Below the pieces are notes generated by a model that was not told the DNA's origin, did not search any database, and saw only the letters and a program-made list of their open reading frames with translations. Source: a virus (taxonomy: Duplodnaviria; Caudoviricetes). Taken from it: a stretch of 42,427 bases of DNA. Positions 1 to 42,427 of this stretch are shown here, piece by piece. The position numbers and the translations under genes are program-made. The number at the start of each line of letters is the position of its first letter. The first letter of the stretch is position 1. The DNA lies in the IMG/VR virus record IMGVR_UViG_3300017785_004324, positions 1 to 42,427 of that record, one strand, 5' to 3'.

Positions 1-17
1 AAAGTGGTGGAATTAAA

Positions 18-683
18 ATGAAATATTTAACATTTTTAAATTCTGGTTGTACTGATATATGTAAAAATATGCTATTATCAGCACACCGAGTTGGTATAAA
101 TGTGGATAATTTTTATATTGCATGTATGGATTCAGAATCATATTTAAATTTAAAACACTATAAAAATTGTTTTTTATTCGATGAGCAAAAAATAATGGAA
201 TACCAGAACTGGTCGTTTGATCCATACAGTGGATTTAGACAGATAGTAAAAAATAAATGGAAATTGATCAAAAAAATTTACAAAAATAATAAAGAATTAT
301 GTTGGGTAGATACTGATATTGTATTTAAAAAAAATCCAGAAGAGGTAATAAGTAATAATGATAGAATATTATTTCAATGTGATCTTCCAGGAAGTTTACT
401 ATGTTCTGGTTTTATGGTTTTCAATAATACAACTAAATGTTCTGAATTAATAGACGAATGTGGTAATAATGATATAGAAGATGATCAAATTTTAATAAAT
501 AATATAGCTTTAACAAAATATAAAAATAATATTGCATTATTGAACCAAGATTATTTTCCAAATGGAAATATTTACTATAATCAAAATAGAAAAGAACATG
601 CATATATTATTCATAATAATCATATGATTGGAATTGATACTAAAATTTCTAAATTTAAAGAAGAAGGTAATTGGTTTTTATGA
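18..683 (+). CDS. Nucleotide-diphospho-sugar transferase (GT-A fold glycosyltransferase)
   Basis: DxD motif (WVDTDIV), LCSGFM, DDQ, FPNG and HNN motifs typical of the Nucleotid_trans/GT77-like family; lies in a sugar cluster. Confidence 0.7.
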   Translation: MKYLTFLNSGCTDICKNMLLSAHRVGINVDNFYIACMDSESYLNLKHYKNCFLFDEQKIMEYQNWSFDPYSGFRQIVKNKWKLIKKIYKNNKELCWVDTDIVFKKNPEEVISNNDRILFQCDLPGSLLCSGFMVFNNTTKCSELIDECGNNDIEDDQILINNIALTKYKNNIALLNQDYFPNGNIYYNQNRKEHAYIIHNNHMIGIDTKISKFKEEGNWFL

Positions 684-1435
684 TTAAATTTAAAAAATTA
701 TATTTGGAATATTGGAAATGTCCAGATGAAAAAAGAGATTTAGAGATATTGGAAGCCATTCAAAAAAATATAGAATCTAATTTATTTAATCAAATTACAA
801 TATTTTATGAAAAAAATGCTATACCAAAAATAAATAATATAAAAAATACTATATTTGTTGAAACTAATAGATTAAAATTAAATGAGATTCTACAATATAT
901 AAGCTATAAATCCTCTGATCATGATGTAAATATTTTAGCATGTAGTGATATTATTTTTGATGATACCATTAATTATTCTTTAACTATAAAACATGATGAA
1001 TTTTATGCAATAACTAGACATGAAAATAATGGATTATTGCACAATCCAAACAATCCATATGGAACATCTCAAGATTGTTGGATATTTTTAGGAAAATTTA
1101 AAGGCGAGTTAGAAAAGTATGATTTTTATTTTTTTGGAATACCAGGAGCAGATGGAAAAATTGCATTTAATAGCATAGATTACTATTATGTTAAAAATCC
1201 ATGTAAATCCATAAAACTATACCATAATCATAATACAGATATTCGTATTGGTGATTCAGATCAAACAAAACACCACACAAAAATATCTACACCACATCTT
1301 TTCGTAAAAAAAGCCTTTATTGAGGATTTATTCGAATATACAAATTACTTATTATGGGATGAGACTGTTGGACATTGTTTGTTTAATGGTACAAGTAAAA
1401 ATTTTCCATGTCTAAAAAATAAGGGAGCAAAATGA
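671..1435 (+). CDS. Hypothetical protein, glycosyltransferase-like
   Basis: CSDIIFD, SQDCWIF, GIPGADG and HNH motifs resemble GT-A-like proteins of viral glycosylation loci; overlaps neighbouring genes. Confidence 0.5.
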   Translation: MVFMIKFKKLYLEYWKCPDEKRDLEILEAIQKNIESNLFNQITIFYEKNAIPKINNIKNTIFVETNRLKLNEILQYISYKSSDHDVNILACSDIIFDDTINYSLTIKHDEFYAITRHENNGLLHNPNNPYGTSQDCWIFLGKFKGELEKYDFYFFGIPGADGKIAFNSIDYYYVKNPCKSIKLYHNHNTDIRIGDSDQTKHHTKISTPHLFVKKAFIEDLFEYTNYLLWDETVGHCLFNGTSKNFPCLKNKGAK

Positions 1436-1986
1436 GTTTAGTATTAAATATGAGGCAAGGTAGTGGTATTTCTGGATTAAATAATCTATGTTCTTTTGTT
1501 AAAACAGAACTTGGTGAATATTTAAATATAGTTGAAATTGGGTCATATTGTGGTGCTAGCACACAAATAATAGCAAATAATTTTATTAATAGTAAAATTA
1601 ATGCAGTTGATCCATGGCAAAGTTATACCGAAGAGGGTAATACATATGATTTAAATAGACAAGCATTGGAGTTGCAGGAAGCTGAGATAATTTTTGATAA
1701 AATTATAATAAATTATAAAAATATAATAAAAAATAAATGCTCTAGTGTTGATTATGTAAATAAAATAGAAGATGAAAGTGTTGATTTTGTCTATATCGAT
1801 GGAAATCATCAATACACTTCTGTTATAGAAGATATTAAAATATGGTATCCAAAAGTTAAAAAAAATGGTATAATATCTGGACATGATTGGTCATGGGATA
1901 CTGTAAGAAAAGCAGTTCTTGATAGCTTTAATAATAAAATGCCAAATGCATTATTTGAAGATACAAGTTGGTTATATAAAAAATAA
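1432..1986 (+). CDS. Class I SAM-dependent methyltransferase (Methyltransf_24-like)
   Basis: VEIGSYCGAS, AVDPW, FVYIDGNHQY and GIISGHDW motifs. Confidence 0.85.
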   Translation: MSLVLNMRQGSGISGLNNLCSFVKTELGEYLNIVEIGSYCGASTQIIANNFINSKINAVDPWQSYTEEGNTYDLNRQALELQEAEIIFDKIIINYKNIIKNKCSSVDYVNKIEDESVDFVYIDGNHQYTSVIEDIKIWYPKVKKNGIISGHDWSWDTVRKAVLDSFNNKMPNALFEDTSWLYKK

Positions 1987-1988
1987 AC

Positions 1989-3149
1989 ATGAATACTGAG
2001 AACTTAGAATGGAAGTTGATGCATGATGATGCGATAACTTCGAATGATCGTAAAAAAATGTGTGAATTTATTCTTAGTAATAAAAAATTATCATATGGAG
2101 AAAAAGTAAAAGAATTTGAAAAAAAATGGTCAGAGTGGCAGGGGTGTAAATATAGTGTATTTGTAAATTCTGGATCATCTGCCAATTTATTAATTGTGCA
2201 GGCAGCTCATGATTTATATGGCCATGGAAATTGGCTAGCGCAGAGTTGTACATGGGCTACAAATGTGGCTCCTATATTACAATTAAAAAAAGATTCTTCT
2301 GGTGTATACTTAACAGATACAGATCTTTCTACATTAGGACCGAATATTGAACAACTAAAAAAATATATTTTAGATAATAAAATAAAATATATTTTTTTAA
2401 CCCATTTATTGGGAATTCCATCTGTTAGTGATATTTTATTAGATCTATGTGAGAAACATAATATAATTTTATTTGAAGATTGTTGCGAATCTCATGGCAG
2501 CACATGGAAAAATAAAAAAGTGGGAACATTTGGAAAAGCATCTACATTTTCATTTTTTTATGGACACCACATAACAACAATAGAAGGTGGTATGATTTGT
2601 ACAGATGATGAAGAGTTATATCATCATCTTTTATTATTACGATCTCATGGTCTTTTAAGAGAATTGCCAGAATTGGAAAAACAAAAAAGAAAAGTGTTAG
2701 ATATTGATGAAAGATTTACATTTTTATGCTCTGGTTATAATGTTAGAAATACAGATTTACATGCTGTTCTAGGAATAGAACAAATGAAAAGATTGGAAAC
2801 AGCAATATCGATAAGAGAGAAAAATTTTAAATATTATTTAAATAAAATTAATAGAAAAAAATATATTTCTGATTTTAATAGTGATGGTGTTAGTTTATTT
2901 GCATTTCCAATTATAACAAAAAATAAAAACATAAAAAATATAATAGAAATATTAACTAGCAATAAAATAGATAATAGACCTCTTATAGCTGGAAATTTAT
3001 TTAGACATCCTATGATGAAAAGTGTTAATACTTTTAGAAATGATACTATTTCGAATTTTATCCACGATAATGGATTATATGTCGGAAATAATGAATTTAT
3101 AACTGAAAATGATATTGATAGACTTGTTAATTTATTAAATAATATTTAA
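1989..3149 (+). CDS. DegT/DnrJ-family PLP enzyme, ColD/E1-like 4-keto-6-deoxy-sugar 3-dehydratase
   Basis: VNSGSSANLL, EDCCESHG, SFFYGHHITTIEGG; His rather than Lys at the PLP-site position is the hallmark of 3-dehydratases. Confidence 0.8.
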   Translation: MNTENLEWKLMHDDAITSNDRKKMCEFILSNKKLSYGEKVKEFEKKWSEWQGCKYSVFVNSGSSANLLIVQAAHDLYGHGNWLAQSCTWATNVAPILQLKKDSSGVYLTDTDLSTLGPNIEQLKKYILDNKIKYIFLTHLLGIPSVSDILLDLCEKHNIILFEDCCESHGSTWKNKKVGTFGKASTFSFFYGHHITTIEGGMICTDDEELYHHLLLLRSHGLLRELPELEKQKRKVLDIDERFTFLCSGYNVRNTDLHAVLGIEQMKRLETAISIREKNFKYYLNKINRKKYISDFNSDGVSLFAFPIITKNKNIKNIIEILTSNKIDNRPLIAGNLFRHPMMKSVNTFRNDTISNFIHDNGLYVGNNEFITENDIDRLVNLLNNI

Positions 3150-3150
3150 C

Positions 3151-3873
3151 ATGAAAAATATAATAAAAAAAATAATAGAAGTATCCTATCTAAACAAAGA
3201 AGGACATATACCAAGTTCGTTATCTGTTTTGGATATTCTATATTGCATGTATGAAAATATGTCAAAAAAAGATATTTTCATATTATCTAAAGGCCATGCA
3301 TCTTTAGGATTGTATGCTATTCTTGAGCATTTTAATTTATTAACTGTTGAAATTAATTCTTTTTGTAAATTTAATTCAGTTTTAGGTGGACATCCAACAA
3401 TTTCTATTGATAATGTTGAAGCATCTACAGGATCACTTGGACATGGTATGCCAATTGCATTTGGTATGGCATTATCTAAAAAAATAAAAAATAATGATGG
3501 AATTGTATATGTTTTAATTGGCGATGGTGAAGCTAATGAAGGAACTATATGGGAAACAGCATTATTGGCAGCAAATCATAAAATGAATAACTTAATATGT
3601 CTGATGGATAATAATCATTCTACAGATAGAGCATTAAATATTAATGATATAACAGCAAAATTTAAAAGTTTTGGGTGGGATACATTGGAAATAAATGGCC
3701 ATAATACTGAAGAAATTAAGTTGGCTATATTGTTTAAAACAAGTAAACCACTTTTTATTTTATGTAATACAATAAAAGGAAAAGGTTGTCATTTGATGGA
3801 AAATAATCCAGAATGGCATCATAAAATTCCAAATGAAAATGAATATAATGAACTCATGAAAGATTTGATATGA
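3151..3873 (+). CDS. Transketolase-like protein, N-terminal TPP-binding subunit
   Basis: GHIPS, LSKGHA, STGSLGHG, GDGE...EG..WE, TIKGKG. Confidence 0.9.
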   Translation: MKNIIKKIIEVSYLNKEGHIPSSLSVLDILYCMYENMSKKDIFILSKGHASLGLYAILEHFNLLTVEINSFCKFNSVLGGHPTISIDNVEASTGSLGHGMPIAFGMALSKKIKNNDGIVYVLIGDGEANEGTIWETALLAANHKMNNLICLMDNNHSTDRALNINDITAKFKSFGWDTLEINGHNTEEIKLAILFKTSKPLFILCNTIKGKGCHLMENNPEWHHKIPNENEYNELMKDLI

Positions 3874-4745
3874 GAAAGCAATTTGTTAAAAGTTTGCAAT
3901 CAATATTATATAATGATAAAAATACAACATTATTGTTAGGTGATATTGGAGTATTTGCATTTAGAAATGAATTCAATAATATACCAGATAGAATCTACAA
4001 TATAGGTATTCTGGAACAAACAATGATTGGTGTCGCTGCTGGTATGTCAAAAAGTGGATTGATACCTTTTGTTCATACTATAGCTCCATTCTTAGTTGAG
4101 AGAGCATATGAGCAATTAAAAATAGATTTTGGATATCAAAAATTGCGTGGTAATTTTATTAGTGTTGGTGCATCATATGACTATGCAGCACTTGGATGTA
4201 CACATCATTGTCCAGCTGATATATTATTAATGAGTGGTATTCCAGGCATGGAAATATTATTGCCTGGAAATTCCCATGAATTAGATGTACTGTTAAAATC
4301 TACTTATAATAATGAGAATCCAACATATACAAGAATAAGTGAAGATCAACATACATTACAAATAAATATTCAATATGGTAAAGCAAATATCATTAAAAAA
4401 GGATCAGATGCCACCATAATTTGTTATGGACCAATGCTTCAATCGACATATGATGCAGCAAAGGATATGAATGTTACTATAATATATTATTCAACTATAA
4501 TACCGTTTGATGAAAAAACATTAATCGATAATTTTAATGATACATTAATTATTTGTGAACCATTTTATGAGGGAACAACAAATCATATAATAAATTTTGC
4601 TCTCAAAGGTAAAAAATATAAATTATTTAATATTGGAATTCCTAGAAAATTTTTAATAAACTATGGAAATAGAAAAGAACATGATAATAACCTCATGTTA
4701 AATACTGAAGCCTTAACTGAAAGATTTAAACAATGTATAGCATAA
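3870..4745 (+). CDS. Transketolase-like protein, C-terminal subunit
   Basis: NIGILEQ, ERAYEQLK, LGCTHH; ATGA overlap with the N-terminal subunit gene. Confidence 0.88.
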   Translation: MRKQFVKSLQSILYNDKNTTLLLGDIGVFAFRNEFNNIPDRIYNIGILEQTMIGVAAGMSKSGLIPFVHTIAPFLVERAYEQLKIDFGYQKLRGNFISVGASYDYAALGCTHHCPADILLMSGIPGMEILLPGNSHELDVLLKSTYNNENPTYTRISEDQHTLQINIQYGKANIIKKGSDATIICYGPMLQSTYDAAKDMNVTIIYYSTIIPFDEKTLIDNFNDTLIICEPFYEGTTNHIINFALKGKKYKLFNIGIPRKFLINYGNRKEHDNNLMLNTEALTERFKQCIA

Positions 4746-5756
4746 TTGAAAATGATTCTTTGGAGACTATATCACATATAGATTTTATTAAATTAAAAAA
4801 TAAATCTATTTTGATAACTGGAGCATCTGGGTTAATTGGAATTCATTTGGTTTCTTGTCTAAAACAAATTCAAAAACAATATAATATTAACATATATTGT
4901 TGGATTAAATCTGAATTAGATATAAACGCAAAGGAATTTTTTAAAACCTGTAATATAATTAATGGTGATATTACTGATAGTTCTATAATAAAAAATTTAC
5001 ATGAATTTGATTTTATAATACACGCAGCTGGATATGCACAACCATCTAAATTTTTAAAAGATAAAATAACAACAATAGAATTGAATACATCTTCCACAAT
5101 TAAACTTCTCAATAAATTGAAAAAAGATGGAACTTTTTTGTTTATTAGCACTAGCGAATTATATAGTGGATTGACAGTAGAAGGAATAACTGAAAATTTA
5201 ATTGGTAATACAAATACAAATCATCCAAGAGCTTGTTATATTGAAAGTAAAAGGGGCAGGAGAAGCTATTTGTTATGCTTACAAAGAATTAGGACATGAT
5301 ATAAAAATAGCTAGAGTAAGTTCTGCTTATGGTCCAGGTACTAGAGTAAATGATAAACGAGTATTAAATAGTTTAATTGAAAAAGCATTACTTGAGGATA
5401 CAATAACATTAATTGATGATGGATCTGCTAGACGAATTTTTTGTTATATTACAGATGTAGTAGAGATGTTATTCAATATCATGTTGAATTCCAAAGATGA
5501 TGTATATAATGTTTGTGGTATTCATGAATTTAGTATATTAGAATTAGCAAATAAAATAGGATATTTACTAAATAAACCAGTTTCTGTGCCTAAAAATAAT
5601 TCTATTGGAGCTATAGGTAATCCTAAAGCTATGAATATAAGTAATATAAAATATATGAATGAATTTTCTTCTCCCCCCTTAAAGTTTATAGATTTTGAAC
5701 AGGGATTAATTAAAACAATAGAGTGGCAAAAAATATTATTGGAATTAAGTAAATGA
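4733..5756 (+). pseudogene. NAD-dependent epimerase/dehydratase (extended SDR) interrupted by a one-base frameshift at about 5253-5256
   Basis: N-part has ITGASGLIG, HAAGYA, STSELY and YIESK; C-part in another frame continues AGEAIC..ARVSSAYGPG..DDGSARR.FCY; removing one G from AAAAGGGGC joins them. Confidence 0.75.
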
Positions 5757-6661
5757 GTATATTAATAACTGGTGGTGGTGGATTGCTTGGTGAAGCTATT
5801 GAGTTTGGACACAAACCAAGTAAAAATGAATTAAATTTATTAAATTATGAAAAATTATCTAATTATATATTAACAAATAATATAACGGAAATTATTCATG
5901 CTGCTGGTAAAGTTGGTGGTGTAAATGCAAACACAAAATACATCTTTGATTTTTTTAATGATAATTTAGAAATAAATTTAAATATATTAAAAGCATGTAA
6001 AGAATTTAAATTAAATAACAGTACATTTTTTCTTTCTACGTGTATTTTTCCACATAAAGCTAATTTGCCATTGGTAGAAAATTATATCCATCAAGGAGAG
6101 CCGCATTCAACTAATTATGGATATGCATATGCAAAAAGAATGTTGGAGGTTGGAAATAGATGTTTGAATCAACAATATTCGATAAAAACTAGATCAATTA
6201 TTCCATGCAATATGTATGGGAAAAATGATAACTATAATATAGATAATGGACATGTGATACCAAGTTTAATACACAAATGTTATTTGGCAAAACAAACAAA
6301 CACTGATTTTATAGTATGGGGTTCTGGTAAAGCCGAGCGTGAATTTTTATATGCAAATGACATGGCCAAAATATTAAAACATATTCACATAGACAAAAAA
6401 CATGAAATACCAGATTTGATGTTGATATCAGATGGAAAAATATATTCTATTGAACAAATTGTTTATTATATAATTAAAATTTTAAAATTTAATGGAAAAG
6501 TTATTTTTGATTCTAATAAACCAGAAGGTATTTTAAAAAAGAATACAGATAATACTTTATTTAAAGAATATTTTTATAATTTTAAATTTACAGAGATAGA
6601 AACTGGCTTAACAGAAACTATTGAATATTTCGTTAATAACTACGATAATGTGAGAAAATAA
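5753..6661 (+). CDS. fcl: GDP-L-fucose/GDP-colitose synthase-like epimerase-reductase
   Basis: [51 protein letters not shown]...REF. Confidence 0.85.
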
Positions 6662-6666
6662 TATTT

Positions 6667-7701
6667 ATGAAAAAAATAGCAATTATAACGGGAATATCTG
6701 GTCAGGACGGATCATATCTTACTGATTTTCTACTGTCGAAGGAATATGAAGTTCACGGAATTATTAGAAGATCTTCTTCTTTTAATACAGGTAGATTAGA
6801 GCACCATATTCAAAATCCAGAAGTGTATAATAAAACTTTATTTTTACATTATGGCGATCTTACTGATTATACGACAATAGAAAAGCTAATAAACAAGCAT
6901 CATCCAGATGAGATCTATAATCTTGGAGCACAGAGCCATGTTAGAGTTTCATTTGATTCTCCTGTATATACTGGTGAGACTGTTGGTATGGGAACTTTGA
7001 ATGTTCTAGAAGCAATTCGTTCATATGAGCACACCACAGGAAAGAAGATACGATACTATCAGGCTTCATCCAGTGAGATGTTTGGTAAGGTTCAGGAAGT
7101 TCCGCAGAAGGAAACTACACCATTCTATCCAAGATCACCATATGGATGTGCTAAAGTATATGCACACTATCTTACTGTAAACTACAGAGAGTCTTACAAT
7201 ATTCATGCTTCATGTGGAATACTATTCAACCATGAATCCCCTAGAAGAGGAGAGACATTTGTTACTCGTAAGATTACACGTGCGGTTGGCAGAATCTACC
7301 AAGGACTTCAGAAAAAACTGTACCTTGGAAATCTAGATGCAATGAGAGATTGGGGATTTGCTGGTGATTATGTCGAAGCCATGTGGATGATGCTTCAACA
7401 GGAACAACCAGATGATTATGTTGTGGCCACTGGCAAAATGATTTCAGTTAGAGAATTCTGTGAAAAAGCATTTGCAAGATATAATATGGATTATAAAAAT
7501 TATGTTGAGATAGATGAGAAATATTATAGACCAGCTGAGGTTGATCAACTTCTTGGTGATCCAACAAAAGCAAAGGAAAAACTTGGTTGGGAGCCAAAGG
7601 TTGATATAGATGCGCTTATAAATATGATGGTAGACCATGATTTTGGACTTGGACGCAGAGATTTTATGCTTCATGTGCATGATAGCGGCATAGCCAAATA
7701 G
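6667..7701 (+). CDS. gmd: GDP-mannose 4,6-dehydratase
   Basis: [61 protein letters not shown]. Confidence 0.97.
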
Positions 7702-7738
7702 GATCTTCTTTTCAGTAAAATTATAAAGGATTTATATA

Positions 7739-8935
7739 ATGCATAAATTATGTCTGTCAATGATCGTGAAGAATGAGTCACATATCATCCACGAATGCTT
7801 AAACTCAATTTGGAAAGAAATTGACTACTGGGTAATCGTTGATACTGGATCAACTGATAACACCAAGGAAATAATCACCAATTTCTTCAAGGAAAAGAAT
7901 ATCCCAGGTGAAATTCACGACAGACCATGGGTATCATTCGGACACAATAGAACAGAGGCACTTGACCTATGCAAGGGTAAGGCTCACTATGCATTCATGA
8001 TCGATGCCGACGATTATCTTGTCGGATCACTAGATTTCAAACCAGATCTCAATGTCGATGGATATGTTGTTAGAATGGGTAGGGAGGAATTCTCATGGTG
8101 GAGATCACAGATCTTCAAACTTGAGTCCAACTGGAAGTATGTTGGTGTTCTTCACGAATACGCCATGTGCGAGAAGCCACAACCAAACCTTGGCAGGCTC
8201 ATGGGAGACTACCGTGTTGTGGCAAGAACCGAAGGTGCTAGAAACGTTGGAATCACACCAACTGAGAAATATAAGAAGGATGCTGATGTTCTTGAGAAGG
8301 CTCTGGAGTCTGAGCCAGCAAATTCAAGATACCAATTCTATCTTGCTCAATCGTACTTCGATTCCCAGCAATGGGAAAAGGCAGAAGAGGCATATAAAAA
8401 GCGCGTCACGATGGGTGGTTGGGAAGAGGAAGTCTACTACTCACAATACAGAGTGGCAATCACCATGGCAATGCAAAACAAGTCATGGGAAGATATCCAG
8501 CAGGCTTTTCTTGATGCATTCAATATACGGCCAATTCGAGCCGAACCATTGTTCCATATAGCCCAAATCTACAGAACCAAGTTCAACAAACCAGCACTCG
8601 GATACCTGTTTGCCAAGATGGCTGCTGAGATTCCATTCCCAGCGAATGATATTCTATTCGTTCCAGATATCATCTACAAGTTTGGAATCCTGGATGAGAT
8701 CGCTGCTACGGCCTATTATGCTGGTCAGCCAATTATAGGCCACATGGCCTGTAAGAAGCTTCTCAGCGAGAACAGAGTTCCACAGTCGGAGGTTGGAAGA
8801 ATACAGGCAAATCTGGAGCAGTACGAGAGAATACTGGCTCAGATGCAGCAGATGTATCAAAATGCACCTCAGCCGCAAAAACCAGTAGAGGAAAAGCAGG
8901 AAAAGAAGAAGAAAAAGTTCAAACAACGTAAATAA
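7739..8935 (+). CDS. GT2 glycosyltransferase with C-terminal TPR repeats
   Basis: LSMIVKNE, DTGSTD, FGHNR, IDADD, YVGVLHE, then TPR-like RYQFYLAQSY and RAEPL. Confidence 0.85.
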   Translation: MHKLCLSMIVKNESHIIHECLNSIWKEIDYWVIVDTGSTDNTKEIITNFFKEKNIPGEIHDRPWVSFGHNRTEALDLCKGKAHYAFMIDADDYLVGSLDFKPDLNVDGYVVRMGREEFSWWRSQIFKLESNWKYVGVLHEYAMCEKPQPNLGRLMGDYRVVARTEGARNVGITPTEKYKKDADVLEKALESEPANSRYQFYLAQSYFDSQQWEKAEEAYKKRVTMGGWEEEVYYSQYRVAITMAMQNKSWEDIQQAFLDAFNIRPIRAEPLFHIAQIYRTKFNKPALGYLFAKMAAEIPFPANDILFVPDIIYKFGILDEIAATAYYAGQPIIGHMACKKLLSENRVPQSEVGRIQANLEQYERILAQMQQMYQNAPQPQKPVEEKQEKKKKKFKQRK

Positions 8936-8938
8936 AAG

Positions 8939-8961
8939 AGGCTCCGAAAGGAGCCTTTTTT
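8939..8961 (+). terminator. Rho-independent terminator
   Basis: AGGCTCC-GAAA-GGAGCCT followed by a T run. Confidence 0.9.
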
Positions 8962-8965
8962 CTTA

Positions 8966-8973
8966 GATAAATA
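8966..8973 (+). promoter_or_regulatory. T4-type late promoter-like box (GATAAATA)
   Basis: Near match to T4 late consensus TATAAATA, after a terminator and before structural genes; the same GATAAATA recurs at 29245, 30560 and 39756. Confidence 0.6.
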
Positions 8974-8979
8974 ATCGAT

Positions 8980-9537
8980 ATGCCATTTAATTTTCCGTCA
9001 GTAGCTTCGATTGGTGTCACCTATTCCTTTGGTGATGTCACGTGGGAATATATTGGCTATGCATGGAAAAAACTGGATCTTGGCGAATCCACAACAGTTC
9101 ATTTTTATGAGCAGGATGAAGCACCGACAGGAATGATCGCTGGGGACATGTGGTTTGATACTGATGTTGGTGTATTGTATCATGCTGTCACAGATGATTC
9201 TGGAATTATTTGGGTTGATTTTATTGGAACAGGAACACTTAATGCAATTTATAATACATTTGGTGTTACTGGTGCTACATATTATGCATCGGGAAATGAT
9301 TATTATATCGGAGTAAGTTATCCTGGTCCTGTCACTGTTGTTCTTCCAGTGAATAATGTCATGGGTAAAGAAATGGTAATAAAAGATGAATCTGGTCATG
9401 CAGGAGACGGAGTTCATCGACAGATCACTATACAGGGTTCATCTGGCCAAATGATAGACAGTCATAGCAGTGCTATCATTAATATAAACAATGGAGCATT
9501 GCAGATTATCTACAGGAATGGATGGAGAATCATATGA
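8980..9537 (+). CDS. Putative virion/tail-fibre-associated protein
   Basis: NFP...Y.FG.VTW...G.AW N-terminal module, P....GDMWFDTD.G and IKDESG motifs recurrent in phage fibre proteins. Confidence 0.55.
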   Translation: MPFNFPSVASIGVTYSFGDVTWEYIGYAWKKLDLGESTTVHFYEQDEAPTGMIAGDMWFDTDVGVLYHAVTDDSGIIWVDFIGTGTLNAIYNTFGVTGATYYASGNDYYIGVSYPGPVTVVLPVNNVMGKEMVIKDESGHAGDGVHRQITIQGSSGQMIDSHSSAIININNGALQIIYRNGWRII

Positions 9538-10769
9538 GTTATCTTTTCAATAATCAGGTTGGCTTTGTTCCAAATGCAGTGGATGGCTTCAATCGCCTCA
9601 AGGTTTCTCAACCGTTCACTCTGTTTGATTCACAGCACAGATATCAGGCGAATGACAAGTGGGATACCTTTGGTGTCACTGGTGGAACTGCATCATTTTC
9701 GTTGAGTGAGAGCGTAATTCATATGATGGTGGGAATAACTGCGGGTAGCAAAGTCACTAGAGAGACTAAGCGCGTATTTGCATATCAGCCAGGAAAGTCC
9801 CTGTTGGTGATCAACACATTCGTAATGAACGAACCAAAGGACGGATTGCTACAGAGGGTTGGATACTTTGGAATATCTGGTGGAGCGACGTTCGGAACTC
9901 CTGCTAATGGAGTCTACTTGCAGCAGGATGGGCTAACCCTATCCATATGTCTTGCGAGTCAGTCATTGAATACCATCACCAAAGTGGAGCAAACATCTTG
10001 GAATGGAGATGTGTTCGATGGAGCTGGTGCATCAGGCAGAACAATTGATGTAACGAAGGGAAACATTTTCTGGTCAGACATAGAATGGCTCGGCGTTGGT
10101 GATGTTCGCTCAGGATTCTTTGTTGATGGAAAACCAGTTGTGGCACACACATTCCACAATGACAATATGCATCCAACGACATACATGACCACGGCAGTTC
10201 TTCCATGTAGATATGAACTTGAAAATTTGACAGCACAGGCAAGTGGAAGTACATTGCACCAAATATGCACCACGGTCATGAGTGAAGGTGGATACGAAGG
10301 ATTCAGTAGAAGATACAACATCGCCAAGAATGGTTCGAATCCAACTACATTAACAACTCAGGATGTTCAGTATCCTATGATGGCAATCAGGTTGAATTCA
10401 AATCGTCTTGATTCGGTGATAATTCCATCAAACATAAGCGTTGTTCTTGAACCAGGAACAAACAACAAGCCAGTCACAGTCCAATATAGAATACTTTTGA
10501 ATCCAACTCTAACTGGAGGAACGTGGTCAACGCATTTCAATGGAAATGTCGATTACAATATAACAGCAACCGCTATAACTGGTGGAACCGATATCATCGG
10601 AGGATACATCAGCAGCAGCGGATCACTTGATGTTTCGAATGTAAATGATTTTAACTTTCAACTTGGAAGAACTCAAAAAGGTGTGTCGGACACATTTGTT
10701 CTAACACTAACACCAACTGAAGACGGATTGAATGCTTATTGCGATCTCTCATGGTTTGAACTAGTCTAA
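9534..10769 (+). CDS. Putative virion structural protein
   Basis: Long beta-rich ORF (DGFNRLKVSQPFTLFDS, YQPGKS, IEWLGVG) among structural genes; start placed at the ATGA overlap. Confidence 0.55.
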   Translation: MSYLFNNQVGFVPNAVDGFNRLKVSQPFTLFDSQHRYQANDKWDTFGVTGGTASFSLSESVIHMMVGITAGSKVTRETKRVFAYQPGKSLLVINTFVMNEPKDGLLQRVGYFGISGGATFGTPANGVYLQQDGLTLSICLASQSLNTITKVEQTSWNGDVFDGAGASGRTIDVTKGNIFWSDIEWLGVGDVRSGFFVDGKPVVAHTFHNDNMHPTTYMTTAVLPCRYELENLTAQASGSTLHQICTTVMSEGGYEGFSRRYNIAKNGSNPTTLTTQDVQYPMMAIRLNSNRLDSVIIPSNISVVLEPGTNNKPVTVQYRILLNPTLTGGTWSTHFNGNVDYNITATAITGGTDIIGGYISSSGSLDVSNVNDFNFQLGRTQKGVSDTFVLTLTPTEDGLNAYCDLSWFELV

Positions 10770-12055
10770 TGTCCATAAACTTTCCTAACAATCCCTCTAC
10801 TAATCAGATCTATGTGTTTGGAAAAATAACATGGATGTGGAATGGCTCCGCGTGGGATAGAGTTTCAACTTCCACTGGTTATCTTGGAGCAACAGGTCCA
10901 ACAGGTCCAACAGGTCCAATAGGTCCAGCTGGAGTAACAAGTGGAAGTGGTTTAGTTGGAGATTATGTTGTATCCATTAATGGGTCAACTGGTGCGATAA
11001 CGAATGTTGCAAGAATAAATGAAGGAAATACATTCTCTGTTCGACAGGTGATGAGTGCTGGAATCACAACAGCAAACCTTCAAGTTTCTGGTGGAGCGAC
11101 ATTCAGTACCATCTACGCATCTTCAACTACCAATACTATAGATGCCATTGCATCGACAGATGGTATTGGTTTACGAGTAGCACGTAGTATTGGTGGTGGT
11201 CCTTCTTCTATTGGTGGAATTCTTTTTGGCAGAAGCAGCACAACACAATATAACTATCTTCTCTATACTTCCACGGGAACCTTCTATGTCATCAACGGAA
11301 CTGGTCCTGCTGCTCCCCAATTGATGACATTGAACTCAGTTGATGCTAACTTCAATGTTCCAATTCGTGGAGCAACATTCTCATCCACTGCTGGTCGAAT
11401 CACAGTACAACGAAGTGGTGCTGGAGTTGGTGGAGAAAGTGCAGTTGTTAGGATTGTTGGTACAGATGCACTGGTCAATCCGTACAACTCGGACATCCGC
11501 GCAAATGCAAGTGCTGCATCAGATACTATCCATACTCTTCCAGCGACAACTGGAACTCTTCTAAACACAGCAAGCTCTTATGTGATATCTGTAAATGGTC
11601 AGACTGGTGCTGTTACAATAAGTGGTGGTGTTGGTGCTACAGGAGCCACTGGCCCCACTGGGGCAATTGGACCATCTGGTGTAACTGGCCCAACAGGTCC
11701 AACTGAAGATAACATCACTCTTTTCATAGATGCAACACCAGATGATATATCCACTGGAAATAAAGGATATAAACAAATTGCATACGATTGTCAACCAATA
11801 GAGTGGTATGTCTTGGCAGGACAAACTGGATCAATTGAATTTGATGTAAAAAAATCTTCGTTTGCTTCTTATCCAACAACCACATCAATTGTTGGTACAG
11901 ATAATCCAGAATTGATATCGCAGATGAAAAACTCAAACACAGGAATAACTGCTTGGGCTGGATTATCTGCTGGAGACATTATTGATTTTGTAATAAATAG
12001 TAATACTGGAATTAAGAGTGTAGGTTTGTTTATTAAGATACGGAGAACATCGTGA
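10769..12055 (+). CDS. Collagen-repeat tail fibre-like protein
   Basis: Two GPT/GAT Gly-X-Y tracts, VSINGSTG and SVNGQTG fibre motifs. Confidence 0.7.
   Translation: MSINFPNNPSTNQIYVFGKITWMWNGSAWDRVSTSTGYLGATGPTGPTGPIGPAGVTSGSGLVGDYVVSINGSTGAITNVARINEGNTFSVRQVMSAGITTANLQVSGGATFSTIYASSTTNTIDAIASTDGIGLRVARSIGGGPSSIGGILFGRSSTTQYNYLLYTSTGTFYVINGTGPAAPQLMTLNSVDANFNVPIRGATFSSTAGRITVQRSGAGVGGESAVVRIVGTDALVNPYNSDIRANASAASDTIHTLPATTGTLLNTASSYVISVNGQTGAVTISGGVGATGATGPTGAIGPSGVTGPTGPTEDNITLFIDATPDDISTGNKGYKQIAYDCQPIEWYVLAGQTGSIEFDVKKSSFASYPTTTSIVGTDNPELISQMKNSNTGITAWAGLSAGDIIDFVINSNTGIKSVGLFIKIRRTS
10892..10930 (+). repeat. Tandem 9-bp repeat (ACAGGTCCA) encoding collagen-like TGP
   Basis: acaggtcca x3 followed by ataggtcca. 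Confidence 0.8.
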
Positions 12056-14457
12056 AAGTAGCAGTAGATCATCACTTCATAGGAACGACTGAATCTCTTG
12101 GTGGAACATATGATTCCAACAAAACCATGATCGCATCCTTGCTTCGTCAGGCAACGGGTGCGACCATCGAAGACAAGTTCGTCTCTACGAAACCCGCAGC
12201 CATTGCAAACATCACCGATCTCGTCGCATCGACACCCCATCAGATGCCTCATGTCGTCAAGTGGTCGGACAACATCTACTGGATCTTCTTGTCAACGGCA
12301 ACAACAAATGTGGTGACTAGATTCGTAGCGATGTTTCAGTTCGACTCAACGACTTCGACCATCACATACAATGGATATATCACCGCAGCAGGAACCACGG
12401 TCGCAGGAAACAAGACCACGAGAAGCCTCCGTGCGCTCCTGTACCGCCACACAACGGGAACGGTATCTACAAGTGGGTCATCCACCACGATCACGGGATC
12501 GGGAAGTGGTTTTCAGAGCGAGAGAATCGCTGTCGGTGCGAGGATCGGATTCGGAACAACAGATGCGACCCAAGTGACCACTTGGTACGAGATCACCGCC
12601 ATCAACAGCAACACCGAACTCGTCATCAACTCACCCGTCACGCTCTCGGGTAGTACATCTTATGTGATTGAGGAACTGCGACTTGCATATGCAACGACGA
12701 ATGCGACCTTGATAAATGGTGGCGTTCATCTTGTCAAGGGACTCCATCCAGGCGTATTTGGTACAACTCCTACAACGATAAACGAGGCGACCACGGTTGA
12801 CAACATCCGTGCGGTCTACCTACTGACCGATGCTGCCGTTGCGGGTGCTGCTACCGCCACCGTCACCTACAGCACTACGAACATCCTTTCTTGCAGCAGT
12901 CATGGTCTTGGCGTTGGCGATGTCGTGTACTTCACGACCACGACCACTCTTCCAACGGGTCTTTCCGCCAACACGGCGTACTATGTCATCAGCACCAATC
13001 TTGGGGCGAATCAGTTCTCCGTTTCCACATCTTACAATGGAGCAATCGCTAGTATTACGGCAGCGGGATCGGGAACACACACCGTGCATAGCGGAAGTTC
13101 CAAGCTCGCTGCAACGCTTGCCTTGGATGACGAGGTTAGTAAAACGGATCATCCCATCTACCTAGTCAATGCAACCTCGACAACCTTAGCAGTCACGGTT
13201 ACGAAATACAATCTCCGTGCGGCATTGACGGTCGGTGCATTGACAGGCGGACCCGCATCGGGAACGAGTCCAAGCGCATTCGTATTCAAGACCGCCCCAT
13301 ATGCGATCACAGGAACTGTATCGCAGTTGAACAGCGGAAGAATCTTCACCCCGAACCACGGGGGTGCGGGTGTTGCAGGAGTGAAGAGCCTCTTCTTCTG
13401 CACAACGACAAAGGTGTTTCGTGCGCCTGTTGCCAACCTCACCTCGGGAGCATTGAGTTGGGCTAGCGATTCGATGTCAGAGAATCCGCCTGGGGGTACA
13501 ACCGTATACTCCGCATTGAGCAGTATGTCGCAGGTTGATTATTCTGCGACGATTGACAGGCTGTTCGTAACAAACACCGCCGCTCGGTTCGGAACCTATG
13601 TCACTCCATACAACTCATCGAACAATCAGTTCGAGAAGTACATCGGAGCGCAACTGAATCGTGTGAAGGCAGGAGGAACTCCATCGGGCGCTAGTGACGG
13701 TCTGTTCCCAAGCGGAACTTTGCACATTTGGACGGAAGATGGTTGGATGTTTGCAGTTTCAACGGGTACGAGCAATTGGCTTTACATCTTTCCGTTCGCT
13801 GCGGACGCCTACTACAACAGCACGACGAACCAACACATCATCACGCCGAAGTTGGCGACTACGAACGCAACAAAACTATATCATGTTTATCTAGACCATC
13901 AAGAGTATGCAGGAGATTATGGACTCGGATTCCCTGTTGAATCATACAAGTTGTGGTATCGCACAAGCGGTATAGATGACAATAGCGGAGCTTGGACTGA
14001 AGTTGGTGTTGGTGCTGATCTGACATCCGCTTCTGTTGGAAACTACATCCAGTTCAAGATTGCTTTCGATGTCATGGGTGAAATCTGCGTTCCAACACGA
14101 ATATATTCCATTGCTTGTCTTTATGAAGATGGTTCGCAAGACTCACACTACCAACCATCGCTTACATATTCATCAGCAGCAAGCAGACAATTTGCATGGA
14201 AGCAAGTTCAGACATGGGGATTATCTGGTGGCATTCCAGACCTTCAACTTCGTCTTTATAATGCCGCCACGGAGTTCTTGGTTCTTGACGATACAGTAAA
14301 TATTTCTGGTTCTGGTGACTGGGAATATTCTTCAAATTCTGGTGTGACATGGGCAAACTGGAGTTCTTCGGCAGATGCTATAGGAAATTACATAAGATAT
14401 ACAGCGGATACATTACCAAATAATATTACAGTAAGAGCATTACTGACACAGGTGTAG
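12052..14457 (+). CDS. Large Thr/Ser/Gly-rich virion protein (putative fibre/receptor-binding)
   Basis: 801 aa, GTG start overlapping upstream stop; GTVSTSGSSTTITGSGS and HGL.VGD.V.F....LPTGL..NT.YYV beta-module motifs. Confidence 0.6.
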   Translation: MKVAVDHHFIGTTESLGGTYDSNKTMIASLLRQATGATIEDKFVSTKPAAIANITDLVASTPHQMPHVVKWSDNIYWIFLSTATTNVVTRFVAMFQFDSTTSTITYNGYITAAGTTVAGNKTTRSLRALLYRHTTGTVSTSGSSTTITGSGSGFQSERIAVGARIGFGTTDATQVTTWYEITAINSNTELVINSPVTLSGSTSYVIEELRLAYATTNATLINGGVHLVKGLHPGVFGTTPTTINEATTVDNIRAVYLLTDAAVAGAATATVTYSTTNILSCSSHGLGVGDVVYFTTTTTLPTGLSANTAYYVISTNLGANQFSVSTSYNGAIASITAAGSGTHTVHSGSSKLAATLALDDEVSKTDHPIYLVNATSTTLAVTVTKYNLRAALTVGALTGGPASGTSPSAFVFKTAPYAITGTVSQLNSGRIFTPNHGGAGVAGVKSLFFCTTTKVFRAPVANLTSGALSWASDSMSENPPGGTTVYSALSSMSQVDYSATIDRLFVTNTAARFGTYVTPYNSSNNQFEKYIGAQLNRVKAGGTPSGASDGLFPSGTLHIWTEDGWMFAVSTGTSNWLYIFPFAADAYYNSTTNQHIITPKLATTNATKLYHVYLDHQEYAGDYGLGFPVESYKLWYRTSGIDDNSGAWTEVGVGADLTSASVGNYIQFKIAFDVMGEICVPTRIYSIACLYEDGSQDSHYQPSLTYSSAASRQFAWKQVQTWGLSGGIPDLQLRLYNAATEFLVLDDTVNISGSGDWEYSSNSGVTWANWSSSADAIGNYIRYTADTLPNNITVRALLTQV

Positions 14458-14458
14458 T

Positions 14459-14602
14459 ATGGTAGACGATATTATATTCAGCAGTGCATATTTTTTTCTA
14501 AATCTACCAGAATATAGTTCTGGGGTGATCAATAGGATTGAAGCTCAAAGTACATATTATACTCTTAGATTAGCGTTACCAGAAAGAATAAGTATATCCT
14601 AA
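14459..14602 (+). CDS. Small hypothetical protein (47 aa)
   Basis: MVDDIIFSSAY...ISIS fills the gap between two genes; below the ORF-track cutoff. Confidence 0.45.
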   Translation: MVDDIIFSSAYFFLNLPEYSSGVINRIEAQSTYYTLRLALPERISIS

Positions 14603-14619
14603 ATAATATAGGAGAAAAT

Positions 14620-15051
14620 ATGTCAGCGGCACGATACGACATCTACGCAGAGCAAGGAGCAACCTTTAAATTGCATATGCAGTATGGCTATAAGGGAGCC
14701 ACTGGCATTAATTTGGTAAATTATACTGGAGCCTTACAGGTCAGAAGATCCAGCAAAGACAATGGAATTCTTTTGTTTTTGACCCAAAACGGGATAACGG
14801 GTGGTGGAATAACTGGTGAATTTTTATCTGGATATGGTATAGCTGGTGTTGGTGGAATATCGTTTAATACTGGAATTGATGGTTCCTCTGGAGTAACTGG
14901 TGGCATTCTGATGAAAATCGATGCAACTACAATGGAAAACGTTCCAGCTGGCAAGCATTTTTATGATATGGAAATAAAGAATGCGGCTGGCGAAGTAGTC
15001 AGACTCATAGAGGGTACATTTGAGGTTCCAAGAGAAATAACGAGATCCTAA
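14620..15051 (+). CDS. Hypothetical virion protein (Ig-like/BppU-like adaptor)
   Basis: AGGAG RBS; YDI.AEQGATF...YDMEI...V.RLIEG.F.V..EITR pattern common in T4-like fibre regions. Confidence 0.55.
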   Translation: MSAARYDIYAEQGATFKLHMQYGYKGATGINLVNYTGALQVRRSSKDNGILLFLTQNGITGGGITGEFLSGYGIAGVGGISFNTGIDGSSGVTGGILMKIDATTMENVPAGKHFYDMEIKNAAGEVVRLIEGTFEVPREITRS

Positions 15052-15530
15052 TGCCATCAAACGAGAAGGTAGTACTCGTAATCAATCAAATTAAGGAATC
15101 TGAGATAAAGATTACCCCGAGTAATCTTACAACTATAATTCCAAATACTACAAATACAGTTGTTCTGACTGCTACTCCAGTTGGTCTTGAGGGAAAGATG
15201 GGTCCAACTGGACCTATTGGTCCACAGGGTGAAAAGGGAGATCCAGGTAACTTTTTTGGTATTCAATCAGTTGGTGGATGTACTGGTGATATTGGCATAA
15301 CTGGTACCGAAAATGAAATAAAAATAACAAAAAATTGCCCAAATTTTGTGTTTGGGCTTCCAGAGAATGTAACGATACAAGGCAATCTTGACGTTCTTGG
15401 AAATATAAATATATTGGGTCAACTTAATGTTGACGGACTAGTCATAACAAAAACTGGATTCCAGGGATATACTGGTGATTCGGATTTAGAATTAGTCGAT
15501 GGGGTATATTTAGACGGCGGGGAATATTAA
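15051..15530 (+). CDS. Short collagen-repeat structural protein
   Basis: GKMGPTGPIGPQGEKGDPG; C-terminal LDGGEY. Confidence 0.6.
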   Translation: MPSNEKVVLVINQIKESEIKITPSNLTTIIPNTTNTVVLTATPVGLEGKMGPTGPIGPQGEKGDPGNFFGIQSVGGCTGDIGITGTENEIKITKNCPNFVFGLPENVTIQGNLDVLGNINILGQLNVDGLVITKTGFQGYTGDSDLELVDGVYLDGGEY

Positions 15531-15542
15531 TAGGATACAAAC

Positions 15543-17333
15543 ATGGCAACAATCAAAGTCAAGAGAACACTCACACCCAATCCACCAGCTGGTCTTACAT
15601 TTGGTGAATTGGCATTCGTACAGGGTATAACATCATTTTATGTGACAAACAATGTTGGTACATCTGTTAGAATAGGTGCCGAAGTAGATACAAATATTAA
15701 TCTCGGCACAAGTGATAATAAGATACCTACGCAAAATGCCGTCAAACAATACGTCGATACTGCTGTATCTGCGTCGGGTACAAATCAATTTAATCAAATA
15801 GGAGTTGTTGGTCAGCCTGGTCTTACAGCAGATTCTTCCAGTGATATACTTACATTCGCAGCTGGTACTGGTATTACTCTCACCACGAATGCTGGAACAG
15901 ATACATTAACCATCGGAAACACGGGTGTAGTTTCAATTCTTGGAACCACCAATGAAATTGAAGTCTCTGGTACTGGAACTGTAACTGTTGGTCTTCCAAA
16001 TGATGTAACTGTTAGCAATAACCTAAACGTTGGAAACAATCTAACAGTTACTGGAAATCTTACAATCAATGGAACTACTACAACCGTTAACAGTGATGTT
16101 ACAACGGTAGATGATCCAATTATGTTGCTTGGTACATCTGGTGGTGTTCCAATCACAGTTACAGATGGTGGCAAAGATCGCGGTATAGCGTTCACATATT
16201 TTGATGGTTCTGTTGGTAGAACAGGGTTCATGGGTTTTGATGCAAGTGCATCTAAATTCACCTTCGTTCCAGTTGCCACGATTGTAAGTGACACCGTAAC
16301 TTCTGGTAATGCAGGCGATGCTCAGTTCAAATCACTATATCTTACTACAGACGGAACAAATATCGGTGGATTAACTCTTGCTGCTCTAACGGGATCTAGA
16401 ACATATACTCTTCCAAATGTATCTGGAACCATAATCACTACAGGTGACTCTCAAACCGTTACATCAACCATGATTGCTGACGGTACAATCGTCAATGGTG
16501 ATATCAATGCTGCTGCTGGAATCGTAGATACAAAACTTGCACAAATTGCTACATTAAATAAAGTTGCCCTCACCGCTCTTGATATTAATGGTGCCACTGA
16601 TATTGGATCTGCGCTTACTGATACCGACCTTTTCATCGTTGATGATGGTGCTACTGAAACAAATAGAAAAGCAACAGCTTCAACAATTTCGGATTATATA
16701 TTTGCCAAGATAACTGGTGGAGATATCACCATTGCCTCCAATGGTGTTGCAACAATCGCCGCCAATTCGGTTGCACTCGGTACAGACACCACAGGAAATT
16801 ACGCTGCCGATGTAAGCGTATCTGGTATTGGTCTTACCATCTCTGGTTCGGCTGGTGAGGGTACTTCGTATGTAATTACTTCTGGTGCTACATCTGCAAA
16901 TAGCGTATCACAAATAGTAGCAAGAGATGCTTCTGGTAACTTTAGTGCTGGCACAATTACTGCTACTCTAACTGGTAATGCTTTAACCGCAAGCACCCTA
17001 CAAACTGCGAGAACAATAGGTCTTACGGGTGATGTCTCTGGTAGCGTTTCCTTTAACGGTTCTGCCGATGTCAATATTACTGCAACAATCGCTGCTAACT
17101 CGGTTGCCCTCGGTACAGACACTACTGGTAATTATGTCGCTACAGTAGCAACAACGAGTGCTGGGTTAGTAATAACCAACTCTGGTACAGAAACTGCTGG
17201 TGTTGGTATCAACTTACAGAAAGTAAACACTGGTATAGATTTTGGTACATTTGCATTCACAACAAATGAATTTACAAACAACGGTTCGGGAACTGTAGAA
17301 ATCGGTGTAGTAGACGGTGGAACTTACACATAA
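15543..17333 (+). CDS. Tail fibre protein
   Basis: IKVKR..P.GL..GELA N-terminus, GNLTINGTTTTVNS, VARDASGNFSAGTITA, duplicated ATIAANSVALGTDTTGNY, C-terminal VDGGTY. Confidence 0.75.
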   Translation: MATIKVKRTLTPNPPAGLTFGELAFVQGITSFYVTNNVGTSVRIGAEVDTNINLGTSDNKIPTQNAVKQYVDTAVSASGTNQFNQIGVVGQPGLTADSSSDILTFAAGTGITLTTNAGTDTLTIGNTGVVSILGTTNEIEVSGTGTVTVGLPNDVTVSNNLNVGNNLTVTGNLTINGTTTTVNSDVTTVDDPIMLLGTSGGVPITVTDGGKDRGIAFTYFDGSVGRTGFMGFDASASKFTFVPVATIVSDTVTSGNAGDAQFKSLYLTTDGTNIGGLTLAALTGSRTYTLPNVSGTIITTGDSQTVTSTMIADGTIVNGDINAAAGIVDTKLAQIATLNKVALTALDINGATDIGSALTDTDLFIVDDGATETNRKATASTISDYIFAKITGGDITIASNGVATIAANSVALGTDTTGNYAADVSVSGIGLTISGSAGEGTSYVITSGATSANSVSQIVARDASGNFSAGTITATLTGNALTASTLQTARTIGLTGDVSGSVSFNGSADVNITATIAANSVALGTDTTGNYVATVATTSAGLVITNSGTETAGVGINLQKVNTGIDFGTFAFTTNEFTNNGSGTVEIGVVDGGTYT

Positions 17334-17350
17334 AATAATGGAGGTTTATT

Positions 17351-17881
17351 ATGGAAGAAGTGAATTATAACGAAAAGGTAATTCTACCATTTCTTGAAAA
17401 GAAATGTAAGGATCTATTATCTTTAAATCTGGTACTTGAAGCAAAATTATTAGTTGAGCAGAATAGAGGTAAAGATTCTGCAAGTGCATTTCAGGCTGAG
17501 TTTGAGCAGATTGATAATCTGAAACTGGACTTGGAAAGAAAAGATCTTCAGATCAATCATATCAATCAGGAATTTAAAACCTGTATGGATGATAGATCAA
17601 AGATCATTCAAGAAAAGAATGAGTTTTCACAAAAAGTCGATCAACTACAATCACAGCTATCAAGAGAAATTAGCATCAAGGACAGCGCACTGGCTGAATA
17701 TAGATCTCTGAAATCATCATGTGATAAGGAAGTTGTAGATAAAAATGAAGAGATACGTATTCTTAATTCAACATTAGTACAGATGCAAACGGCTCTTGAC
17801 TTCAAGGCCAAGGAATTGATTACGCTTAAGGAAGAATATGACGCTCTTAAAGTACAACTAAATACTAAGAAGAGCAAGTGA
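17351..17881 (+). CDS. Coiled-coil hypothetical protein
   Basis: GGAGG RBS; heptad-rich E/K/Q/L composition. Confidence 0.6.
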   Translation: MEEVNYNEKVILPFLEKKCKDLLSLNLVLEAKLLVEQNRGKDSASAFQAEFEQIDNLKLDLERKDLQINHINQEFKTCMDDRSKIIQEKNEFSQKVDQLQSQLSREISIKDSALAEYRSLKSSCDKEVVDKNEEIRILNSTLVQMQTALDFKAKELITLKEEYDALKVQLNTKKSK

Positions 17882-17888
17882 ACGTGAT

Positions 17889-19991
17889 ATGGCTAAAATT
17901 AAGATTAAGAATTCTCTAACCTCTGGATTAGCTCCCGCTGGGTTATCTCTCGGTGAAGTAGCAATAAACATTACCGATAAGAAGATATTCATTGGCAATG
18001 CGGTAGAAGGTGTAGTAACTCTTTACGACCAACAAAATGTAGTTACTTCTGTGTTGGGAATGACTGGTCAAATTGCAGAACTGCCAGCATTATATAGAGA
18101 TGATATTTATCTTTATGCTACAAAGTTCAATGATGGATTAGTTAATTACGCAGCAAAAAGTAATTATATAAACGAATCTCCTTGGACTTTCAGTGGATTA
18201 ACATTATCAAAAAATATTACAGATCCATTTGGAGTTACAAATAATGCATGGACTTTAACCAGAAATGTAATTAATAGTACATCAAGTTTAGGGCAAAATT
18301 TTTCAAATATAGTTTCTCCAATTGGTTCTGTTAGTTTTTATATACGGGCAATAGAAGGATCTACTTTTACTAGTTCTTCCTTTGGTGTTGGTACAGAGGG
18401 ATATATTCCTGTTGGGCCTGGATCTACCTTTTACGCGGAAATTATTGGTGGAACTGGAACTATATCAGGAAATGGAACAGTAAGTCTTTCTGTCAGTGGA
18501 TTGACATATACTGAATGGACTAGAATTTTTGTTAAAAATGGTATTAATCTTCCTCTTTATAGATTTAGTTTAGAACGAACAATTAATTATACTGGAGCAT
18601 CTGGATCAAATATAGCATTTTTTGGACTACAATATGAACCTGGATTATCTGCAAATTATTATGTTGATAATAATACTATTTCTCCATTAGCTGGGGGTGG
18701 AGTCACATATAATGCATTAGGAGTTTCTTATGATTCTACTTTTGCTCTTACAAATAAAACAAATACATTTACAGCTTTACAAACATTCTCTTCTGGACTA
18801 AATGTTACTGGTGGGGTAACATTTAATGACACATTACATGTGAATGGCAATATTTCTTCTGGGTCAGACATAAGCGCAAATACATTTACCACTACGAACA
18901 CCGTTTATACAAATGACATAAATGCTACGAACCAAATTGCTGGAGTATACTTATACATTAATGACGGTGGAGTTCCGACTTCCAGTACAATCAACAATTC
19001 AGACTTGTATCTTGGGGATTTTGAATATTATTATTCGAACAAATATATTCATATCCACAATGAAGAATCTGATGGTGGTGGATTAGTTTCTGTTTATTCT
19101 CCATCTATTTTTTATGAAGGTGTAACATTTGCTGCAAATATCAACGCGCCGAATATCGTCAATTCAATAAACGGTTTTGTTGGCGCAGTTGAAGCAGTAT
19201 CTTCTGTAAATGGTGAAACTGGTTCTATAATTGGAGTTGCAACATATACAGGAACAACTCCTTTTTCTACTCTTCAGCAATTTAGTCAGGGTATTTCTGC
19301 CTCCGCTGGTTCATCATTCAGCGCCGCAACTGTTTATATTACAAATTCGACTGCAAATATAGATCCACTTTTTGTTCAGCATTCCTCCACTGGTGCATTA
19401 AAAGTATCAACAGCAGGTCAAGCAAGAAGTGGTGCTATTAAACTTGGAAATAGTACAACTGCAAATTTAAATACTTTTATAAATCAAACAGATGGAACCT
19501 TAACATTTTATAATGGAATCAGTAGCACTGGTTCCAATATGATTTCATTTAGTTCAAGTGCAATAACCGTTCCAACTACAATTTCTGGGGCAACATTCAG
19601 TGGATTGATAAGAAGTTCTTCTGGTATATCTGCTAGTGGAGGAATCACTGGTGGAACTTATATGAGTGCTGAAGGTGGTTACAGAGTCACATCAAACGCA
19701 ATTAAAACATTGACTGGAACCACATATACTTTGCTCGTCGGAGATGATGGTAAAATTATTACAAGTTCAAATGCATCTCTACAAAAATTTGAAATTCCAA
19801 CAGGATTACCTATCGGATTCAATTGTTCTGTGATACAATTGGGAACAGGACCAGTAGGATTTAGTGCTGCATCTGGTGTGACTCTGAATACATTTGCTGG
19901 TAAAACTCTCATGGCAGGACAATATTCAGCAGTAAGTATAATTGAATATGCTACAAATTTAGTAAATATCGCTGGTGGATTAACGGCATGA
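17889..19991 (+). CDS. Tail fibre-like protein
   Basis: N-terminus paralogous to the 15543 gene (KIKIK...PAGL..GE.A); NTFTALQTF, SVNGETG; C-terminal YTL...D.GK...P.GLP.GFNC.V.Q.GTG module. Confidence 0.7.
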   Translation: MAKIKIKNSLTSGLAPAGLSLGEVAINITDKKIFIGNAVEGVVTLYDQQNVVTSVLGMTGQIAELPALYRDDIYLYATKFNDGLVNYAAKSNYINESPWTFSGLTLSKNITDPFGVTNNAWTLTRNVINSTSSLGQNFSNIVSPIGSVSFYIRAIEGSTFTSSSFGVGTEGYIPVGPGSTFYAEIIGGTGTISGNGTVSLSVSGLTYTEWTRIFVKNGINLPLYRFSLERTINYTGASGSNIAFFGLQYEPGLSANYYVDNNTISPLAGGGVTYNALGVSYDSTFALTNKTNTFTALQTFSSGLNVTGGVTFNDTLHVNGNISSGSDISANTFTTTNTVYTNDINATNQIAGVYLYINDGGVPTSSTINNSDLYLGDFEYYYSNKYIHIHNEESDGGGLVSVYSPSIFYEGVTFAANINAPNIVNSINGFVGAVEAVSSVNGETGSIIGVATYTGTTPFSTLQQFSQGISASAGSSFSAATVYITNSTANIDPLFVQHSSTGALKVSTAGQARSGAIKLGNSTTANLNTFINQTDGTLTFYNGISSTGSNMISFSSSAITVPTTISGATFSGLIRSSSGISASGGITGGTYMSAEGGYRVTSNAIKTLTGTTYTLLVGDDGKIITSSNASLQKFEIPTGLPIGFNCSVIQLGTGPVGFSAASGVTLNTFAGKTLMAGQYSAVSIIEYATNLVNIAGGLTA

Positions 19992-21103
19992 TAATTCCAA
20001 GTTTTAAAGCTGGCATTTTTTCTTTCATTAGGGGAAGTGCAGTAGTAAATAAAAAATTATATGGTTGGGGACTTAATACCTTATATCGATTAGGTCTTGG
20101 TGACACCACACAGAGAACATCACCCACACAACTGGGATCTGATGTAAATTGGGAATATGTTGGGTCAATTGCTTTAAGTACACTTGCAGTAAAGACAACA
20201 GGTACGCTATGGGCATGGGGCAGAAATTCAAATGGTCAACTCGGGGTTGGGGACACTACTGATAGAACAACCCCCACCCAAGTTGGATCTAGCACAGATT
20301 GGTCTAAAGTTTATGGTCAGAGGCACACAATTGCACTGAAAACAACTGGATCGCTTTGGGCTTGGGGATACAACGGATACGGTCAACTCGGTCTTGGTGA
20401 CTATACTCAAAGAACATCACCTGTTCAGGTTGGATCCGATACAACTTGGACTAGAATTGCCTGTGGTGCTGTACATACAATGGCAATAAAATCAAATGGA
20501 ACAATGTGGGGATTTGGAATTTCAAGTTTGGGTCAGTTTGGAAATGGTACATATAATCAATATTTAACCCCAACACAAATTGGAAGTGATACTAACTGGG
20601 CAGAGGTGTCGGCAAAATCTTTCTCAACGCTTGCGATAAAAACAAACGGAACCCTGTGGGCAACTGGAAGAAATGCATCAGGACAACTAGGTCTTGGTGA
20701 TACTACAACAAGAACAACATTCACTCAGGTTGGAACTGATACAAATTGGGCAAAGGTTTCATGTGGCAGAGATCATACCCTAGCTGTCAAAACAAATGGA
20801 ACCTTGTGGGCATGGGGAAGAAATAGCAGCACACAACTCGGAGATGGTACTGGTACATACAGATATTCTCCTGTCCAGATTGGGTCAGCGACAAACTGGT
20901 CAAATGTGAGTGCTGGTTATTATCACAGTATTGGATTACGAAGCGATGGGACTCTATGGGGTTGGGGTAAAAACACAAATGGTCAAGTTGGTAATGGAAC
21001 CACTTCGGCATATGTTGCATCTCCAACACAGATAGGAACTAGTTATAGTTGGGGACTCATTAGTGCTGGTAGAGAACACGCATTTGCTAGAACTAGTATT
21101 TAA
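19988..21103 (+). CDS. RCC1-repeat beta-propeller protein
   Basis: About seven repeats of H..A.K.NGTLW.WG.N..GQLG.G.....P.Q.G..T.W. Confidence 0.92.
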   Translation: MIIPSFKAGIFSFIRGSAVVNKKLYGWGLNTLYRLGLGDTTQRTSPTQLGSDVNWEYVGSIALSTLAVKTTGTLWAWGRNSNGQLGVGDTTDRTTPTQVGSSTDWSKVYGQRHTIALKTTGSLWAWGYNGYGQLGLGDYTQRTSPVQVGSDTTWTRIACGAVHTMAIKSNGTMWGFGISSLGQFGNGTYNQYLTPTQIGSDTNWAEVSAKSFSTLAIKTNGTLWATGRNASGQLGLGDTTTRTTFTQVGTDTNWAKVSCGRDHTLAVKTNGTLWAWGRNSSTQLGDGTGTYRYSPVQIGSATNWSNVSAGYYHSIGLRSDGTLWGWGKNTNGQVGNGTTSAYVASPTQIGTSYSWGLISAGREHAFARTSI

Positions 21104-21109
21104 TTTATT

Positions 21110-22897
21110 ATGATTATGCATTTTTTGAGTGGCTTGCCACGCAGTGGATCAACTGTTCTTTCTTCGTTATTGAATCAACATCCGCAAGTATATTCCACAA
21201 GTACAAGTGGTTTAGTTGAGATCATGGGTGCTGTTTGCACTACATGGGAGTCTTCTCCTGCCACTGTTGCTCAAGGCTCTGATAAAAGTGAAGCTCATAG
21301 AATGTTGAAATCCGTCATGGAAAGTAAATATAAGCATATATCCAAGCCAGTAATTGTCGATAAAAGTAGAGCATGGGTGAATCCAATAATAATGAAAACT
21401 ATGAGTGAAATTTTAGGAAGACCACCTAAAATTATAGCTACCGTTAGATCGACCACGGATTGTGCTGCATCATTTGTTCGTGTAGCAAAGCCAGATGATA
21501 TGAATGATTTTTTATCAAATTCCTCTTTGATTAAACATCTGAAGTCATCTTACACTCTACTTTCTGCTGGATTCAAAGAATTTCCAGAGAGTATTCTTTT
21601 TGTTGACTATGACGATCTTATTGCAAATCCACAGGCAGAAATGAATAGAATACATGATTTTTTGGGACTGGATAAGTATGAATATAATTTCCAGGAAATC
21701 GATACAAATGTTGTAGCAGAGAATGATGAAAAAGCCTGGGGTATTCCAAACCTCCATAAGATATCATCTAAACTGGAATATCAAAATAGCACAAGTAGCA
21801 AAGATGTTCTAGGGTATTATTTTGATTCGTTTGATCAACCTAAATTCTGGAAAGATTCCACAATAAAAATAGAAAAGAAAAAATTGGATTTATCAATAGA
21901 ATTGTTGGCGGAAGGAAAAATAGAAGATAGTTTTTATATTCTAACGCAAGCAAAATTAGAAAATCCAGAATGCAATAGAATAGCATTTAACATTGGTTGG
22001 CACTTGATAAGACAAAATAAATTACAGGAAGGTATGCAATGTCTTGCGAGGGGAAGATATGATAATTGTTTTGGCAATCCAAAACCAAATATTCCAACAG
22101 AGATATGGGACGGAAAAAGTAAAGGAAAAATTTTATATTATCTAGAGGGTGATATAGGTGATCAGATTCATGCACTTAAGTATGTGGATGACATAATCGA
22201 AAGGGGTTGTGAGGTTATTGTTGTATGTTCGCCAGAAATATTTAACATAGCAAAATTGTGTTCTGGTGTAAGTATGATTGTAAGTCATTTTTCCGTGAGT
22301 GGAATTTATCATGATTATTGGATTCCATCTATGTCTGTACTACTACCTCTAGGTTATGAGTTCAATAACATAAAGAAAAATAGCTATATTAAAAGTAGTA
22401 GAAATAAAACAAATAAAAGAAAAAAAATAGGATTGTGCTTGAATGATAATTATTGCAATAATAAACAAAATAGTAAATTATTATTCAATTCATTTTTAAA
22501 TAATTTAAAAAATACAGAGTACGATTTTATTTGTTTACAGGACAATGAACTTGAATATTCAAAATTTATTGAAAAACCAGAAATAAATAGTTGGATGGAT
22601 ATGGTGAAAAATATAGAGTTGTGTGACATCATTATATCCACCAGTTCAAGTGTGTCACATTTGTCTGGAGCCTTGGGTGTACAAACATGGGCAATAACTC
22701 CTCTTCTTTGCAATTATAATTGGTTATCTCAGAATGATGAAAGTCCGTATTACAAGTCTGTAATATTATTCAAGCAAAAGAAAGTGGATGATTTGGAATG
22801 TGTGTTGAATAAGATAGAAGAAAAGATAAAAAGCTTAAATAAAAATAACTGGAGAATGTCATGGCTAAATATGTTAAAGTTGAAAACAACGAAGTAA
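21110..22897 (+). CDS. Sulfotransferase-TPR-glycosyltransferase(GT-B/GT9-like) fusion protein
   Basis: 5'-PSB loop GLPRSGSTVLSSLLNQHP, DKSRAW; TPR-like middle; EGDIGDQI and SVSHLSGALG motifs. Confidence 0.75.
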   Translation: MIMHFLSGLPRSGSTVLSSLLNQHPQVYSTSTSGLVEIMGAVCTTWESSPATVAQGSDKSEAHRMLKSVMESKYKHISKPVIVDKSRAWVNPIIMKTMSEILGRPPKIIATVRSTTDCAASFVRVAKPDDMNDFLSNSSLIKHLKSSYTLLSAGFKEFPESILFVDYDDLIANPQAEMNRIHDFLGLDKYEYNFQEIDTNVVAENDEKAWGIPNLHKISSKLEYQNSTSSKDVLGYYFDSFDQPKFWKDSTIKIEKKKLDLSIELLAEGKIEDSFYILTQAKLENPECNRIAFNIGWHLIRQNKLQEGMQCLARGRYDNCFGNPKPNIPTEIWDGKSKGKILYYLEGDIGDQIHALKYVDDIIERGCEVIVVCSPEIFNIAKLCSGVSMIVSHFSVSGIYHDYWIPSMSVLLPLGYEFNNIKKNSYIKSSRNKTNKRKKIGLCLNDNYCNNKQNSKLLFNSFLNNLKNTEYDFICLQDNELEYSKFIEKPEINSWMDMVKNIELCDIIISTSSSVSHLSGALGVQTWAITPLLCNYNWLSQNDESPYYKSVILFKQKKVDDLECVLNKIEEKIKSLNKNNWRMSWLNMLKLKTTK

Positions 22898-23268
22898 TTG
22901 AGTGTTTGGATTATCTACCAGAAAATGCAGTTGGTGATTGGAGAGAAGCAATAGAAATTCAACCATCATTGATCCCAACAAGACAAATACGGGGATTTCA
23001 TTCATTTGATTTGACAAAGACTCCAGTTGAAATAATATGGTCTGTTATCAATCTAACTGTAGATGAAAGAAAAAATACTTTATTGGGTGAGCTTGATCAA
23101 AAATCATATGAGATAGTTCAGAAAGAACTAGTAAAGGAATTTGAGGGACAGAGTTCTAATTTTGAACTTGTGCAACAGGCAATATTTTTATATAGGAGCA
23201 AAAGAAATCAATTGCTGAGTTTTACCACACAAGAAGAAATAGACGCATTTTTACTAGAAACTCCTTGA
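22861..23268 (+). CDS. Hypothetical protein (possible fibre-assembly chaperone)
   Basis: GGAG RBS, upstream TTAAATA late-like box; last gene of the fibre module. Confidence 0.5.
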   Translation: MAKYVKVENNEVIECLDYLPENAVGDWREAIEIQPSLIPTRQIRGFHSFDLTKTPVEIIWSVINLTVDERKNTLLGELDQKSYEIVQKELVKEFEGQSSNFELVQQAIFLYRSKRNQLLSFTTQEEIDAFLLETP

Positions 23269-23293
23269 TACAAACAAATCAATAGATTATAAT
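23265..23293 (+). promoter_or_regulatory. Sigma70-type promoter
   Basis: TTGATA-N17-TATAAT, 7 nt before the dUTPase ATG. Confidence 0.75.
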
Positions 23294-23300
23294 ATTCAAA

Positions 23301-23816
23301 ATGAATCTTAAACTCCATAAATTATATTCAGATGTCCAAGACATCAATTATGCAACAAAAAATTCTGCTTGTTTTGACATATCAGCATATTTTCACTACC
23401 AGCAGTCATTCAAAACATATTCAACCGATAACAAAGAAATAACAGTTCTTGGTGTTCAAGATCAACACGGAAAAGCATATGTTGATCTTCCACCCGAGTG
23501 GAGAATACTCATTCCTACTGGTCTTGTTCTTGATATTCCAGACCAACATTGTGTTAAGATTTATCCAAGATCTGGTCTTTCTAGTAAAAAGGGATTGAAT
23601 CTAATCAATTGTGTTGGTATAATTGACTGTGATTATGTGGAGCAATTGTTCATTCCAATATACAACAACTCTCAAGAGAGAGTCAGGATCTATAGTGGCG
23701 ATAGAATTGCTCAGGGTGAACTTGTTCACCAGCCACAGGCAACATTCGAATATCTGAATGAACGGCCACAGAGAAAGAGTGATAGGAATGGTGGATTCGG
23801 ATCCACTGGAGTTTAA
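23301..23816 (+). CDS. dut: Trimeric dUTPase
   Basis: SACFDI, IPTGL, PRSGL, GIIDCDY, GDRIAQ, RNGGFGSTG. Confidence 0.95.
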   Translation: MNLKLHKLYSDVQDINYATKNSACFDISAYFHYQQSFKTYSTDNKEITVLGVQDQHGKAYVDLPPEWRILIPTGLVLDIPDQHCVKIYPRSGLSSKKGLNLINCVGIIDCDYVEQLFIPIYNNSQERVRIYSGDRIAQGELVHQPQATFEYLNERPQRKSDRNGGFGSTGV

Positions 23817-23817
23817 T

Positions 23818-24234
23818 ATGACCAGCAATGAACTATTCAAGATACACCAAAATCTATGCGAGGATGCTCTATCATTGATGGAGCGTAAGAACCACGACTA
23901 CGCTGGAAAGAGTGGCGTGGAACCATTTGCCAATTTCACACGTGCAGAGGCAATGGGAATCACCACAACCGAAAGAGGAATGATGGTCAGGATGCTTGAT
24001 AAGATGAGTCGTCTTTCATCATTCATGGATTCGAAGGAATTCAAGGTGGAGGATGAGAAGCTTCGGGACACCATTCTCGACCTCATCAATTATTCAGTTT
24101 TACTCTATTCATACCTTGAAGAGAAGAACGGAAAGCAGTATACTATAGTCGAACTGAACAATCCACTGCCAGAGGATGCATACGGAATGTATTCCAAGGG
24201 TGGAGTTGTTCCAAATACAATCGACACCATATGA
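23818..24234 (+). CDS. Nucleotide modification-associated domain 1 (DUF1599-like) protein
   Basis: KNHDY, PFANF, RMLDKMSRL, DT..DL.NY; start taken at MTSNEL. Confidence 0.65.
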   Translation: MTSNELFKIHQNLCEDALSLMERKNHDYAGKSGVEPFANFTRAEAMGITTTERGMMVRMLDKMSRLSSFMDSKEFKVEDEKLRDTILDLINYSVLLYSYLEEKNGKQYTIVELNNPLPEDAYGMYSKGGVVPNTIDTI

Positions 24235-25694
24235 AATTCTACACCCATGTATTCTACGATGGCAAGCAAATCTGTTATCGTGGAATTGAAGATAATCGAC
24301 ACACCGTCGATTCTTTTTCATATAGCCCATCCTTGTTTGTTCCAGTAAACAAGGAAACCAAGTACAAGACAATCGATGGTAGGAATGCAGAGAAGATGGA
24401 GTTCTCCAATCTCTATGAGATGAGTGAATTCAAGAAGACATACGATAATGTCTCTGGGTTTGATCTTCACGGGGACATCGGTGTCGAGTATCAATACATC
24501 GCGGATGTACATAAGGGGAATGTCGAGTATGACTTCTCCAAGATCAACATCATGTACATCGACATTGAAACCACATGTGAAGATGGCTTCCCAGAGATTG
24601 CAAATCCCAAGGAAAAGATCATCGCCATCACTTGCATGATGAACAATCGAAAGATGGTTTTCTGTCTGGGGGAATTCACCACAGAAGATCCAACTATCAA
24701 TGTAAGGGAGTATGATGATGAATCTCAACTTCTTTATGACTTCGTTGATTATTTCAAGAACACTAAACCCGATATCATCACTGGATGGAATGTTCGATTC
24801 TTTGATATTCCATACATTGTGAATCGTCTAAAGGAGATCGATATCGATCCCAGAAGTCTCTCACCTTGGAATATTCTCAAGGAGAAGAAGATTGAAAAGA
24901 GTGGAAAGGAATACCTTGCATACGATGTTGTTGGAATTTCCATCATTGACTACTATGAACTCTACAAGACATTCACCTATGTGAATCAGGAATCTTATCG
25001 TCTTGATCACATTGCTTGGGTGGAGTTGGGTGAGAGAAAGATCTCGTATACTGAGTATGACAGCATCTCAGACTTCTATAAGAAGAATTTTCAGAAGTTC
25101 ATCGAATACAACATCAAGGATGTTCTTCTGGTCGAGAGACTGGAACAAAAGATGAAACTGATGGAACTCGCGGTTGCACTTGCATATTCTGCTGGTGTCA
25201 ATTTCAATGATGTGTTCTCTCAGGTTCGTACATGGGATGTCATCATCTACAACCATCTGATGAAGCGTGGTGTGGTTGTTCCACCGAAGAAGATTAGTTC
25301 CAAGGATGCTCAATATGCTGGTGCATATGTCAAGGAGCCAATCGTTGGAATGCACAACTGGGTAGTCTCCTTTGACATTGCAAGCATGTATCCATCATCG
25401 ATCATGCAATACAATATCTCACCAGAGACATTTGTGGATCAGATCTCGACAAGACCGAAGGCAACTGATATAATCAATCCATCGGAAAGCATGAAGAATC
25501 TATTTGCTGAGTGTAGGGATAATAATCTATCTCTTACCGCAAATGGTGCTTGCTTCACAACGGAGAAGCACGGATTTCTCCCAGAACTGATGGATAAGAT
25601 GTTCAAGGAACGAAAGATGTACAAGAATCAAATGCTTGACGCGAAGAAGAAGTTGGAAGCAGTCGAGGCAGAGATCAAGCGAAGGGGTCTATGA
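24231..25694 (+). CDS. gp43: Split family-B DNA polymerase, N-terminal part (gp43A: exonuclease, motif A, first fingers helix)
   Basis: ExoI DIETT, ExoII GWNVRFFD, ExoIII YNIKD, YAGAYV, motif A SFDIASMYPS, NISPET, GFLPELM; stops in the fingers domain. Confidence 0.95.
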   Translation: MKFYTHVFYDGKQICYRGIEDNRHTVDSFSYSPSLFVPVNKETKYKTIDGRNAEKMEFSNLYEMSEFKKTYDNVSGFDLHGDIGVEYQYIADVHKGNVEYDFSKINIMYIDIETTCEDGFPEIANPKEKIIAITCMMNNRKMVFCLGEFTTEDPTINVREYDDESQLLYDFVDYFKNTKPDIITGWNVRFFDIPYIVNRLKEIDIDPRSLSPWNILKEKKIEKSGKEYLAYDVVGISIIDYYELYKTFTYVNQESYRLDHIAWVELGERKISYTEYDSISDFYKKNFQKFIEYNIKDVLLVERLEQKMKLMELAVALAYSAGVNFNDVFSQVRTWDVIIYNHLMKRGVVVPPKKISSKDAQYAGAYVKEPIVGMHNWVVSFDIASMYPSSIMQYNISPETFVDQISTRPKATDIINPSESMKNLFAECRDNNLSLTANGACFTTEKHGFLPELMDKMFKERKMYKNQMLDAKKKLEAVEAEIKRRGL

Positions 25695-26242
25695 TGAATG
25701 TGATCGACTATTACAAGGACTGGGAAGCAACTGCGATTCTTGGTGATCTCAACACTAAGCGCAACAATTTCACCGTGATTGCAAGCAATCTTGAGAATGA
25801 TTTCAATATCGCCACATGCATTCGAAATTCAAATGCATTCATGGCATCAGAGGTTTGGATCTACGGTCGCAAGCAGTATGATCGCCGTGGAACGGTTGGA
25901 ACCCATCATTACACAAATTTAAAGCATGTGAAGACAATTGATAATGTTCATGATGCATTGAATGAACTACGAATGAAGCATGGGAACATTTGCATTGTTG
26001 GGATGGATAATATCGACAGGGCTACGAATATCAATCACTATGCATGGGATGAGCATACCCATACTGTTATGGTGTTTGGACAGGAGAAGAATGGAATTCC
26101 ACAGGAACTCCTGGATATTTGCGATCATGTGGTCTACATTCCACAGTATGGAAGTGTTCGTAGTCTGAATGTAGGCACTGCAAGTGGTATTGCAATGCAC
26201 TCATATTGCAGTTATGTACTTGACAGGATTCATGAACATTGA
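25691..26242 (+). CDS. SpoU/TrmH-family RNA 2'-O-methyltransferase
   Basis: N.AT.IR, FGQEKNGI, YIPQYGSVRSLNVGTASGIA SPOUT motifs. Confidence 0.9.
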   Translation: MMNVIDYYKDWEATAILGDLNTKRNNFTVIASNLENDFNIATCIRNSNAFMASEVWIYGRKQYDRRGTVGTHHYTNLKHVKTIDNVHDALNELRMKHGNICIVGMDNIDRATNINHYAWDEHTHTVMVFGQEKNGIPQELLDICDHVVYIPQYGSVRSLNVGTASGIAMHSYCSYVLDRIHEH

Positions 26243-26248
26243 TATAAT
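26220..26248 (+). promoter_or_regulatory. Perfect consensus sigma70 promoter
   Basis: TTGACA-N17-TATAAT upstream of a small basic ORF and tRNAs. Confidence 0.9.
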
Positions 26249-26265
26249 TTGGGAGGAGGTAGCAC

Positions 26266-26358
26266 ATGTCACGACCACAAGCACGGACAAAGTGCCGACG
26301 ACGAAGAAAGATCGGCAGCAAGAAGCGTCGAGCACGAAAGCTTGCATTGAAGAATTGA
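26266..26358 (+). CDS. 30-aa Arg/Lys-rich peptide MSRPQARTKCRRRRKIGSKKRRARKLALKN
   Basis: GGAGGAGGT Shine-Dalgarno directly after a consensus promoter; not in the ORF track. Confidence 0.75.
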   Translation: MSRPQARTKCRRRRKIGSKKRRARKLALKN

Positions 26359-26363
26359 TAGGA

Positions 26364-26434
26364 TACCCCGTGATGTAACGGTAGCATAGGAGATTCTGAT
26401 TCTTTTTGTCCTAGTTCGAATCTAGGCGGGGTAA
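26364..26434 (+). tRNA. tRNA-Gln(CUG)
   Basis: Acceptor TACCCCG/CGGGGTA, anticodon loop TT-CTG-AT, T arm CCTAG-TTCGAAT-CTAGG; CCA not encoded. Confidence 0.92.
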
Positions 26435-26437
26435 TAC

Positions 26438-26522
26438 GGGATTGTGGCGAAACTGACGAAACGCAAGGCACTTAAAATGCCTCACTTAAGAAACACTGTG
26501 GGTTTGAATCCCACCAATCCCA
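26438..26522 (+). tRNA. tRNA-Leu(UAA)
   Basis: Acceptor GGGATTG/CAATCCC, AGGCA-CTTAAAA-TGCCT, long variable region, T loop TTTGAAT. Confidence 0.88.
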
Positions 26523-26528
26523 TTTAAA

Positions 26529-26564
26529 AGCAGACGAAGTATATATAGTATAGGAGCGTCTGCT
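26529..26564 (+). promoter_or_regulatory. RBS-blocking hairpin enclosing a late-promoter-like box
   Basis: AGCAGACG/CGTCTGCT 8-bp stem ending at the HNH ATG; loop holds TATATATA and AGGAG. Confidence 0.65.
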
Positions 26565-27032
26565 ATGAGATATAATAGAATAAAACAATTAGGCAAAGAT
26601 AAATTTCAGGAATACGCAAATCAAGTTTTTTCTATAGCACAAATGTTGGAAAAACTTGGTTATAGCAATAAAGCTGGTGGTTCTTATCATGTGGTTAAAA
26701 AATATTTACAAGAATACCAGATAGATACTTCCCATTGGACTGGACAGGGATGGAGTAAGGGACAACAATTAAAAGATTGGTCGCAATATAACTCATATAA
26801 GAGTTCCAAAAAACATCTTATCACCGAAAGATCGCATAGATGTGAATTGTGTGGATTAACAGACTGGCGTGAATCTTCTATTCCATTAGAGGTTCACCAT
26901 AAAGATGGTAATAGAACAAATAATGAATATGATAATTTACAATTGCTTTGTCCAAACTGTCATGCTCTGACGGATACTTGGAAAGGTAAAGGTAAAAAAC
27001 ATCAAAGTGGTGGAACTGGTATACACGATTGA
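26565..27032 (+). CDS. Free-standing HNH homing endonuclease
   Basis: CELCG, LEVHHKDGNRTNN..NLQLLCPNCH; N-terminal IDTSHW.GQGW module. Confidence 0.9.
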   Translation: MRYNRIKQLGKDKFQEYANQVFSIAQMLEKLGYSNKAGGSYHVVKKYLQEYQIDTSHWTGQGWSKGQQLKDWSQYNSYKSSKKHLITERSHRCELCGLTDWRESSIPLEVHHKDGNRTNNEYDNLQLLCPNCHALTDTWKGKGKKHQSGGTGIHD

Positions 27033-27082
27033 TTCAAAATCAATTGCCTAACGGCATGTGGGTTCGATTCCCACCTTTGGTA
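27001..27082 (+). tRNA. tRNA-Leu(CAA)
   Basis: Acceptor ATCAAAG/CTTTGGT, ATTGA-TTCAAAA-TCAAT, variable arm TGCC/GGCA, GTGGG-TTCGATT-CCCAC. Confidence 0.9.
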
Positions 27083-27084
27083 TT

Positions 27085-27378
27085 ATGGAAATTGAAGACA
27101 TTCTCATGCGTAATGAGCAACTTGTTTTGGAGAACGAAGCTCTTCGTCAGCAAATCGAAGATCTCAAGAATGGCTTCGAGGGCTGTTGTCCTGCTTGTGA
27201 ACCCGTTGGTGGGATGAACAAGAAGTTGCGCGAGGAGCGCGACGAGGCTCGTCGCCTGTACTGTGAGGAGTTGGCATTCACAATCGAACTTGAGCGTGGC
27301 GAAGCAGGAAACCCTCTCGACCTTGCAGCGGAGAAGGGTTGGGGTGGACTCTATCAAAAGGAAGAATCGGATGAGTGA
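27085..27378 (+). CDS. Hypothetical protein with ERDEARR module
   Basis: MEIEDIL... coiled coil, C..CE.VG..N, LREERDEARR..A...GW. Confidence 0.65.
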   Translation: MEIEDILMRNEQLVLENEALRQQIEDLKNGFEGCCPACEPVGGMNKKLREERDEARRLYCEELAFTIELERGEAGNPLDLAAEKGWGGLYQKEESDE

Positions 27379-27532
27379 TCGTCATGTCATATGGGAACAA
27401 CACTACATCTCACTTTGGAGTGATGGGGAAATCGGTGTGTCTGATGGTGTTGGATATGTCGGAACGATTGGTGCAGAGGAAACCCGTGAACTATACGAAG
27501 TGCTTCGCAAGCATTATGGAGATGATAAATGA
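27371..27532 (+). CDS. Small hypothetical protein
   Basis: MSDRHVIW...; overlaps both neighbouring genes in operon style. Confidence 0.55.
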   Translation: MSDRHVIWEQHYISLWSDGEIGVSDGVGYVGTIGAEETRELYEVLRKHYGDDK

Positions 27533-27972
27533 GTAAGAAACCCACAAAGCAAGAACTCATCGACCATGTTGAATCACTCGTTGCAAAATGCGAGGAACTG
27601 ACCCGTGAGCGCGACGAAGCAAGGTGGGAAGTCTGTGGTTTTCATCACTTGACGGGATTCCTTGCGGGTGACTATGCCATCTCCCGTGGTTGGGATTACT
27701 TCAATGATGAAAGAAAGTGGCAAAAGTTTCCGCCATCGGTAACTGATTTCAAAGAGTTCCTGAAGGCTCATTCAGAGGAAGATCTCAAAACCATTGAGCG
27801 ACTACGGGAAGAGCGCGACGAGGCTCGGCGCTGCGCTTGCGCGACGGCATTGCCTTCGAACTATAAGGAATGGGAATCGCAGGACATCGACGCGGCGATG
27901 CAACTGATTGCACAGCAGCAGGGGTGGGACTGTTTCAAGGAGAACACCGACTACCTACAGGATTTAGGATAA
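27529..27972 (+). CDS. Hypothetical protein with two ERDEAR(R/W)...GWD modules
   Basis: GGAG RBS, ATGA overlap, internal duplication. Confidence 0.7.
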   Translation: MSKKPTKQELIDHVESLVAKCEELTRERDEARWEVCGFHHLTGFLAGDYAISRGWDYFNDERKWQKFPPSVTDFKEFLKAHSEEDLKTIERLREERDEARRCACATALPSNYKEWESQDIDAAMQLIAQQQGWDCFKENTDYLQDLG

Positions 27973-28236
27973 GGCATGAGCGGATCAATCTTCTTGGGGA
28001 ATATTCACCATGCTTACGCACAGACGGACGGAACCTACGCATTTCCAAACAGCCGAGAGGGCGACATGTTGAAGCAAGCCGTGCGCGAACTTGCCGCGAT
28101 GCGGGAGGAGCGCGACGAAGCGAGGAGACTGTATCTCGCCAGTAATTTCAACGAAGACAAGATCATCGCTGAAATGCGCCGCAACAAATGGGACTGTTTC
28201 AAGGAGAACACTGACTACCTACAGGATTTAGGATAA
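27925..28236 (+). repeat. 48-bp direct repeat (27925-27972 and 28189-28236, one mismatch)
   Basis: tgggactgtttcaaggagaacac(c/t)gactacctacaggatttaggataa ends two consecutive genes. Confidence 0.95.
27976..28236 (+). CDS. Hypothetical protein with ERDEARR module
   Basis: MREERDEARR...WDCFKENTDYLQDLG, C-terminus identical to the upstream gene. Confidence 0.65.
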   Translation: MSGSIFLGNIHHAYAQTDGTYAFPNSREGDMLKQAVRELAAMREERDEARRLYLASNFNEDKIIAEMRRNKWDCFKENTDYLQDLG

Positions 28237-28240
28237 TACC

Positions 28241-28405
28241 ATGAACAAGAGAAATATAATCGTACTAGCAACCCTTGCAGTCCTCCTCATCATCGTGATT
28301 GTGATGAACATGGGCGGCGATACCGATTCCGCAGACATTCGACCCGTTGCGGAAGGTTCGGTTAAAGCACCAGGGTCGGGAATCAAGATTGGAAACACAC
28401 AATGA
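28241..28405 (+). CDS. Small membrane-anchored/secreted protein (54 aa)
   Basis: MNKRN plus hydrophobic IIVLATLAVLLIIVIV; AGGA RBS; ATGA overlap with the next gene. Confidence 0.6.
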   Translation: MNKRNIIVLATLAVLLIIVIVMNMGGDTDSADIRPVAEGSVKAPGSGIKIGNTQ

Positions 28406-29037
28406 TTAAGACACTAATCGCAACAACCCTAATCGCAACTTCGGCACACGCAGAACTCTGCACCTTCGAGAACCTTCCTGCTCCCACGCTAGCCGAGGGC
28501 AACTCAGGATTCTATGTTGGCGCGGTGGGCAATTACGAAGGATTCAACTTCACCAGTGCATATCAGACCAACAACAATGTATATTCCTTCTTGAACAACA
28601 AGTGGGCATACTACGACCTCGTTGGTGGATCAGGATATTTTGGCTTCGACGAAGGCATCGTCGGAGATCGTGCGCTCTTCACTCCGTGGTCTTCTAATTC
28701 CTCCTACGACTATCGCATCAACCGCAATGAGTTGTGGAGGCTGAACAGCCTTGAAGTCACATCAATCTATAACAACATGACCGTGGTTATCGAAGGCTAC
28801 CGCTATGGGGTGGGTGTATTCACATACACAGCACAACTTTCCACGGCACAGCGAGTGAAACTCCTAATCTCCAATGTCTACCCTGGTCCGCTGAACAACA
28901 TCACGGAAATCAAGGTGTATGGTGCAGGGGTTGGTACTCATCTTGCCATCGACAACATTGACTATACGATTGTCCCTGCTCCATCGGCACTTGCGCTGAT
29001 CGGGATTGCTATGATTGGTGTTCGGAGGCGACGATGA
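28402..29037 (+). CDS. PEP-CTERM sorting-domain protein
   Basis: Signal peptide (..TSAHA) and C-terminal VPAPSALALIGIAMIGVRRRR. Confidence 0.88.
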   Translation: MIKTLIATTLIATSAHAELCTFENLPAPTLAEGNSGFYVGAVGNYEGFNFTSAYQTNNNVYSFLNNKWAYYDLVGGSGYFGFDEGIVGDRALFTPWSSNSSYDYRINRNELWRLNSLEVTSIYNNMTVVIEGYRYGVGVFTYTAQLSTAQRVKLLISNVYPGPLNNITEIKVYGAGVGTHLAIDNIDYTIVPAPSALALIGIAMIGVRRRR

Positions 29038-29246
29038 ACCGAGAACGCTACATCGAACTCGACAACAGCGGCAAGGGACTTACCGAGGAGGAGTACAATC
29101 AGGGTTGGCACTGGTGCGGCGAGTGGGACGATATGCTCGTAGGACCAGGAACGATTGAGGCAACGGTCTGTTCCTGCAACCATCGGAAGATTGAGGAGTG
29201 GAAGCAATCGGAGGAAGGGCAGCGAATGTTGAGAGAAGAAGCATGA
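29034..29246 (+). CDS. Hypothetical protein
   Basis: ATGA overlap with GGAGG RBS; LT.EE...GWHWC.EWD...C.C motif. Confidence 0.6.
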   Translation: MNRERYIELDNSGKGLTEEEYNQGWHWCGEWDDMLVGPGTIEATVCSCNHRKIEEWKQSEEGQRMLREEA

Positions 29247-29270
29247 TAAATAATCATAGATGATGTACCT

Positions 29271-29522
29271 ATGAAAAAAGATCTTAAGCAAGCGAAGAAA
29301 AACGCAGAGCATATTGCAAAGATCAAGATTGACAATGGTTGCTCAAAGTGTGGATATAAACTTCATCCAGCAGCATTGGAATTCCATCACTTGCAGGATA
29401 AGAAGCATAATATATCCAGAATAGCAAGATCTGGAGTTCCTCAGAATGTGCTTGACGAAGAGATAAAAAAGTGTATAATACTGTGCGCCAACTGCCATAG
29501 AGTTGAGCATTCAAAGCCCTAA
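29271..29522 (+). CDS. Small HNH endonuclease
   Basis: CSKCG, LEFHH, EIKKC..LCANCHR..H; preceded by GATAAATA at 29245. Confidence 0.85.
   Translation: MKKDLKQAKKNAEHIAKIKIDNGCSKCGYKLHPAALEFHHLQDKKHNISRIARSGVPQNVLDEEIKKCIILCANCHRVEHSKP
29452..29479 (+). promoter_or_regulatory. Sigma70-type promoter inside the HNH gene, upstream of the second tRNA cluster
   Basis: TTGACG-N16-TATAAT. Confidence 0.65.
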
Positions 29523-29589
29523 TAGATTAACTGGCTAAATCCCTGCCCTTTCAAGGCAGTGAGTCGGGGTTCGAGTCCCCGTTAGGGTA
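29516..29589 (+). tRNA. tRNA-Glu(UUC)
   Basis: GCCCTAA/TTAGGGT, CTGCC-CTTTCAA-GGCAG, CGGGG-TTCGAGT-CCCCG. Confidence 0.92.
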
Positions 29590-29592
29590 TTT

Positions 29593-29663
29593 GCAGATAT
29601 GATGTAGTGGCAACATAAGAGTTTTCCAAACTTTTCTCACGGGTTCGAATCCCGTTATCTGCT
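29593..29663 (+). tRNA. tRNA-Gly(UCC)
   Basis: GCAGATA/TATCTGC, U73, AGAGT-TTTCCAA-ACTTT, ACGGG-TTCGAAT-CCCGT. Confidence 0.92.
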
Positions 29664-29667
29664 TTAT

Positions 29668-29759
29668 GCGTAGTATCAGTCGAGTAGCGCACTCGGAGGC
29701 TCAGCTAGGATTGCAATGTACATTGCAATTGAGAAGGGGTTCAAGTCCCCCACTACGCT
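29668..29759 (+). ncRNA. Aberrant tRNA-like RNA with enlarged anticodon arm
   Basis: Perfect acceptor GCGTAGT/ACTACGC, T arm GGGG-TTCAAGT-CCCC, CGAGT/ACTCG hairpin, CTCAG/TTGAG stem enclosing a 20-nt palindrome. Confidence 0.65.
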
Positions 29760-29801
29760 ATCGGAGGGGTGCGTAATCCGTAGAAGAACGCGAATTGGTA
29801 G

Positions 29802-29868
29802 AGTCTCATGGTATAATGGAATTATCTTCGCAACACGGAGGATGTGGGTTCGAATCCCACTGAGACAG
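29802..29868 (+). ncRNA. Aberrant tRNA-like RNA with shrunken anticodon arm
   Basis: GTCTCA/TGAGAC acceptor, normal D arm (GTATAATGGAATTAT) and T arm, anticodon arm only TTCG-CAACA-CGGA. Confidence 0.65.
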
Positions 29869-29871
29869 TTT

Positions 29872-29942
29872 GCTCCCATAGTATAATGGCATTACCCTTG
29901 ATTTGTAATCATGAGAACCCAGTTCGATCCTGGGTGGGAGCT
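29872..29942 (+). tRNA. tRNA-Thr(UGU)
   Basis: GCTCCCA/TGGGAGC, loop TT-TGT-AA, CCCAG-TTCGATC-CTGGG. Confidence 0.9.
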
Positions 29943-29943
29943 T

Positions 29944-30093
29944 ATGAAAGATAAACGACAACATTCTGCTGGAAAGGGAGATTCTCTACGCCCAGTTGAC
30001 TATAAGAAGTGGTCGGAGAATTACGACCGAATTTTTAAAAAGAAAAGTAAGAAAGTAAAGAAAAATGACTCTCGGATTTCAGGACATAATTGA
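29944..30093 (+). CDS. Small basic hypothetical phage protein
   Basis: AGKGD..RP.D...W..NYDRIF motif recurrent in T4-like phages; the tRNA-Thr 3' end supplies GGAG. Confidence 0.6.
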   Translation: MKDKRQHSAGKGDSLRPVDYKKWSENYDRIFKKKSKKVKKNDSRISGHN

Positions 30094-30361
30094 TATTACT
30101 ATTGATTCAATTGCTGGATATTCGGAGGAGATGTATTCTGCCTCTTGGTTCAATAATATTGAGCATTCAATTTATGTGGCAATTATTCAGAACAATAGAT
30201 TTATTCTCGACCAATTCAAGCCATACCAAATCCAAGCAATGAAAGAATTAATTCAAATGAATAATTGGATTTGTTATGATTATGATATTTCTATGCCTGT
30301 TGTGAGGCCACTTGACTACATAATGATGGACAAGGTGGCCATCAAACATGGAGCAGACTAG
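30065..30361 (+). CDS. Hypothetical protein
   Basis: 98-aa ORF in operon order; SEE.Y.A.W...IE motif. Confidence 0.55.
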   Translation: MTLGFQDIIDITIDSIAGYSEEMYSASWFNNIEHSIYVAIIQNNRFILDQFKPYQIQAMKELIQMNNWICYDYDISMPVVRPLDYIMMDKVAIKHGAD

Positions 30362-30671
30362 ACATAGAGAGATTCTAGATCGTTATTCAAATGCCCTTCA
30401 GAGACTTGCCGATTCTGAAAAGGAAGAGCAAAATAAAAAAACAAAGATATCCAAAGTATTTTTGTTTTTTTCAATATTGATTCTCATGGCCTATTTCCAA
30501 CACTTGACTCCCAGAATTAGAATAACGACAAAAATACCAAGAACTGCTCTGTGTGATCTGATAAATAAAAATGATATCGTTGATATGCGTGATCAACCCT
30601 TTTGGACGGGGGTGCAAATCCCCCCGACTCCATTCGACACTATTGGCGTTCTGACGGAAACGCGGTCTTGA
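30348..30671 (+). CDS. Hypothetical protein; 3' part overlaps the tmRNA acceptor piece
   Basis: AAGGTGG RBS, ILDRYSNALQRLAD and a hydrophobic stretch; true 3' extent uncertain. Confidence 0.4.
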   Translation: MEQTRHREILDRYSNALQRLADSEKEEQNKKTKISKVFLFFSILILMAYFQHLTPRIRITTKIPRTALCDLINKNDIVDMRDQPFWTGVQIPPTPFDTIGVLTETRS

Positions 30672-30925
30672 CAAGAGATGCGCTTGCGTAAAACGGTCTA
30701 TCTAGTAATTGACCGACAAAGCAAGATAGATGGTGTAATCCATCATAGTGTCATAAACTACGGGGTCGAATAGAATCGACAAGGGGAAGTGAGCGTTAGG
30801 GAGATATCCGAGAGGTAGTCAACAACCCTCGTTAAATACCAAAGTTGGCAACATAAATGCCGCACCAATGCGGATGGCTGCTTGAAGCAGTGGGGATTGG
30901 TCATCCCGCATCTGAATTGACCACC
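30571..30925 (+). ncRNA. ssrA: Circularly permuted two-piece tmRNA (acceptor piece about 30571-30632, coding piece 30762 to about 30925; tag (A)AAPMRMAA)
   Basis: 3' tRNA-like end GGAC-GGGGG-TGCAAAT-CCCCC-CGACTCC-A precedes the 5' end GGGGTCG-AATAGAATCGAC; G3.U70 and A73; PK1; ATAAAT-GCC resume codon at 30859; tag ends AA-stop. Confidence 0.93.
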
Positions 30926-30952
30926 CACTAGTAATAGTGGGTTTATTTTTTT
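30923..30952 (+). terminator. Rho-independent terminator after tmRNA
   Basis: ACCCACTA-GTAA-TAGTGGGT followed by a T-rich tract. Confidence 0.85.
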
Positions 30953-31031
30953 ATACATACAATTAGGATGGCGGGATGAATTTTTTGTTTTGCTTTAGTA
31001 TCTCTTTTTACACGGGGGTCAGGGAACTTTT

Positions 31032-31349
31032 ATGCAAAATAACGAAGATTTTCACACGCAACTTCTCAAGTACGGCATCGACATAGGATTTCTTTTATCT
31101 GGATTTTTCGGGGCTTTGTTGCTTTCGATAAAGAAAAAGAAACAAAAGCTGAGCAAATCAATTGCTTGCATCTTTGCTGGGACCATTTGCGCGAACTATC
31201 TTACGCCTCTTATTTTGAATTTTGCCCCAGCCTCAATCCAGGAGAAGGGTAAGTATGCAGTGGCGTTCATGATGGGTTACATGGGACTTAAGGGTCTTGA
31301 GTTCGTTGTGGATTTCATCACTGACTACTTAGAATCAAAAAGACCTTGA
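31032..31349 (+). CDS. Holin-like membrane protein
   Basis: 105 aa with three hydrophobic segments (LSGFFGALL, GTICANYLTP, AFMMGYMGL) and a basic loop. Confidence 0.55.
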   Translation: MQNNEDFHTQLLKYGIDIGFLLSGFFGALLLSIKKKKQKLSKSIACIFAGTICANYLTPLILNFAPASIQEKGKYAVAFMMGYMGLKGLEFVVDFITDYLESKRP

Positions 31350-31373
31350 CAACAGAATTAACTGAAGTATAAT
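31346..31373 (+). promoter_or_regulatory. Sigma70-type promoter
   Basis: TTGACA-N16-TATAAT, 7 nt before the ATG at 31381. Confidence 0.8.
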
Positions 31374-31380
31374 AGGCCAA

Positions 31381-31578
31381 ATGAAGTTTGGTCTACACTT
31401 TACAAATTCAAATGGCGATGAGGATTGGATGCGGGAGAGTGATAAATCTATTTCCATCTGGGAATCCCAGAAGGAGGCAGATGATTGGCGAAGGAATCAT
31501 ACCGTAAATCCCCAGGGGTATGATGTGAAGAGAGTTACTCCAAGGATCTTGAAGGAAGATAAAGAGCAGTATAATTAG
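31381..31578 (+). CDS. Hypothetical protein
   Basis: 65-aa ORF directly after a consensus promoter. Confidence 0.6.
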   Translation: MKFGLHFTNSNGDEDWMRESDKSISIWESQKEADDWRRNHTVNPQGYDVKRVTPRILKEDKEQYN

Positions 31579-31613
31579 TGATATAGGCAATCAATATTTT
31601 CATATATAATTGT

Positions 31614-32324
31614 ATGAAAATATATTTTGTTTACAAAACAACAAATCTCTTAAATAATAAATTTTATATTGGGGCACATCAAACAGAGGATATAAATGAT
31701 AATTATCTTGGAAGTGGTGTGGTCTTGAATAAAGCAATAAAAAAATATGGAAAGGAAAATTTTAAAAGAGAAATTTTATTAATATGTGAAAACGCTGAAG
31801 AAATGTTTAATGAGGAAAAAAAATTAATTAATTCTTTCCTCGGAAATGAATTGTGTTATAATATAAAATATGGTGGGATTGGTGGATGGGATTATGTGAA
31901 CAATAATAATTTATTGATTGGTGACAAAAATCCAATGAAGAATGAAGTTATAAAGAATAAATGTGTGAATGCTGTTAAAGAAACAAAAAATAAAAATAAA
32001 CAAAAATATATTGATGTTGCTAATGAAAACTTAAAAAAAGCAACAGCAAAAAATACAGGATCAAAAAAACCAAACCATAGTAAGTTCATGCATCAGTATA
32101 TGAAGAATATCTGGGCTGAAAATAAAAATTTGATGAGAGACAGATTGTCTTCGTGGTTTGAAATTATAGATCCAAATAAAAACATTCATAAAACCAATAG
32201 ACTGCAAGATTTTTGTTTGCAAAATAATTTACCATACACTACAATATGGAAATCCAGTAAAGAAAACACTATAGTTAAAAAGGGTAAAGCTAAAGGTTGG
32301 TCATGCAAGATTATTCAAAATTAA
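31614..32324 (+). CDS. Free-standing GIY-YIG (Seg-like) homing endonuclease
   Basis: FVYKTTN..N.KFYIG.H, YLGSG, KYGKENF.REIL, E, YNIK.GG.GG; AT-rich; overlaps the gp43B start. Confidence 0.9.
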   Translation: MKIYFVYKTTNLLNNKFYIGAHQTEDINDNYLGSGVVLNKAIKKYGKENFKREILLICENAEEMFNEEKKLINSFLGNELCYNIKYGGIGGWDYVNNNNLLIGDKNPMKNEVIKNKCVNAVKETKNKNKQKYIDVANENLKKATAKNTGSKKPNHSKFMHQYMKNIWAENKNLMRDRLSSWFEIIDPNKNIHKTNRLQDFCLQNNLPYTTIWKSSKENTIVKKGKAKGWSCKIIQN

Positions 32325-33424
32325 ATACAGAGGATCTTCTGCTGCTTCGTGAGCAATTGCAGTTCGATGTATCTAAGTACCATAATTTTCAATTGGTACG
32401 AAAGATTCAATTGAATTCGGCTTACGGCGCAGTAGGTTAGGGAAATGAATTCTTTAGATACTACAGCACAGAACTGGCCGAGGCCGTTACACTGACTGGT
32501 CAATTGATTATTCAGTATATCGCATTTCAAGTCAATGACTTTCTAAACGATGCAGTTGGGACCAAGAATTTTGATTATGTCGTCTATTCAGACACGGACT
32601 CCATCTATCTCAATATGGAGGCGATAGTAAATAAATTCTGTGCGAACAAGACCACTTCGGAGAAGATCGACTATATCGATGGAATCTGCAAGAAGGTCAT
32701 GACACCATTCATTGAGAAGCAATTCTCAAAACTAGCTACTCATATGAACGCATATGAGAATCGCATCTCAATGGAACGAGAAGTCATTGCCGATAAGGGT
32801 ATCTGGGTTGCCAAGAAGAGGTATATGATGAATGTGTGGGATTCGGAAGGAATCCGATATTCTCAGCCAAAGCAGAAGATCATGGGTATTGAAACCACCA
32901 GATCTTCTACTCCAGAGGTAGTTCGCAAGAAACTGAAGGATTCTATTCACATTATCCTCAACAAGGACGAATCCGATCTTGTTTTGTTCGTGGAGGATTT
33001 CAAGAAAGAATTCTTCTCTCTTCCTCCAGAGGATATTGCGTTCCCACGGAGTGTGAATGGAATGAGCAAGTATGCTGATAAGCAGCAGATATACAAGAAG
33101 GGAACTCCTATTGCAGTGAAGGGTTCTTTGCTGTATAATCACTACATCAACAAGAAGAATCTTGGGAAGAAGTATAGCAAGATCTCAGAGGGTGAGAAGA
33201 TAAAGTTTCTTTATCTAAAGAAGCCAAATCCATTGGCTGGATACAAGGGTGATGATTGTGTCATCGCCTTTCCGCAGAAGATTCCAGCGGAATTTGAAAT
33301 TGGTCCATATGTTGATTATTCATTGCAGTTCGAGAAGGCATTCATCGATCCGTTGAATACCATTCTTGAGACAATTGGATGGAACTACGAAGAGAAGAGT
33401 ACACTGGAATCACTTTTTATTTGA
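32303..33424 (+). CDS. gp43: Split family-B DNA polymerase, C-terminal part (gp43B) with an in-frame TAG at 32438-32440
   Basis: MQDYSKL...[33 protein letters not shown] is in frame with the tracked ORF 32504-33424 ([23 protein letters not shown]). Confidence 0.9.
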
Positions 33425-33431
33425 GGTAATT

Positions 33432-34460
33432 ATGTCTGATTTTCTAAAAAATATCATTAAGCAATCGGGAAACAAATTCGCTTCCGTGGTAAAGGATGGT
33501 CTGGATGGTAGCGATGTAACTGGGTTCACTGACACTGGGAGCCTGATGTTCAATGCACTGCTATCTGGTTCTCTTTACGGTGGAATGGCAAACAACAAGA
33601 TCGTGGCCCTGGCAGGAGAGGCGGCTACAGGAAAGACATATTTCACCATTGGAATTCTCTCCAAATTCCTGGCAGACAATACAGATGGTGTTGTTTTGTA
33701 TTTTGATACTGAACAGGCCGTGACTTCTGAGATGTTCAAGTCCAGGGGTGTGGATCCATCAAGGGTTGCAGTCTTTCCAGTTGCAACGATTGAGGAATTC
33801 CGTCATCAGGCTATTACCATCGTGGATTCATATCTGAATGAAGATGAGTCAAAGAGAAAGCCTATGATGATCGTCCTTGATTCACTTGGAATGTTGTCAA
33901 CATCAAAGGAGATCAACGATACAGCAGAAGGTAAGGAAACCCGAGACATGACCCGTGCTCAGATCATCAAGGCAACATTCCGTGTCTTGACTCTCAAGCT
34001 TGGTAAGGCTAGGATTCCAATGATCATGACTAATCACACATATGCTGTTGTTGGATCGTATGTTCCAACCACAGAAATGGGTGGTGGAACTGGTTTGAAG
34101 TACGCTGCATCTACCATCGTTTATCTCTCCAAGAAGAAGGACAAAGATGGTGATGGTGATGTTGTGGGAAATATCATCAACTGCAAGTTGTACAAGTCTC
34201 GCTTCACCAAGGAAAACAAATCAGTTGCAGTGAAGTTGAACTACGATACTGGACTTGATCGCTACTATGGTCTTGTGGATCTTGCGCTTGAGTCTGGTGT
34301 ATTCACCAAGACAAGCACACGAATCACCCTGCCAGATGGATCATCTGCTTTCGAGAAGAACATCTACGAGAATCCAGAGAAATACTTCACTAAGGAAGTT
34401 CTTGAGAAACTAGAAAAGGCTGCGAGTAAGGAATTCAAGTACGGTTCAAATGAACATTGA
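33432..34460 (+). CDS. uvsX: UvsX RecA-like recombinase
   Basis: DTGS, Walker [35 protein letters not shown]; GAGG RBS. Confidence 0.95.
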
Positions 34461-35832
34461 AAAAGTCATCTTCCAGAATCTGGTGAAGAACGAGATATTC
34501 TCTAGAAAGGTTATTCCATTCCTTAAGAAGGAATACTTTCACGATAGGATTGATTCACTCGTATTTTCACTGATACATGATTTCATTATCGAATACAATA
34601 CGCTTCCCACACAGGAGGCTATTGTAATATCGATGGATAAGAGAAAGACAGTTGCACAAGATGAATATCAAAAGGCATTGTCTCTCATCGAATCAGTATA
34701 TGAGGATTATGAGGAGGCTTCGCTCGAATGGCTTCTTGATGAGACTGAAGGATTCTGCAAGGAGAAGGCAGTCTATAATGCAATCATGAATTCAATCAAT
34801 ATCATTGATGGTAAGGAGCAGACACCTACTACTGCCATTCCAGATATCTTGTCAAAGGCTCTTGCAGTCTCGTTCGACACTCACATCGGACATGATTACA
34901 TCGAAGACTATCAGAAGCGATATGAATTCTATCACAAGGTGGAGCAGAAGATTCCTTTTGATCTTGAAGTATTCAATGAGATCACCGCTGGTGGAATAGT
35001 GCCGAAGACTCTTTCGATTGTCATGGCTGGAACTGGTGTTGGAAAATCATTGTTCCTATGCCATTACGCTGCAAGTTGTCTCAAGCAACACAAGAATGTC
35101 CTGTACATCACGTGTGAAATGTCTGAGGAGAAGATTGCAGAAAGAATCGATGCGAACATTCTAGACATACAGATTAAGGACATCAAGGATCTTCCTCTCA
35201 GCGTTTATGAAAAGAAGATCCACAATACTTGTGGTGGATTCAAGGGTAAACTTATCATCAAGGAATATCCAACATCGACTGCGAATGCAAATCATTTCAG
35301 ATTTCTGCTGGATGAACTCAAATTGAAGAAGAAGTTCACTCCAGATATCATATTCATTGATTATCTGAATATCTGTGCATCTTCAAGAATTAAGGGAGGT
35401 AAAGTTAATTCTTATGAGTATATCAAGGCTATTGCTGAAGAGATTCGGGGAATTGCAGTGGAGTATAACGTACCTGTATTCACTGCTACCCAGACAAACC
35501 GCGAGGGATTTGCGAATACTGATCCTGATCTTACTAACACTTCAGAGTCATTTGGTCTTCCGATGACTGCGGATTTCATGGTCGCTCTTATCAGCACCGA
35601 TGAACTTGAAGAGATGAACAATATTATGGTAAAGCAGTTGAAGAACAGGTATAATGAACGTCTTGGCAACAAGAAGTTCCTCGTCGGAATCAACAGAGCC
35701 AAGATGAAATTGTACGATGTCAACAGCGATTCATCCACTGTGAATGCAGTTGCTCTTGGTCCACGAAAAAGCGGACCAGAGAACTTCTTCAATAGGAATA
35801 AGAAGAACTCGACTCAAGACTGGAATATGTGA
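34450..35832 (+). CDS. gp41: DnaB-like replicative helicase (T4 gp41)
   Basis: [56 protein letters not shown]. Confidence 0.96.
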
Positions 35833-36845
35833 TGTCAACCTACATAGATAAGAAGTATATCAATCTCATTTCACCGATGCTTCCAAAGTTCAAGTGGAAG
35901 AAGGACAACTTGGCCAATTGCCGTTGTCCCATATGTGGAGATTCTTCGAGAAGCAAGGGAAAGGCAAGAGGATATTTTTTTGTCAAGAATAATAACTTTT
36001 TTTATAAATGTCATAACTGTGGTGTTGGACATAGTGTCTATAATTTCCTTCAGCATATTTCACCGTCTCTATGTAAAGAGTACTCAATGGAGAGATTCAT
36101 TCATGGTGAAAATCGCGGAAATTATCCAAAGCCTACCTTGGAAAATCTCTATCCTACTTCTGCTGTCAAGCCTAAGCACTATAGTTTCACGTATCTCTCA
36201 GACCTCCCAGAGAATCATAAGGCTGTTGAATATGTTGTTGGTAGAGGGATTCCAACGAGTAAATGGGAAGATATTGGATACACTGAGAATGTAAGCGCAC
36301 TTGCTGGAGAGTTCGATGAAAAATATAATGATAGGTTTCAAGAGGAAGATCGGCTTGTCATTGTTATACGCAATGATGCTGGCATCTGTGGTTTTCAGTG
36401 TAGATCATTCAGCGAAAAAACAAAGCGAGGACTAAAGTATTTCACCATAAAGCACGATGATGAATTGTGCTATTACGGATTGAATCATGTGGATACTTCT
36501 AGAAAGTTTTATATTGTAGAGGGTCCAATCAATTCAATGTTCATCGACAATTCTATTGCAACACTTGGATCTGCGAATTTTCAGCATGTTCCAGATAAGA
36601 TGGATGATACGAATGCAGTTTATGTCATAGATAACGAACCATTCAAGATTGAGACTTTGAAGATACTGGATTCGTTGATTGATTCTGGTAAAACGGTGTG
36701 CATATTTCCAAGCAGCATAACATTCAAGGATCTAAATGATATGGCGATGAATGGCTTGGATGTGCAGAAGATAATTGATGATAATACTTTTAGTGGCCTT
36801 AAGGCCAGAATGGCATTTAATACATGGAAGAAAATGAAGATTTAA
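35832..36845 (+). CDS. gp61: DNA primase (T4 gp61)
   Basis: Zn finger CPICGDS...CHNC, TOPRIM VEGP, DNEP, KDLNDM. Confidence 0.93.
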   Translation: MSTYIDKKYINLISPMLPKFKWKKDNLANCRCPICGDSSRSKGKARGYFFVKNNNFFYKCHNCGVGHSVYNFLQHISPSLCKEYSMERFIHGENRGNYPKPTLENLYPTSAVKPKHYSFTYLSDLPENHKAVEYVVGRGIPTSKWEDIGYTENVSALAGEFDEKYNDRFQEEDRLVIVIRNDAGICGFQCRSFSEKTKRGLKYFTIKHDDELCYYGLNHVDTSRKFYIVEGPINSMFIDNSIATLGSANFQHVPDKMDDTNAVYVIDNEPFKIETLKILDSLIDSGKTVCIFPSSITFKDLNDMAMNGLDVQKIIDDNTFSGLKARMAFNTWKKMKI

Positions 36846-37072
36846 ATAGCGATGGTGAAGATTCTCCTGACTCAGAGGAAATGTTTTTGGTTGAAAAAAT
36901 ATTCAACTCAGTGATGGTTTTTAATTCACACTTTGCACACTACATCAGCCAGAATGATAAGGAATTATTCAAGCGCGCAGTTGATTATGCAAAGACCTTT
37001 ACTGAAGAAGATGTTCCTGGTATAATAATGCATTACATGGAAGAGGATACTGATGAAGATACAGGTTCTTGA
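36824..37072 (+). CDS. Acidic hypothetical protein
   Basis: 82-aa ORF overlapping both neighbours. Confidence 0.55.
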   Translation: MEENEDLNSDGEDSPDSEEMFLVEKIFNSVMVFNSHFAHYISQNDKELFKRAVDYAKTFTEEDVPGIIMHYMEEDTDEDTGS

Positions 37073-37778
37073 TTTTGGTCATGTTGAGTACGTCTCCCAT
37101 ATGGGGGATGATCTCACAGTTGTAAATGCCGCTAGAGTTTCCTTTAACAAAGAAAGTGAGTGGGACAAGGAGCGAGATTGGCGTGGGGGAGTAATTGATA
37201 AGACTCTTCTTCCACGTGATAGTAAACTTATTTCATATCTAGCGAAGCATGAGCATTGGACTCCGTTTGCACATCCACAGATTACTCTCAGAATCAAGGC
37301 TCCTATGTTTGTTCGAGCACAACTTGGCAAGCATCAAGTGGGATTTGTCATGAATGAAGTATCTCGTAGGTATGTTACCGATGATCCAGAGATCTACATC
37401 CCTAAATGGAGATCCGCCCCAACGGATGGAGCAAAGCAGGGAAGTTCTGGATTCATGTATTCAAATCCATACATCACCGAGATGTATGATACTGTTTGCT
37501 ACGATTCCCTTGATGTCTATAAGGAACTGCTAAAGCAGGGGGTAGCACCAGAACAGGCAAGAGCAGTTTTACCACAATCCACATACACCGAATGGTGGTG
37601 GACTGGATCTTTGGCTGGATATGCCAGAGTGTATAAGCAAAGAATCGATGCACATGCCCAATGGGAAGTTCAGGAGTTTGCGAAAGCCATCGGTGAAGTG
37701 ATTTCTCCGTTGTATCCAGTCTCTTGGAGAGCATTGGTCGAGGAGACTAAATATGAAGCAGTTAAAGGAGAAGCATGA
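37053..37778 (+). CDS. thyX: FAD-dependent thymidylate synthase
   Basis: VVNAARVSF, H.TPF.H, NEVSRRY, APEQARAVLP, HAQWE. Confidence 0.95.
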   Translation: MKIQVLDFGHVEYVSHMGDDLTVVNAARVSFNKESEWDKERDWRGGVIDKTLLPRDSKLISYLAKHEHWTPFAHPQITLRIKAPMFVRAQLGKHQVGFVMNEVSRRYVTDDPEIYIPKWRSAPTDGAKQGSSGFMYSNPYITEMYDTVCYDSLDVYKELLKQGVAPEQARAVLPQSTYTEWWWTGSLAGYARVYKQRIDAHAQWEVQEFAKAIGEVISPLYPVSWRALVEETKYEAVKGEA

Positions 37779-39691
37779 ATAATTTACCAAGTTTGTATCA
37801 GGAGTTCATCTATAAGTCGCGGTATTCTAGATGGATTGAGAGTGAAAATCGCAGAGAATCTTGGCCAGAGACGGTGAAGCGTTACTTTGATTTCTTTGAG
37901 AATCATCTCGCAGAGAATCGCGGCTATAAACTTCCCAAGACACTTCGGGAAGAATTGGAAACGGCTGTTCTAAATCTTGAAATCATGCCTAGCATGAGAG
38001 CATTGATGACGGCTGGAGAGGCGTTGAAGAGAGATAATACAGCAGGATATAATTGCTCTTATGTAGCAGTAAATAATATCCGTGCATTTGATGAGATTCT
38101 TTACATCTTGATGTGTGGAACTGGTGTTGGATTCTCCGTGGAGAGACAATATGTTGAGAAACTTCCTTCAATCGCTGAACAATTCACTGATTCTGAAACC
38201 ATTATTGTGGTACAAGACAGTAAAACTGGTTGGGCTAAAGCGTACCGAGAATTGGTATCCCTTCTTGTTGGAGGTCAAGTTCCAAAATGGGACATGTCTA
38301 AGATACGTCCTGCTGGGGCTAGACTCAAGACCTTTGGTGGTAGGGCTTCTGGGCCAAGACCCCTCGACGATCTGTTTTTCTTCACCACTGATACTTTTAG
38401 AAGAGCGGCGGGAAGAAAACTTACTTCCATCGAATGTCACGATATTGTTTGCAAGATCGCGGAGATTGTCGTTGTCGGAGGCGTTCGTCGCAGTGCGCTT
38501 ATTTCATTGTCAAACCTCACAGACGAAAGAATGCGCGAAGCTAAAACTGGATCTTGGTGGGAGCAGAATCCTCAGCGAGCCTTGGCAAACAATTCGGTTG
38601 CCTTCAAAGAGAAGCCAGAAATTGGAACTTTTATGGAAGAATGGATCTCTCTCTATAAGTCCAAGAGCGGGGAAAGAGGGATCTTCAATCGGGATGCTTG
38701 CAAGAAGACTGTCTCGAAGTTAGGTGATCGTAGAAATCCAAATCACGAATGGGGAACTAATCCATGTTCAGAGATCATTCTCCGTGATAAGGAGTTCTGC
38801 AATCTTACAGAAGTTGTTGTGAGAAAAGAGGATGATGTTCAGAGTCTGCTCAGAAAGATTCAGCTGGCAACTATCCTTGGAACATGGCAGGCTTCTCTAA
38901 CAAACTTCCCATATCTTTCAAGTTCGTGGAAAAAGAATTGTGAAGAGGAAGCACTTCTTGGTGTGTCATTGACTGGAATTCTGGATAATGAAATGATGCG
39001 TTCCATGAATATTGCTGATTCTCTGGCAACACTCAAGGAGAAGGCAATCAAGACTAACCAGGATTGGGCTGCTAAGATTGGTATCAATCCTGCTGCTGCA
39101 ATCACTTGCATCAAACCTTCAGGTACAGTTTCACAACTCACTGATGCGGCATCTGGTATTCATGCACGACACAACGAATATTACATTCGCACCGTTCGTG
39201 CAGATCGTAAGGATCCATTGTGCCAGATGATGATTGAAATGGGATTCCCAGCAGAACCATGTGTCATGAAACCAGATCATACTATGGTATTCTCATTTCC
39301 GATGAAAGCAGAAGGATCTGTTACCAGAAATGACATGACTGCAATCGAACACCTTGAACTGTGGTTGATGTATCAGCGTCACTGGTGTGAGCATAAGCCA
39401 TCAATTACAATCACTGTAAGAGAGCACGAATGGATGGAAGTTGGTGCGTGGGTGTACAAGCATTTCGATGAGATCAGCGGTATTTCCTTCCTACCACATT
39501 CAGACCATTCTTATCGTCAGGCTCCATACCAGGATTGTAGCAAGGAGCAATACGAGGAAATGCTGGCGAAGATGCCACGGGATGTAGACTGGTCACTTCT
39601 GAGGAATTACGAGAAGGAAGACAAGACAACTGGAACCCAGACATTTGCTTGTTCTGGAGACAAATGTGAGATCGTGGATCTTACTACATAA
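37775..39691 (+). CDS. nrdJ: Class II (B12-dependent) ribonucleotide reductase, monomeric RTPR-like type
   Basis: MPSMR, YNC, GTGVGF, GGVRRSA, TNPCSEI, CNLTE, TCIKPSGTVSQL, QAPY, C-terminal CSGDKC. Confidence 0.95.
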   Translation: MNNLPSLYQEFIYKSRYSRWIESENRRESWPETVKRYFDFFENHLAENRGYKLPKTLREELETAVLNLEIMPSMRALMTAGEALKRDNTAGYNCSYVAVNNIRAFDEILYILMCGTGVGFSVERQYVEKLPSIAEQFTDSETIIVVQDSKTGWAKAYRELVSLLVGGQVPKWDMSKIRPAGARLKTFGGRASGPRPLDDLFFFTTDTFRRAAGRKLTSIECHDIVCKIAEIVVVGGVRRSALISLSNLTDERMREAKTGSWWEQNPQRALANNSVAFKEKPEIGTFMEEWISLYKSKSGERGIFNRDACKKTVSKLGDRRNPNHEWGTNPCSEIILRDKEFCNLTEVVVRKEDDVQSLLRKIQLATILGTWQASLTNFPYLSSSWKKNCEEEALLGVSLTGILDNEMMRSMNIADSLATLKEKAIKTNQDWAAKIGINPAAAITCIKPSGTVSQLTDAASGIHARHNEYYIRTVRADRKDPLCQMMIEMGFPAEPCVMKPDHTMVFSFPMKAEGSVTRNDMTAIEHLELWLMYQRHWCEHKPSITITVREHEWMEVGAWVYKHFDEISGISFLPHSDHSYRQAPYQDCSKEQYEEMLAKMPRDVDWSLLRNYEKEDKTTGTQTFACSGDKCEIVDLTT

Positions 39692-39725
39692 TAATAGCCC
39701 CACTTGAGATAGCATCTCAGGTCCG

Positions 39726-39750
39726 ACAGCCCCCGAACAGGGGGCTGTTT
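39726..39750 (+). terminator. Terminator-like hairpin after nrdJ
   Basis: ACAGCCCCC-GAACA-GGGGGCTGT followed by TTCT. Confidence 0.75.
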
Positions 39751-39755
39751 CTATT

Positions 39756-39763
39756 GATAAATA
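39756..39763 (+). promoter_or_regulatory. T4-type late promoter-like box (GATAAATA)
   Basis: Sits between a terminator and a baseplate gene, the same arrangement as at 8966. Confidence 0.6.
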
Positions 39764-39770
39764 CTTTATA

Positions 39771-42427
39771 ATGCTAGAATTCCTGAAAGGATTGTTCAAG
39801 AAAATTATGAAGATATTAAAGAATGTATTTACGGATCTGCCAATGTTCTTCAGTAGAAATACATTTACTGGAGACTTAAACATCAGAAAAGATTCACTTG
39901 CGATCAAGGACTCCATAAAGAATATTATTCTTACATTATTCCATGAAAGACCATTTGATCCAGAGTTTGGTACAAATGTGCTGAGTGGTCTTTTCGAGAA
40001 TCCAGCGGATTTCTCATTTTATGTTGAGAATACAATTGCCACCGCTTTGGAGAGATATGAGCCAAGAATAAAATTAAAAAATATTACAAGTACTTTTGAA
40101 GGCAGAACTCTTGAAATACTGATACAATTTTCAATTTTAAACTATGATGTTTATGATCAGTTATCCTTTACTATGGATTCAACAAGATATCTGAGAGTTC
40201 CACAACCACCAAATCAGAGCATTCCATTTGATGATCAATTTGATATTGTATTTAAATATTTAATGAATAAATACGAACCAGGTTGGTCAGCTTCTTCTGA
40301 TTTTTATGATGTTGCTGGAAAAAATGTTACAATGCAATTATTGGGAGTATCTCCACCACAAAATCCATTTTTAATTGGTGGAGTTACCAGAGATGCATAT
40401 CAATATGTTGCGTATTCAAGCACACCTGGTGCTTCTGCTGGATGGTTTGATCCATTGACACATCCCAGATTATACGCCAACGCAGTTCGGGGAGCTTATG
40501 CTGTGTTTGAACGTGCAAGATCACCTGTAACTGCAAATTTAAAATTTATAGATTACAATTCGAATGGTATCGCTCAGGATATATTTTACGATAAAGGCGG
40601 TCCTTCAAATACATTTTTCTGTACTGGAAAAGATTTTAGAAATTATCCACACGATGATCCTACGTATTTTACTGATGGAACAAATCTCAGAAAAAGTGCT
40701 CTATCTAAAAATCCAGATTTAAATTACAAAAATAAAATCCATAGAATGTTTTTGCATGTTCCATATGGATTTTTTAATACTGTAATGCCAACATCCAAGA
40801 GTGGAGATGGTGGATGGCGTTCTACCCCATGGATGACTGACAGATATGCTGGAGATCATTGGTCATTTGATCAATATTTAAAAATACAGGAAAATGCAAC
40901 TCTTAGAGATATGTTGATATCTCCAGATACAATTTCTGGAAGAACAAATGATCTAGGTGATATCTATTTAAATACATTGTGGAGAGGTAGAACATTCGAT
41001 AGGGGATCAGTTCAAATTGCTTTGAGTTATGATAGACTTGGTGGATTTACACAGGATGTAAATGTTGGAACTCCATGGGTTCAATTTCCAACTGGAATTA
41101 CGTGGTTAAATCCAACTGGTTGGTTTGGATACGGAATAACTTATAATTTTAACAACAGAACTTTAATACACTCTAATGGATTGACACAATCAATAAATCC
41201 ACCAGTAATAAATTCAGATTTTGTCACTGGAACACCAGCAAATTATTGGAATAGTTTTATAGGAGCAGAACAGGGATTATGTTTTTCCCATGGTTCTAAG
41301 ATGATAAGCGATCTTGACAAATTAAGTGATGATTGGGGAGATAAAATTGAATTTATAGGTTATATGGGAAATCTACCATATGGACCAAATCAAGAAATAA
41401 CAATACCCTGGATGTTAATCAAAGATCCAAGAAAACCAGAAAATGTAGAATATTTTAAATGGAGATTAGAAGCTTCTGTTGATCAGTGGAAGAGAAAATT
41501 TAAATCTCCACATGACGGATATCCACATATCTTTATAGATGCTACTGCTCCAATGGAGAGAACATATCACATGTATGGTGGACCTGGGCTAACAACATGG
41601 TCAAACATATATCCAGATGGTGTAAGTTTTGTTGAAAATATTCCAGTGTCTTGGTTCAAGGAAAAGCGAGCATATCTTCCAGATGGAACTAATGGACCAG
41701 ATCCAAATAAAGGAATGTTCATAGGTCTTGAGACATTTGGTCAGTATAATTTTAAACATGATGCATACTATTCAGATAATACCAATAGAGAACAGAGTCG
41801 CTATCTTGGCGATCCAGCACCAAGACATTTTTGCTTAGATGACGATATTGCAATGGATTTGTTTACTGGAACATCCAATATGCTTTTAGGGCAGAGAAAA
41901 CACGGGCTAACATATTCTAGAAGTATATGGGGAATGGGTGTCTGTGGAACAAGTGATTTGGGTGAAATAATATTCAATGAAAGTCCAGTAAATGACCAGC
42001 AAGGTGGTTGGCTTCAATTAGACGGAATGCCTTTCTGGAATAATATGTTTATAACAAGAGATCCAAGTTATTCCTATGTCTTTGCCCCAAATCCTTTGAG
42101 ATGGAAATATGTTCCAGGTACAACATTCGACAATCTTGGTCATGGAGTTCCATGGAATAGAGATAGAAGATATCGTTTATTTTATCTTTATCCGATGATA
42201 CTGGCATTAAACGGAACTGTAATGGATCATATGCACTGTGGTTCTGGTTACTATACTATGCCATACTCAGTTCCACAATCACCTTGGTTTGATATTAGAT
42301 TGGGTATCACATATGAGCGAGATATGGAATATAAGTCAGGTCCAACCTATTCAAATGAACCATTTCCAAATAGAAAAGCACCACTTACACCACCACAAAA
42401 TTACTGGACTGGTAATCCTTCAACATC
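39771..42427 (+). CDS. gp25: gp25-like baseplate wedge protein fused to a large C-terminal region (partial, runs off the window; alternative start 39807)
   Basis: Manual translation gives AIKDSIKNIILT..HERPFDPEFG...LERYEPRI; the frame is open where checked and at the window end, which explains its absence from the ORF track. Confidence 0.8.
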   Translation, partial: MLEFLKGLFKKIMKILKNVFTDLPMFFSRNTFTGDLNIRKDSLAIKDSIKNIILTLFHERPFDPEFGTNVLSGLFENPADFSFYVENTIATALERYEPRIKLKNITSTFEGRTLEILIQFSILNYDVYDQLSFTMDSTRYLRVPQPPNQSIPFDDQFDIVFKYLMNKYEPGWSASSDFYDVAGKNVTMQLLGVSPPQNPFLIGGVTRDAYQYVAYSSTPGASAGWFDPLTHPRLYANAVRGAYAVFERARSPVTANLKFIDYNSNGIAQDIFYDKGGPSNTFFCTGKDFRNYPHDDPTYFTDGTNLRKSALSKNPDLNYKNKIHRMFLHVPYGFFNTVMPTSKSGDGGWRSTPWMTDRYAGDHWSFDQYLKIQENATLRDMLISPDTISGRTNDLGDIYLNTLWRGRTFDRGSVQIALSYDRLGGFTQDVNVGTPWVQFPTGITWLNPTGWFGYGITYNFNNRTLIHSNGLTQSINPPVINSDFVTGTPANYWNSFIGAEQGLCFSHGSKMISDLDKLSDDWGDKIEFIGYMGNLPYGPNQEITIPWMLIKDPRKPENVEYFKWRLEASVDQWKRKFKSPHDGYPHIFIDATAPMERTYHMYGGPGLTTWSNIYPDGVSFVENIPVSWFKEKRAYLPDGTNGPDPNKGMFIGLETFGQYNFKHDAYYSDNTNREQSRYLGDPAPRHFCLDDDIAMDLFTGTSNMLLGQRKHGLTYSRSIWGMGVCGTSDLGEIIFNESPVNDQQGGWLQLDGMPFWNNMFITRDPSYSYVFAPNPLRWKYVPGTTFDNLGHGVPWNRDRRYRLFYLYPMILALNGTVMDHMHCGSGYYTMPYSVPQSPWFDIRLGITYERDMEYKSGPTYSNEPFPNRKAPLTPPQNYWTGNPST

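What the first reader, a model, noticed from the sequence alone, without database searches (positions are those of the whole stretch)
32303..32503. Essential DNA polymerase carries a 6-nt GGT-TAG-GGA insert just after motif B: candidate minimal ribosomal stop-hop or readthrough
Seen: gp43B starts at ATG 32303 and reads [14 protein letters not shown](G)-TAG-GGA(G)-NEFFRYY. Both sides of the stop look like intact polymerase in the same frame. Knowledge: T4-like gp43 proteins read NSxYGAxGNxxFRYY, so this is an exact two-codon insertion rather than a point nonsense mutation. T4 gene 60 bypassing uses a Gly take-off codon followed by UAG and lands on a Gly codon. Inference: peptidyl-tRNA-Gly may hop GGU to GGA over the amber codon, which would restore the consensus protein exactly. 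Amber readthrough (2-aa loop insertion) is the alternative. A weak hairpin TAGGGAA/TTCTTTA begins at the stop, and the window encodes tRNA-Gly(UCC).
Basis: partly seen in the sequence, partly recalled or inferred. Interest (0 to 1): 0.88.

Follow-up and report, generated by a model that had tools for sequence, protein, structure and literature searches.

The report
Ribosome stop-hop in phage DNA polymerase
This phage's DNA polymerase gene is broken inside its most conserved motif by a real six-base insert holding a stop codon, which travels with a selfish nuclease gene; about 70 related phage sequences carry 4-11-base versions that open with a stop codon, nearly all between matching codons, so ribosomes likely hop over the gap, a minimal form of recoding I found no natural report of.

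Summary
The insert is real: GTA GGT TAG GGA AAT at 32432-32446, with the same letters in a second study's contigs. It is one end of a mobile cassette: a GIY-YIG nuclease gene (31614-32324) plus the first 45 codons of gp43B. Close strains without the six bases also lack the cassette's 5' part. I found 69 distinct interrupted gp43B junctions. All have a stop right after a take-off codon. Gaps are 4-11 nt, in all three frames, with all three stops. In 64 of 69 the landing codon matches the take-off codon (Gly, Leu or Ala). Readthrough, suppression or one frameshift cannot explain that set; a peptidyl-tRNA hop does. None of 50 nuclease-bearing loci keeps the ordinary site: 32 have the gap, 18 changed residues. 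Five cultured relatives have a long insert there, a group I intron where checked. So the gap probably shields the nuclease's target, as T4's gene 60 gap does. No RNA or protein evidence exists. It works like the gene 60/MobA cassette but is not a member. This scan noted similar hop gaps in other genes and genomes. New variant; interest 0.86.

The parts
31614..32324 (+). Free-standing GIY-YIG homing-endonuclease-like gene (236 aa), overlapping the gp43B start by 22 nt
   Evidence: Pfam SegE_GIY-YIG E 1.9e-6, over cut-off; 41% identity over 160 aligned positions to the nuclease between gp43A and gp43B of Aeromonas phage Aes120
31571..32380 (+). Stretch replaced by 97 other letters in close strains that also lack the 6 nt (nuclease gene plus gp43B N-terminal extension)
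   Evidence: Joint 31570 to 32381 in runs X3 and X4, with 6 letters left out at 32435 in the same contigs; X5 and X10 also lack the 6 nt and diverge before 32381
32303..32437 (+). gp43B part 1: 45 codons (N-terminal extension, fingers helix, motif B) ending in take-off codon GGT 32435-32437
32359..32421 (+). Predicted 5' stem-loop ending 13-17 nt before the take-off codon (candidate stimulator)
   Evidence: -16.9 kcal/mol, z -3.35, 2 of 200 shuffles as good; set-wide enrichment
32438..32440 (+). In-frame TAG stop right after the take-off codon
   Evidence: present in runs X1 and X2
32441..32443 (+). Landing codon GGA (+6). An overlapping GGG at 32440-32442 (+5) is a possible competing, out-of-frame landing site
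   Evidence: sequence; recipient strains read GCG GTA GGA AAT
32444..33424 (+). gp43B part 2 (NEFFRYY to C-terminus), open, with the DTDS motif
32381..32509 (+). Cluster of synonymous differences from cassette-free strains around the gap (likely co-converted tract)
   Evidence: differences listed; all 11 tested at 32419-32509 are synonymous
24231..25694 (+). gp43A (exonuclease and N-terminal half of the split polymerase), 5.9 kb upstream of the nuclease gene
   Evidence: Pfam DNA_pol_B_exo1 and DNA_pol_B; translation
29593..29663 (+). tRNA-Gly(TCC); role in the hop not shown

Best explanation
gp43B is broken by a 6-nt, stop-containing gap at the 3' end of a nuclease-bearing cassette, and ribosomes likely restore the protein by a short hop: peptidyl-tRNA-Gly is predicted to leave GGU when UAG enters the A site, slide 6 nt, re-pair on GGA and resume at AAU, giving ...[12 protein letters not shown]. 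Shown: the gap, the cassette, its patchy spread, and the stop plus matched-codon pattern across relatives. Inferred: (i) the hop itself; (ii) a stem-loop forming on mRNA leaving the ribosome probably stimulates it, like the gene 60 5' stem-loop; (iii) the nuclease probably cuts ordinary gp43 alleles at this motif, and the gap makes its own allele immune while the hop hides the gap from the protein.
For: (1) 69 distinct interrupted junctions: gaps 4-11 nt; frames 0/+1/+2 = 22/15/32; stops TAG 49, TGA 11, TAA 9; landing codon shares its first two bases with take-off in 64 of 69 (52 Gly, 10 Leu CTN, 2 Ala; 30 exact). (2) Searches that did not demand a stop or a landing codon agree. The gap scans gave 24 of 24 true gp43 inserts stop-first with GGN landing (23 other distinct matches were not polymerase genes). 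The nuclease-anchored scan gave 32 of 32 gaps stop-first and 28 of 32 matched. No sense-codon insertion appeared (no NOSTOP row). (3) Of 56 Gly-type junctions, readthrough fits 14, a -1 shift 29, a +1 shift 7, and 6 fit none because a second stop sits just before the landing codon. (4) The genes look alive. Part 2 is open to the end in 58 of 70 and open off-contig in 9; pN/pS is 0.04-0.21 in 5 close pairs. The complete genome G001 (terminal repeats, 100%) has one gp43B match, the interrupted one. (5) Mobility: close strains lack both gap and nuclease region. The gap label needs 26 changes on a 164-row part-2 tree, at least 14 forced by strong branches, and L005 (gap) is 0.01 from L003 (no gap). 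(6) Immunity pattern: of 50 evaluable nuclease-bearing loci, 32 have a gap and 18 have YG-S-x or YG-A-C; none keeps A-[ILVM]-G. Controls have A-[ILVMF] in 109 of 118 and never S-x or A-C. Five cultured phages with a related nuclease have a long insert in the adjacent Leu codon; it is a group I intron by Rfam in Aes120 and by annotation in G2285. (7) Upstream structure against a synonymous-codon null, window -72..-24: gap loci z -1.91, controls -0.27, nuclease-without-gap -0.80, nothing comparable downstream.
Against: No RNA, ribosome or protein data: neither RNA-labelled run laid covered the site, and no cultured phage with the gap was found. Five of 69 junctions have only a near-cognate landing (GGT to AGC, 4 nt, 3 cases; TCC to ACC, 8 nt, 2 cases). 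Matched codons could partly arise from overlap between cassette end and recipient gene, not from selection for re-pairing. Many junctions came from scans that demanded a stop. Sequences are related, so p-values are inflated. The 18 no-gap nuclease loci fall mostly in one clade. There is no single consensus 5' structure: RNAalifold found none over all loci and only 6 pairs in the window's clade, and an uninterrupted relative, L001, also folds well (z -2.68). No take-off hairpin and no Shine-Dalgarno signal. Unstimulated hops are low-level (passage). Here GGU-to-GGA is only a 2-of-3 match and GGG at +5 could mis-land. One junction, L027, has a later frameshift. Nuclease activity and target were not tested.
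Confidence: 0.72

Rival explanations
1. Each gap length is handled by a different ordinary recoding event at a leaky stop: readthrough here (a two-residue insertion), -1 or +1 shifts elsewhere.
For: The window's gap is in frame. Of 56 Gly-type junctions, 14 fit readthrough, 29 a -1 shift and 7 a +1 shift. The 4-nt GGT TAG C class fits a +1 shift as well as a near-cognate hop.
Against: It needs three mechanisms and three stop codons at one site. Six junctions fit none. It does not predict matched Leu-Leu and Ala-Ala pairs. It adds residues right after motif B, where no sense insertion was seen. The window has no amber suppressor tRNA, and TAG ends 4 of 47 genes normally.
Confidence: 0.12
2. The gap is removed from the mRNA, by a ribozyme acting in trans or a nuclease-ligase pair; the inserts would be micro-intron remnants.
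For: Cultured relatives have a long insert 2 nt before the same Gly codon, a group I intron in Aes120. A loose 'after U, ending in G' excision restoring an open frame can be drawn for all 56 junctions, so the sequence does not exclude it.
Against: No group I intron in the 42 kb window. An exact-length U..G excision exists for only 32 of 56, and not for the window. Gap sequences share no motif beyond the stop, and the junction is unstructured. RNA removal would not need an in-frame stop next to the take-off codon.
Confidence: 0.07
3. The 45-residue peptide and the rest are made as separate proteins by re-initiation and assemble into a three-part polymerase.
For: gp43 already works as two subunits in Aeromonas phage 25 (PMC2988022, passage).
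Against: No conserved start. The first ATG/GTG/TTG after the landing codon lies 2-61 codons downstream, and only 8 of 56 junctions have one upstream in frame. Most restarts would drop the conserved N-x-x-F-R-Y segment.
Confidence: 0.04
4. The cassette is a parasite that inactivates gp43B; carriers are defective or helper-dependent.
For: Selfish nucleases can spread harmful alleles (established knowledge). One junction, L027, has a downstream frameshift.
Against: Part 2 is intact in 67 of 70 as far as readable, with purifying selection. Several loci lost the nuclease, with gp43A abutting gp43B, yet keep the gap (L009, L152, L165, L177, L190, L209, L212). The complete genome G001 has no second copy.
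Confidence: 0.04

Closest known systems
Phage T4 gene 60 bypass in the MobA element (Manning and Atkins, bioRxiv 10.1101/2022.08.31.505936; seen: abstract, Results section, Discussion section 12)
   Same: Nuclease gene overlapping a ~45-codon N-terminal extension that ends in take-off codon, stop, gap and matched landing codon. Wobble-mismatched pairs occur. The gap survives loss of the nuclease. The paper reports that the insert blocks self-nicking, and GIY-YIG genes replace MobA in some metagenomic clades.
   Different: Target is gp43B motif B, not topoisomerase. Gaps are 4-11 nt, not 20-50. No take-off stem-loop or mini-SD. Take-off codons Gly, Leu, Ala, Ser (theirs Gly or Asp).
Split gp43A / seg43 GIY-YIG gene / gp43B with group I intron: Aeromonas phages 25, Aes120, Aes002, phiAS4 and E. 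coli phage vB_EcoM_G2285 (records; reviews PMC2988022 and PMC2993671, passages only; Petrov 2010 JMB not held)
   Same: Same gene order in many relatives, a related nuclease (L169's is 43% identical over its length to Aes120's), and an interruption within two codons of the same site.
   Different: The interruption is a long insert (about 250-370 nt), a group I intron where checked; here it is a 6-nt gap with no intron. That seg43 cuts intron-free 43B alleles is recalled from Petrov 2010, not seen; PMC2993671 says only that the intron is predicted to use a free-standing nuclease.
Synthetic 'stop hops' (Weiss et al. 1987, +5 and +6; seen only as cited in PMC5009743, PMC10732093 and bioRxiv 10.1101/2024.12.09.627546)
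   Same: [quoted passage not shown] The commonest natural form here (GGT TA GGN) is a +5 move.
   Different: Those were low-level, in constructs without stimulators. The 2016 review says no natural in-frame stop hop was known. Here an essential gene would depend on it.
Streptomyces phage phiHau3 terminase 10-nt bypasses, and Magnusiomyces mitochondrial inserts (PMC10732093 and PMC5009743, passages)
   Same: Short natural coding gaps crossed by bypassing.
   Different: Triggered by a rare or unused sense codon, not a stop; in the passages read, no nuclease cassette is described; other genes and organisms.

Membership tests
T4 gene 60 / MobA bypass cassette | [quoted passage not shown] | tested here: met
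   GGT/GGA in the window; 64 of 69 junctions match in the first two bases
T4 gene 60 / MobA bypass cassette | Stop or hungry codon immediately 3' of take-off | tested here: met
   69 of 69; 24 of 24 and 32 of 32 in searches not demanding it
T4 gene 60 / MobA bypass cassette | Cassette of nuclease gene plus ~45-codon N-terminal extension, present or absent in close relatives | tested here: met
T4 gene 60 / MobA bypass cassette | Insertion in the topoisomerase large-subunit gene | tested here: not met
   Target is gp43B
T4 gene 60 / MobA bypass cassette | 20-50-nt gap with take-off stem-loop and mini-SD | tested here: not met
   Gaps 4-11 nt; take-off region z +0.32; anti-SD pairing no stronger than controls
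T4 gene 60 / MobA bypass cassette | 5' stem-loop upstream of take-off | tested here: inconclusive
   Enriched folding at -72..-24 and in the window, but no single consensus and one uninterrupted relative also folds
T4 gene 60 / MobA bypass cassette | Nascent-peptide stimulator | tested here: inconclusive
   Conserved Leu and Arg of the extension are shared with nuclease loci that have no gap
T4 gene 60 / MobA bypass cassette | Product made by bypassing; insert blocks self-cleavage | not testable with these tools
   Needs mass spectrometry and a cleavage assay
seg43 / phage 25 split-gp43 cassette | GIY-YIG gene directly upstream of gp43B of a split polymerase | tested here: met
   in the window gp43A lies 5.9 kb further upstream
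seg43 / phage 25 split-gp43 cassette | Group I intron in 43B | tested here: not met
   Rfam finds it in Aes120, none in the window
Amber-recoded or suppressor-bearing phage | TAG read as sense genome-wide, or a CUA tRNA | tested here: not met
   TAG ends 4 of 47 genes and long ORFs are open under table 11; no CUA tRNA; the genome is a 42 kb fragment

The most novel reading that the evidence does not exclude
A widespread family of T4-like phages makes its essential DNA polymerase by natural stop-hopping over gaps of only 4-11 nt, using tRNAs for Gly, Leu or Ala and at most an upstream stem-loop. The hop is one of three interchangeable ways (intron, hop gap, residue change) by which a homing nuclease keeps its own allele uncut, so bypass elements can arise cheaply and repeatedly from cassette-recipient junctions.
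Probability: 0.55. Interest if true: 0.93.

Novelty: new variant of a known kind. Interest (0 to 1): 0.86.

Why it matters
Programmed bypassing is established for very few natural genes, and a 2016 review states that no natural in-frame stop hop was known (PMC5009743). If this holds, dozens of wild phages depend on one for their replicase. The 69 junctions form a ready natural allelic series (gap length, frame, stop, codon pair) for asking what a ribosome minimally needs to hop, and how gene 60-type elements begin. It also ties bypass gaps and group I introns together as alternative protections of one nuclease target site. Gene callers will read these polymerases as broken or truncated.

Tried and rejected
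Assembly error: rejected. Amber recoding or a suppressor tRNA: rejected; none among 25 ARAGORN tRNAs of G001's cluster nor six more read by eye. Shine-Dalgarno signal near take-off: none above controls. Structure downstream of landing: none. A group I-type excision test was too permissive to discriminate. RNA evidence: the runs laid, X18 and X20, gave no cover of the site, which is no evidence either way. Cultured carrier: five searches of the phage collection showed no gap-bearing phage among the rows listed; the five nearest nuclease carriers opened had long inserts instead; most hits were not opened. Host: genome contigs gave one locus, L433 (8-nt gap), in a Melainabacteria bin that may be mis-binned; a weak PEP-CTERM hit and a permuted tmRNA do not fix the host. 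Bonocora 2011 and Petrov 2010 were not held. Eight paper searches listed nothing on a bypass or stop hop in gp43; subscription journals and bioRxiv supplements (including Manning and Atkins' tables) were not visible. No structure or complex prediction was run.

Full report
Observation. The window is a 42 kb fragment of a T4-like phage. gp43 is split: gp43A at 24231-25694 and gp43B from ATG 32303. gp43B reads ...[12 protein letters not shown], stop, GNEFFRYY... and is then open to 33424. Against solved gp43 chains this is an exact two-residue insertion in motif B. Contigs of run X1 (possible source) and of run X2, from another study, carry the six bases with no differences. These are assembled contigs, not raw reads. 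TAG ends 4 of 47 genes normally, and no suppressor tRNA or group I intron is in the window.

The cassette. Directly upstream, overlapping the gp43B start, is a GIY-YIG nuclease gene (31614-32324). Near-identical strains in runs X3 and X4 lack the six bases and, on the same contig, replace 31571-32380 by 97 other letters. Strains in X5 and X10 lack the six bases and diverge before 32381. One X3 contig has the nuclease end with an insert one base shorter. Differences from cassette-free strains cluster at 32419-32509 and the 11 tested there are synonymous, as expected of a co-converted tract (inference).

Relatives. Pattern scans of viral and metagenome contigs and a nuclease-anchored scan (best 80 of 470) gave 69 distinct interrupted gp43B junctions. 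Earlier, of 68 Gly-plus-stop contexts, 9 were dropped: 4 were archaeal-type Gly-Trp without a gap and 5 were chance or truncated. Every junction has an in-frame stop right after the last codon of part 1. Gap lengths are 4 (3 cases), 5 (23), 6 (12), 7 (2), 8 (5), 9 (10), 10 (10) and 11 (4). Frames 0/+1/+2 occur 22/15/32 times, and stops are TAG 49, TGA 11, TAA 9. The codon where the polymerase frame resumes shares its first two bases with the take-off codon in 64 of 69: 52 Gly, 10 Leu (CTN to CTN) and 2 Ala; 30 are exact. Five are near-cognate only (GGT to AGC, TCC to ACC). Several scans demanded a stop, so the unbiased subsets matter. The gap scans gave 24 of 24 true polymerase inserts stop-first with GGN landing, and 23 other distinct matches were not polymerase genes. 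The nuclease-anchored set gave 32 of 32 stop-first and 28 of 32 matched. No sense-codon insertion was seen.

Mechanism. Among 56 Gly-type junctions, readthrough fits 14, a -1 shift 29 and a +1 shift 7. Six fit none because a second stop lies just before the landing codon in the downstream frame. No start codon is conserved. One translational event covers nearly all cases and restores the consensus length: peptidyl-tRNA leaves the take-off codon at the stop and re-pairs on the matching codon. This is inference. Matched codons may partly reflect overlap between the cassette's end and the recipient gene; many 9-nt gaps look like L-G-stop-L-G. RNA-level removal is not excluded by sequence: a loose U..G excision can be drawn for all 56, an exact-length one for 32 and not for the window. 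In the window readthrough could add to the hop, and GGG at +5 is a possible wrong landing.

Stimulators. The take-off region is unstructured and shows no Shine-Dalgarno excess. Folding is enriched upstream: -60..-10, z -1.25 against 0.02 in 70 of 115 controls. With a synonymous-codon null, -72..-24 gives z -1.91 (n=68) against -0.27 (69 controls) and -0.80 (16 nuclease loci without gap), with nothing comparable downstream. The window's own segment folds at -16.9 kcal/mol, z -3.35, ending 13-17 nt before take-off; gene 60's 5' stem-loop lies 9 nt before (passage). L005 folds (z -2.78) and its near twin without gap, L003, does not (+0.64), but L001, also without gap, does (-2.68). There is no single consensus structure. 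In 23 gap loci two synonymous pair positions were complementary 29 of 46 times against 22.6 shuffled (p 0.03). Relatedness inflates all these figures.

Function of the genes. Part 2 is open to the C-terminus in 58 of 70 junctions and open off the contig in 9. Three stop early: two at intein-like inserts after the DTDS motif (L211, L297; read by eye) and one, L027, by a frameshift. pN/pS is 0.04-0.21 in five close pairs. The complete genome G001 holds one gp43B match, with a 5-nt gap. On a part-2 tree of 164 rows the gap label needs 26 changes, at least 14 forced by strong branches, so the cassette moves between lineages or is repeatedly lost. The nuclease is largely present in 40 of 70 loci, partial in 14 and undetected in 16, 6 of these with short flanks. 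In seven loci gp43A abuts gp43B with the gap kept.

Why the gap exists. The 80 nuclease loci reduce to 57 distinct, 50 evaluable: 32 have a gap and 18 have YG-S-x (15) or YG-A-C (3). None keeps YG-A-[ILVM]-G. Among 118 evaluable uninterrupted controls, from an estimated 15,000 stretches, 109 have A-[ILVMF], none S-x or A-C, and none showed the nuclease upstream; 40 of the 120 loci fetched may have short flanks. The 18 fall mostly in one clade. Five cultured phages with a related nuclease between 43A and 43B (Aes120, phiAS4, Aes002, 25, E. coli G2285) carry a long insert in the Leu codon just before the same Gly (boundaries inferred from sequence). It is a group I intron by Rfam in Aes120, by annotation in G2285 and by review for phage 25. 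The simplest reading is that the nuclease targets this motif and carriers always alter it, by intron, hop gap or residue change. Cleavage was not tested.

Comparison with the known. The layout parallels T4's MobA element: nuclease, an extension of about 45 codons, take-off, stop, gap, landing, with the insert blocking self-nicking (Manning and Atkins; abstract, Results and one Discussion section read). It fails membership on target gene, gap length, take-off stem-loop and mini-SD. It shares the gene order and site of the phage 25 seg43 cassette but lacks the intron. Stop hops with 9 nt for one residue are known from constructs, and the 2016 review knew no natural in-frame case (passages). Eight literature searches listed no gp43 bypass; subscription papers and preprint supplements were not visible. 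Unchecked notes of this scan describe similar hop gaps in other genes and genomes, one a 36-nt hairpin insert in a polymerase motif B. I saw them after and did not test them; they are not support.

Verdict. Real, recurrent, mobile and most likely crossed by a ribosomal stop-hop (0.72). New variant of a known kind; interest 0.86. The missing piece is a junction peptide.

Noticed in passing
window 30543-30976 (+): Phage-encoded permuted (two-piece) tmRNA; Rfam RF04321 at 30573-30885, ARAGORN tag AAPMRMAA.
   Followed up: no
window 29802-29868 (+): Extra tRNA-like sequence found by Rfam (34 bits) but not ARAGORN, with an atypical anticodon loop; possibly a pseudo-tRNA.
   Followed up: partly
window 25695-31613: gp43A and gp43B are separated by about 6 kb holding a SpoU-like RNA methyltransferase (25691-26242), tRNAs, the tmRNA and two HNH genes (26565-27032, 29271-29522).
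   Followed up: partly
window 27001-27082 with 26565-27032 and 27058-27378: tRNA-Leu(CAA) overlaps the end of an HNH ORF and the predicted start of the next ORF.
   Followed up: no
window 28402-29037 (+): Secreted-looking 211-aa protein ending in a PEP-CTERM-like tail (weak NCBIfam hit, below cut-off); similar tail in L016. A possible host clue.
   Followed up: partly
window 27058-28236: Three small ORFs share a repeated 'REERDEARR' segment, two also the ending 'CFKENTDYLQDLG'.
   Followed up: no
L246-L293 (18 loci): Nuclease-bearing gp43B genes without a gap but with YG-S-x or YG-A-C at the site: candidate intronless-homing alleles that change polymerase motif B.
   Followed up: partly
L116/L167, L120, L175/L181, L207 and L277, L278: Junctions with only near-cognate landing (GGT TAG C, 4 nt; TCC TAG TT ACC, 8 nt); useful tests of landing tolerance or of a +1 shift.
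   Followed up: partly
L286, L297, L211: gp43B also carries intein-like inserts at the DTDS motif; in L286 the insert is broken into several ORFs, like 'fractured genes' (read by eye).
   Followed up: no
L183, L196, L115, L002: Nucleases of other types or C-termini sit between gp43A and gp43B, three of them with a hop gap, so the gap is not tied to one nuclease.
   Followed up: no
G001:C1:18488-18559: The complete gap-bearing genome encodes a tRNA whose anticodon reads as Gly(GCC) by eye, fitting its GGT/GGT pair; the window has Gly(TCC) and lands on GGA. Two cases only.
   Followed up: partly
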